Part shown: in pieces, positions 1 through 64,000 of the stretch | How positions within the stretch are numbered: position 1 is the first letter of the stretch | Layout: each line of letters opens with the position of its first letter | Source of the DNA: Escherichia coli | GTDB taxonomy: Bacteria > Pseudomonadota > Gammaproteobacteria > Enterobacterales > Enterobacteriaceae | Length of the DNA stretch: 64,000 nucleotides | Direction: 5' to 3' (one strand) | Assembly (NCBI RefSeq): GCF_030013595.1 | Contig: NZ_CP122768.1 | Notes under the pieces: model-generated | The model's database searches: none | Told to the model about the DNA's origin: nothing | The model's input: the letters and a program-made list of their open reading frames with translations, nothing else | Program-made: the position numbers and the translations under genes

Positions 1-28598: not shown

Positions 28599-29341
28599 AT
28601 GATACAGAGTCGAAAAATCAAAGAGTTAAAAATTTTTCTTGGAATAAATGTCTTAAAATCGTACACGAAAAATCAATGAATTACATAACATTAAAGAAGA
28701 ATATTCCAAGCCTTCTTGAGGCTACCACCTGTTTTCAGGTGTCATTCAGACGTGATTTGCCCCAGATTGGGAAAGCACGCTTTTTTCTCAGCTATCGCCC
28801 TCTTATTTTGTCGTTACATTTCTTTTTGCACTCTAATGATTAATTTACAATAATAATATCGGTAATTATTGAGTAATAATAAATTGATTATTGCAAATGT
28901 AATTTAATTCCATCTTCGCGTTATATTCCAATCTTTAATCTCCGCATGGAACAAGTTGCATGCGTGACTATATTAAGACAACTTATAACCACCGAAACAT
29001 TTGCTTTGCAAGCAAAAACAGTGACCATTGACTCTAAGAAAATTCCGATCTATTGTTAGGGTCATCAAAGTTACTTAACAGTATTCCGAAATGAAAATAC
29101 AAAGCAAGCTAATTGTCTTATTAAACATTATTATTGCATTTATATTATTTGAGCTTTTAGCTCAAAAATTTGGTTTGAGTACATTATTTTAAAGCAAGAT
29201 AAACAATATCGGGCACTCTAGTTTTTATAATTAACAATTAAACGTCCATAAAATGTTATTTACTTTTCTTCGCTATTGTCATATCTTAATATAGTGGCTT
29301 ACGCCACTCTACTTTCATCACATTTTGTACGTTTATGTACT

Positions 29342-29372
29342 CGCCATGAAGCTCTTTCATGGCGATTTTTTA
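29342..29372 (+). terminator. intrinsic terminator in the AT-rich b-region gap
   Basis: 9-bp stem CGCCATGAA/TTCATGGCG with 5-nt loop, then TTTTTT. Confidence 0.45.
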
Positions 29373-29457
29373 TTCTTAATCCAAGAACATACTCCCTACC
29401 TATAGCAAAATCACTTTTTGAACAAAAGAATAACGTATTTAGGTAATCATTACGAAT

Positions 29458-30039
29458 TTACCCTATAGGTGCTACTGGCCATTCAATATCCGGTGCAGTT
29501 GTTGTATTAACACGGTTCAGCAACACCCGATACTTTTTCCAGGCTTCCAGCAACGAGTTTTCTTCCTCCGTTGCGATTTCCAGATCTACAGCATCCTGAA
29601 GTGGCGCAATATGCTCACTGGCTACCTGCATCAGGTTGTTTTTTGTTTCTTCCGCCTCCCGGATCCGGAACAGTTTTTCTGCTTCCGTATCCTTCACCCA
29701 GGCTGTGCCGTTCCACTTCTGAAACTCCCCTTCCGGGGATAACCAGGTGACATTTTCCGGTAATGGGCCAAGTTCAGAAATAAATAACGCGTCGCCGGAA
29801 GCCACGTCATAAACCGTTTTACCCCGATGATCTTCAACGAGATGCCACGATGACTCATCACTGTTGAAAACAGCCACGAAGCCAGCCGGAATATCTGGCG
29901 GTGCAATATCGGTACTGTTTGCTGGCAGACCTGTATGAGGCGGAATATATGCATCACCTTCACCAATAAATTCATTAGTTCCGGCCAGCAGATTATAAAT
30001 TTTTATGGTCCGTGGTTGTTCACTCATTCTGAATGCCAT
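29458..30039 (-). CDS. tfa: tail fibre assembly protein
   Basis: 193 aa, lambda Tfa-like, immediately downstream of stf. Confidence 0.85.
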
Positions 30040-33000
30040 TATGCAAGCCTCACAATATAGTTAAATGCGATGTTTTTGACGGTGTTTTCCGCGTTACCAG
30101 CAGCGTTAACGGTGATGGTGTGTCCATGTGAACCAATCGCAACCGAGTGCGTATGCGCACCAATACCTACAGTATGTGCGTGTGCACCTGCGCTTGCAGC
30201 AGTACCCGATACAGAGTGCGTATGAGCGCCTGCAGAAGAAGTGTTAACACTGTATTTAGAATAATCAGGTGATCCACTTCCCGGAGCACCTTTGGTGCCA
30301 CCTGAAACAAATGTCATCGAATGGGTATGTGCACCGGCTGAAGCAGCCGTACCGCTAACACTATGGGTATGCGCACCAGTGTTATTCGTGGATTTAGTGC
30401 CGTAATCAAACGACGATGTGGTTTTCGTCCCCAAATCCGTACTGGATACGCTGGCGCTGTGGGTGTGTGATTTAATGCCGTCCTGTTCCTGAGACAATAC
30501 GGCTCGATCACTGGCGGGCTTGCCCTTAATCGTCCAGCCACGCATATCAGGGATCACGCCTGACGGATAAGCGGCTGCAAGTTTCGGGTAAGCAGATTTG
30601 TCAAAAGTCTGCCCCTGCATCAGGGCATAACCAGACGGAACGGTATCTGATGGCCACGGGATTGGTGCGCCGACTGGGTAGCTTTCTGGTGGAAGATTTT
30701 TCGAGGTATAAACTTCTGCCCAGTCTTCCTCAAAACCATAACCGTCTCTTGAAGAACGGTAGAACAGACCACCATTTCTGTAATGCGCCTTCATCTGCAA
30801 GGTCCGGCAACTTCCGACTCCGGTATAGAAGTTAACCAGAATATAGCTGTAGCCAGAGCGGGTGACATTATAAGCGCCTGATTCGGCATTCCAGGGAACG
30901 CCACCATCCGCATCGGCATATGTATCCGTTGCCCTTCTGGCAAAAGCAGCCACATGCGCGGCGGTTAAAGTAATATCTTTGGAACCATCAAACTCAACAC
31001 CAGAAACCCGTCTTGGCGTTTGCAGCTTTGTTGCTGTTAATGCATTACCGTTCAGACTTGCGGACAGTTTGGTTCCAATAACCAGTTCGCCGGTTGCGTT
31101 ATCAATAGCAAACGGTCTTAATGTATTCCAGCTACCATAAACATCACCTTGATTGGTAAGCAGCAGGTAAGTTTTAGCGCCATCATTACGCCATAATGCA
31201 CCATACTCCCCACCTATCATTCGAATCTGATTACCACCACGCGCTACAATTTCGTCTGTGGCAAAAAGTTTTTTGCACGACAAGTTATCGTTAACGATTA
31301 ACGAATGAGACTCATAAAAACCACGCCCACTCTTAAAATCAAGGATAACGTCCGCCGCGATACATTCAGTCGCCGGATTTGTTGCCCCAAACTTATAGGT
31401 CGTATCATTAACAACGAGATCAGCACCAGGTGCGGATATTGACAGGCCATCTTCGATAAACGCAAAAACAGGGAAAGCAGCGCCATCAACATAGAACACA
31501 GAGCGCAAATCATCGCCCTTATTACTCATCATTATTGAGTGGATGGCTCGTTCATTGTTTTGATATTGCCAGAACATTCCATAAGCATAACGCCCCCTGT
31601 CAGTACAGCCACCAGGCATAACAAATCCGTTAAACTCGCAGTTATTCATCGGATCGCCTGCGGTTCGCGTTGCCGTGGTGATAATGACCCTTGATGCCAG
31701 TTCGCTTACTGAGCCAGCAGAACGCATAACAGCAACAGGGTAATATTTTCCAGATGTTGCACCTGCAGGAGCGTTAACCCGCACATAACGCATACCACGC
31801 TTATCAGCAAAGTCTGTTTTACTGACCGCGTTAATGTTGTTCAGGAAGCGTCCCTTATCGGGTATATCAGCGCCGTTCTGGTCTTTCTGCAGACGTTTCT
31901 CTGCATTGTCATAGGCTGATTTTACTGCCTTTGGCGTTGCCGCCAGCGTTTCAGACGTACTGTTGGTCGCACTGCTGAGCTGTACTACCCCCTTTTTCGT
32001 CGTGCTCGCATCCTCAAGCGCCACGGCGGACGCAATATCCTCTGCCCGTTTTGCCGCTGTCTCGGCGCGCGTTGCCGCGGATTCCGCCGTACTTTTGCTC
32101 TGTGCTGCCGCCGTCGCACTGCCAGCTGCCTCTGTCGCCTTCGTGGATGCTGTCGTGGCGCTGCCCTTCGCTGCGGACGCTTGTCTGGTCGCCTCATCTT
32201 TTGAAGCAGACGCCGATGATGCCGATGACGCCGCCGAACTGGCGGACGATGCCGCTGCCGTTTTTGAGGATTCTGCACGGGTTTCCGACGCTTTCGCGTT
32301 CGTTTCGGATGTCTTCGCTGCGGAAGCTGACCTCGCTGCTGCCGTGGCCTGCTCAGTGGCTTCGCCAGCCTTCGTTGTGGCTGTTGAAGCGGATGATGCG
32401 GCGCTTTCTGCCGATTTTCCGGCGGCGGTGGCACTGGCTGAGGCCTGCCCGGCACTTGTTGACGCGGCACTGGCAGACGACGCAGCCGCTGTTTTTGAGC
32501 CTGCCGCAGCTGAGGCGCTCTGTCCCGCTGCCGTCTCAGAAGACCTGGCGTTCGTCTCGGACGTTTTTGCCGCCTTCGCGGAATTTCCTGCCGCCGTTGC
32601 CGAGGAAGCTGCGCTACTGGCGCTCAAGGATGCGTTCGTTTCTGATGATTTCGCTGCCTCTTTTGAGGCCGCCGCATCCCGGGCTGAGGTGGCAGCTTCT
32701 GACGCCTTTGTGGTCGCTGCGGATGCAGAAGTGGCTGCAGATTTTTGTGACGCTGCCGCATTCGTTTCTGACGTTTTCGCCGCAGCGGCACTGGTGGCCG
32801 CCGCGCTTTTTGAGGACTCTGCAGCGGCAGCACTTTTTGATGCTTCAGTGGCCTTTGTTGATGCCGTTCCTGCGCTGGAAGACGCTGACTGAGCCGACGA
32901 AGCGGCCTGTCCGGCTGACGTGCTGGCTGCGCGTGCTGAGCCTGCAGCATCAGTCGCATGGGTTGCCGCCTCACGGGCAGATGTGCCGGCATCGCCGGCT

Positions 33001-33395
33001 GACTTCTTCGCGGCTGCCGTGTTCTGTGCCACCACGGACGCGTTACGCGCCACCTCTTCCACCATCAGCTCAAAACGGCGCAGTGCCTCCGGACGGGCAT
33101 CATCCTCCGTCATGGCACCGAGAAAATCATTCAGCGTACCGGGTCGGGAATCTTCATACACTGTGATAGTCCCGGCATGTGACGGCGGGAATCCTTCCAC
33201 CAACAGAATAACGCTGTACTGACCGTACTCAACGTCCATACTGTAACGCCCGGCTTCATCCGGATTTTCTGAGGCCAGCGTGTTCACCACCACCGTGGTG
33301 CTGTTACGTTTTGCTTTCAGCTGGATTGTGCAGTTCTGTACCGGTTTTCCTGTGCCGTCTTTCAGTACACCTGAAATCTTTACTGCCATATTCAC
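30039..33395 (-). CDS. stf: side tail fibre protein with long Ala/Ser/Thr-rich repeat region
   Basis: 1118 aa; lambda Stf-like N-terminus, ~350 aa low-complexity tract, C-terminal repeated HTHS motifs. Confidence 0.85.
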
Positions 33396-33453
33396 CCCAC
33401 AAAAAAGCCCGCCTGAACCGGCGGGCTGTCATAACACTGTGTTACCTGGCTAA

Positions 33454-34053
33454 TCAGAATTTATAACCGACACCCACGATGAACCCGTCAGTGCGCCAGT
33501 CACCGCTGCCGGAGCCTTCATAAGCGACGTCAACGGCCACGGATTCGGTCGGGTTAAACTGCACGCCAGCTCCCCACGCCAGAGACGTGTTGCTGTGGCG
33601 ACCGTCATCACTTCCGGTCAGCACATCGTGCGTTTTCCCCTTGTTGTCAGTTACGCGGATATAATCTCCGGAGAAAGTCGACACACGGCTGTAAGCCATA
33701 CCCGCCATCGCATACGCGCTGAACCATTCATTCACGCGCACAGACGGCCCCGCCATCACGCTGAACCAGCGGTTACGCACGGAATCTTCATGCCAGCGGG
33801 TATCGCTGTAATGCGTTTTTTGCTCATCTTCAGCGTTGGTATAACTGAATGACGTAATCAGCCCCAGCGTGTCCGTAAACTCATAACGGTATTTCACGTT
33901 AATCCCGTTCAGATTATCGCTGCCGGGAGCGTTCGTACGGGCATGAAGATACCCTGCGCTCAGTGTGGCCTGCTGCTCAGACGCCCATGCAGGCGCACCG
34001 GATACGGCCAGACAGATGGCTGCGGACAAAATGGCTGCACAAACTTTACGCAT
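33454..34053 (-). CDS. lom: Lom/Ail-family outer membrane protein
   Basis: 199 aa; signal peptide; C-terminus YEGSGSGDWRTDGFIVGVGYKF as in lambda Lom. Confidence 0.85.
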   Translation of the reverse strand: MRKVCAAILSAAICLAVSGAPAWASEQQATLSAGYLHARTNAPGSDNLNGINVKYRYEFTDTLGLITSFSYTNAEDEQKTHYSDTRWHEDSVRNRWFSVMAGPSVRVNEWFSAYAMAGMAYSRVSTFSGDYIRVTDNKGKTHDVLTGSDDGRHSNTSLAWGAGVQFNPTESVAVDVAYEGSGSGDWRTDGFIVGVGYKF

Positions 34054-34072
34054 AATTACCTCTCGCTTTTCT

Positions 34073-34101
34073 GCAATAAAAAAGGCGCCATTTCTGGCGC
34101 C
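34073..34101 (-). terminator. intrinsic terminator downstream of J
   Basis: minus-strand hairpin GGCGCCAGAAATGGCGCC followed by TTTTTTATT. Confidence 0.5.
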
Positions 34102-34120
34102 CGTATATGGGTTATAAAAT

Positions 34121-37100
34121 TCAGCTGATACTGATGCCTGCGGTGGCTTTCTTCATCACCACAACCAGCAAATCGCTGATACTTGCTGTGGGATACCAGT
34201 TATTTACCAGCCATGCTGACACCGAAAACTCCAGTGTCATGTGACCGTGACCGGCAGGCATATCAATAACACCACTGTAAATCAGCGTATTATCCAGCGC
34301 GGTACGGTTATAAATTTCAGCACCGTTTTTCCGTACTATCAGACGGCATGAGGAGTAAATATCAGTATGCTCTTTCTCATGTTTAGCGCCGCTGAATGCC
34401 ACCGCCGGAATAACAATCTGCCGGTCAAACGGCTGATCGTCATAAACCCTGACGGTGATGGTCCCTGATGGCCACCGTTCCGGTGCACGGGAGTCCCGGG
34501 GGAAAGCTTTGCCCACTGTTTTAACGAGATCGCCTTCAATCTGGTTCGCGGACAGTTTTCCCAGAACCCGACAGTTCTCGTTAATCGTGACGTTGTTGAG
34601 CGTCCCGGAGTTCGCATTCACGTTACCGCTGATATCGGCATTTTTCGCCGTCAGCCGCCCGTCCGGTGTCAGGGAAAATGCCGGTGGATTTCCGCCGCTG
34701 GTAATGGTGGGAGCCGTCAGGCGTTTCAGGAACACGTCGTTCATGAATATCTGATCGCCCTGACCAACAAACATCGGCTTTGTGTTGCCATTCGCAGGAT
34801 TAATCATCGCAATCCGGTCAGCAGCCAGAAGCACCTGACTCTGCATACCTGCTGGCGTATTCTCAATACCGGCTCCGATACCCGCAATATAAAGGCGTCC
34901 GTCCTTCATCTGCTGCAGTTTCACGGCCCACATGCTGTTCAGGTTATTATTTGTATCAACCTGAACTTTCTGTATCTGCTGGATTGCCGCGCTCTGATTT
35001 TCCAGTTTCTTATTGACGGTCTGTGTGATTTCATTGCTGACATCCGTAATGGACGTCCTGATTTCAGCCAGGTCAGGCGCAAGCTGATCGTTATCAATCT
35101 GCGTCCACAGCTCCTGAGCCAGATGGGTTTTCCCTATCTCGCCTTTGAAAAAATCCAGATAGCCGGATGCGTCATCACTCGGCTGACCGACAGCCTCCAC
35201 GAATGCCGATTTGCCAACAGTGTTCACACTGCGAACGTAAAAATAATAATCATGGCCCGGCTTAATATTGATACTGGCAGCTATCCAGTACAGCGCCGTA
35301 CCAAGATAGCGCGCTGTGGTTTCAACCTGCCTGATATCCGCAATCCGCTTTTCCGAGAACCAGAACTCAAACTGTACCGTCGGATCATAAACGGCAAGAT
35401 GCGGCGTGGCGGTTATCTGAAAATAGCCCGGCGTCAGCTCAATCCGCGACGGTGCTGCCGGTGCGGCAATCCGGAACGATACCGATGCCGGATCGCCCTG
35501 CTGTCCCCACGCATTTACCGCCCGGACTGTCAGCCTGTAGTTCCCCAGCGCCAGCTGCCTGAAGCGGTATGTGGTTTCCGTCGTCCGGGCCGTGCTGACC
35601 AGCCGCTCACTGCCGTCATCGGCGGCCACGGTCAGGCGAAGCATAAAGCTCACACCCTTCACCACCTTCGGCGTGTCCCAGCGCGCCAGCACCTGATACT
35701 CCCCACTGTCTGCGGTGACTTCTGCGGTCAGGTGCTGCACCGCTGGCGGCGTGACACCATTCACCGTGCCGCTCTGGTCGCCGTCAAAGTGCGCCCCGTT
35801 ATCCACGATGGCTTCTTTCTCCGGTACATGCTGCACGGCAGTGATGGCATACGTGCCGTCATCGTTCTCACGGATACTCACACAGCGGAACAGGCGCTGG
35901 CGCAACGTCGGCAGCTTCAGCCCCCACACGCTGTATTCTGCAACGCCGTCAGGAACACGGCTCACTTTCACCTTCACACCGTCGGTGACGGACTGAACCT
36001 CCACGCTGACCGGATTGCCACTTCCGTCAACCAGGCTTATCAGCGTGGTACCGGAGGATGGCAGCGTGATTTCACGGTCGAGCGTCAGCGTCCGGGTCTG
36101 GCTGTTCACCGCCAGCACGCGCCCGCCGGTGCTGATACCGGCATAGTCATCATCGCAGATTTCAATGACATCGCCCGGCACATGGCGAAGCCCTTCTGCG
36201 CCCACGCTGAAATCCACGGTCTGCGTTTCCAGCAGTTCCGTTTTAATCAGCCACAGCCCGGCGCGGTGTGCCTGCCCCCGGCTGGTACAGCCAAAGGCAT
36301 CCATCTTCGTAACATTACGACCGTAACGGGCAATGGCCTGCGTATCTTCAACAAGCTCTGTCGCCGTCTCCCAGCCGTTATCCGGGTCAATCCAGTTCAC
36401 CTCAACGGCATTATGGCGGTCCTTCAGGGCGCTGAAGCTGTAGCGGAACGGCGCGCCATCATCCGGCATCACCACATTACTGCGGTTATAGGTCCACACC
36501 TTATCCGACGGTCGGTCCTGCACGAACGTCAGCGTCTGCCCGTTCCATACCGGCATACAGCGCATCGCCGAGCAGAAATCGCTGAGCACATCCCACGCCT
36601 TACGTTGTGTGGTCAGCCAGGCATTACAGGTGATGCGCGGCTCCGTGCCGCCAAAACCGTCCGGCACCGACTGGTCGCAGTACTGGCCGATGACATACAG
36701 CGCCCATTTATCCACATCTGCCGCACCAAGACGTTTCCCCATGCCGTAGCGCGGATGGGTCAGCATATCCCACAGACACCAGGCCATGTTGTTGCTGTAT
36801 GCTGGCTTAAACGTTCCATCCCAGATACCGCTGTATTGCCGCGTCTGCGGGTTATAGTTCGACGGCACCTGCAGAATGCGCCCGCGCAGATGATAATTAC
36901 GGCTCACCTGCTGGCTGCCGAACTGCTCCGAGTCCACCTGCACGCCGACCAGTGCCGTGTTCGGGTAGCACTGTTTCACATCTATAATTTCGGTGTATGA
37001 CGACCAGAGCGTTTTGTTCTGCAGCTGGTCTGTGGTGCTGTCCGGCGTCATCCTGCGCATCCGGATACTGAACGGGCGCGGCGGCAGGTTATCCACCACC

Positions 37101-37600
37101 ACCGAGGCCAGATACTGCGAGGTGGTTTTGCCCTTAATGGTGATGTCTTTTTCCGTCACCCAGCCACCGTTACGTTGTATCTGAACCAGCAGGCGGACTT
37201 CCGATGGATTCCTGTCACCCTTTGAGGTGGTTTCCACCAGTGCCTGCACACCGAAGGTAAAGCGCAGTCGGTCGATGTTTGCCGACGTGATGGCGCGGGT
37301 GATCGGCGTGTCGTATTTCACTTCCGTACCCAGCACCGTCTCGGAGCCGGAGGATTCAAATCCCTCCGGCGGAGTCTGCTCCTGCTCACCAGCCCGGAAC
37401 ACCACCGTGACACCGGCGATGTTGGTATTCCCCTCACTGTCCAGCACCGGCGTACTGTTCAGCAGCACGCTTTTTAATCCATCCACCGGACCTTCAATCG
37501 GCCCTTCACTGATGGCATCAATCACACTCAGCAACTGCGTGGATTTCAGGTTGTCCTTCGCTTCGCGCGGGGTATGCCCCTTACTGCTGCCTTTACCCAT
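34121..37600 (-). CDS. J: tail tip host-specificity protein J
   Basis: 1159 aa; N-terminal ~900 aa near-identical to remembered lambda J; C-terminal part divergent. Confidence 0.9.
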
Positions 37601-37671
37601 TCGTCACGCTCCATAAACGACAAAACCGCCCGCAGGCGGTTTCACATAAAACATTTTTCATCAGCGACCAA

Positions 37672-38331
37672 TCACCACAACCTGACCACCATCACCTTCA
37701 TCTGCTGTGCTGATCTCCTGAGATACCACCCGCGACCCCACACGCATTTCACCGTACAGAACGGGCAGGACATTGCCCTGGGCAACCATATTATCCAGTG
37801 AAGAAAAATAGGTGTTCTGTTTGCCGTTATCCGTTGTCTGTGTGCGGGGGTTTTGGGTTTAGGGGCCAGCATCTGCGCCACACCACCGAGCACCATACTG
37901 GCACCGAGAGAAAACAGGATACCGGTCATACCACCGGCCCCAATGGCTGCCCCCCATGCTGCAAGGGTGGCTCCGGCAGTAAAGAATGATCCGGCAATGG
38001 CGGCAGCCCCCAGAACAATCTGGAATACGCCCCCTGACTTGGCCCCGGCGACTCTGGGAACAATATGAATCACAGCGCCGTCAGGCAGAGTCTCATGTAA
38101 CTGCGCCGTTAACCCGGACGTGCTGACGTCCCGCCCGGCAATCCGTACCTGATACCAGCCGTCGCTCAGTTTCTGACGAAACGCCGGGAGCTGTGTGGCC
38201 AGTGCGCGGATGGCTTCAGCCCCCGTTTTCACACGAAGGTCGATGCGGCGGCCAAATCGTTGCAAATCCCCGTAAAGGCAGATGCGTGCCATTCCCGGTG
38301 ACGCCAGAGGGAGTGTGTGCGTCGCTGCCAT
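37672..38331 (-). CDS. I: tail tip assembly protein I, C-terminus frameshifted relative to lambda gpI (possible pseudogene)
   Basis: first ~160 aa match lambda gpI; after a C-run near 37845-37850 the ORF leaves the frame that encodes the conserved ...SLDNMVAQGNVLPVLYGEMRVGSRVVSQEISTADEGDGGQVVVIGR (stop at 37661). Confidence 0.7.
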   Translation of the reverse strand: MAATHTLPLASPGMARICLYGDLQRFGRRIDLRVKTGAEAIRALATQLPAFRQKLSDGWYQVRIAGRDVSTSGLTAQLHETLPDGAVIHIVPRVAGAKSGGVFQIVLGAAAIAGSFFTAGATLAAWGAAIGAGGMTGILFSLGASMVLGGVAQMLAPKPKTPAHRQRITANRTPIFLHWIIWLPRAMSCPFCTVKCVWGRGWYLRRSAQQMKVMVVRLW

Positions 38332-38972
38332 TTGTCGGTGTACCTCTCTCGTTTGCTCAGTTGTTCAGGAATATGGTGCAGCAGCTCGCTGTCACCACAG
38401 TAAATGGCGGCATGATTCGGCACCGATGAACCAAAACAGCACAGCAGCACATCGCCCGGCTGCGCCGCTGACAACGGCACCTGATACAGCCCTGTGGCCT
38501 CCAGATTATCCAGATAGAGATTCTGACCGTTACGCCACCAGTCATCCTCGCGATGAAAATCCGGCATCTCAATCCCCGCCAGATGGTAAGCATCCCGGAA
38601 CAGCGTGTAACAGTCCGTCACCCCGTGCTCAAAGCGCCGCCCGGTGAGATGCGGCACACAGCGGAACTTGTGAATCGCCCCCCGGCAGACCAGCCACCAC
38701 GGCAAATCACTCTGCACCTGCAGCCGCCGGTCAGCCTCACTCAGCCAGGGCAGACCACCGGGATGACTGTGGACCAGTGCCACAATCTCACCCTGCATCT
38801 CTGCCTGCAGCCAGTCCTCCGGAGCCATCCGGAAATAATCCTCCGGCTCACCGGAAATATTCACGCAGGGAAAATATCTTTCCCCCTCCGGCGCTCTCAC
38901 CACGAAGCCGCACGACTCCGCTGGCGCACATCGCCGGGCGTGCGCCAGAATCGCTGATTCTGTCTCTGTCAT
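38229..38972 (-). CDS. K: tail tip assembly protein K (MPN + NlpC/P60 domains)
   Basis: lambda gpK-like from MTETESAIL; true start may be internal (lambda K is annotated shorter); 3' end overlaps I. Confidence 0.85.
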   Translation of the reverse strand: MTETESAILAHARRCAPAESCGFVVRAPEGERYFPCVNISGEPEDYFRMAPEDWLQAEMQGEIVALVHSHPGGLPWLSEADRRLQVQSDLPWWLVCRGAIHKFRCVPHLTGRRFEHGVTDCYTLFRDAYHLAGIEMPDFHREDDWWRNGQNLYLDNLEATGLYQVPLSAAQPGDVLLCCFGSSVPNHAAIYCGDSELLHHIPEQLSKRERYTDKWQRRTHSLWRHREWHASAFTGICNDLAAASTFV

Positions 38973-38976
38973 GGGA

Positions 38977-39675
38977 TTACTGCGAAAGTTTGTTAATGGA
39001 AAGGAAGCCGCCAAAGTTGCCGACGTTATTGCGAAACTTACAGCCGCTCAGGCATTTGCTGCATTTATCCTTCGTGATATCGGACGTCGGCTGGTCATAT
39101 TCATCCGCGACTGCCGGACCGTGATAACCGCACTCATCACCGCGATAGGTCCAGGTGCAGGTGTTGGCCAGCATGATACGTCCCGGAAAAACAGCGCCAT
39201 CCGTTTCCGTCGGCGTGGACAGTACAAAGGAGGCACTCACCGCGCTCAGTTCGCTGCACTGCTCGATGCGCCAGCGGCTGATCACCTCCTGCTCCGGATC
39301 GGCGTCACTGTTTCCGTTGACGAAGTTCACCGCATCCAGAAAACGGGCGTAAACCTTACGCCGGACCACCGTTCCGCCGACCAGACTCTGCAGATCTTCC
39401 GCCATCCCGGTGACCATACCGTACAGGTTAGAAACCGTCAGCGTGGGGCGCGTACTGGTGCCTTTGCCATTCAGTTCAAAACCACTCCCCTGAATGGGAT
39501 ACGGCTGATACTGTCGCCCCTGCCAGGTGACCGGCACACCTTTTTCGTTCTGCTCATTACAGAAAAAATAACGTTCTCCACCGACCTCTGTCAGGTCGAT
39601 TTCCCAGAGCACCACGCTGGCCGACTGCTCCGCACGGGTGCATTCATTCAGTGTTTCCTGCCGGATATCCTGCAT
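38977..39675 (-). CDS. L: tail tip protein L
   Basis: 232 aa, lambda gpL-like, Cys-rich C-terminus. Confidence 0.9.
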   Translation of the reverse strand: MQDIRQETLNECTRAEQSASVVLWEIDLTEVGGERYFFCNEQNEKGVPVTWQGRQYQPYPIQGSGFELNGKGTSTRPTLTVSNLYGMVTGMAEDLQSLVGGTVVRRKVYARFLDAVNFVNGNSDADPEQEVISRWRIEQCSELSAVSASFVLSTPTETDGAVFPGRIMLANTCTWTYRGDECGYHGPAVADEYDQPTSDITKDKCSKCLSGCKFRNNVGNFGGFLSINKLSQ

Positions 39676-40004
39676 CAGTTCACCACCTGTTCAAACTCTG
39701 CGCTGAACTCAACACGCAGCATACTGACCCGCGACGACCATTTTGCGCAGGTCACCTTTATCTGCCGCCACTCATAAGGCGGCGTCCACAGAAAGGCTTT
39801 CCAGCCCCCGTGCTCTTCCAGAAACGACTCCAGTACCGTGGCCTCCTCACGGGGGACAGAAAGCGTCACGCTGTACGTTTTCAGGTTGGCATTCAGCCCG
39901 GCAGGCGCTCGCTGGGAATAGCCATCACCAAAGCGCACCTTTCTTACAGAAGGGGCCGAAGCCACATCCATACCGGGTTTCACTTTCCAGCGGAAGGTTT
40001 TCAT
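39675..40004 (-). CDS. M: tail tip protein M
   Basis: 109 aa, lambda gpM-like. Confidence 0.9.
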   Translation of the reverse strand: MKTFRWKVKPGMDVASAPSVRKVRFGDGYSQRAPAGLNANLKTYSVTLSVPREEATVLESFLEEHGGWKAFLWTPPYEWRQIKVTCAKWSSRVSMLRVEFSAEFEQVVN

Positions 40005-42562
40005 CGTCCACCTCCGGAGAACAGTCCACCATCACGCATCTGTGTCTGAATTTCATCACGGGCACCCTTGCGGGCCATGTCATACACCGCCTTCAGAGCA
40101 GCCGGACCTATCTGCCCGTTCGTGCCGTCGTTGTTAATCACCACATGGTTATTCTGCTCAAACGTCCCGGACGCCTGCGACCGGCTGTCAGCCAGACTGC
40201 CCGGTGTACCGACATAACCACCGGTGGCATAGCCGCGCATCAGCCGGTAGAGATTCCCCACGCCAATCCGGCTGGTTGCCTCCTTTGTGAAGACAAATTC
40301 ACCACGGTGAACAATCCCCGCTGGCTCATATTTGCCGCCGGTTCCCGTAAATCCTCCGGTTGCAAAATGGAATTTCGCCGCAGCGGCCTGAATGGCTGTA
40401 CCGCCTGACGCGGATGCGCCGCCACCAACAGCCCCGCCAATAGCGCTGCCGATACTCCCGACAATCCCCACCATTGCCTGCTTAAGCAGAATTTCTGTCA
40501 TCATGGACAGCACGGAACGGGTGAAGCTGCGCCAGTTCTGCTCACTGCCGGTCAGCATCGCCGCCATATTCTGTGCAATACCATCAAAGGTCTGCGTGGC
40601 TGCACTTTTTACCTGCGACATACTGTCCGTGGCGCTCTCTTCCCACTCACTCCAGCCGGACTTCAGGCCTGCCATCCAGCTCCCGCGAAGCTGGTCTTCA
40701 GCCGCCCAGGTCTTTTTCTGCTCTGACATGACGTTATTCAGCGCCAGCGGATTATCGCCATACTGTTCCTTCAGGCGCTGTTCCGTGGCTTCCCGTTCTG
40801 CCTGCCGGTCAGTCAGCCCCCGGCTTTTCGCATCAATGGCGGCCCGTTTTGCCCGTTGCTGCTGTGCGAATTTATCCGCCTGCTGCGCCAGCGCGTTCAG
40901 GCGCTCCTGATACGTAACCTTGTCGCCAAGTGCAGCCAGCTGGAGTTTGTACTCCAGCGTCTCATCTTTATGCGCCAGCAGGGATTTCTCCTGTGCAGAC
41001 AGCTGGCGACGTTGCGCCGCCTCCTCCAGTACCGCGAACTGACTCTCCGCCTTCCACAAATCCCGGCGCTGCTGGCTGATTTTCTCATTTGCTCCGGCAT
41101 GCTTCTCCAGCGTCCGGAGTTCAGCCTGAAGCGTCAGCAGGGCAGCATGAGCACTGTCTTCCTGACGATCGCCCGCAGACACCTTCACGCCGGACTGTTT
41201 CGGCTTTTTCAGCGTCGCTTCATAGTCCTTTTTCGCCGCCGCCATCAGCGTGTTGTAATCTGCCTGCAGAATTTTCCCGTCCTTCAGTGCCTTGTTCAGT
41301 TCTTCCTGACGGGCGGTATATTTCTCCAGCGGCGTCTGCAGCCGTTCGTAAGCTTTCTGCGCCTCTTCGGTATATTTCAGCCGTGACGCTTCAGTATCGC
41401 TCTGCTGCTGCGCATTTTTGTCCTGTTGACTCTGCTGTTCAGCCTTCTTTCTCGCGGCTTCAAGCGCAAGACGGGCCTTTTCACGATCATCCCAGTAACG
41501 CGCCCGCGCTTCATCGTTAACAAAATAATCATCCTTGCGCAGACTCCAGATGTCGTCCGCTTTCTTAAACGCAGCCTCTGCCTTAATCAGCATCTCCTGA
41601 GCGGTATCAGGACGACCAATATCCAGCACCGCATCCCACATGGATTTGAATGCCCGCGCTGTCCTGTCTGCCCAGGTCTCCAGCGTACCCATGTTCTCTT
41701 TCAGGCGGCGGGTCTGGTCATCAAACCCTTTCGTCGCGGCCTCGTTCGCCGCCTGCAATGCCCCGGCTTCATCGCCGGAACGCTGCAACTGAGCAACATA
41801 CGCAATCTGCTCCGCCGTCACGTTATGGAACTGGCGTGCCATCGCTGTCAGCCCTGACGTCGGGTCTGTGGTCAGCTTCCCGAAGGCTTCAGCGACCTTG
41901 TCCACCTCCACGCCGGATGCAGAGGAGAAACGCGCCACACTCTGGCTGATGGATGCAATCTGAGCCTCACCGCTTACTCCCGCCTTAACCAGTGCGCTGA
42001 GTGACTCGCTGGTCTGGTTAAACGTCAGCCCTGCCGCCTGCCCGGCTCTGGACAGGACCAGCATACGATCTGCCGTCAGACCCGACTGATTGCCGGAAAG
42101 GACCAGCGTTTTGTTGAAATCGGACAGGGTTGAGTTGCCCTGATACCAGGCATACGCCAGCGCACCGGTCGCCACCGCCAGCGAGGTGGCCCCGACCATC
42201 GGCAGGGTGATCGCACCGGCAAGCCCCCTGAACATGGGGATCATCCCGCCGAAGGAGTCCTTCACCTGACCACCCTGTTGCAGCAGGATCAGCCACGGAC
42301 TTTGCCCGCCTGCAAGCTGCGTGGCCACGTCGGTGAACTGCGCAGGCAGCATACGCATGGCAGCTTTATACTGCCCGACGGAAATCCCCGCTTTCTGTGC
42401 AGCCAGCGCCTGTCGGCTCAGCGACTGTTCAACGACTGCCGCTGTTTTTTTCGCATCACTTTCCGTACCGGAAAAATGACGCCTGACTCTGGCCATCTGC
42501 TCGTCAAATCTGGCCGCATCCAGACTTAAATCAACGACCAGATCGCCTACCGGTTCAGCCAT
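40001..42562 (-). CDS. H: tail tape measure protein H
   Basis: 853 aa, same length as lambda gpH; coiled-coil rich. Confidence 0.9.
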   Translation of the reverse strand: MAEPVGDLVVDLSLDAARFDEQMARVRRHFSGTESDAKKTAAVVEQSLSRQALAAQKAGISVGQYKAAMRMLPAQFTDVATQLAGGQSPWLILLQQGGQVKDSFGGMIPMFRGLAGAITLPMVGATSLAVATGALAYAWYQGNSTLSDFNKTLVLSGNQSGLTADRMLVLSRAGQAAGLTFNQTSESLSALVKAGVSGEAQIASISQSVARFSSASGVEVDKVAEAFGKLTTDPTSGLTAMARQFHNVTAEQIAYVAQLQRSGDEAGALQAANEAATKGFDDQTRRLKENMGTLETWADRTARAFKSMWDAVLDIGRPDTAQEMLIKAEAAFKKADDIWSLRKDDYFVNDEARARYWDDREKARLALEAARKKAEQQSQQDKNAQQQSDTEASRLKYTEEAQKAYERLQTPLEKYTARQEELNKALKDGKILQADYNTLMAAAKKDYEATLKKPKQSGVKVSAGDRQEDSAHAALLTLQAELRTLEKHAGANEKISQQRRDLWKAESQFAVLEEAAQRRQLSAQEKSLLAHKDETLEYKLQLAALGDKVTYQERLNALAQQADKFAQQQRAKRAAIDAKSRGLTDRQAEREATEQRLKEQYGDNPLALNNVMSEQKKTWAAEDQLRGSWMAGLKSGWSEWEESATDSMSQVKSAATQTFDGIAQNMAAMLTGSEQNWRSFTRSVLSMMTEILLKQAMVGIVGSIGSAIGGAVGGGASASGGTAIQAAAAKFHFATGGFTGTGGKYEPAGIVHRGEFVFTKEATSRIGVGNLYRLMRGYATGGYVGTPGSLADSRSQASGTFEQNNHVVINNDGTNGQIGPAALKAVYDMARKGARDEIQTQMRDGGLFSGGGR

Positions 42563-42989
42563 ACCGGACTCCTCCTGCGATCCCTTCTGATACTGTCATC
42601 AGCATTACGTCATCCTCCGTCATGTCCGCCACATCCGGGGAAACGGGGATAACTTCATTCACGTCCGGGCCAAAGCGGACGCCTCCGGCAAGCCCTGCCG
42701 CTTTCTGCATCAGCACATCATCTTCAGGCTCTTCGTCAGCCTCACGCCGGTTCAGCAGACTGAAATCCAGCGGATGCATATCCGGATCGCTGAAAAACAG
42801 GCTGAGCACGGTGTACGTCAGCCCGGAAAAGTGCATATCCAGCAGAACATCATGAAAATAATGGGTACTGTAAAAGCGGTGCCAGTCGGCATACTCCGTG
42901 GATGACATCCCGGCAAGCATGGCACGCCAGTCGGGTCGCCCCATCTCGCGCGCCAGTTTCAGGGCAAAGCTCAGCTCACCGTCGAACAC
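42555..42989 (-). CDS. T: tail assembly chaperone T (made as G-T fusion by -1 frameshift)
   Basis: 144 aa ORF overlapping the 3' end of G in the -1 frame. Confidence 0.8.
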   Translation of the reverse strand: MFDGELSFALKLAREMGRPDWRAMLAGMSSTEYADWHRFYSTHYFHDVLLDMHFSGLTYTVLSLFFSDPDMHPLDFSLLNRREADEEPEDDVLMQKAAGLAGGVRFGPDVNEVIPVSPDVADMTEDDVMLMTVSEGIAGGVRYG

Positions 42990-43393
42990 TTTCCCGCAGA
43001 AACAGGCTCTGCAGGCCCGGCGTCCTCTGCCTGTTCAGGGGCATCATTCACCACAAACTCATACATACCGGACAGCCGGTACACCACGTTTTCAGCATGA
43101 GAAATTGCCTCTGTGGGCCAGGTGGTAAGCACTTCCTGCTCAATCTGTTTAACGGCTTCATTCATGGAAGGCTGCTTTGTCTTCTGCGGATGGTTATGCC
43201 ACAGGGACATAGCCACCACAAAAGCACCGGTTCTGATGGCGTCTTCCACAGTAAACTTCCGGTTGCTGTCTGACTCCGCCTGTTCTGCCTGCCGTTTCAT
43301 CAGGGCGAGATGCTCAATACGCTGCAGGGCTGACAGTTCAGAAAGCGTGACGGTCACGCCGTTATGTTCAAATGATTCGGTTTTCAGGAACAT
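42971..43393 (-). CDS. G: tail assembly chaperone G
   Basis: 140 aa, lambda gpG-like. Confidence 0.9.
   Translation of the reverse strand: MFLKTESFEHNGVTVTLSELSALQRIEHLALMKRQAEQAESDSNRKFTVEDAIRTGAFVVAMSLWHNHPQKTKQPSMNEAVKQIEQEVLTTWPTEAISHAENVVYRLSGMYEFVVNDAPEQAEDAGPAEPVSAGKCSTVS
42989..42995 (-). promoter_or_regulatory. programmed -1 ribosomal frameshift slippery heptamer for G-T
   Basis: minus-strand GGGAAAG at the G/T overlap, as in lambda. Confidence 0.6.
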
Positions 43394-43408
43394 CGCTGAC
43401 TCTCCGGA

Positions 43409-44149
43409 TTAACTGTCGGTGACAGTGATTTCTGCAACCGCAGCAAGTTCACCATTACCGGATACAACCGGAATGTTGACCTTACCTGCAGCAACGCCTT
43501 TCACGGTGATGGTCATACCACTGACCGACACGGTGGCTTTTGTTTTATCCGCAGACACCGCACGAAAGCTCTTGTCGGTTACGCCCTCCGGCTGGAAGGC
43601 CACGGTCAGCGTGGTGCTCTGCCCTTTCACCACCGAGGTGCTGGCAGGCGTCACGGTCATGCCGGTTGCCGCTGTTACCGTGCTGCGATCTTCTGCCATC
43701 GACGGACGTCCCACATTGGTGACTTTCACCGTGCGGGTGATCACTTCCTTCGCCGTCACCGCCTTACCGATACTGCTGACCCAGCCACGGAACACATCGA
43801 CCGTGCCGTTCGGGAAGCGGATTTTATAGGCACGGGTATCGCCTTCATTAAACCACGCCAGCAGCGCCTGCTGCCCCTGCTCTCCGGGCATCCACGCCAG
43901 CGTGAAGCTGGTATCTCCGGCAGATTTCTGCCCCTGCCCGGTCGCAGTCCAGTCTGCATCTTCATCATCGAGATAGCTGTCGTCATAGGACTCAGCGGTC
44001 AGTTCGCCGGGCGTCAGGTCTTTAACTTTTGCCAGACGCGACCAGTCAACGTCTGAAAGCGGATTCGCATAAGGGTCACCGCTCCCCTTATAAACCCACA
44101 GGGTGGTCCCGGCACCTTTCACCGGCATTACAGGATTTGGTACAGGCAT
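43409..44149 (-). CDS. V: major tail tube protein V
   Basis: 246 aa from [10 protein letters not shown], lambda gpV-like. Confidence 0.9.
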
Positions 44150-44156
44150 AGCGTCC

Positions 44157-44552
44157 TCACATTTCATAGGTAATGACATAAGTCAGATCGGCTGAACTCC
44201 ACAGGCCCGCATCATCGTCGCGCCGGTAGTCATAGCCGCTGGCCACCATACTGGTGATCAAATCTGACAGTGCCGGGATATCGCTCATCACCGGATAAAT
44301 CCGGGACTCCATCCACGCATCCAGCTCTGAATCCGGCACCTGAGCAGGCAGGAAAACTTCGATATGCAGCTCCGCCTGCCAGGTATCGCTGTCCAGCTCT
44401 TCGCCCGTGTATTCAGCGCCGGTGAGATAAACGGCAACTGCCGGAAAATCCGCCTCATCAAAAACAGCGGGGCGACCATCAAAAAACGTCGCCCCGGTGT
44501 CATGCTTCTCCAGTGCATCCAGTACGGCTGCACGGAGTTCAGTATGTTTCAT
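44157..44552 (-). CDS. U: tail terminator protein U
   Basis: 131 aa, lambda gpU-like. Confidence 0.9.
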
Positions 44553-45127
44553 CGCTTTATTACCATCCTCAGTTGATGCTGCAGCGCATAGCCCAGCTCT
44601 TTCGGAAGACGTTCACGCCGTATCCGCTCAATATTTTGTTTAAACGCCGTGGTCAGCGGCACCGCCATCGGGATTTTCACCACATCAATGGGGTAACGGT
44701 TTTTCCCGGCCACACGCTGCATGACATGCCACCGGCCATTTTTCAGTTGCTGAATAAACGCGCCGGGAATACGACGGTTTCCCACCACAAGCACGCTGCC
44801 GCCACCTTTCAGGGCTGAACGCTGCCCCTTTTTACGACGCCTGCGTCGGGACAGGACAATCCGCGCGTTACCCAGCTTTATTACGGGCAAATCCCCCCGG
44901 TTAACCTTGATTCTGGCCTGCGGATTTTTGACCGTGGCCCTTTTCAGCCTGGCCCTTTCCTTTACCAGTTTCCGGCGTACCTTTGTCTCACGGGCAACCT
45001 GTGACGCCGACTGCGATATCGCGGATGAAGCAACGCGGTTAATGGCCATTGCGGCGGCACCGGGCACCGCCGTTCTGCTGATACGGCTGAGGTTTTCAAC
45101 GGCCTGCTCAAGACCTTTTATGGCCAT
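44549..45127 (-). CDS. Z: tail completion protein Z
   Basis: 192 aa, lambda gpZ size and position. Confidence 0.85.
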   Translation of the reverse strand: MAIKGLEQAVENLSRISRTAVPGAAAMAINRVASSAISQSASQVARETKVRRKLVKERARLKRATVKNPQARIKVNRGDLPVIKLGNARIVLSRRRRRKKGQRSALKGGGSVLVVGNRRIPGAFIQQLKNGRWHVMQRVAGKNRYPIDVVKIPMAVPLTTAFKQNIERIRRERLPKELGYALQHQLRMVIKR

Positions 45128-45138
45128 ACATCCCCCTT

Positions 45139-45492
45139 TCAGCGGCGACGGTTAACGGCAGGCGGTACGCCCCGCCCAAGCCAGAGATGACAGCTTCCGC
45201 CATCATCCGGCGAAATCCGGTCCACCCAGAAGTTTTCCTCGCCGATGGTCAGTGTGTCTCCACGCCGCAGCTGCCGCACATCATCAGTCCGGACAAACAG
45301 GGACGGGCTGGAGCCTTCAACGCGCACCCCCTGTCCGGCATAGCTGATATTTTCAGGGTCATCAAAAACACCACGTATCACAGCACCGGACAGCTCACCG
45401 GATGTCATGGTGGCTGACGTTCCCATGTACCCGCGTATCGTTTCATCGGCGCGGGCAATGGCAGCATCGAACAGGTTATCGGAATCAGCCAC
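45139..45492 (-). CDS. FII: head-tail joining protein FII
   Basis: 117 aa, lambda gpFII size and position. Confidence 0.85.
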   Translation of the reverse strand: MADSDNLFDAAIARADETIRGYMGTSATMTSGELSGAVIRGVFDDPENISYAGQGVRVEGSSPSLFVRTDDVRQLRRGDTLTIGEENFWVDRISPDDGGSCHLWLGRGVPPAVNRRR

Positions 45493-45503
45493 AGCGCCTC
45501 CCG

Positions 45504-45899
45504 TTATTGCATTCTGGCCAGGCCATGTTCTGTCATTTCGGCTGCCACACCGGCAGAGACACGAAACGCCGTTCCCGGCAGCACAAATGCCACAGGCTCA
45601 TCCCGCGTGGCGTGAAGTGCATCAGTATGCAGCGTCACCAGTGCCACGACCGTGACCAGAGCAGCCGTATCAATCACGGTATCCGGCTGCGCTGATACCA
45701 CCTCATTTTCATGCCCGGTCAGCGCATTTTCCGGGCTGACAGATGTGTCCTGACCGGCAGCGTCATCCGTGTCATCAAGCTCCTCTTCCAGCTCTGCCAC
45801 ACGGAGTGCCAGTTCTTCTTTCGTCCCCGTCAGGCTGACATCACGGTTCAGTTGCTCACCCAGCACCTGAAGACGGGCAATCAGTTCATCTTTCGTCAT
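45504..45899 (-). CDS. FI: DNA packaging protein FI
   Basis: start taken at MTKDELIARL; lambda gpFI-like. Confidence 0.8.
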   Translation of the reverse strand: MTKDELIARLQVLGEQLNRDVSLTGTKEELALRVAELEEELDDTDDAAGQDTSVSPENALTGHENEVVSAQPDTVIDTAALVTVVALVTLHTDALHATRDEPVAFVLPGTAFRVSAGVAAEMTEHGLARMQ

Positions 45900-45940
45900 G
45901 GACTCCTCCACAGAGAGAAAATGGCCCCGAAGGGCCATGA

Positions 45941-46966
45941 TTACGCCAGTTGTACGGACACGAACGCATCAGGGTCAGCCAGCAGCATCAGCGGTGCTGA
46001 CTGAATCATGGTGAACTCACGCGCCGGATCGCCGGTGGTCACCCAGTTTTTCGGGTAGCGGGCAGAGGCGTTAATACCTTCGCGCTGTGCGTCCGCATCC
46101 TGAATGCAGCCATAGGTGCGCAGACCGCGTGCCTGAGTGTTCCCCAGCACCATCGTGTTGTCCGGAAGGAAGTTCTTTTTGACGTCGTTTTCCACATACT
46201 GTCCGGAATACACGACGATCGCCGTATCGCCATACATCCCCTTATAGGACACCGCTTCGCCCAGGTCTTTTACCGCTGTCTCCAGCTCGGAATTAGAGCC
46301 GCGACGGGTATCCAGCTTCTCCCTGACGGCTTTGAAGGAACGGAACAGCGCCCAGCCTTTCGGATCAAACACGATGATATTCACCACACCGCTGGCGTTC
46401 AGCGCGTAGGCTTCGATATCGTCGGTCGGGTCATACGTGGACTTGTCACGCTTGCTCCACTCCGTACCGCCGGACTGCGTGATGTTGTTCGCCACACTGC
46501 GGCCCATATCCACTTCAACCGGATCGAAGGCTTCACCGGTCATGGTGTATTTGCCCTTAAGCACGGCAGAAACTGCCTGCATCTCTTCGACCTGAGCAAT
46601 GGCCAGCTCTTCGTCTCGCATGTTCTGCAGGATGATGCGACGGCGGCGGTAAGCCGGGTCCGCCAGATTCTGTGGATCTTCATCCGGCAGGCGACGCAGG
46701 GTCATCTGCGGATTCACCTCATGCTTGGGTTTGACATATCCCGGTGTAAATTCAGAGGTGGAGCCGCCACGGGAGCGGATAACCTCACCGGAAACAATCG
46801 GCGAAACGTACAGCGCCATGTTTACCAGTCCCGGAATTTGTGAGAGATAGACTTTCTCCGTGGTGAAGGGATAGCTCTCACGGAAAAAGAGACGCAGAAA
46901 CAGCGGATCAAACTTAAATTTCTTCTCATTTGCCGCCAGCAGCTGGGCGGTTGTGTACATCGACAT
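45941..46966 (-). CDS. E: major capsid protein E
   Basis: 341 aa from MSMYTTAQLL, lambda gpE-like. Confidence 0.9.
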   Translation of the reverse strand: MSMYTTAQLLAANEKKFKFDPLFLRLFFRESYPFTTEKVYLSQIPGLVNMALYVSPIVSGEVIRSRGGSTSEFTPGYVKPKHEVNPQMTLRRLPDEDPQNLADPAYRRRRIILQNMRDEELAIAQVEEMQAVSAVLKGKYTMTGEAFDPVEVDMGRSVANNITQSGGTEWSKRDKSTYDPTDDIEAYALNASGVVNIIVFDPKGWALFRSFKAVREKLDTRRGSNSELETAVKDLGEAVSYKGMYGDTAIVVYSGQYVENDVKKNFLPDNTMVLGNTQARGLRTYGCIQDADAQREGINASARYPKNWVTTGDPAREFTMIQSAPLMLLADPDAFVSVQLA

Positions 46967-47021
46967 AAAAAAATCCCGTAAAAAAAGCCGCACAGGCGGC
47001 CTTTAGTGATGAAGGGTAAGG

Positions 47022-47354
47022 TTAAACGATGCTGATTGCCGTTCCGGCAAACGCGGTCCGTTTTTTCGTCTCGTCGCTGGCAGCCTCCGGCCAGAGCACA
47101 TCCTCATAACGGAACGTGCCGGACTTGTAGTACGTCAGCGTGGTGCTGGTCTGGTCAGCATCAACCGCCAGAATGCCAACGGCAGCACCGTCGGTGGTGC
47201 CATCCCACGCAACCAGCTTACGGGTGGAGGTATCCAGCATCAGCGGGGTCATTGCAGGCGCTTTCGCACTCAATCCGCCGGGCGCGGTTGCCGTATGTGC
47301 CGGGTCACTGTTGCCCAGCGGCTGGTAATGGGTAAAGGTTTCTTTGCTCGTCAT
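47022..47354 (-). CDS. D: head decoration protein D
   Basis: 110 aa from [10 protein letters not shown], lambda gpD-like. Confidence 0.9.
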
Positions 47355-47363
47355 AAACATCCC

Positions 47364-48663
47364 TTACACTGGTGTGTTCAGCAAATCGTTAACGGCATCA
47401 GATGCCGGGTTACCTGCAGCCAGCGGTGCCGGTGCCCCCTGCATCAGACGATCCAGCGCAGTGTCACTGCGCGCCTGTGCACTCTGTGGTGCAGCTGCCA
47501 GAATGCGGCGGGCCGTTTCCACGGTCATACCGGGGGTTTCGGCCAGCACGCGTGCCTGTTCTTCACGTCCGTGAGCCTCCTCACAGTTGAGGATCCCCAT
47601 AATGCGACTGTTTTCTGCCGCAACCGCTGCGGTGATCTGCGCGTTTACGTCCGGCTGCGCCGCGCTGGCGTTCTCGCCCTCCGTCGCTTGCACCACGCCA
47701 GTAACGTCAGCCTGCGAAGCAGTGGCTGAAACAGTTGTTGATTGAGTCTCTTTGGTCATTCGCCCTCCTGAGAGACGGGATTTACGTGCATCCAGTGCAT
47801 CACGCATGACGGTGATCGCATCGGTACTGTTAACAAGTTCATCAGCCAGTCCGGCATCAATGGCCTCCTGACCGCTGTACACTGCAGCCTCGGTATCCAG
47901 CACAGCCTGCACAGACAGGCCGGTATATGCCGACACCTTCTGTGCAAACATCCGGCGGGTTGCATCCATCCGGGACTGCAGTGTTTCCCGGACATCATCC
48001 GGTAGATGGCTGTAGGGGTTGCCATCCACCTTATGGCTGCCGCTGTAAATCAGCGTGATTTCCACGCCCTGTTTCTCCAGCGCAGCGCCGTAATTACTGT
48101 GAGCCATCATGACGCCGATGGAGCCTGTCCGGGCGGTCTGCGTGACCAGACGCCGGGAGGCGGCACTGGCAAGCAGCTGACCTGCGCTGCAGTTCATGTC
48201 ATTGGCCAGCGCCCATACCGGCTTTATGTCACGCACACGGGCGATGATGTCAGCGCAGTCAAATGCCCCCGCCACCATTCCGCCTGGCGTATCCATATCG
48301 AGCAGAATGCCGTCCACCATCGGGTCACTGGCAGCCTGTTGCAGACGGGCGATAATGCCGTTGTAACCGGTCATTCCCGAATACGGCTGCAGCGCCCGCG
48401 TCCGACTGACCAGCGTACCGGACACCGGCAGCACGGCGATGCCGTTCATGACCTGATAACTGCGGGCCTGTCGTGGTCCGTCATCATCACCGGATAACGC
48501 CAGCGCCGCGGGTGCCTCTCCGGCAGTCAGGCTGTCGCCGGATACTGCATCCGTCAGGCGGCTGATCCCAAGCTGGCCTGCAAGCGCACAAAAGAAAACC
48601 CGCGCATAGGCGGGTTCAAGCATCAGCGGCTCATTAAAAGCCATGCTGGCAATATGCGGGAGA

Positions 48664-48683
<20 letters not shown>
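47364..48683 (-). CDS. C: prohead protease / scaffold protein C (S49 family)
   Basis: 439 aa with GTG start (VTAELRNL), lambda gpC-like; overlaps B. Confidence 0.85.
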
Positions 48684-52364
<3,681 letters not shown>

Positions 52365-52390
<26 letters not shown>

Positions 52391-52910
52391 TCAGCAACCC
52401 CGGTATCAGTTCATCCAGCGCGGCTGCTTTGTTCATGGCTTTGATGATATCCCGTTTCAGGAAATCAACATGTCGGTTTTCCAGTTCCGGAAAACGCCGC
52501 TGCACCGACAGGGGGATCCCGTCGAGAATACTGGCAATTTCACCTGCGATCCGCGACAGCACGAAAGTACAGAATGCGGTTTCCACCACTTCAGCGGAGT
52601 CTCTGGCATTCTTCAGTTCCTGTGCGTCGGCCTGCGCACGCGTAAGTCGATGGCGTTCGTACTCAATAGTCCCTGGCTGGAGATCTGCCTCGCTGGCCGC
52701 CCTGTAATCCTCAACCTCTTTACGGAGTTTTTCATTTTCGATATCAGCTTCCCTCTGCGCATACCACTGAATTGCCATGGCGGTATCAAATACAGATTCA
52801 ACGCCCTTACCACCTCCGGAGACGCAAGGGAGTCCCTGAGACTGCCAGCGTTCAATCGTTCGCGGATCCACGTTGAAAATTTCGGCAAGTTTCTTTTTAT
52901 TAACCTTCAT
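52365..52910 (-). CDS. nu1: terminase small subunit Nu1
   Basis: 181 aa; winged-HTH N-terminus; near-identical to remembered lambda Nu1. Confidence 0.9.
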
Positions 52911-53087
52911 GAAACAGTCTCACAATAAATACAGGGTCCGACATGAAAGTGCCCGAAAATGACTTTTTTATGCGTTTTCATGTCGGACCTTTTACGGATT
53001 CGATATTAGAAAAAACAAATAGTTATGTTCGAGAAGTACCGACATGATTTTCCCCGGAAAATTTTCATAAATAGCGAAAACCCGCGA

Positions 53088-53099
53088 GGTCGCCGCCCC
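53088..53099. other. cosN cohesive-end site
   Basis: AGGTCGCCGCCC is the reverse complement of the lambda 12-nt cohesive end GGGCGGCGACCT; ~190 bp upstream of Nu1 as in lambda. Confidence 0.7.
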
Positions 53100-53163
53100 G
53101 TAACCTGTTGGATCGACGGAAAGGACCCGTAAATGAGATGCTTTGTTGTTTTCTTGTTGGCTG

Positions 53164-53192
53164 TTCAACTACATGCAAGCATATGGCATAAT
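53164..53192 (+). promoter_or_regulatory. putative sigma70 promoter of the bor-locus cargo gene
   Basis: TTCAAC - 17 bp - CATAAT about 60 bp upstream of the ATG at 53253. Confidence 0.35.
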
Positions 53193-53252
53193 ATTTAATT
53201 GATAATCTAATAGTTATAAAAACTTGCCCCAAAACCTTAACGGAGACTAAGA

Positions 53253-53945
53253 ATGTCCAGAGAAGGAACGTTAGATTTATTGCAAGAAGTTGAAGAAACC
53301 GTTGAAATATTAAAAGATACGCAACAAATAAAACCAGTAAAGGTTAAATCAATACTTGAAAATTTAAGAAGCGCATTAGAATACGTTGCGAATGATAGTT
53401 ATGAAAAACATACCACTAACCAATCAACCCCTCGGCCAAAAATTTATTTCCCATACGGCGAGAAAAAATTTTTAGATGCTTTCTTTATTAAAAAATTAAA
53501 CTGCCAGCAACCTGAATTATCTCCATTATATGCAGTTTTTGTTTCAATCCAAGACTATCAAACTGGTAATAACTGGCTTGGAATGATGTGTAACCTCACG
53601 AACGAAGCAAAACATAGGCAACCAATCCCATTGAGTGAAGATAGTATTGTTCGAGGAATAGATGTTAATATCAATGGGTTTGGATTAATTAAGGCAGATG
53701 CTACATCAAAAATCATTTTCAGAGATAATTTCACCAATGGACAGAGAATTGAAGACTTCACCATTGAAAATGGTAAAGTTGAAAAATCAGGGAACGGAAT
53801 ACCCATCAATATTAACATGACCGAAGAGAAAAAAATAAGATTCCACGGTACAGATTATGAGGTTATTCCTTTTGTAGAGTTATGTCTAAAAGAAATAAGA
53901 GATTTTGTTAATGAAGCATATGAAATTTTAGATGCCATTGAATAA
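53253..53945 (+). CDS. hypothetical protein, function unknown (cargo at the bor locus)
   Basis: 230 aa ORF on the strand opposite the late operon, between cos and Rz; AT-rich; own promoter-like signals; no motif I recognise. Confidence 0.6.
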   Translation: MSREGTLDLLQEVEETVEILKDTQQIKPVKVKSILENLRSALEYVANDSYEKHTTNQSTPRPKIYFPYGEKKFLDAFFIKKLNCQQPELSPLYAVFVSIQDYQTGNNWLGMMCNLTNEAKHRQPIPLSEDSIVRGIDVNINGFGLIKADATSKIIFRDNFTNGQRIEDFTIENGKVEKSGNGIPININMTEEKKIRFHGTDYEVIPFVELCLKEIRDFVNEAYEILDAIE

Positions 53946-54040
53946 TAATGATTAAGTAACATGGCAGGTAATCTATTTAAACCGGCCATGTTACAAATCA
54001 TTGACGTAGAGAAAAAATGTAAAGTATATCCTTTATATAC

Positions 54041-54562
54041 TCAATTGTAATTTGATGTCCTCACCGACTCATAAACGCGCTCACACGTCATTCCAGCCCG
54101 GTAGCTTTCGTCAGATCGCTCAGCATAATATCGAGCTTCTTCTGCAAGGCGGCCGAGCATGTCGGCGAGCACTGCGGCGTCGGCTCCGGCTGTTTTGCTT
54201 CTGACGGCAGCGGCAAGATCTGCGGTGTGCTTTGCGGCGTCCAGGCGGGCGGCAAGCTTTGTTGCTTCGGTGCGCAGCTGGTTAACAGTGGCAGACAGGC
54301 CAGCAGCAGTGGCAGCAGATTTAGCTGCTTGTGCTTGTGCATCTTTTACAGCCTCATCACGGGCAATTATGCGCCCTTGTTCAATCATGCGGGCTGCGGT
54401 CTGCGCGTTCGCTGTTTGCGATGATTCCGCGCTGTCACGTTCCGCCCACTTTTTTTCCCAACCGCGGCTACACCATATATTTCCAGCGATAAACGCACTG
54501 GTCACTAGTACCGCGGCAACAATAAGCTGGGAGCACAGGCTCACTGGTCTATCCCCCAGCAC
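54041..54562 (-). CDS. Rz: i-spanin Rz
   Basis: N-terminal TM segment then Ala/Gln-rich coiled coil; overlaps endolysin 3' end. Confidence 0.75.
54088..54342 (-). CDS. Rz1: o-spanin Rz1 (embedded in Rz)
   Basis: +1-frame ORF wholly inside Rz; lipobox-like LLTSC then Pro-rich mature part; true start may be downstream of the track start. Confidence 0.5.

Positions 54563-64000: not shown

What the first reader, a model, noticed from the sequence alone, without database searches (positions are those of the whole stretch)
28599..29457. ~850-bp AT-rich gene-poor stretch with a small hydrophobic ORF and a terminator
Between the tRNA fragment and tfa no ORF of 60 aa or more is called. The plus strand has a 33-codon ORF (29091-29192, MKIQSKLIVLLNIIIAFILFELLAQKFGLSTLF) with one predicted TM helix, and a strong hairpin plus T6 terminator at 29342-29372. 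That combination resembles type I toxin or small membrane protein loci, or an sRNA. The ORF has only a weak SD, so coding is uncertain.
Basis: seen in the sequence. Interest (0 to 1): 0.45.

Follow-up and report, generated by a model that had tools for sequence, protein, structure and literature searches.

The report
Unannotated YncL-like small-protein cassette beside tfa
The AT-rich gap next to the phage tail-fibre assembly gene is two things joined together: a dead integration-site scar, and a small self-contained gene cassette that most likely makes a 33-residue membrane peptide related to the E. coli stress peptide YncL, which annotation pipelines have missed in about 15% of complete E. 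coli genomes.

Summary
The stretch is AT-rich (28-38% GC), has no ORF of 60 aa or more inside it, contains the 33-codon ORF at 29091-29192 with no Shine-Dalgarno sequence, and has a strong plus-strand terminator at 29341-29371.

It is not one unit.
- **Left part (28536-28793):** a fossil attR junction of a serU-integrating phage, made of a tRNA-Ser 3' fragment plus an att arm. It sits as passenger DNA in the b region of a prophage integrated at the lambda att site.
- **Right part (28880-29457):** a conserved 578-bp cassette that always abuts the tfa stop codon. It occurs in 830 of 5426 complete E. coli genomes and is absent from otherwise identical prophage ends, which is the signature of a moron.

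The cassette has a conserved TTGACT-17-TATTGT promoter, the 33-codon ORF, and a 3' UTR that ends in a nearly invariant hairpin-linker-terminator block.

The ORF is intact in every full-length copy examined. Its dN/dS is 0.09 against a 78%-identical copy. It matches only the YncL model in NCBIfam (E 1.3e-5, 25 bits, below the 35-bit cutoff), and shuffled controls do not match.

I found no antitoxin RNA and no Rfam family. The best reading is a prophage-borne, unannotated YncL-like small membrane protein gene. Expression is untested.

The parts
28260..28535 (.). Captured host DNA: the chromosomal spacer downstream of serU (yodB side). It lies outside the finding but is part of the same fossil junction.
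   Evidence: It is 99% identical to the yodB-to-tRNA-fragment spacer of E. coli UMNK88 and 97% identical to that of TB354.
28536..28600 (-). 3' fragment of a serU-type tRNA-Ser gene. This is the displaced att core of a serU-integrating phage and is not a functional tRNA.
   Evidence: ARAGORN calls no tRNA here. The fragment matches tRNA-Ser in prophage SerU-LTIIb and in other phage records. Rfam gives only partial T-arm matches.
28600..28793 (.). Module A: the phage att arm next to the serU core, a fossil in this prophage. It holds direct repeats at 28611-28628 and 28666-28683 and inverted repeats at 28638-28657 / 28691-28710, which are candidate Int or IHF sites.
   Evidence: It is found alone, next to serU and directly upstream of other tfa genes, in many E. 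coli genomes at 96-99% identity. Their role as binding sites is inferred, not tested.
28794..28879 (.). AT-rich filler specific to this arrangement, joining module A to the cassette.
   Evidence: It is shared only by the roughly 271 genomes and 4 phage records that hold the whole 858 bp. It is absent from the E. coli 042, K-15KW01 and TUM12355 classes.
28880..29457 (+). Module B: the conserved cassette. Its right end always abuts the tfa stop codon, and it runs convergent to tfa.
   Evidence: It is present in 830 of 5426 complete E. coli genomes, with up to 4 copies each, in four identity classes (99, 96, 91-94 and 78%), and is never annotated. Strain TB354 has the same arm and the same tfa but a different 164-bp filler in its place. 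The cassette occurs in att-lambda, serU, Qin-like and sitABCD prophage contexts.
28912..28990 (.). Upstream conserved non-coding island, function unexplained. It may be a second promoter or a regulatory site; a candidate -10 TATATT lies at 28969-28974.
   Evidence: Identity to the 78% class is 83-93% over most of it (peak 90-93% at 28940-28984), while 28985-29029 falls to 57-62%. It is retained in all genomic contexts. No ORF is conserved in any of the six frames.
29028..29056 (+). Predicted sigma-70 promoter TTGACT-17 nt-TATTGT. The predicted start site is near 29063-29064, giving a leader of about 27 nt.
   Evidence: From the promoter scan. The -35 hexamer is invariant, and the -10 keeps A-11 and T-7 (TATTGT or TATCGT) in all classes. 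As a pattern match alone it is not above chance: the scan found 5 sites against 4.1 expected. Conservation is the argument for it.
29091..29192 (+). 33-codon gene for a YncL-like single-pass membrane peptide, MKIQSKLIVLLNIIIAFILFELLAQKFGLSTLF. It has no Shine-Dalgarno sequence.
   Evidence: The ORF is intact at exactly 33 codons in 21 of 21 full-length unique copies and in 14 of 14 metagenome hits. Against the 78% class, dN/dS is 0.09, with 7 non-synonymous changes among 18 (binomial P = 1.5e-4) and substitutions by codon position of 7:2:11. The only NCBIfam hit is YncL, at E 1.3e-5 and 25 bits. It is 39% identical to K-12 YncL over 28 ungapped residues.
29193..29284 (+). Variable part of the 3' UTR.
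   Evidence: Over 29193-29299, identity to the 78% class is 68%, with insertions and deletions; 30-nt windows fall to 55-65%.
29285..29374 (+). Nearly invariant 3' block. It holds hairpin 1 (29293-29308), a single-stranded linker CUCUACUUUCAUCAYAUUUU, hairpin 2 (29327-29340), and the intrinsic terminator (stem 29341-29365, T run 29366-29371).
   Evidence: Identity to the 78% class is 90-97%. Folding energy is -22.8 kcal/mol, z = -5.9. All 20 consensus pairs are kept, but none shows a compensatory change. In IMG/VR, the scan for the block returned 19 contigs, 18 of which carry the full ORF and 1 is cut off inside it, and the ORF-based scan returned 19 contigs.
29375..29457 (.). Spacer between the terminator and the tfa stop codon. 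It co-varies with the type of tfa gene, so a recombination junction lies at the 3' block.
   Evidence: Identity between classes is 65%. Strain GF130 is like K-15KW01 to the left of the terminator and like TUM12355 to the right of it.
29458..30039 (-). tfa, the tail fibre assembly gene. It is convergent with the cassette and marks the cassette's constant neighbour.
   Evidence: From the ORF list and the annotations.

Best explanation
The stretch is a mosaic inside the non-essential 'b region' of a lambdoid prophage integrated at the lambda att site.

**Left third.** This is a dead attR junction of a serU-integrating phage: host DNA, the displaced 3' fragment of tRNA-Ser, and the phage att arm. 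It was carried along by past recombination and does nothing here.

**Right two thirds.** This is a moron, meaning a self-contained accessory cassette. Its structure is:
- a sigma-70 promoter (29028-29056);
- a predicted mRNA of about 310 nt;
- an ORF (29091-29192) that encodes a 33-residue single-pass inner-membrane peptide, a distant homologue of the stress-induced small membrane protein YncL;
- an intrinsic terminator (29341-29371) that ends the transcript and stops it from running antisense into tfa.

**What is shown.** The anatomy, the presence/absence behaviour, purifying selection on the peptide, and specific similarity to YncL.

**What is inferred.**
- The promoter fires in the lysogen independently of late transcription.
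- The peptide is translated despite having no Shine-Dalgarno sequence.
- Like YncL, it inserts in the inner membrane and, when made, lowers the membrane potential or modulates a membrane partner. That could give the lysogen a stress or phage-exclusion phenotype.
For: **Mosaic structure**
- The lambda att core is at 26198-26212, next to ybhB and bioA.
- Window 28260-28793 matches the serU attR junction of UMNK88 and TB354.
- Module A and module B occur separately in other genomes.

**Moron signature**
- TB354 has the same arm and a 93%-identical tfa, with a different 164-bp filler in place of 28794-29467.
- GC is 28-31% against about 50% in the tail genes.
- The promoter is conserved and the terminator is plus-strand only.
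- The cassette sits beside tfa in four unrelated prophage contexts.

**Coding**
- The ORF is intact in every full-length copy.
- No insertions or deletions fall inside it, although they occur just outside it.
- dN/dS is 0.09 at dS of about 1.0, with P = 1.5e-4.
- The other five frames are closed.

**Homology**
- All three peptide variants hit only NCBIfam YncL, with E from 1.3e-5 to 7.5e-5.
- BLASTP finds 11 identities in 28 ungapped residues, including S5, N12 and F27-G28, at E 2e-7.
- None of 20000 shuffles reached the observed alignment score, even when the hydrophobic core was kept in place.
- None of 8 segment-preserving shuffles hit YncL.

**Function by analogy**
- Producing YncL depolarises the membrane and condenses the nucleoid (PMC12542507).
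- YncL is a substrate of RseP in vivo (PMC10470546).
- The Salmonella yncL transcript was first catalogued as the 'sRNA' STnc1110 (PMC5437024).
Against: - There is no Shine-Dalgarno sequence in any class, at -0.4 kcal/mol against -7.2 for K-12 yncL. Translation efficiency is therefore doubtful.
- The YncL score of 25 bits is below the curated 35-bit cutoff.
- Only one deeply divergent class (78%) exists, so the selection test rests on about 18 substitutions.
- Scans of 100,044 species genomes and of the metagenome collection added no new sequence classes.
- The best-conserved parts of the cassette are non-coding: 28940-28984 and 29285-29374. The peptide may therefore not be the only, or even the main, product.
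- No expression data of any kind are available here.
- The promoter match on its own is no better than chance.
Confidence: 0.6

Rival explanations
1. The main product is an RNA. The nearly invariant 3' block (29285-29374: hairpin, AU-rich single-stranded linker, terminator hairpin with U tail) would be released as, or act as, an Hfq-type base-pairing sRNA. It could be a 3' UTR-derived sRNA, or the whole transcript could be dual-function. The ORF would then be secondary.
For: - The block is 90-97% identical between classes whose synonymous sites are about 56% different, so it is better conserved than the ORF at about 80%.
- It folds well, at z = -5.9.
- Its architecture draws weak full-length matches from several Hfq-sRNA models: VrrA at 23 bits, MicC at 22.8, Hrs12 at 18 and Esr41 at 15.6.
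- There is a precedent in the Salmonella yncL transcript, which was first catalogued as the sRNA STnc1110.
Against: - Every Rfam score is far below the gathering threshold.
- No compensatory pair occurs among 20 predicted pairs.
- The U tract is interrupted (UUUCUU) in most classes.
- The high identity could also reflect a recombination junction, since GF130 switches class exactly here.
- In IMG/VR, 18 of the 19 contigs carrying the block also carry the full ORF, and the nineteenth is cut off inside it.
- An RNA-only function does not explain the codon-level selection on the ORF.
- No complementary target was found in the window.
Confidence: 0.15
2. It is a type I toxin-antitoxin locus. The 33-residue hydrophobic peptide would be a membrane-damaging toxin, held in check by an antisense or adjacent sRNA and by poor translation initiation.
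For: - It is a small hydrophobic ORF with no Shine-Dalgarno sequence, so translation is limited, as in many type I toxins.
- Its relative YncL depolarises the membrane and reduces viability when produced.
- A weak minus-strand promoter-like site at 29282-29253 would give an RNA antisense to the 3' UTR and the ORF.
- The upstream conserved island could belong to a long 5' UTR or to a divergent sRNA.
Against: - The minus-strand promoter-like site scores 9 of 12 and its -35 is not conserved (TGTCAT becomes TGCTAT).
- No minus-strand terminator was found.
- The two inverted repeats that link the upstream island to the ORF or to the 3' block (I2, I14) lose complementarity in other classes without compensation.
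- There is no hit to any known type I toxin family in NCBIfam, Pfam or PADLOC.
- YncL itself has no known antitoxin.
Confidence: 0.1
3. It is non-functional DNA: a decaying remnant or a 'boundary sequence' that persists only because it hitch-hikes with tfa and serves as a patch of homology for recombination between prophages. The ORF would be open by chance in AT-rich sequence.
For: - The diversity is very narrow and the cassette is restricted to E. coli.
- Clear recombination breakpoints lie at its edges and at the 3' block.
- In the E. coli 042 and TUM12355 classes the cassette sits between two tfa fragments.
- It has no Shine-Dalgarno sequence.
Against: - dN/dS of 0.09 with third-position bias, and no insertions or deletions in the ORF while they occur on both sides of it.
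- Specific similarity to YncL that shuffles do not reproduce.
- AT-rich sequence is rich in stop codons. The other five frames carry 1 to 6 stops over the same 102 bases.
- The promoter and terminator are conserved.
Confidence: 0.1

Closest known systems
YncL (E. coli b4598; NCBIfam NF000537), a 31-residue stress-induced inner-membrane protein
   Same: - The size is almost the same (33 against 31 residues), and the two align without gaps over residues 1-28 at 39% identity.
- Shared positions are M1, S5, V9, L10, N12, A16, L19, F20, L22 and F27-G28, with a basic residue at positions 6 and 26.
- Both have a single hydrophobic core.
- YncL is the only NCBIfam family hit.
- Both are short monocistronic units ending in a hairpin.
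   Different: - The score is 25 bits against a 35-bit cutoff, where true YncL scores 68.6.
- It is carried on prophages beside tfa, not at the chromosomal patD-ortT locus.
- It has no Shine-Dalgarno sequence, whereas yncL has a strong one.
- It has a 3' UTR of about 180 nt with an invariant 3' block, whereas yncL is followed directly by its hairpin.
- Its C-terminal tail differs (GLSTLF against GWFI).
Phage morons (Juhala, Hendrix and colleagues, from my own knowledge), for example lambda bor and lom, and HK97 gp15
   Same: - It is extra DNA between neighbours that are adjacent in related prophages.
- It has its own promoter and terminator.
- Its base composition is deviant.
- It lies at the tail-fibre end of the genome.
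   Different: - It is much smaller than the described morons.
- The product is a 33-residue peptide.
- Expression from the repressed prophage has not been shown.
YnaM/YnfT (NCBIfam NF041477), the 37-residue hydrophobic small proteins at the tfa-pin ends of the K-12 cryptic prophages Rac and Qin
   Same: They are small hydrophobic peptides encoded in the same neighbourhood, between tfa and the prophage end.
   Different: - There is no sequence similarity.
- K-12 lacks module B altogether.
- In K-12, pin and a cold-shock-like gene lie between tfa and these genes.
Type I toxins (Hok, Ldr, TisB, Ibs, ShoB, ZorO, DinQ)
   Same: It is a short hydrophobic single-helix peptide with poor translation signals, and its relative YncL is membrane-depolarising.
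   Different: No antitoxin RNA is identifiable, and it matches none of these families.
PasB and other prophage-encoded Hfq sRNAs of pathogenic E. coli (Pearl Mizrahi et al. 2021, PMC8550237; Zhu, Shabalina and Storz 2026, bioRxiv 10.64898/2026.05.13.724894)
   Same: These are short prophage-borne transcripts with terminator hairpins, found among tail genes. The flanks of PasB are enriched in Rfam IS009 hits, and IS009 also lies beside this cassette.
   Different: PasB maps between tail genes I and J of E2348/69 (NC_011601, 1466261-1466343, minus strand), and its probe sequence is absent from the window. It is a different element.

Membership tests
YncL (NCBIfam NF000537, equivalog) | HMM score at or above the curated cutoff of 35 bits | tested here: not met
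   The three peptide variants score 25.0, 23.5 and 22.5 bits, with E from 1.3e-5 to 7.5e-5. K-12 YncL scores 68.6 bits.
YncL (NCBIfam NF000537, equivalog) | Sequence similarity to YncL beyond what hydrophobic composition gives | tested here: met
   - BLASTP gives 11 identities in 28 residues with no gaps, E 2e-7.
- The Smith-Waterman score is 60, against 20-23 (sd 4-5) for shuffles; none of 20000 shuffles reached it.
- None of 8 segment-preserving shuffles hit YncL in NCBIfam.
- No other family is hit at E up to 10.
YncL (NCBIfam NF000537, equivalog) | A peptide of about 30 residues with one transmembrane helix | tested here: met
   It has 33 residues and a GRAVY of 1.51. The hydrophobic maximum is at residues 7-21, compared with 9-23 in YncL.
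YncL (NCBIfam NF000537, equivalog) | Orthologous chromosomal position (patD - yncL - ortT) | tested here: not met
   The cassette lies in prophages beside tfa. K-12 yncL lies between patD and ortT.
YncL (NCBIfam NF000537, equivalog) | The peptide is made, sits in the inner membrane, and depolarises the membrane when produced | not testable with these tools
   This is known only for YncL itself (PMC12542507; PMC10470546).
Phage moron | Present or absent between genes that are neighbours in related phages | tested here: met
   TB354 has the same att arm (98.8%) and the same tfa (93.4%) with a 164-bp filler in place of 28794-29467. The cassette is in 830 of 5426 genomes.
Phage moron | Its own promoter upstream and its own terminator downstream | tested here: met
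   TTGACT-17-TATTGT is conserved in all classes. The plus-strand terminator has z = -5.5. These are sequence predictions only.
Phage moron | Base composition unlike that of the surrounding phage genes | tested here: met
   GC is 28-31% against about 50%.
Phage moron | Transcribed from the repressed prophage | not testable with these tools
   No expression data are available here.
Type I toxin-antitoxin system | Small hydrophobic toxin ORF | tested here: met
Type I toxin-antitoxin system | An antisense or adjacent sRNA gene with a promoter, a terminator and conserved complementarity to the toxin mRNA | tested here: not met
   - There is one minus-strand promoter-like site scoring 9 of 12, and its -35 is not conserved.
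- There is no minus-strand terminator.
- Inverted repeats I2 and I14 are not maintained in other classes.
Type I toxin-antitoxin system | Membership of a described toxin family | tested here: not met
   There are no hits in NCBIfam (apart from YncL), Pfam, PADLOC or PHROGs.
Type I toxin-antitoxin system | Toxicity on expression that is relieved by the RNA | not testable with these tools
   This needs an experiment.
Described sRNA families (Rfam 15) and PasB | A score at or above the family's gathering threshold, or sequence identity with PasB | tested here: not met
   The best scores are VrrA at 23 bits against a threshold of 50, and MicC at 22.8 against 90. The PasB probe is absent from the window, and PasB maps between tail genes I and J.
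Structured RNA (3' block 29285-29374) | Base pairs supported by compensatory changes | tested here: inconclusive
   All 20 pairs are kept, but none has changes on both sides. Two pairs vary only through wobble. There is too little diversity to decide.
Phage att site (serU type) | A tRNA 3' fragment flanked by host DNA on one side and phage DNA on the other | tested here: met
   Window 28260-28793 is collinear with the attR junction of serU prophages in UMNK88 and TB354. In this window the junction lies 2 kb inside a prophage whose real junction is the lambda att core at 26198-26212. It is therefore a fossil.

The most novel reading that the evidence does not exclude
The cassette is a dual-function prophage gene. 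One transcript of about 310 nt would make a YncL-like depolarising peptide, translated without a Shine-Dalgarno sequence. Its nearly invariant 3' end would also be released as an Hfq-binding regulatory RNA. Together they would give the lysogen a switchable low-energy or phage-exclusion state. It would be a new phage-borne branch of the small membrane stress peptides and would also have RNA activity.
Probability: 0.12. Interest if true: 0.65.

Novelty: new member of a known kind. Interest (0 to 1): 0.4.

Why it matters
- A conserved small gene present in about 15% of complete E. coli genomes is missing from every annotation examined. It is also carried by culturable lambdoid phages (mEp332, ev099, PhiR70_1). 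Two non-conserved ORFs nearby are annotated in its place.
- It adds a mobile, phage-borne relative to YncL. YncL is one of the few small membrane proteins with a reported cellular effect: membrane depolarisation, nucleoid condensation and greater sensitivity to antimicrobial peptides.
- If the prophage copy acts in a similar way, lysogeny by common coliphages would alter the host's membrane energetics, stress tolerance or susceptibility to other phages.
- Because the phages plate on K-12, which lacks the cassette, the question can be tested directly.

Tried and rejected
- **PasB lead.** A 2026 preprint reports that the flanks of PasB are enriched in Rfam IS009, which lies in tfa right beside the cassette. 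I checked the coordinates and probe in the supplement of Pearl Mizrahi et al. PasB lies between tail genes I and J of E2348/69, and its probe has no match in the window. Rejected.
- **Rfam.** I ran it at three scales. The only match above threshold is IS009, inside tfa. The matches on the 3' block are weak and generic.
- **Other protein libraries.** Pfam, PHROGs and PADLOC gave nothing for the peptide.
- **Representative-protein search.** The search of 1.84 billion proteins found only the identical peptide and one frameshift variant.
- **Attempts to widen diversity.** I scanned genome contigs with peptide patterns (1 hit, a contig filed under a Collinsella MAG), viral contigs by DNA and by peptide (the same 19 contigs), and metagenome contigs with a back-translated pattern (14 hits). 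No new sequence class appeared.
- **Complementarity between the upstream island and the ORF or 3' block.** Inverted repeats I2 and I14 are not conserved and not compensated.
- **Conserved small ORFs in the upstream island.** None exists in any frame.
- **The 55-aa ORF (ev099 gp28) and the 37-aa ORF (annotated in PhiR70_1).** Neither is conserved. In the 37-aa ORF, ATG becomes ACG in other classes. The 55-aa ORF is cut short wherever module A occurs alone. Neither has a family hit.
- **A target for the conserved linker within the window.** Only the linker itself matched.
- **K-12.** The Rac and Qin prophage ends and the yncL locus show no DNA similarity to the region.
- **Literature search.** A search for the peptide sequence found no paper.
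Full report
**1. What is in the sequence**

The stretch 28599-29457 lies between a 3' fragment of a tRNA-Ser gene (28536-28600, minus strand) and the stop codon of tfa (29458-30039, minus strand).
- No ORF of 60 aa or more lies within it. The longest are 56 and 55 aa. A 114-aa minus-strand ORF that runs through the tRNA fragment overlaps the first 68 bases and is spurious.
- GC content falls to 28-31% at 28850-29449, against about 50% in tfa and stf.
- The 33-codon ORF is at exactly 29091-29192.
- The hairpin is 29341-29365 (10 bp, -15.2 kcal/mol, z = -5.5), followed by T6 at 29366-29371. The T run exists only on the plus strand.
- The ORF has effectively no Shine-Dalgarno sequence. The best anti-SD pairing is -0.4 kcal/mol, against a median of -2.8 for random 25-mers of the window.

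**2. Context**

The window is E. coli. Host genes bioA and ybhB are followed by a lambda att core at 26198-26212 with one mismatch. The prophage starts there, and 26213-29457 is its non-essential 'b region'. This region holds:
- IS3-family fragments;
- an AraC-family regulator (27210-27962, minus strand);
- the tRNA fragment;
- the stretch in question;
- tfa and stf.

The same order occurs in the sequenced phages ev099, mEp332 and PhiR70_1 at 99% identity.

**3. The stretch is a mosaic**

BLAST against 5426 complete E. coli genomes splits it into parts that occur independently.
- **Fossil att junction.** Window 28260-28793 is collinear with the attR junction of prophages integrated in serU. 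It consists of host DNA downstream of serU, the displaced 3' tRNA fragment, and about 194 bp of phage att arm. The arm contains direct and inverted repeats of the kind expected for integrase and IHF sites. Because this prophage's real junction is the lambda att core 2 kb to the left, the serU junction is a fossil carried inside the phage genome.
- **Module B.** The right part, 28880-29457, is a separate 578-bp unit.

**4. Module B behaves as a mobile cassette**

- It is present in 830 of 5426 genomes, with up to four copies each, in four identity classes: about 99%, 96%, 91-94% and 78%.
- Its right end always abuts a tfa stop codon, but its left neighbours differ. They are the serU arm (as here), a Qin-like remnant beside ydfJ in E. 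coli 042, and sitABCD in K-15KW01, GF130 and others.
- Strain TB354 has the same att arm (98.8%) and the same tfa (93.4%), but a different 164-bp filler in place of 28794-29467.

Presence or absence between fixed neighbours, deviant base composition, and a private promoter and terminator together define a phage moron. That definition is from my own knowledge of the work by Hendrix, Juhala and colleagues. No feature is annotated in module B in any RefSeq row inspected. The only ORFs annotated in the stretch in phage records, 55 aa in ev099 (in module A and the filler) and 37 aa in PhiR70_1 (in module B), are not conserved.

**5. Anatomy from the alignment of the four classes**

Identities below are against the 78% class.
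- A conserved non-coding island at about 28912-28990: 83-93%, with no conserved ORF in any frame.
- A divergent stretch: 57-62%.
- The promoter TTGACT-17-TATTGT at 29028-29056. The -35 is invariant, and A-11 and T-7 of the -10 are kept.
- A 27-nt AU-rich leader.
- The ORF: 80%.
- A variable 3' UTR: 55-68%, with insertions and deletions.
- A nearly invariant block at 29285-29374: 90-97%. It comprises hairpin 1, a single-stranded linker, hairpin 2 and the terminator.
- An 82-bp spacer that co-varies with the type of tfa gene: 65%.

**6. Is the ORF a gene?**

- It is intact at exactly 33 codons in all 21 full-length unique copies and in all 14 metagenome hits. Insertions and deletions occur immediately after its stop codon and in the UTR, but never inside it.
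- Against the 78% class there are 11 synonymous and 7 non-synonymous differences. This gives dS of about 1.03, dN of 0.094 and omega of 0.09. The binomial probability of 7 or fewer non-synonymous changes among 18 is 1.5e-4. Substitutions by codon position are 7:2:11.
- The other five frames carry stop codons.
- One frameshift variant exists in two short contigs.

This is good evidence for selection on the peptide, but it rests on one deep comparison.

**7. What is the peptide?**

- NCBIfam returns a single family, YncL (NF000537), for all three variants, with E from 1.3e-5 to 7.5e-5 and scores of 22.5-25 bits. This is below the curated 35-bit cutoff; true YncL scores 68.6 bits.
- K-12 YncL, read directly from NC_000913.3, is MNVSSRTVVLINFFAAVGLFTLISMRFGWFI. 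It aligns to the peptide without gaps over residues 1-28 at 39% identity. The shared residues include the polar S5 and N12 and the F-G pair near the C terminus.
- None of 20000 composition-preserving or segment-preserving shuffles reached the observed alignment score. None of 8 segment-preserving shuffles hit YncL in NCBIfam.

I conclude that it is a distant homologue of YncL, not an orthologue.

From the literature, YncL is:
- a validated 31-residue inner-membrane protein induced by heat shock and in minimal medium, as stated in PMC12542507 citing Hemm et al. 2010;
- a protein whose production depolarises the membrane, condenses the nucleoid and sensitises cells to magainin-2 (PMC12542507);
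- a protein cleaved by RseP in vivo (PMC10470546).

In Salmonella, the yncL transcript was first listed as the sRNA STnc1110 (PMC5437024).

**8. Rival readings**

- **Type I toxin.** No conserved antisense promoter or terminator exists. The two inverted repeats that could link the upstream island to the mRNA are not maintained in other classes. No known toxin family matches.
- **sRNA.** The 3' block is the best-conserved element and looks like the 3' module of an Hfq-type sRNA. However, the Rfam scores (at most 23 bits) are far below threshold, no pair shows compensatory change, and strain GF130 switches sequence class exactly there. The high identity may therefore reflect recombination. In IMG/VR, 18 of the 19 contigs that carry the block also carry the full ORF, and the nineteenth is cut off inside it; the ORF-based scan also returned 19 contigs. 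A dual function is not excluded.
- **PasB.** Identity with the published prophage sRNA PasB was tested and rejected.
- **Junk.** This is contradicted by the selection signal and by the similarity to YncL.

**9. Distribution and limits**

The peptide is essentially confined to E. coli prophages.
- There was one hit among the representative genomes of 100,044 species.
- There were 19 IMG/VR contigs and 14 metagenome contigs.
- All belong to the same four classes.
- K-12 lacks the cassette. Its Rac and Qin prophages carry the unrelated small proteins YnaM and YnfT in the equivalent neighbourhood.

Nothing here shows transcription or translation. The missing Shine-Dalgarno sequence is the main internal argument against efficient translation.

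**10. Verdict**

This is a new, unannotated, phage-borne member of a known kind: a small membrane stress peptide of the YncL type, packaged as a moron. It sits beside an unrelated integration-site fossil. It is of moderate interest and is directly testable with phages that plate on K-12.

Noticed in passing
window 29498-29696 (-): There is a full-length match to Rfam IS009 at 227.7 bits (gathering threshold 117), lying entirely inside the tfa coding sequence. This 'sRNA' family therefore coincides with the 3' half of a tail fibre assembly gene here.
   Followed up: partly
window 28260-28600: About 277 bp of host chromosome (the spacer downstream of serU) plus the displaced tRNA-Ser 3' fragment sit 2 kb inside a prophage integrated at the lambda att site. 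The free phages ev099, mEp332 and PhiR70_1 carry the same DNA. This is a record of a past aberrant excision or of recombination between prophages.
   Followed up: yes
window 26198-26212 (-): The lambda att core ACTTTTTTATACTAA (one mismatch) lies next to ybhB and bioA. It marks the true junction between prophage and host.
   Followed up: partly
window 26437-27168 and 27210-27962 (-): IS3-family transposase fragments and an AT-rich (32-36% GC) 250-aa AraC-family regulator lie in the phage b region, between the att site and the serU fossil. This is probably another accessory module. In ev099 it is annotated as an AraC family regulator.
   Followed up: no
window 28912-28990: This non-coding island is 83-93% conserved over most of its length (peak 90-93% at 28940-28984) between cassette classes that are otherwise 55-80% identical. 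It is retained in every genomic context and has no conserved ORF. Its function is unexplained; it may be a second promoter, with a candidate -10 TATATT at 28969-28974, or a regulator binding site.
   Followed up: partly
L004 4891-4991 and L005 4892-4991 (E. coli 042 and TUM12355): In the 96% and 78% classes the cassette is flanked on both sides by tfa 3' fragments in the same orientation. This suggests that the cassette moves by recombination within tfa genes.
   Followed up: partly
L031 4891-5004 and L032 6294-6407 (K-12 Qin and Rac): ynfT and ynaM encode identical 37-residue hydrophobic peptides near the tfa-pin ends of two K-12 cryptic prophages. This is a parallel case of small membrane peptides at prophage ends, unrelated in sequence to the peptide studied here.
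   Followed up: partly
window 56080-56235 (-): Adjacent tRNA-Thr(TGT) and tRNA-Asn(GTT) genes lie within the prophage part of the window. They are probably phage-borne tRNAs.
   Followed up: no
window 30039-33395 (-): The 1118-aa side tail fibre protein has a very long Ala/Ser/Thr-rich repetitive region of about 350 residues.
   Followed up: no
L030 (JAIJJM010000739.1): The only hit among the species-representative genomes is a 1.5-kb contig filed under a Collinsella MAG. It encodes the identical peptide. It is probably E. coli phage DNA that was binned wrongly.
   Followed up: no
L006 4195-4358 (strain TB354): The 164-bp filler that replaces the cassette in TB354 has its own GC-rich hairpin followed by a T run on the same strand. 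The position just downstream of tfa therefore carries a plus-strand terminator whether or not the cassette is present.
   Followed up: no

Follow-up and report, generated by a model that had tools for sequence, protein, structure and literature searches.

A strict heptad tract in the StfR-like side tail fibre of an Escherichia coli prophage, predicted to form a proximal coiled-coil shaft of the lambda type

The coiled-coil shafts of several phage tail fibres have been described. Yu et al. (2025; PMC12617516) have studied Ur-lambda by cryo-EM, cryo-ET and AlphaFold3 and have reported trimeric side fibres with a 12-mer collar, gpStf being divided into a collar (residues 1–91), a linker (92–101), a proximal coiled coil (102–393) and a hinge (394–422). 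Four such trimeric fibres on the virion speed adsorption through OmpC, an effect known for Ur-lambda only (PMC12617516). Ghosh et al. (2012; PMC3368898) have shown that the PCoil domain, which follows PF08400, is alpha-helical by CD and trimeric by SEC-MALLS, melts at about 49–52 °C and has an Ala/Ser heptad with lengths that differ by multiples of seven. This was the only relevant paper found in a literature search for heptad-number variation in tail fibres. A PCoil-type domain was also seen in Stx2 phage 1717. The Gifsy-2 Stf, PY54 gp25, Actinobacillus pPE4 gp69 and the Seuratvirus/Nonagvirus lateral fibres likewise carry a PF08400 collar followed by a helical segment, which ranges from a few heptads (KurtStettler, Tlacuache) up to 36 (Gifsy-2); outside the E. 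coli/Salmonella lambdoid lineage, PF08400-headed fibres have a conventional composition (L, I, V, E, K, Q). Trimeric coiled coils of the alanine-zipper kind also exist, for example the Ala-rich part of Braun's lipoprotein Lpp-56, a parallel trimer with an Ala core that forms a thin rod. Lpp shares no homology with the tract described here and has 56 residues against 357; a Ser at d, as in the tract, is unusual.

The gene studied here lies in a 64,000-nucleotide stretch of E. coli DNA (the window). Its ORF, at 30039–33395 on the minus strand, had been called a side tail fibre in the initial annotation, and the Pfam domains PF08400, Collar and Phage_fiber, together with the J-lom-stf-tfa synteny, bear this out; Gp34_trimer is present as well, and a Caudo_TAP chaperone lies directly downstream. 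On these sequence features the ORF is a side tail fibre of the StfR/lambda-Stf type. Lambda has the same gene order, and StfR of the K-12 Rac prophage, with the PGAP family 'prophage tail fiber N-terminal domain-containing protein', has both this order and the same series of domains. Nucleotide identity to K-12 StfR is about 97% across the gene and 95.3% in the tract, the 1203-nt span of which is equal in the two; in total length the K-12-type gene exceeds it by 12 nt, which are accounted for outside the tract. Over its full length and in a single alignment, the gene is 98% identical to one annotated stfR in the complete genome of E. coli ST12468, and since this is the closest complete-genome allele, the gene is by sequence an ordinary allelic variant of StfR. 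The coordinates are collected in Table 1.

Table 1. Features of the stf locus in the window and of the protein domains encoded there.
Feature	Position	Strand	Remarks
tfa, tail-fibre assembly chaperone	29458..30039	-	PF02413, E 1e-42; start overlaps stf stop (TAATG)
stf (StfR-like side tail fibre), CDS	30039..33389	-	1116 aa + stop; listed ORF from GTG 33395 is 2 codons longer
Distal mosaic, aa 495-1116	30042..31907	-	Pfam Gp34_trimer, Collar, Phage_fiber; PDB 4uxe/5nxf, 8ju3, 2xgf
Conserved hinge/junction motif, aa 462-494	31908..32006	-	33 residues, kept in 69/106 distinct related alleles
309 aa ORF	31963..32892	+	By-product, not a gene; few stops expected from composition alone
Heptad tract, aa 105-461	32007..33077	-	51 in-phase heptads x-A-x-x-S-A-x, no phase break
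371 aa ORF (frame -3)	32051..33166	+	By-product, not a gene; CTA absent from tract
Segment between collar and heptads	33078..33116	-	Homologous to lambda linker 92-101
N-terminal collar (tail-attachment) domain, aa 1-91	33117..33389	-	PF08400, E 9e-72; limits after Yu 2025
GC-rich hairpin + T-run between lom and stf	33401..33427	-	Adjoins stf ribosome-binding site upstream; read from sequence
lom	33454-34053	-	Ail_Lom, E 1e-125
Central tail fibre gene J	34121-37600	-	From ORF list; upstream context spans 33454..37600

The length of 1118 aa first given for the protein holds for the ORF counted in codons from GTG. This GTG has no ribosome-binding site and sits right behind the hairpin and T-run, the ATG at 33389 has GGGGTGA just upstream, and the solved chain of the lambda Stf N-domain begins MAVKISG; for these reasons, the ATG is probably the true start, which would give a protein of 1116 aa.

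The initial annotation had drawn attention to a run of about 350 residues rich in Ala, Ser and Thr, and such a tract is real, with 72–76% A/S/T. A block of 342 residues (aa 121–462, GTG numbering) holds 130 A, 77 S and 41 T (72.5%), only 13 Gly and no C, F, M, P, W or Y, and the maximal-scoring A/S/T segments span 243–362 aa at 72–77%. At lag 7, residues agree with a frequency of 0.42, and 500 shuffles give about 0.20 (z about 10.7); lags that are multiples of 7, up to 56, each have z of 8–10, and the remaining lags are at or below zero. Among the 49 A/S/T heptads (aa 119–461), which stay in phase throughout, Ala occupies the second position (a) in 47 and the sixth (e) in 34, and Ser the fifth (d) in 37. 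The heptad score exceeds zero only from about aa 105–112, and bulkier core residues stand at the two ends of the coil; the start has F106, M109, V113 and V120 as well as Asn at d116 and d123, and the end has I452 and V456. A higher-order repeat period was sought in the tract and none was found, the heptads being equally similar across lags. The tract is a strict heptad run, predicted to be a coiled coil, and not loose low complexity; 'degenerate repeats', as it had been described, understates its order, the units being only about 43–46% identical in the DNA and the register unbroken in the protein.

By analogy with its homologues, the tract is predicted to form a rod about 53 nm long, an alpha-helical coiled coil of three chains. 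AF2 run on the single sequence as a monomer gave one continuous helix over aa 98–482 with a mean pLDDT of 70.8, and an artificial three-copy construct with Gly-Ser linkers gave three helices (pTM 0.39) with insignificant Foldseek matches to the PDB. A flexible, intrinsically disordered low-complexity tether in place of a rigid coiled coil would suit the A/S/T-rich make-up with almost no large hydrophobic residues, an AF2 confidence that is just moderate and a fibre base that has been described as somewhat flexible. Disorder, however, requires neither a heptad phase held over 357 residues nor whole-heptad indels, and the tract is without Pro and has little Gly. The homologous domain has a helical CD spectrum, melts cooperatively and reversibly and has the mass of a trimer, and lambda fibres appear in tomograms as straight hinged rods. 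A disordered tether is accordingly unlikely, and the tract is better read as the proximal coiled-coil shaft of a lambda-type side tail fibre, a reading to which, with its full mechanism, we assign a probability of roughly 0.85. Against this reading, a core of Ala and Ser is only weakly hydrophobic, so that the stability of such a rod is argued by analogy with the homologues, and the pLDDT is only about 70.

Comparison with described fibres places the tract closely. The N-domain of Ur-lambda gpStf (774 aa) is 92% identical to the one here (E 2e-51 over aa 1–94 against PDB 9e7m/9mgh), the linker is alike, and the heptad register starts from aa 105 in both. In both proteins the heptads are closed by TTxKG[IV]VQLSS...AATPKAVK and the fibre ends in a T4 gp37-like tip. 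Lambda Stf differs in having 36 heptads (aa 105–356) against 51, being 15 heptads, 105 aa and about 15.6 nm shorter, and in lacking some 240 extra distal residues, the gp34-like domain among them; its tract DNA matches over no more than the initial 618 of the 1203 nt, with an identity of 85.8%. In the EHEC prophage collagen-like fibres EPclA/B, PCoil also follows PF08400 and consists of Ala/Ser heptads almost without Leu and Ile, as here, whereas it has about 20 heptads, is more acidic (A-x-x-A/S-x-x-S with Glu) and runs into collagen G-X-Y repeats where the present tract runs into the hinge motif and a gp37-like tip. [quoted passage not shown] The shaft is already described in these homologues, the present allele is ordinary and its tract is of the commonest length; parallel trimeric packing, the physical length and a spacer function are inferred for the Stf studied here.

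The motif that closes the proximal rod, KG[IV]VQLSS...AATPKAVK, is present at aa 462–494, with its counterpart in lambda at 357–385; the stretch KG[IV]V[QK]LSS...AATPKAVK aligns with lambda residues 361–385, which fall at the end of the proximal domain, just ahead of the hinge (Yu et al., 2025; PMC12617516). The motif also matches the Mu fibre protein S (5yvq). After it, at least 14 different distal signatures occur among related alleles. Here the distal mosaic combines a T4 gp34-like trimerisation domain (aa 663–762) with a segment resembling Mu S, and it ends in a receptor-binding tip of the T4 gp37 type (aa 902–1116; E 1e-86 against the T4 gp37 structure 2xgf) that carries His-rich GAHTHS repeats. 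Similarity of the tip suggests that the receptor is probably OmpC or LPS.

Both fibre length and the receptor module had been proposed to vary, and a comparison of stf alleles across relatives supports both. Of 69 distinct hinge-bearing IMG/VR alleles, 54 (78%) are of modal length, 12 are shorter by 15 heptads and one each by 2, 16 and 31.4; a finished genome with 31 heptads fewer was also found. From anchor to anchor, the differences among relatives are -14, -105, -112 and -217 aa, that is, -2, -15, -16 and -31 heptads, so that the repeat length is not invariant. Four of the five distinct length classes are integral in heptads (binomial P about 0.002 at 1/7). Strict register among alleles is not absolute, because one metagenome contig (L074) differs by 31 heptads and 3 residues and is off register. 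An apparent gain of 132 nt in another allele (H80) was considered as a tract expansion and rejected, the extra sequence lying outside the tract and the hinge anchor at its modal position. Alleles with a common N-terminus and tract differ in their distal receptor modules, the junctions lying at the hinge motif or within the tract; homology to relatives breaks at gene nt 356, 848 and 1466–1565, and one distal signature, AANDNANG, is found with 51, 36 and 35 heptads. The tract had been called expanded, which is so only in relation to lambda; its length is the modal one, and the 1203-nt span is the same in nearly all sampled complete-genome matches, K-12 StfR included.

Several length classes among relatives, and short direct repeats that lie mostly 21-nt multiples apart, could point to a contingency locus in which slippage or unequal crossing-over between the tract's own units often alters fibre length. 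Against this, Tandem Repeats Finder reported just two trivial arrays of 25–30 nt, and the DNA identity of heptad units stays at about 43–46% at every lag, which argues that there have been no recent duplications. The best internal repeats are 26–46 nt long at 76–88% identity, and deletion junctions have microhomology of only 0–8 nt. As regards the two properties expected of a VNTR, head-to-tail near-identical DNA units are absent from the tract (unit identity about 45%), and copy-number differences between closely related strains were not found, with one length in most distinct hinge-bearing alleles and a recurrent span in complete genomes. The hypermutable-repeat reading is largely refuted and we regard it as very unlikely. 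Of the proposal that the tract is recombination-prone, what stands is that modules are exchanged and shorter alleles exist; a slippage-prone repeat is not what underlies it.

An assembly artefact, with the tract collapsed or inflated, also has to be weighed. Draft assemblies routinely end contigs within the tract, as in 6/6 draft-assembly places inspected, and tract-carrying genomes have a median of 2 matching places and up to 8, complete E. coli genomes containing roughly 7,800 in all. When proteins were searched with the N-domain as query, all hits were truncated 'partial' entries, which gave no measure of tract length but point to assembly breaks, with a short-target bias of the search being possible. 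In the present case, by contrast, the gene aligns end to end to a complete genome, the same tract span recurs in others, and the reading frame and the heptad phase are intact, so that a wrong length is highly improbable. As to the suggestion that assemblies tend to collapse here, drafts do break inside the tract, but the window carries no sign of collapse. Short-read E. coli assemblies fragment predictably at this place because several prophages share the N-terminus and the tract.

The tract had also been said to leave both strands open, which is partly correct: of the alternative frames within it, +2 (2 stops), -2 (1) and -3 (0) are open or nearly so, and +3 (10) and -1 (25) are not. Two plus-strand ORFs of 309 and 371 aa result, and the lambda and PY54 records annotate ORFs of this kind, the lambda equivalent of the 309-aa ORF being orf206b. 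One or more real overlapping genes might seem indicated by frame -3, which has 0 stops; permuting synonymous codons gives an expectation of 7.4 +/- 2.2, and 0 was reached in 0/5000 permutations. The effect in frame -3 comes down to missing CTA at NCT|A codon junctions (in E. coli both CTA and TAG are rare as a rule), the remaining near-open frames agree with the compositional expectation, and the predicted products are featureless and rich in A/D/V/F or R/P/Q. An antisense gene in frame -3 was rejected because the frame is not conserved among relatives, 1–4 stops being present in 52/60 distinct related tracts. Overlapping genes have next to no likelihood, and annotators should not call these ORFs genes; lambda orf206b and PY54 ORF26 are by-products of the same kind.

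Under the coiled-coil reading, three Stf chains would be anchored to the tail by their N-terminal collar domains. Past the short linker they would wind together in parallel as a single alpha-helical coiled coil of three strands and 51 heptads, which at 0.148 nm per residue would measure about 53 nm. Small residues would fill almost the whole core, with Ala at a and e and Ser at d, and bulkier residues would bound both ends. The rod would stop at the conserved hinge motif, beyond which the mosaic distal part would present the gp37-like receptor-binding tip, and the downstream Tfa chaperone may help this tip to fold. The rod would serve as a spacer and determine the reach of the tip from the tail. 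Together, the N-terminus and the tract make up a block of about 1.4 kb with 90–97% identity among co-resident prophages. Because this block is shared and the heptads are structurally equivalent, recombination in or just past the tract could swap distal modules and occasionally drop whole heptads while leaving the fibre intact.

A more tentative proposal, and one we consider rather doubtful, is that the Ala/Ser core is an evolved recombination-tolerant adaptor and that the heptad number (20, 36 or 51) is a tunable ruler for reach, independent of the receptor module. As the heptads are interchangeable, an in-register crossover between co-resident prophages, anywhere in the tract, would yield an assembly-competent fibre; and since junction microhomology is only 0–8 nt, selection rather than mechanism would filter the products to whole heptads. 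As a discovery the tract carries little weight, being the known shaft of lambda-type side fibres in an ordinary StfR allele. The occurrence of 20 to 51 heptads in apparently intact fibre genes means that rod length could be varied by whole heptads, and the hinge motif and in-register positions of the rod are suggested as candidate fusion points for fibre engineering.

The open reading frame at 30039–33395 (−), which encodes the side tail fibre Stf, counts 1118 codons from a GTG. As this GTG lacks a ribosome-binding site and falls right after a GC-rich hairpin and T-run, while GGGGTGA precedes the ATG two codons further on (33389) and the solved chain of Ur-lambda Stf begins with MAVKISG, the protein is taken as 1116 aa from the ATG, and residues are numbered accordingly. 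The hairpin looks like an intrinsic terminator ahead of the fibre genes. The genes follow the lambda order, with J and lom upstream and a Caudo_TAP chaperone gene (tfa) downstream; the stf stop overlaps the tfa start (TAATG) at 30039, an arrangement suggesting that translation of fibre and chaperone is coupled. Besides the N-terminal domain, Stf carries the Pfam domains Gp34_trimer, Collar, and Phage_fiber, and a structure search returned no solved structure covering aa 95–440. From end to end, the gene is 98% identical to one annotated as stfR in a complete E. coli genome, and stf was matched in 5174 of 5426 complete genomes, the median number of places in each being 3. In a related prophage of E. 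coli R8 (NZ_CP107172), a gene for a macro domain-containing protein (locus L084, 5731–6633) lies between stf and tfa, an unusual insertion there.

Features of Stf and its surroundings in the window
Feature	Position	Strand	Remarks
Hairpin and T-run, GC-rich, agcccgccggttcaggcgggctttttt	33401–33427	(−)	between lom and stf, immediately 5' of the stf ribosome-binding site
phage_tail_N (PF08400)	Stf aa 1–134		Pfam, E 9e-72
Ur-lambda Stf collar (9e7m/9mgh)	Stf aa 1–94		solved-structure match
Mu fibre S	Stf aa 441–521 and 813–907		solved-structure match
T4 gp34	Stf aa 706–777		solved-structure match
T4 gp37 tip	Stf aa 902–1116		solved-structure match, E 1e-86
AT-rich stretch	28600–29450		29–33% GC, just downstream of tfa
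Region annotated in relatives as AraC-family regulator and IS integrase-core fragment	27000–30100		looks like cargo at the prophage end
tRNA-Thr(tgt) and tRNA-Asn(gtt)	56080–56235	(−)	adjacent genes

The Ala/Ser/Thr-rich tract reported in the initial annotation is present as described: a 342-residue block contains 130 Ala, 77 Ser, and 41 Thr (72.5%) and no C, F, M, P, W, or Y, and maximal-scoring A/S/T segments span 243–362 aa at 72–77%. The tract is richer in GC (61–64%) than most of the distal stf sequence (44–51%). The sequence is not the degenerate low complexity that had been assumed. At lag 7, residue identity reaches 0.42 vs ~0.20 in shuffles (z = 10.7), all multiples of 7 up to lag 56 give z = 8–10, and other lags do not exceed expectation. 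Written in rows of seven, aa 105–461 keep one register through 51 heptads, and a position-specific scoring walk along the tract detected no phase shift anywhere. In the A/S/T heptads (aa 119–461), Ala occupies position 2 in 47/49, Ser position 5 in 37/49, and Ala position 6 in 34/49. Taking these positions as a, d, and e, the core would consist of Ala and Ser. Bulkier core residues occur in the first heptads (F106, M109, V113, and V120), together with Asn at d (N116 and N123), and the last heptads contain I452 and V456. Asn at d is characteristic of trimeric coiled coils.

AlphaFold2 modelling of aa 95–504 as a single-sequence monomer predicted one continuous helix (aa 98–482, mean pLDDT 70.8), and an artificial Gly-Ser-linked triple construct, meant to probe trimer packing, was predicted as three helices. 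Yu et al. (2025, PMC12617516) have studied Ur-lambda gpStf by cryo-EM, cryo-ET, and AlphaFold3, and have described a collar domain (1–91), a flexible linker (92–101), a proximal coiled coil (102–393), a hinge (394–422), and a distal part; the four fibres are trimers, with N-domains assembled into a 12-mer collar. For fibres of EHEC prophages, Ghosh et al. (2012, PMC3368898) have reported a homologous domain, PCoil, which comes after PF08400. Its low-complexity Ala/Ser/Glu sequence has a period of seven residues; CD showed an alpha-helical domain that melts reversibly near 49–52 °C, SEC-MALLS showed trimers, and its alleles vary in length in multiples of seven. Together, the two studies settle the domain type: the tract is this same domain, longer and purer in Ala/Ser. 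At 0.148 nm per residue, its 357 residues would extend ~53 nm. More distant PF08400 fibres have helical segments of a few to ~20 heptads with conventional composition. In Stx2 phage 1717 (L085, 4501–5814), ~20 acidic Ala/Ser heptads of a PF08400 fibre run straight into collagen-like G-X-Y repeats, the EPcl architecture of Ghosh et al. (2012, PMC3368898).

The tract had also been called expanded. This is true relative to lambda, whose heptads (aa 105–356) number 36, as do those of Gifsy-2, so that the window allele has exactly 15 more; it does not hold within its own population. Using the N-domains of the window and lambda, 111 IMG/VR loci were fetched, of which 106 were distinct and 69 reached the hinge motif (aa 462–494). 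The hinge anchor (KG[IV]VQLSS) was exactly at the window position in 54/69; the remaining alleles were shorter, 12 of them by 105 aa and three by 14, 112, and 220 aa, respectively. Of 5426 complete E. coli genomes, 3590 contained 80% or more of the 1203-nt tract query, and among 60 records sampled at even intervals essentially all near-full-length matches were without net indel, including stfR of K-12 BW25113. The modal allele is thus the one with 51 heptads.

Tract length nevertheless varies among relatives, so that the constant length which would have refuted the initial annotation is not seen. Alleles shorter by 2 (L030), 15 (lambda type and others), 16 (L073), and 31 heptads (finished chromosome CP025869) were found; in the 15-heptad class the deletions align to three separate sites, but repeats make their placement ambiguous. 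One metagenome contig (L074) differs by 31 heptads plus 3 residues, leaving a 4-residue stutter. Whole-heptad differences thus occur in 4/5 distinct length classes (binomial P ~0.002 at 1/7). Such quantisation could come from repeat-mediated crossing-over, and most direct repeats in the tract lie a multiple of 21 nt apart; they are, however, short and imperfect, and deletion junctions have only 0–8 nt of microhomology and 38–60% local similarity. A filter keeping the coiled-coil register is therefore the more likely explanation. The heptad DNA units are old and diverged, 43–46% identical at every heptad lag; a search among them detected no higher-order period, and Tandem Repeats Finder returned nothing relevant on the tract. 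Together with the junctions, this largely rules out a slippage-prone repeat.

The suggestion that the region is recombination-prone holds in part, since distal module exchange is clear. At least 14 distal signatures follow AATPKAVK behind the same N-terminus and tract; AANDNANG occurs with 51, 36, and 35 heptads, AAYDLANA with 51 and 20, and SAYDNAEK with 51 and 49. The hinge motif is missing in 37/106 distinct alleles, and the complete ones examined exit the rod early into unrelated distal domains, for example at heptad ~30 (…ASEN|KAKEYLDKVGG) or ~32 (…AKSAA|DALNYRNQAQ). At the nucleotide level, relatives repeatedly cease to be homologous at the same points: nt 356, where the tract starts; nt 848, within it; and nt 1466–1565, past the hinge. 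The shared block of ~1.4 kb, 90–97% identical and present in carrier genomes in 2 copies at the median and 8 at most, is the obvious substrate for homologous exchange between prophages.

Both strands of the tract had been noted as open. Stops in frames +2, +3, −1, −2, and −3 number 2, 10, 25, 1, and 0, and those in +2 and −2 match prediction from amino-acid sequence and codon usage. Frame −3 has none vs 7.4 ± 2.2 expected, a value never reached in 5000 synonymous permutations. It is open because CTA is wholly absent from the coding strand at 32007–33077 (1071 nt): no codon starting with A comes after any of the 30 that end in CT or TT (27 NCT), and NCT|A junctions number 0 vs ~7.4 expected. 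The absence may reflect general CTA/TAG avoidance. A conserved antisense gene in frame −3 is ruled out by the 1–4 stops in 52/60 distinct related tracts. Hypothetical proteins are annotated opposite the heptad tract in lambda (orf206b; L081 2707–3327; NC_001416 20147–20767, complement) and PY54 (ORF26; L087 5052–5315); like the plus-strand frames of the window, both appear to be by-products of composition. Phages mEp332 (H107) and PhiR30_1 (H108) matched 1202 nt of the 1203-nt query, and mEp332 has two hypothetical proteins annotated there; its stf may be frameshifted, as it is in laboratory lambda PaPa.

Assemblies were expected to collapse at the tract, and draft contigs do break there, although no assembly problem is indicated in the window itself, where frame, heptad phase, and span agree with complete genomes. 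An N-domain protein search, which may favour short targets, returned 120 clusters of 113–237 aa, mostly labelled partial, several with hundreds to thousands of members. Six places inspected in draft E. coli (L092–L097) are contigs of 0.7–2.5 kb that take in the end of J, cross lom, and enter stf, with edges at ~aa 217–226, inside the tract. This is a recurrent assembly-graph break common to many genomes; short-read fragmentation is expected at a segment common to several prophages. Overall, the initial annotation was right on length variation, module exchange, and assembly breaks, and off on population-level expansion, slippage, and degeneracy, the tract being a strict coiled coil. The sighting was correct; domain and gene are both known, and the allele is a common one. 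The uniform Ala/Ser heptad may serve as a recombination-tolerant, length-tunable adaptor.

Follow-up and report, generated by a model that had tools for sequence, protein, structure and literature searches.

The locus described here raises the question of which outer-membrane receptor is recognized by the tail tip of a lambda-like prophage of Escherichia coli, carried in the 64,000-nucleotide stretch of DNA analysed (contig NZ_CP122768.1; hereafter the window). The central tail fibre or tip attachment protein J was located at 34121..37600 (minus strand) from the ORF list and its translation, as an ORF of 3480 nt encoding 1159 aa plus a stop codon, without internal stops. Six Pfam gpJ domain models scored above their gathering cut-offs on this protein in the expected order (FNIII-A_GpJ, Phage-tail_3, Ig_J, Ig_J_second, Phage_Tail_Tip and Ig_GpJ_C), and the product is a lambda-type tip attachment protein J belonging to a lambda-like prophage.

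Pfam searches of the flanking ORFs placed J in a standard lambdoid tail module of gene order H-(M)-L-K-I-J-lom-stf-tfa. Upstream of J lie I, K, L (and M) and the tape-measure gene H, of 853 aa (37672..42562, minus strand; Lambda_tail_I, Prok-JAB with NLPC_P60, Phage_tail_L, and TMP_2 with Tape_meas_lam_C). Directly downstream is lom, encoding an Ail/Lom outer-membrane protein (33454..34053, minus strand; Ail_Lom, E=1e-125), which was 83-98% identical in nucleotide sequence to the lom genes of 434, Sakai and WGPS6 and only 52-61% identical to lambda lom over the greater part of the gene. It is followed by stf, the side tail fibre gene and second host-range determinant (30039..33395, minus strand; 1118 aa; phage_tail_N, Gp34_trimer, Collar and Phage_fiber repeat), and by tfa, the tail fibre assembly chaperone gene (29458..30039, minus strand; 193 aa; Caudo_TAP, E=1e-42). 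The chromosomal flank of the prophage reads uvrB-bioABFCD-ybhB, which places the prophage next to the classical lambda attachment region on its bio side. In the map of a lambda lysogen the J end of the prophage is nearest bio, and the window prophage is oriented alike.

Alignment to lambda J (P03749; PDB 8XCJ/8XCK), which agrees with window J in gene position, domain architecture and fold, gave 83% identity overall (BLASTP), distributed very unevenly along the protein. Binned protein identity was 94-100% over aa 1-815, 28% with 28 gap positions over aa 816-900, 69% over aa 901-965, 91% over aa 966-1010 and 34-48% over aa 1011-1159. Nucleotide identity to lambda was 54-59% in the part encoding the receptor-binding domain (RBD) vs 91-99% upstream, and such a drop across 480 nt within one gene is not chance. 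An earlier note on this DNA had described the first ~900 residues as close to lambda; this is correct to about aa 805-815 and fails for aa 816-900. The same note had confined the divergence to 34121-34900 (aa 901-1159). That interval does contain the diverged RBD (34124-34591), but it also takes in about 100 residues (aa 901-1003) with 69-91% identity to lambda, and a second diverged block (~34751-35188) extends outside it.

The difference in length from lambda J (1159 vs 1132 aa), correctly given in the earlier note, has its source in this second block and not in the RBD. The extra length of J comes from an insertion of 28 aa in the helical shaft (within aa ~836-866; 35003..35095, minus strand), which appears in the BLASTP alignment as gaps of 5+16+7 residues, while the RBD is one residue shorter than lambda's. 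The bin covering aa 816-900 held 28 gap positions against lambda and 434 and zero against phage 21, 1H12 and WGPS6.

The mosaic structure of J was mapped by sliding-window DNA comparison with six reference J genes, together with sliding protein identities; names of the shaft and prism domains were taken over from the lambda structure paper (PMC11101478). The N-terminal body, comprising the hub and the FNIII/Ig domains (aa 1-804; 35189..37600, minus strand), is of lambda type by nucleotide identity. From J nt 1 to ~2140 it was 91-99% identical to lambda, 434 and phage 21 vs 59-83% to VT1-Sakai and WGPS6. All reference types were alike from nt ~2140 to ~2410, and this segment (aa ~713-805) is likely, from the sequence comparison, to be a crossover zone. 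The block that follows, made up of the alpha-helical shaft and upper beta-prism (aa 805-950; 34751..35188, minus strand), is of phage-21/VT1-Sakai type, with 89-97% nucleotide identity to phage 21, 1H12, VT1-Sakai and WGPS6 vs 41-64% to lambda and 434. Beyond it lies a conserved joint in the lower beta-prism (aa 951-1003, J nt 2851-3000; 34592..34750, minus strand; ...[30 protein letters not shown]...) that was 85-95% identical in nucleotide sequence to all six reference J genes. The Eligo chimeras discussed below were joined at lambda aa 964, i.e. inside this joint (PMC11338833).

From nt ~2410 to the 3' end J was near-identical to VT1-Sakai, and phage 21 and 1H12 were alike only to nt ~3070-3100; protein and DNA sliding identities placed the junctions at nt ~2140-2410 and nt ~3010-3100. 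The J proteins of phage 21 and 1H12 (length 1160 aa) were accordingly near-identical to window J up to aa ~1033 and have the same 28-aa longer shaft. VT1-Sakai (Sp15) J has near-identical DNA from aa ~713 to the end, but its N-terminal ~710 aa are only 58-84% identical to window J, which is lambda-type there; it is also frameshifted, whereas window J is intact. The simplest history suggested by these comparisons would be a single crossover joining a lambda-like J to a Sakai-like one within the common segment at aa ~713-805. A lambda-type J would by this route have gained its distal third by recombination from the J lineage of O157 prophages, such as VT1-Sakai (Sp15).

The RBD (aa 1004-1159, ~156 aa; 34124..34591, minus strand) was assigned to a VT1-Sakai or '1A2' type, a putative OmpC binder, from BLASTP, Pfam PF12421, an AF2 model and a match to GpJ 1A2. 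It was 100% identical to PhiR5_1 (last 157 aa), 99.4% identical to VT1-Sakai J and to the PPompW phages (BLASTP), 63-65% identical to phage 21 and 1H12, and ~41% identical to 434 and WGPS6, which form a separate sequence class. Against lambda it aligned end to end at 43.6% protein identity (E=1e-36), a level that falls short of close sequence identity to the LamB-binding RBD of lambda (J aa ~976-1132). The Pfam family PF12421 (Ig_GpJ_C, 'C-terminal receptor binding domain') matched aa 1029-1159 at 128.5 bits (cut-off 26.2, E=2.4e-37). The claim of the earlier note that the C-terminus is unlike lambda's is upheld by the identity value, though its wording of no match was too strong for two members of the same family that align at this E-value. 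In pairwise alignments with the J proteins of lambda, HK97, phi80 and N15, which that note had called for, the C-terminus was not of lambda type and had no significant similarity to HK97, N15 or phi80 (BLASTP); homology to these three lies in the hub region, at 26-50% identity to window J over aa 1-500.

The last 169 aa of J were modelled with AF2 as a monomer (mean pLDDT 84.8, mostly beta). Foldseek comparison of the RBD model with 9wcb, 9wca, 8xck and 8xcj returned TM values of 0.76-0.83 (E 1e-17 to 3e-19), the best match being 9wcb, 'A8 gpJ with OmpC G17 from EDL933'. A PDB sequence search returned the same entries and ranked 9wca ('A8 gpJ', E=8e-110) ahead of lambda 8xcj (E=3e-88), so that A8 gpJ (PDB 9WCA/9WCB, solved with OmpC G17 of EDL933) is the best solved match to the window tip in both structure and sequence. 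The modelled RBD is predicted to fold like the gpJ tips of lambda and A8 whose structures are solved. Across 25 aligned tips, scaffold motifs were kept ([31 protein letters not shown] and KK...GIS) and four segments were hypervariable (aa ~1036-1044, 1072-1083, 1097-1108 and 1129-1140); the homologous proteins retrieved for this alignment were mostly gene fragments and were used for alignment, not for census. The four segments might correspond to the L1-L4 loops of lambda. Confinement of the divergence from lambda to predicted loops was considered and rejected, with identity at 39% in strands vs 47% in loops.

The receptor of this tip was approached through published chimeras. Brödel et al. 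(Nature 2024; PMC11338833) swapped lambda J from aa 964 on for the C-termini of natural prophage gpJ variants, with the aim of using a receptor other than LamB, and characterized two of these chimeras, A8 and 1A2. The GpJ 1A2 tip is given in the supplement as recoded, OCR-damaged DNA; it was found via the conserved J start and compared to window J by frameshift-tolerant alignment, plain tblastn against the damaged DNA having given fragmented and misleading identities of 46-68%. With 10 OCR frameshifts bridged, 188/195 readable codons were identical to the window C-terminus. The leftover mismatches adjoin OCR errors, except at residue 1157 (third from the end), which is S in window J and T in 1A2 and VT1-Sakai; both residues are natural at this position (...GI[ST]IS tail) across aligned alleles. 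From the equivalent of lambda aa 964 (window aa 992) onward, the 1A2 C-terminus as read through OCR noise thus appears near-identical to window J and would be the same tip, S1157T aside. The A8 tip belongs to the phage-21-like class, with 83% identity to phage 21 across the codons that could be read.

Particles carrying 1A2 delivered DNA into lamB- and ompC-deleted cells complemented with plasmid-borne ompC, and did so on 20 of 23 OmpC alleles, the failures being G1, G2 and G40 (PMC11338833). Delivery reached 98% on the EDL933 allele (G17) at MOI 242 and failed, at 2%, on the MG1655 (K-12) allele (G1) (PMC11338833); A8, by comparison, uses both K-12 and EDL933 OmpC. Allele labels were read from the equality of the G1 numbers with the MG1655 panel and from the title of PDB 9WCB, which gives G17 as the EDL933 allele. 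A follow-up preprint (bioRxiv 10.1101/2025.02.28.640725) used 1A2 particles against O157 strains and found a single OmpC variant in 121/121 O157 isolates examined. For 1A2, the EDL933 panel in the source data extracted for Extended Data Fig. 2c shows the same values as the MG1655 panel. That panel conflicts with the text of the paper, with G17 and with the source data of Extended Data Fig. 8, and was treated as a source-data or extraction slip (PMC11338833). The 1A2 experiments were made with a chimera of lambda aa 1-964 and a foreign tip, which has lambda's shorter shaft; the shaft of the natural J is 28 aa longer.

Because the near-identical 1A2 tip is OmpC-dependent (PMC11338833), the tip of window J very probably recognizes the trimeric porin OmpC instead of LamB, including most natural alleles and that of O157/EDL933 but not the K-12 allele, as part of a mosaic lambda-type J with a distal third of Sakai lineage. 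This agrees with the proposal of the earlier note, in which the receptor was unnamed, that it differs from lambda's LamB. This analysis established the mosaic make-up of J, its family and fold, and its near-identity to a characterized allele; OmpC specificity comes from the literature, and like behaviour of window J and its prophage would follow by analogy. Receptor switching within the J scaffold is itself established, since RBD types of the same family use OmpC or LamB: those of 434, phi330 (closest relative, WGPS6) and Gifsy-1 are documented on OmpC, and those of lambda and phage 21 on LamB. The J proteins of 434 and phi330/WGPS6 are thus OmpC users of the same family as window J, despite an RBD that is only ~41% identical. 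A literature search for the receptor of VT1-Sakai-type long-tailed Stx phages returned nothing more specific. The paper releasing the PhiR phages (SNIPE, PMC13190303) names no receptor for them, and a 2026 receptor-prediction preprint covers Drexlerviridae-type GpJ and explicitly omits the lambda tip from its alignment.

The J protein of lambda is a homotrimer at the tail tip that opens upon receptor binding (PMC11101478). By analogy, three copies of the Ig-like RBD at the tip of the central fibre would dock on the OmpC trimer, the docking target being taken from the published 1A2 experiments, and would spread at the base upon binding as lambda does on LamB (PMC11101478). The change would then travel up the beta-prism and helical shaft and open the tail tube, as in the model drawn from lambda.

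It is highly unlikely that the tip has kept LamB as its receptor despite its divergence, in the manner of lambda and wild-type phage 21. The phage 21 RBD is 65% identical to that of the window and phage 21 natively uses LamB, and the window RBD shares its fold with lambda's, yet it is just 43.6% identical to the latter. More directly, the near-identical 1A2 tip gave only ~5% delivery into wild-type MG1655, where LamB is present, vs ~98% for wild-type lambda, and 1A2 particles work in lamB-deleted cells given a suitable OmpC (PMC11338833). Use of another outer-membrane protein (OmpF, FhuA, FadL or similar), or a specificity moved off that of 1A2 by S1157 together with the long shaft, is unlikely to a lesser degree. 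Single substitutions in lambda or phage 21 J can add OmpF or OmpC use, and window J does differ from 1A2 at S1157T and in having the natural, longer shaft. Against this, S and T alternate naturally in the tail motif, and the specificity-conferring segment (aa 992-1159) otherwise equals 1A2. As to FhuA, the phages N15 and phi80 that use it have tail tips without significant BLASTP similarity to the window RBD, and their downstream genes (gp22, gp23 and cor) are absent here, where lom, not cor, follows J.

A J that is part of a defective prophage would have a receptor specificity without present biological consequence. Many O157 prophage J genes are broken, that of VT1-Sakai being split by a frameshift, and IS fragments adjoin the end of the window prophage. 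The window J is nevertheless a full-length ORF with all its domains, and the neighbouring tail genes (H, L, K, I, lom, stf and tfa) are likewise of full length and encode the domains expected of them, which makes such a reading scarcely credible. Recognition of OmpC by the window tip, in place of lambda's LamB, remains the favoured reading; lom, too, is of a type other than lambda's. The ompC allele of the host lies outside the window. In hosts bearing O-antigen or capsule, J may be less limiting for host range than the side fibre.

The tip allele would predict which strains can be entered by the prophage, or by particles built from its tail, and is useful for annotation and host-range prediction. 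Entry is predicted for cells carrying most natural OmpC alleles, among them O157, and probably not for K-12 laboratory strains; via this tip it would be independent of maltose or LamB expression. The allele is already characterized and already in engineered delivery vectors, and the finding is correct, not new. Rather speculatively, window J may be regarded as the natural counterpart of the engineered 1A2 chimera, combining a lambda-type hub, a Sakai-type shaft and an OmpC tip. If the conserved joints (the crossover segment at aa ~713-805 and aa 951-1003) were preferred recombination points, tips and shafts could conceivably swap as cassettes among E. coli prophages, and the longer shaft or S1157 might tune OmpC allele use.

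Phage records with the window tip type include VT1-Sakai, the PPompW phages, many Stx2a phages and the ECOR-derived PhiR phages. In complete E. coli genomes, the 480-nt RBD sequence had megablast matches in 3383/5426 (~62%), with ~2285 records matching at 95% identity or more. For the lambda RBD there were 98 matching genomes, none below 99% identity, and the three matches listed were laboratory strains. Of the J tips in E. coli the window type is the commonest, and the LamB-binding tip of lambda is a rare form.

The J gene encoding the tail-tip protein carries, relative to those of lambda and 434, an insertion of 28 aa in its alpha-helical shaft (J aa ~836-866, window 35003-35095). The same shaft insertion is found in the J proteins of phage 21, 1H12, WGPS6 and VT1-Sakai. 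As 28 residues correspond to four heptads, the insertion suggests for this J a trimeric helical bundle that is roughly 4 nm longer. The tip of the protein is the same as that of VT1-Sakai J, whose gene (L004, AP000400, 5229-8701) is annotated as two CDSs and described as "truncated by a mutation", whereas the J gene of the window is intact.

J residues 930-961 (window 34718-34813) are the counterpart of lambda J 902-933, a 32-residue peptide reported as an activator of the abortive-infection anticodon nuclease HepS of Gifsy-1 (PMC13043305). By our own count from the alignment, the segment agrees with lambda J at 25 of 32 positions and keeps the key Phe (F924 in lambda, F952 here, within QIFMNDVF). 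The J protein of the window would be predicted to trigger HepS.

Downstream of J, lom (window 33454-34053) is of the 434/VT1-Sakai/WGPS6 type, with 83-98% nucleotide identity to these genes; lambda lom is of a different type, with 52-61% nucleotide identity across most of the gene. Because lom is of a non-lambda type, the exchanged segment probably extends beyond J. The side tail fibre (window 30039-33395) is 1118 aa long, and that of lambda is much shorter. It contains Gp34_trimer and Collar domains, a long low-complexity, Ala/Ser-rich stretch at aa ~140-480, and His-rich GAHTHS repeats toward the C-terminus; its DNA has a GC content of ~0.62 and a strongly negative AT skew.

The region between the chromosomal flank gene ybhB and the tail-fibre end of the prophage contains, at 26437-29450, two IS3-family transposase fragments (26437-26658, minus strand; 26803-27168, plus strand), a gene for a 250-aa AraC-family regulator (27210-27962, minus strand) and an AT-rich stretch near 29000-29400 (GC 0.30-0.37). 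The translation AERGGFEPP from an ORF at 28536-28679 resembles a tRNA 3' fragment; ARAGORN called no tRNA at this ORF. A pair of neighbouring minus-strand tRNA genes, for Thr(tgt) and Asn(gtt), is located at 56080-56235 among phage-like ORFs. When complete E. coli genomes were ranked by coverage times identity, the best match reached only ~97.8% for the chromosomal flank (17000-27500) and only ~96% for the tail region (29000-38000).

What the first reader, a model, noticed from the sequence alone, without database searches (positions are those of the whole stretch)
37661..38331. Frameshift in tail assembly gene I at a homopolymer run
The gene I ORF matches lambda gpI for about 160 residues, then near a C-run (plus-strand GCGGGGG at ~37845-37850) leaves the frame that still encodes the conserved gpI C-terminus and stops at 37661. 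The track ORF instead ends at 37672 with ~55 unrelated residues. Either the prophage is tail-defective (cryptic), or this is a sequencing error or phase-variable tract.
Basis: partly seen in the sequence, partly recalled or inferred. Interest (0 to 1): 0.45.

Follow-up and report, generated by a model that had tools for sequence, protein, structure and literature searches.

The report
One-base frameshift in prophage tail gene I
A lambda-like prophage in an E. coli chromosome has lost one C from a run of six in its tail-tip gene I, which as written destroys the last 61 residues of the protein; this is an ordinary pseudogene-or-assembly-error lesion, not a new mechanism.

Summary
Gene I (minus strand, 38331..37672) follows lambda gpI for 162 residues. 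At a C5 run (37850-37846; G5 on the plus strand) it leaves the frame that encodes authentic residues 163-223, which ends at 37661. Adding one C gives a 223-aa protein 220/223 identical to lambda gpI.

The in-frame C6 parent allele is common: 569 of 5,426 complete E. coli genomes, 4 phage records, 18 IMG/VR contigs and 8 metagenome contigs. At least 20 genomes match the window over 211 nt except for that one C. C5 is rare: this window, E. coli 19A14 (annotated there as "frameshifted"), phage mEp332 and one error-rich Logan contig.

The lost part is most of the piece of gpI that is built into the virion tail tip, so the written sequence predicts no functional tails. All 23 other late genes and 24 of 25 chromosomal genes checked are full-length in one frame. 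The prophage is therefore not an old, decayed one.

Sequence alone cannot separate a recent real deletion (about 0.5) from a homopolymer miscall (about 0.35). Phase variation is not supported. A leaky -1 ribosomal slip is possible but weak. Low interest; a known kind of lesion.

The parts
37672..38331 (-). Gene I as written: a 219-aa 0-frame ORF made of 162 authentic gpI residues followed by 57 unrelated residues.
   Evidence: Pfam PF06805 (Lambda_tail_I) matches residues 14-97.
37846..37850 (-). C5 run (G5 on the plus strand): the site of the missing base. The in-frame parent allele has C6 here.
37661..37846 (-). The -1 frame segment that encodes authentic gpI residues 163-223 plus the stop codon (RTQTTDNGKQNTYFSSLDNMVAQGNVLPVLYGEMRVGSRVVSQEISTADEGDGGQVVVIGR*).
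   Evidence: repaired translation; 1-223 aligns to PDB 8iyk chain I.
37851..37876 (-). Variant segment GCCCCTAAACCCAAAAC and mosaic junction. Upstream of about 37876 the gene is lambda/WP5-W18-like. Downstream it is the 'type A' haplotype shared with mEp332 and at least 20 E. coli genomes.
   Evidence: Alignments. Difference map..
38232..38972 (-). Gene K (C40 peptidase), upstream neighbour. It is intact and overlaps the start of I.
   Evidence: q1-247, single frame, 96% identity.
34121..37600 (-). Gene J (central tail fibre, 1159 aa), downstream neighbour. It is intact. gpJ is the structural partner of the lost gpI C-terminus.
   Evidence: PMC10721106.
37623..37642 (-). Conserved GC-rich hairpin (AAACCGCC-TGCG-GGCGGTTT) in the I-J spacer. 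It is unaffected by the lesion.
   Evidence: Sequence. It is conserved in all aligned relatives. A 'terminator' feature lies under the matched stretch in the phage 434 and phage 21 records.

Best explanation
The feature is a single-base deletion (C6 to C5 on the coding strand) in gene I of an otherwise intact lambda-like prophage. The prophage sits at the lambda attachment site next to ybhB/bioA in an E. coli chromosome.

As written, translation leaves the authentic frame after residue 162, reads 57 unrelated codons and stops 11 nt before the normal stop. The product keeps the N-terminal PF06805 domain and the hydrophobic stretch. It lacks residues 163-223, about two thirds of the segment (135-223) that forms the trimeric plug in the tail-tip lumen. 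That segment binds gpJ by beta-sheet augmentation and holds the C-terminus of the tape-measure protein.

I infer that the allele is null or nearly null for tail-tip assembly. On induction the prophage would then make DNA-filled heads but few or no infectious particles. The exceptions would be rare C5-to-C6 revertants, recombinants with another prophage's I gene, or background -1 slippage.

Shown: the lesion, its parent allele, and the intactness of the neighbouring genes. Inferred: loss of function. Not decidable here: whether the missing base is in the DNA or only in the assembly. I favour a real, recent mutation, but only slightly.
For: - Lesion and repair. Repaired protein 220/223 identical to lambda gpI, full length versus PDB 8iyk.
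- Parent allele: 569 E. coli genomes have the same 41-mer with one extra C. At least 20 genomes match the window over 211 nt except for that C. C6 also occurs in the phage records PhiR49_1 and vB_EcoM-606R7, in 18 IMG/VR contigs and in 8 metagenome contigs.
- Recurrence of C5 in other records: 19A14, where PGAP calls the gene 'frameshifted', mEp332 and Logan ERR3986896.
- Importance of the lost part: gpI residues 135-223 are the modelled plug that contacts gpJ and gpH (PMC10721106; PMC12617516, residues 134-222). Gene I was defined by conditional-lethal mutants (classical lambda genetics, from my own knowledge).
- Assembly quality: 47 other genes (45.2 kb) with 143 homopolymer runs of 5 nt or more are all in frame.
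Against: - A G/C hexamer is the classic place for an undercall in long-read assemblies, and no reads are available.
- The two database proteins that carry the same alternative-frame stretch come from contigs full of split tail genes. This shows the segment does collect assembly or decay indels.
- The same C5 call sits in the record of mEp332, a phage that forms plaques (PMC3442831). If that call is real, the lesion cannot be fully lethal. If it is an error, the site is error-prone.
- A lone lesion in about 38 kb of otherwise intact prophage is what an artefact would also look like.
Confidence: 0.5

Rival explanations
1. Sequencing or assembly artefact. The DNA has C6 and gene I is intact. The consensus dropped one base of the G/C hexamer, possibly helped by reads from a paralogous prophage I gene being mixed at this mosaic spot.
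For: - The homopolymer context is right.
- C5 is very rare against C6 in every collection searched, as expected for sporadic errors.
- Error-rich contigs show indels in this same 70-nt segment.
- I is the only lesion in an otherwise complete prophage.
- The lesion lies 25 nt from a mosaic junction unique to this window. E. coli genomes carry a median of 2 copies of this region, which invites consensus mixing.
Against: - None of the 143 other homopolymer runs of 5 nt or more in 47 verified genes is out of frame, so this is not an error-prone assembly.
- A systematic error at this site should show up in more than 1 of 570 genomes.
Confidence: 0.35
2. A real C5 allele that stays partly functional. 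A -1 slip of peptidyl- or aminoacyl-tRNA-Pro on C_CC.C (ACC CCC GCA), or RNA polymerase slippage on the run, restores ...KPKTPRTQTTDNGKQ... in a small share of products. Only three gpI copies are needed per virion, so that may be enough.
For: - The 0-frame reads ACC|CCC|GCA, a C_CC.C tetramer in the correct register, and a -1 shift gives exactly the authentic sequence.
- C_CC.C is one of the six tetramers that respond to a stimulator in E. coli (PMC4066793).
- The identical C5 segment is in the record of plaque-forming phage mEp332, propagated in MG1655 (PMC3442831).
Against: - Without a stimulator such tetramers give about 0.15% against a 0.11% background (PMC4066793).
- The 106 nt downstream fold no better than shuffles (z = -0.56).
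- The shift is not conserved: 569 C6 to 1 C5.
- The mEp332 record has other frame breaks (K N-terminus, lom, stf), so its C5 may be an error or a laboratory lesion.
Confidence: 0.1
3. Phase-variable (contingency) tract that switches tail production on and off.
For: Only the fact that the indel lies in a G/C homopolymer, and that C5 has been recorded in a few unrelated prophage backgrounds.
Against: - The tract has 6 bases, shorter than known contingency tracts (my own knowledge).
- Its length is C6 in 569 of 570 E. coli genomes, with no C7 or C4 at the bottom of the ranking. It is C6 in 18 IMG/VR contigs (C5: none; longer or shorter runs were not scanned there) and in 8 of 8 metagenome contigs, where run lengths from 4 to 9 were allowed.
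- Many alleles, lambda included, have no homopolymer here at all (ACTCCCCG).
Confidence: 0.03

Closest known systems
Lambda gene I / gpI (tail tip assembly protein I, UniProt 223 aa; PDB 8iyk, 8iyl, 8k35, 8xcg, 9e7m)
   Same: K-I-J synteny. Residues 1-162 match lambda gpI apart from two substitutions (A158P, R159K). After adding one C the protein is 220/223 identical over its full length.
   Different: As written, the last 61 residues are replaced by 57 unrelated ones. The short segment around the lesion is a different allele (APKPKTPRT against APKARTPRI), which creates the C run.
The 'frameshifted' tail assembly protein pseudogene WAZ55_RS08010 of E. coli 19A14 (NZ_CP147046)
   Same: Identical 41-nt segment with C5. 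PGAP annotates it as a frameshifted pseudogene.
   Different: It lies in a different prophage (Qin/ydfJ site, a different tape-measure gene, and head genes only 21-24% identical to the lambda type) and in a different I haplotype upstream and downstream.
Phage mEp332 gene I (PV340541.1)
   Same: The same C5 segment, and a 580-nt tract with only 3 differences from the window. The whole late region is collinear at about 96% identity.
   Different: Its 5' half of I is the short allele. The phage is reported to form plaques (PMC3442831). Its record also has frame breaks in K (N-terminus), lom and stf.
The lambda PaPa stf frameshift (laboratory lambda lacking side tail fibres)
   Same: A frameshift that disables a tail gene in an otherwise functional lambda genome (cited in PMC10721106).
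   Different: stf is dispensable for plaque formation, whereas I is an essential tail gene. In this window stf is intact (1118 aa).
Lambda G/GT programmed -1 frameshift
   Same: A -1 shift in a lambda tail-assembly gene would be needed to read through this lesion.
   Different: G/GT has a conserved heptamer (G_GGA_AAG, from my own knowledge) and is conserved across phages. Here there is only a weak tetramer, no stimulator and no conservation.

Membership tests
Lambda gpI family (tail tip assembly protein I) | N-terminal Lambda_tail_I domain (PF06805) | tested here: met
   residues 14-97, E = 1.9e-28.
Lambda gpI family (tail tip assembly protein I) | Gene order L-K-I-J in a lambda-type tail module | tested here: met
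   L, K, I and J homologues are collinear on the minus strand from 39675 down to 34136.
Lambda gpI family (tail tip assembly protein I) | C-terminal plug region (lambda residues 135-223) encoded in frame with the N-terminus | tested here: not met
   the frame is lost after residue 162, and residues 163-223 are encoded in the -1 frame. The feature is met only after inserting one C.
Programmed -1 ribosomal frameshift site | Slippery motif in the correct register | tested here: inconclusive
   Only a Z_ZZ.N tetramer (C_CC.C in ACC CCC GCA) is present, with no X_XXY_YYZ heptamer. The tetramer is weak without a stimulator (PMC4066793).
Programmed -1 ribosomal frameshift site | Downstream stimulatory structure | tested here: not met
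   minimum free energy -26.6 kcal/mol, z = -0.56 against shuffles.
Programmed -1 ribosomal frameshift site | The two-frame arrangement is conserved among homologues | tested here: not met
   homologues with this segment are in frame (C6) in 569 of 570 E. coli genomes and in all 26 environmental contigs.
Phase-variable homopolymer (contingency) locus | Long tract with length polymorphism among close relatives | tested here: not met
   The tract is 6 nt. It is C6 in 569 of 570 genomes, and no C7 or C4 was seen.
Homopolymer sequencing or assembly artefact | Other homopolymer indels in the same assembly | tested here: not met
   47 genes with 143 runs of 5 nt or more are all in frame. The single other frame difference (ybhM-like gene) is not at a homopolymer.
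Homopolymer sequencing or assembly artefact | Raw reads disagree with the consensus | not testable with these tools
   No reads are available, and the source assembly is not in the collections searched. The best E. coli match to the prophage is 97%.

The most novel reading that the evidence does not exclude
The C5 allele is a 'saved' indel. Enough gpI is made by -1 slippage of tRNA-Pro on ACC_CCC_GCA, or by transcriptional slippage on the run, for a lambda-like phage to stay viable. This would explain why the plaque-forming phage mEp332 carries the identical lesion. Gene I would then be a natural case of translational correction of a frameshift in an essential virion gene needed in only three copies per particle.
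Probability: 0.07. Interest if true: 0.45.

Novelty: already known. Interest (0 to 1): 0.12.

Why it matters
Mainly for annotation and prophage scoring. With this one base missing, the prophage should be called tail-defective, or the assembly corrected; otherwise it looks like a complete, inducible lambda relative at the lambda attachment site.

The only wider point is small. The same C6-to-C5 change has been recorded in several unrelated backgrounds, including a phage reported to form plaques. It would therefore be worth checking once whether the lesion is real in that phage and how leaky it is.

Tried and rejected
- **Lambda as the reference for a "homopolymer slip".** Rejected: lambda has ACTCCCCG, so the true parent had to be found. 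It is the APKPKTPRT allele with C6.
- **Finding the source genome.** It is not among 5,426 complete E. coli genomes or 50,697 phage records (best 97.4% and 96.9% over 800 nt). The chromosomal flank is 99.9% identical to two pig isolates, which did not rank among the best matches to the prophage.
- **Searching the 5.8-billion protein set with the alternative-frame tail.** Only two hits, both from contigs with many split tail genes. At first they looked like naturally compensated frameshifts. I do not rely on them because their contexts are error-rich or decayed.
- **Shared descent of C5 between the window and mEp332.** A 580-nt near-identical tract is shared, but the same haplotype with C6 is in at least 20 genomes. 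Descent and independent loss cannot be told apart.
- **NCBIfam.** It has no model for this protein.
- **Papers describing the PV3405xx records or their sequencing method.** None found.
- **Separate expression of the 42-aa ORF that starts at the internal ATG (37789).** Considered and dropped: there is no Shine-Dalgarno-like sequence upstream in the sequence.

Full report
**1. Observation**

On the minus strand the window has a 219-aa ORF (38331..37672) and, in another frame, a short ORF ending at 37661. The short ORF reads as the lambda gpI C-terminus. The DNA at the switch is AAACCCAAAACCCCCGCACACAG, with the C5 run at 37850-37846. On the plus strand that is GCGGGGG at 37844-37850.

Translating as written gives 162 residues of authentic gpI and then 57 unrelated residues. 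Inserting one C into the run gives a 223-aa protein that is 220/223 identical to lambda gpI and ends at the normal stop.

**2. What the lesion is relative to**

Against lambda, 434 and most close relatives, the window shows a cluster of five substitutions plus a 1-nt gap within about 22 nt (GCACCGAAAGCCAGAACTCCCCGT against GCCCCTAAACCCAAAAC-CCCCGC). Lambda itself has no homopolymer at this spot.

An allele-specific 41-nt search found the true parent:
- 569 of 5,426 complete E. coli genomes carry the same segment with one more C (C6) and are annotated as an intact tail assembly protein. Only one genome (19A14) has C5.
- The phage collection gives four C6 records (including PhiR49_1 and vB_EcoM-606R7) and one C5 record, mEp332.
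- IMG/VR has 18 C6 contigs and no C5 contig.
- A metagenome scan that allowed run lengths from 4 to 9 found 8 contigs, all C6.
- At least 20 E. coli genomes are identical to the window over 211 nt (37665-37875) apart from the extra C.

The lesion is therefore a C6-to-C5 deletion in a common, functional allele.

**3. Context**

- The chromosomal part (rhlE to bioA and ybhB) is E. coli, 98.7-99.9% identical to the listed genomes.
- The prophage abuts ybhB/bioA, which I recognise from my own knowledge of the K-12 map as the lambda attachment site.
- It is collinear with a prophage at the same place in strain 181.1.
- Using the annotated proteins of strains 181.1 and NY1601 as probes, all 23 other late genes (nu1, A, W, B, C, D, E, FI, FII, Z, U, V, G, T, H, M, L, K, J, lom, stf, tfa and the AraC-type gene) match full-length in one frame. 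So do 24 of 25 chromosomal genes. Only I is split.
- The other frame difference, in a ybhM-like gene, is not at a homopolymer.
- The visible lysis and early ORFs have lambda-like lengths.
- The 47 verified genes contain 143 homopolymer runs of 5 nt or more, all in frame.

This is not an old, decayed prophage, and it is not an obviously error-prone assembly.

**4. Consequence for the protein**

Pfam's Lambda_tail_I domain covers only residues 14-97 and is untouched. The part of gpI seen in the virion is residues 135-223. It forms a trimeric plug in the tail-tip lumen, joins gpJ by three beta-sheet augmentations and holds the C-terminal helix of gpH (PMC10721106; PMC12617516 gives residues 134-222). 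The frameshift removes residues 163-223.

Gene I was defined by conditional-lethal tail mutants (classical lambda genetics, from my own knowledge). I therefore infer that the written allele cannot build tail tips.

**5. Real mutation or artefact?**

- **For an artefact.**
  - A G/C hexamer is a typical undercall site.
  - C5 is sporadic in every collection searched.
  - Two database proteins with the same alternative-frame stretch come from contigs riddled with split tail genes, so this segment does collect such indels.
  - The lesion also sits 25 nt from a mosaic junction unique to this window, in a gene present about twice per E. coli genome. That could confuse consensus polishing.
- **For a real change.**
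  - The rest of the window shows no homopolymer errors.
  - A systematic error at this site should appear in more than 1 of 570 genomes.
  - Prophage genes are free to take such hits while the phage is a lysogen.

I put a real change at about 0.5-0.55 and an artefact at about 0.35.

**6. Other readings**

- **Phase variation** is not supported. The tract is short and its length is essentially invariant.
- **A -1 ribosomal slip on C_CC.C** (ACC CCC GCA) would recreate exactly ...KPKTPRTQTT.... However, such tetramers give only about 0.15% without a stimulator (PMC4066793), the downstream RNA folds no better than shuffles, and the arrangement is not conserved.
- **The one loose end is mEp332.** It is a lambdoid phage kept as an MG1655 lysogen and titrated by plaque assay (PMC3442831), and its record carries the identical C5. 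That record also has frame breaks in the K N-terminus, lom and stf. Its C5 may be a laboratory lesion, an error, or a sign of leakiness.

**7. Verdict**

This is an ordinary single-base frameshift in a prophage tail gene, of a kind that annotation pipelines already flag: PGAP labels the same lesion 'frameshifted' in 19A14. Novelty is nil and interest is low.

Noticed in passing
window 12514-12901 (-), difference at about 12798: A ybhM-like Bax-inhibitor-family gene differs from strain NY1601 by one extra A (CAACCAGCAG against CAACC-GCAG). The 129-aa NY1601 protein therefore maps to two frames in the window. The site is not a homopolymer, and which version is ancestral was not determined.
   Followed up: partly
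window 56080-56235 (-): Two prophage-borne tRNA genes, tRNA-Thr(TGT) and tRNA-Asn(GTT), lie between the Q-like gene (56510-57133) and the holin gene (55746-55961).
   Followed up: no
window 29498-29696 (-): A full-length Rfam IS009 match (228 bits) lies inside the tail fibre assembly gene tfa.
   Followed up: no
window 37295-37876: Gene I is a mosaic. It is lambda/WP5-W18-like upstream of about 37876. From there a 580-nt tract running into the start of J differs from phage mEp332 at only 3 positions, against about 4% divergence elsewhere. No other genome searched has this 5'/3' combination.
   Followed up: yes
L034 (mEp332, PV340541.1) 33404-42373: Besides I, the mEp332 record shows frame breaks relative to strain 181.1 proteins in the N-terminus of K, in lom and in stf. 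All head genes and the other tail genes are single-frame.
   Followed up: partly
L043 2085-2378 (Logan ERR3986896); L044 3001-3297 (GCA_045610345.1): Two database proteins enter the same alternative frame of gene I and return to the authentic frame about 20 codons later. One has C5 plus an extra T; the other has C6 plus an extra CA and an extra G. Both contigs have several split tail genes, so they look like error-rich or decaying copies rather than selected compensations.
   Followed up: partly
window 30039-33395 (-): The side tail fibre gene stf is one intact 1118-aa ORF, unlike laboratory lambda where it is split by a frameshift. J is 1159 aa against 1132 aa in lambda.
   Followed up: no
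window 3-1679 (+): A long ORF in a 34% G+C stretch at the left edge of the window, annotated only as a hypothetical protein in related genomes. It looks like an island next to rhlE.
   Followed up: no
PMC3442831 (literature, phage mEp332): Of ten lambdoid phages tested, mEp332 lysates had the largest excess of non-encapsidated over encapsidated phage DNA (about 100-fold). No link to the gene I lesion can be drawn from this.
   Followed up: no

What the first reader, a model, noticed from the sequence alone, without database searches (positions are those of the whole stretch)
53100..53950. Unassigned 230-aa cargo gene at the bor locus, between cos and the spanins
Where lambda carries bor, this prophage has one AT-rich 230-aa gene on the strand opposite the late operon, with its own sigma70-like promoter (TTCAAC-17-CATAAT). 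I find no motif, TM segment or signal peptide I can tie to a described family. The cos-to-lysis interval is a recurrent cargo slot in lambdoid prophages (lysogenic-conversion and superinfection-exclusion genes), so this is my strongest candidate for an undescribed single-gene accessory or defence function.
Basis: partly seen in the sequence, partly recalled or inferred. Interest (0 to 1): 0.7.

Follow-up and report, generated by a model that had tools for sequence, protein, structure and literature searches.

The report
Solo HEPN-like gene in prophage cargo slot
The 230-aa gene is real and belongs to a large, unnamed protein family with a probable HEPN (RNase-type) fold that sits alone in prophage cargo slots where anti-phage genes are known, so it is a testable but unproven candidate for a new single-gene phage-defence nuclease.

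Summary
The ORF at 53253-53945 (+) is real. It is 32.6% G+C against 52% for the window, soluble, and lies between cos and Rz/Rz1 on the strand opposite the late operon.

Pfam, NCBIfam, PADLOC and PDB sequence searches return nothing, and PHROGs gives only phrog_13652, "unknown function". It is nevertheless not an orphan: a profile finds 759 clusters of standalone proteins of about 230 aa across many phyla.

The family-invariant motif N117-x-x-K120-H121 sits where HEPN enzymes carry R-N-x3-H, but the arginine is missing.

All close relatives examined lie in the same lysis-to-terminase slot, next to at least four kinds of packaging module. One distant relative lies in the P2 cos-proximal defence hotspot. 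No conserved partner gene was found.

phi80 carries the validated defence gene taiEcA in the same slot and orientation. TaiEcA and HepS are a different, canonical HEPN family with no detectable sequence relationship to this one.

Best reading: a solo HEPN-like, phage-triggered RNase. This is inferred, not shown.

The parts
53253..53945 (+). 230-aa CDS of the cargo gene (26.4 kDa, pI 5.0, soluble)
   Evidence: ORF list; relatives; hydropathy; phrog_13652, unknown function, E 9e-107
53253..53615 (+). Residues 1-121: the HEPN-like helical part. Helices 3-23 and 28-53, an insert carrying the invariant F66-P67 and near-invariant Y68, then helix 108-121
53346..53396 (+). Conserved face of helix 2: K32, E36, R39, S40, D/E43, Y44, D48. 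Corresponds to the conserved acidic residue in helix 2 of HEPN domains
   Evidence: Conservation in 70 diverse members; HEPN description in PMC3710099
53598..53615 (+). T116-N117-E-A-K120-H121: putative active-site motif at the C-terminal end of helix 3. It keeps the N-x3-H spacing of canonical R-N-x3-H, but the Arg is replaced (T in 55 of 70 members, R in 1 of 70)
   Evidence: motif position according to PMC3710099
53616..53852 (+). Residues 122-200: beta-rich insert between HEPN helix 3 and the last helix. It is the least conserved part, and I propose it as the recognition (sensor) module
   Evidence: Secondary structure of the model; top-residue frequency 0.29 against 0.60-0.64 in the core; 56% pairwise identity against 82-88% in the close clade
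53853..53942 (+). Residues 201-230: C-terminal helix (204-227), taken to be HEPN helix 4
53164..53192 (+).
   Evidence: Sequence; not listed by the scan; not conserved in relatives
53210..53223 (+). Alternative -10-like element (TATAAA, 53215-53220). It lies in a block (TTAGnTATAAnATG) shared with the upstream regions of relatives in other prophages
   Evidence: Alignment A3; coordinates
53242..53245 (+). Shine-Dalgarno-like GGAG, 7 nt before the ATG
53946..54003 (.). Strong stem-loop directly after the stop codon (-24.3 kcal/mol, z -6.2; -24.5 kcal/mol on the other strand). No clear U-tract follows on the + strand. Possibly a terminator or insulator between the cargo gene and the late operon
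   Evidence: (I5)
53087..53098 (.). cosN-like sequence that marks the left edge of the slot
52365..52910 (-). Nu1-type small terminase (flank; late operon)
54041..54562 (-). Rz-type spanin (DUF2514), with embedded Rz1 at 54088-54342 (flank; late operon)

Best explanation
The gene encodes a stand-alone HEPN-like protein carried as prophage cargo.

I propose the following mechanism:
1. The gene is transcribed from its own promoter in the lysogen, against the direction of the Q-dependent late operon.
2. The protein stays inactive, probably as a dimer or higher oligomer as in other HEPN enzymes.
3. A component of a superinfecting phage switches it on. The variable beta insert (residues 122-200) would recognise that component.
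4. The conserved site then cuts RNA (tRNA or mRNA) and aborts the infection. [quoted passage not shown]

Shown here: the ORF, the family, the predicted fold, the motif and its position, the solo status, and the prophage slot.

Inferred: expression in the lysogen, RNase activity, the trigger, the sensor role of the insert, and the defence phenotype.
For: **Fold**
- The AF2 model has pLDDT 89.6.

**Motif**
- H121 is invariant in 70 of 70 members; N117 and K120 are each present in 69 of 70.
- The motif lies at the end of helix 3 before the link to the last helix. It has a polar Asn four residues before the His, a conserved acid in helix 2, and an insert between helices 2 and 3. All of this matches the HEPN description in PMC3710099.
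- That paper also documents a HEPN family (Parep1/8) that keeps the His but has lost the Arg.

**Conserved core, variable insert**
- Top-residue frequency is 0.60-0.64 in the core against 0.29 in the insert.
- In the close clade, pairwise identity is 82-88% in the core against 56% in the insert.

**Context**
- Every close relative examined lies between the lysis cassette and the packaging genes, on the strand opposite the late genes.
- This holds next to at least four types of packaging module.
- A relative at 32% identity lies between the P2 gpA and portal genes. That is the experimentally defined cos-proximal defence hotspot (PMC9122126).
- The same slot and orientation in phi80 hold taiEcA, which is expressed in the lysogen and is protective (PMC11364771).
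- There is no conserved neighbour in 53 genomes.

**Precedent**
- Solo HEPN prophage defence proteins triggered by tail proteins exist: HepS (PMC13043305) and Tha (PMC11087260).
Against: - The canonical arginine of Rx4-6H is absent. That Arg was needed for activity in the KEN domain and in PrrC (PMC3710099).
- Foldseek against the PDB gives nothing significant: best E 0.09, HEPN hits at E 0.8-0.9.
- There is no profile-level link to any HEPN Pfam family, to HepS or to Tai.
- No PADLOC model matches beyond a 45-residue BrxC hit at E 0.008.
- Of the 10 distant relatives whose neighbours were annotated, most lie among housekeeping genes such as an ABC transporter, GroEL and parC. Only 2 lie next to phage or defence genes.
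- No deposited phage genome carries a relative.
- Nothing here measures expression or phenotype.
Confidence: 0.4

Rival explanations
1. The protein has a HEPN-like fold but does not cleave RNA. It would protect the lysogen by binding and blocking a protein of a competing phage, as described for Tai (tail-assembly interference), or by another form of exclusion.
For: - The catalytic Arg is missing.
- Tai proteins in the same slot were described as assembly blockers with no nuclease role mentioned (PMC11364771).
- The variable insert would fit a binding module.
Against: - The invariance of H121, K120 and N117 across phyla looks like a catalytic or ligand site rather than a rapidly co-evolving protein interface.
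- The Tai family itself carries an invariant RNxxxH motif and matches HepS, which is a nuclease.
Confidence: 0.2
2. It is an accessory gene unrelated to phage defence. Examples would be a stress-responsive RNase or toxin, a regulator of host physiology (lysogenic conversion), or an anti-defence factor that benefits the phage.
For: - The slot also carries non-defence cargo: iss/bor and glycosyltransferase morons next to relatives.
- Many distant relatives sit among housekeeping genes, including one next to an archaeal-type ribosomal protein cluster.
- No defence database matches it.
Against: - It has no signal peptide or TM segment, so it is not Bor/Iss-like.
- It shows a patchy, horizontally scattered distribution with one copy per genome.
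- It recurs in two independently validated defence hotspots.
Confidence: 0.25
3. The resemblance to HEPN is only that of a generic four-helix bundle. The protein would then have an unrelated role, for example a phage-beneficial role near cos in packaging or lysis.
For: - Foldseek finds no significant PDB match.
- The gene sits next to cos.
Against: - It lies on the strand opposite the late operon.
- It occurs next to unrelated packaging systems, at prophage ends after the lysis genes, near cI/cro, and in non-phage contexts.
- The position of the motif and the accessory HEPN features agree with the HEPN description.
Confidence: 0.12

Closest known systems
HepS / Tai family (HepS of Gifsy-1, PDB 9OIJ; TaiEcA = phi80 gp52)
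   Same: - A single, self-sufficient gene carried as prophage cargo.
- TaiEcA sits 'before terS', between the lysis genes and cos. It is divergent from the Q-driven late operon and expressed in the lysogen. That is the same slot and orientation as here.
- Both have a HEPN-type helical fold whose motif lies at the end of a helix, followed by an insert and a final long helix.
- Both are about 200-230 aa.
   Different: - No detectable sequence relationship: hhalign probability is below 1%, and the family profile does not hit 9OIJ, although 9OIJ is in the library.
- HepS and Tai keep the canonical R-N-x3-H motif. This family has T/x-N-x2-K-H.
- The insert here is an 80-residue all-beta module. In the TaiEcA model it is a helix plus a short hairpin.
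- No Ati-like counter-defence ORF lies next to the gene.
- The trigger and the RNA target are unknown.
HepT-type HEPN toxins of HEPN-MNT toxin-antitoxin modules (4nqf, 8xdj, 7ae2, 5yep, 1jog)
   Different: - No MNT antitoxin or any other conserved neighbour.
- No Rx4HxY motif.
- An additional beta insert; the protein is about 100 residues longer.
- About 10% identity and no Pfam DUF86/HEPN match.
Tha (S. aureus prophage HEPN defence)
   Same: A prophage-encoded single HEPN effector that also senses the phage: it combines a recognition region and a nuclease in one protein and is triggered by a phage structural protein.
   Different: - Tha is 301 aa, with a C-terminal HEPN domain (RNSIMH) and a separate N-terminal region.
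- It lies in the lysogeny module, paired with the inhibitor Ith.
- Here the HEPN-like part is N-terminal and interrupted by the insert, and there is no partner.
Bor / Iss of lambda-like prophages
   Same: Same slot and same divergent orientation between cos and Rz.
   Different: Bor and Iss are lipoproteins of about 97 aa. This protein is a 230-aa soluble cytoplasmic protein with no signal peptide or lipobox and no sequence similarity to them.

Membership tests
HEPN superfamily | Up-down four-helix bundle resembling solved HEPN domains | tested here: inconclusive
HEPN superfamily | Rx4-6H motif (Arg and His both present) | tested here: not met
   His is invariant (70 of 70), with Asn four residues before it (69 of 70). 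The Arg position is T in 55, V in 6, N in 5 and R in 1 of 70 members. PMC3710099 records HEPN families that lost the R (Parep1/8) or the H. This argues against 'canonical HEPN RNase' more than against the fold.
HEPN superfamily | [quoted passage not shown] | tested here: met
   T116-H121 ends helix 108-121. E36 (90%) and R39 (94%) lie in helix 28-53. Residues 54-107 form the insert, compared with the description.
HEPN superfamily | Profile-level sequence similarity to a described HEPN family | tested here: not met
   No Pfam hit for the query or for any of 70 members. No NCBIfam hit. The PDB profile search finds only apolipoprotein noise.
HEPN superfamily | Catalytic His superposes on the HEPN catalytic His; active site formed across a dimer; metal-independent RNase activity | not testable with these tools
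   No residue-level structural alignment, multimer prediction or biochemistry was available.
HepS / Tai family | Sequence homology to HepS or TaiEcA | tested here: not met
   hhalign of A2 against the Tai alignment gives probability 0.15% and below 0.3% with TaiSalA added. The A2 profile does not hit 9OIJ at E<=10, whereas the Tai profile does at E 3.8e-4.
HepS / Tai family | Solo gene in a prophage cargo slot, divergent from the late operon | tested here: met
   compared.
HepS / Tai family | Activation by, or binding of, the tail-tip protein J; tRNA anticodon cleavage | not testable with these tools
   Requires experiments.
HEPN-MNT (HepT/MntA) toxin-antitoxin | Adjacent MNT nucleotidyltransferase antitoxin | tested here: not met
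   The window has only cos and Rz as neighbours. No neighbour family recurs in 3 or more of 53 loci.
Bor/Iss lipoproteins | Signal peptide with lipobox; about 97 aa | tested here: not met
   Hydrophilic N-terminus; maximum KD19 of 0.77; 230 aa.
Known defence systems in PADLOC v2 | Match to any system protein model | tested here: not met
   Only a 45-residue BrxC hit at E 0.008. There are no hits for 10 distant members.

The most novel reading that the evidence does not exclude
This is the founding example of a widespread, unnamed HEPN-derived family. The catalytic arginine has been replaced (N-x2-K-H site, perhaps helped by R39 from helix 2), and a variable beta domain has been inserted into the HEPN fold as a built-in sensor. 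The result would be a one-protein, phage-triggered RNase whose trigger and RNA target differ from those of HepS/Tai and Tha.
Probability: 0.3. Interest if true: 0.7.

Novelty: new variant of a known kind. Interest (0 to 1): 0.55.

Why it matters
If the reading is right, three things follow.

- **A new defence family.** It would add a large, currently unannotated family to the single-protein HEPN defences: 759 clusters at 50% identity, and about 2% of complete E. coli genomes.
- **The hotspot generalises.** The lysis-to-terminase slot of lambdoid prophages would be shown to host more than one kind of defence gene, beyond Tai/HepS.
- **A natural test of HEPN chemistry.** The family would show whether a HEPN site can work without its arginine.

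The gene is short, has no partner and is easy to clone, so the hypothesis can be tested directly.

Tried and rejected
**Family and structure searches that gave nothing**
- Pfam on the query and on 70 members found nothing.
- NCBIfam found nothing.
- PADLOC found only noise.
- PDB sequence and profile searches found only noise.
- Foldseek against the PDB gave nothing significant. The papillomavirus E2 TAD hits, at E about 0.1 and TM 0.14, were rejected as noise.
- tblastn against 50,697 deposited phage genomes gave no match.

**Membership in known families**
- Tai membership was rejected by hhalign.
- I looked for HepS in Gifsy-1 of LT2 to get its sequence. It is absent from that strain's prophage. 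The question was settled instead through the PDB entry 9OIJ.

**Partner genes and regulatory RNAs**
- A search for a conserved partner gene or antitoxin found none.
- I looked for an Ati-like small ORF on the late strand. The only candidates are TTG-start ORFs that span cos, which I rejected.
- A search for tandem or ToxI-like repeats upstream found none.

**Other readings considered**
- A Bor-like lipoprotein was rejected on hydropathy.
- An HPt/CheA-P1-like phosphotransfer domain was rejected. In HPt domains the His lies mid-helix, to my knowledge in an HxxKG context, and those hits align only about 90 residues.

**Literature**
- Searches by accession number and by PHROG id found nothing.

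Full report
**1. The observation**

The window holds an ATG-initiated ORF at 53253..53945 on the + strand, 230 aa long. It is 32.6% G+C, in a window of 51.9% with flanks of about 55%.

To its left lie a Nu1-type small terminase (52365..52910, -) and a cosN-like AGGTCGCCGCCC at 53087. To its right lie Rz (54041..54562, -) with an embedded Rz1 lipoprotein gene, then the lysozyme and the holin.

The protein is soluble and acidic: the highest 19-residue hydropathy mean is 0.77 and the pI is 5.0, with no signal peptide.

They match only 8 of 12 consensus positions and fall below the scan's threshold. The region holds no more promoter-like sites than its shuffles (5 against 4.8).

When the upstream regions of relatives from other prophages are aligned, a different block is shared (TTAGnTATAAnATG). 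In the window this is TATAAA at 53215-53220, about 33 nt before the ATG. Which element fires, if either does, is not known.

A strong stem-loop follows the stop codon at 53946-54003 (-24.3 kcal/mol, z -6.2).

**2. The gene belongs to a large unnamed family**

Family libraries:
- PHROGs places it in phrog_13652, "unknown function" (E 9e-107).
- Pfam, NCBIfam and the PDB sequence search give nothing. PADLOC gives only a 45-residue BrxC hit at E 0.008.

Relatives:
- The word-indexed search finds 59 clusters. All are about 230 aa, all that carry a name are from Enterobacteriaceae, and every name given is "hypothetical protein".
- A profile search of 1.84 billion cluster representatives finds 759 at E<=1e-3. 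Nearly all are standalone proteins of 220-250 aa.
- Foldseek against AFDB50 returns 99 hits at E<=1e-3; all but one of the 50 listed are "Uncharacterized protein". They come from Proteobacteria, Bacteroidota, Firmicutes, Spirochaetes and CPR bacteria.
- A scan of species-representative genomes adds Deinococcota, Chloroflexota, Planctomycetota, Chlamydiota and a Woesearchaeota MAG.
- None of 70 diverse members has a Pfam domain. None of 10 has a PADLOC hit.

Prevalence:
- Among 5,426 complete E. coli genomes, 102 carry one copy. Four carry the window's allele and 98 an allele about 69% identical in DNA. All are annotated as hypothetical.
- No deposited phage genome has a relative. Three plasmid records do.

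**3. Structure and motif**

AlphaFold2 with a 30-sequence alignment gives a confident model (pLDDT 89.6, pTM 0.75). Its elements in order are:
- helices 3-23 and 28-53;
- a loop and short helices (54-104);
- helix 108-121;
- a beta-rich region (strands between 127 and 197);
- a last helix, 204-227.

In 70 diverse members the invariant positions are L42, F66, P67 and H121. Near-invariant positions are K32, E36, R39, S40, Y44, Y68, Q100, W108, N117 and K120. The sequence T116-N117-E-A-K120-H121 ends helix 108-121.

The HEPN survey (PMC3710099) makes four statements that bear on this:
- The residue after the Arg is usually N, D or H.
- A conserved acid sits in helix 2.
- Inserts between helices 2 and 3 are common.

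All four fit this family. The exception is the Arg itself, whose position holds T in 55, V in 6, N in 5 and R in 1 of 70 members. The same paper records a family (Parep1/8) that keeps the His but lost the Arg and has other conserved basic residues. Here K120 and R39 are candidates for that role.

The beta insert between helix 3 and the last helix is the least conserved part. Its top-residue frequency is 0.29, against 0.60-0.64 for helices 2 and 3. In the close clade its pairwise identity is 56%, against 82-88%.

**4. Context**

The close clade:
- In E. coli S43 the same allele sits in the same slot of a decayed prophage.
- In Enterobacter and Raoultella prophages, and in the IMG/VR contigs that carry close relatives (at least 45% identity), the gene is always on the strand opposite the late genes. 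It lies between the lysis cassette and the packaging genes.
- This holds next to several packaging modules: Nu1/A, HNH plus Terminase_4 plus TerL, and another TerL type.
- It also holds in E. coli next to a DUF1441 small terminase with a ClpP-capsid fusion head module.
- In Acinetobacter it follows the lysis genes at the prophage end.

More distant relatives:
- A relative at 32% identity lies between a P2 gpA-like replication gene and the portal gene. Rousset et al. showed this cos-proximal locus to be a defence hotspot (PMC9122126).
- Another lies beside cI/cro.

No partner gene:
- Among 53 species genomes, no neighbour family recurs in three or more loci within three genes on either side. 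The gene works alone or with host factors.

A caveat on the broader family:
- Of the 10 distant relatives whose neighbours were annotated, most sit among housekeeping genes such as an ABC transporter, GroEL and parC.
- Only 2 are next to phage or defence genes: an endolysin with a methyltransferase, and an anti-phage HerA.
- The prophage association is therefore firm for the enterobacterial and Acinetobacter clade only.

The slot is variable:
- E. coli 536 and 317 carry iss/bor and a TonB-like gene there.
- Enterobacter prophages add glycosyltransferase cargo genes.

**5. Comparison with known systems**

*Tai and HepS.* He et al. 2024 (PMC11364771) found that Tai defence genes lie mostly "before terS". 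The phi80 gene taiEcA (JX871397 44,365-44,979) is divergent from the Q-driven late operon, is made constitutively in the lysogen, and has a counter-defence gene next to it. That is the same slot and orientation as the gene studied here.

I noticed that the TaiEcA family has an invariant R94-N95-x3-H99, and that TaiSalA has RNARSH. The Tai profile also matches HepS (9OIJ) at E 3.8e-4 over that motif. HepS is a solo HEPN anticodon nuclease of Gifsy-1, activated by the tail-tip protein J (PMC13043305).

The family studied here is not detectably related to either. hhalign probabilities are below 1%. Its profile does not hit 9OIJ, although that entry is in the library. The TaiEcA model shows a comparable layout: the motif at a helix end, then an insert with a short hairpin, then a long last helix.

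*Tha.* Tha has a C-terminal HEPN domain with RNSIMH, is 301 aa long, and has a partner inhibitor (PMC11087260).

*Conclusion.* The gene works like this kind of system in its genetic layout and probably in its fold. It fails the sequence and motif tests for membership in those families.

**6. Mechanism and confidence**

The best-supported reading is a solo HEPN-like protein, expressed from the lysogen, that a superinfecting phage switches on through the variable beta insert. It would then cut RNA with the N-x2-K-H site. I give this 0.4.

The fold, motif, solo status and slot are shown. Expression, catalysis, trigger and phenotype are inferred.

Rival readings:
- A non-catalytic blocker of a phage protein (0.2).
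- An accessory function unrelated to defence (0.25).
- A generic helical bundle with an unrelated role (0.12).

**7. Verdict**

No library or paper searched names this family. Its kind, a single-protein HEPN prophage defence, is already known. I therefore rate it a new variant of a known kind, with interest 0.55.

Noticed in passing
L047:4366-4980 (-) (phi80 gp52 = TaiEcA); alignment A4: The Tai tail-assembly-inhibition family carries an invariant canonical HEPN motif: R94-N95-x3-H99 in TaiEcA and RNARSH in TaiSalA. Its profile matches HepS (PDB 9OIJ) at E 3.8e-4 over that motif. Tai (2024) and HepS (2026), both linked to the tail protein J, therefore look like one HEPN family. The word HEPN does not occur in the Tai paper's main text.
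   Followed up: partly
L051 (E. coli MB06022), locus 3200-4344: In one of the four E. coli genomes with the window's allele, the gene is interrupted by an IS1 insertion, and an IS3 element lies close by. This recalls the transposon inactivation of taiEcA under autoimmunity, but it is a single case.
   Followed up: no
window 56080-56235 (-): The prophage carries tRNA-Thr(UGU) and tRNA-Asn(GUU) between Q and the holin, about 2 kb from the candidate nuclease gene. HepS cleaves tRNA-Thr among others. Any connection is speculative, and such tRNAs are common in lambdoid prophages, to my knowledge.
   Followed up: no
window 55100-55750: A second AT-rich islet (35-38% G+C) lies between the lysozyme and the holin. 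It holds two small ORFs: 55202..55498 (+), 98 aa, phrog_25324; and 55523..55741 (-), 72 aa, YdfR-like, phrog_2735. Both are of unknown function and have no PADLOC hit.
   Followed up: partly
window 53946-54003: A very stable hairpin (-24.3 kcal/mol, z -6.2) sits directly after the stop codon and folds equally well on both strands. It lies where phi80 is annotated with a putative terminator after Rz. Its role as a terminator or insulator for convergent transcription is untested.
   Followed up: partly
L002:3381-5912 (-) and the same genes in L017, L018, L026-L028, L033, L034: In Enterobacter-type prophages the gene's neighbours in the slot are a 485-aa and a 196-aa protein matching PHROG glycosyltransferase or glucosyltransferase 'moron' families. 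The slot therefore accumulates several cargo genes.
   Followed up: partly
L009:507-1232; L075: One family member lies beside an archaeal-type ribosomal protein and RNA polymerase subunit cluster (S13, S4, S11, RpoL, L18e, L13, S9, Rpb6). Another is in a Woesearchaeota MAG. The family therefore seems to reach archaea.
   Followed up: no
AFDB entry A0A2G2Q1D2 (family member, 223 aa): One family member in AFDB50 is labelled 'B3/B4 tRNA-binding domain-containing protein'. No Pfam B3_4 hit appeared in the 70 members scanned here, so the label may be spurious. It is still a lead for the beta insert.
   Followed up: no
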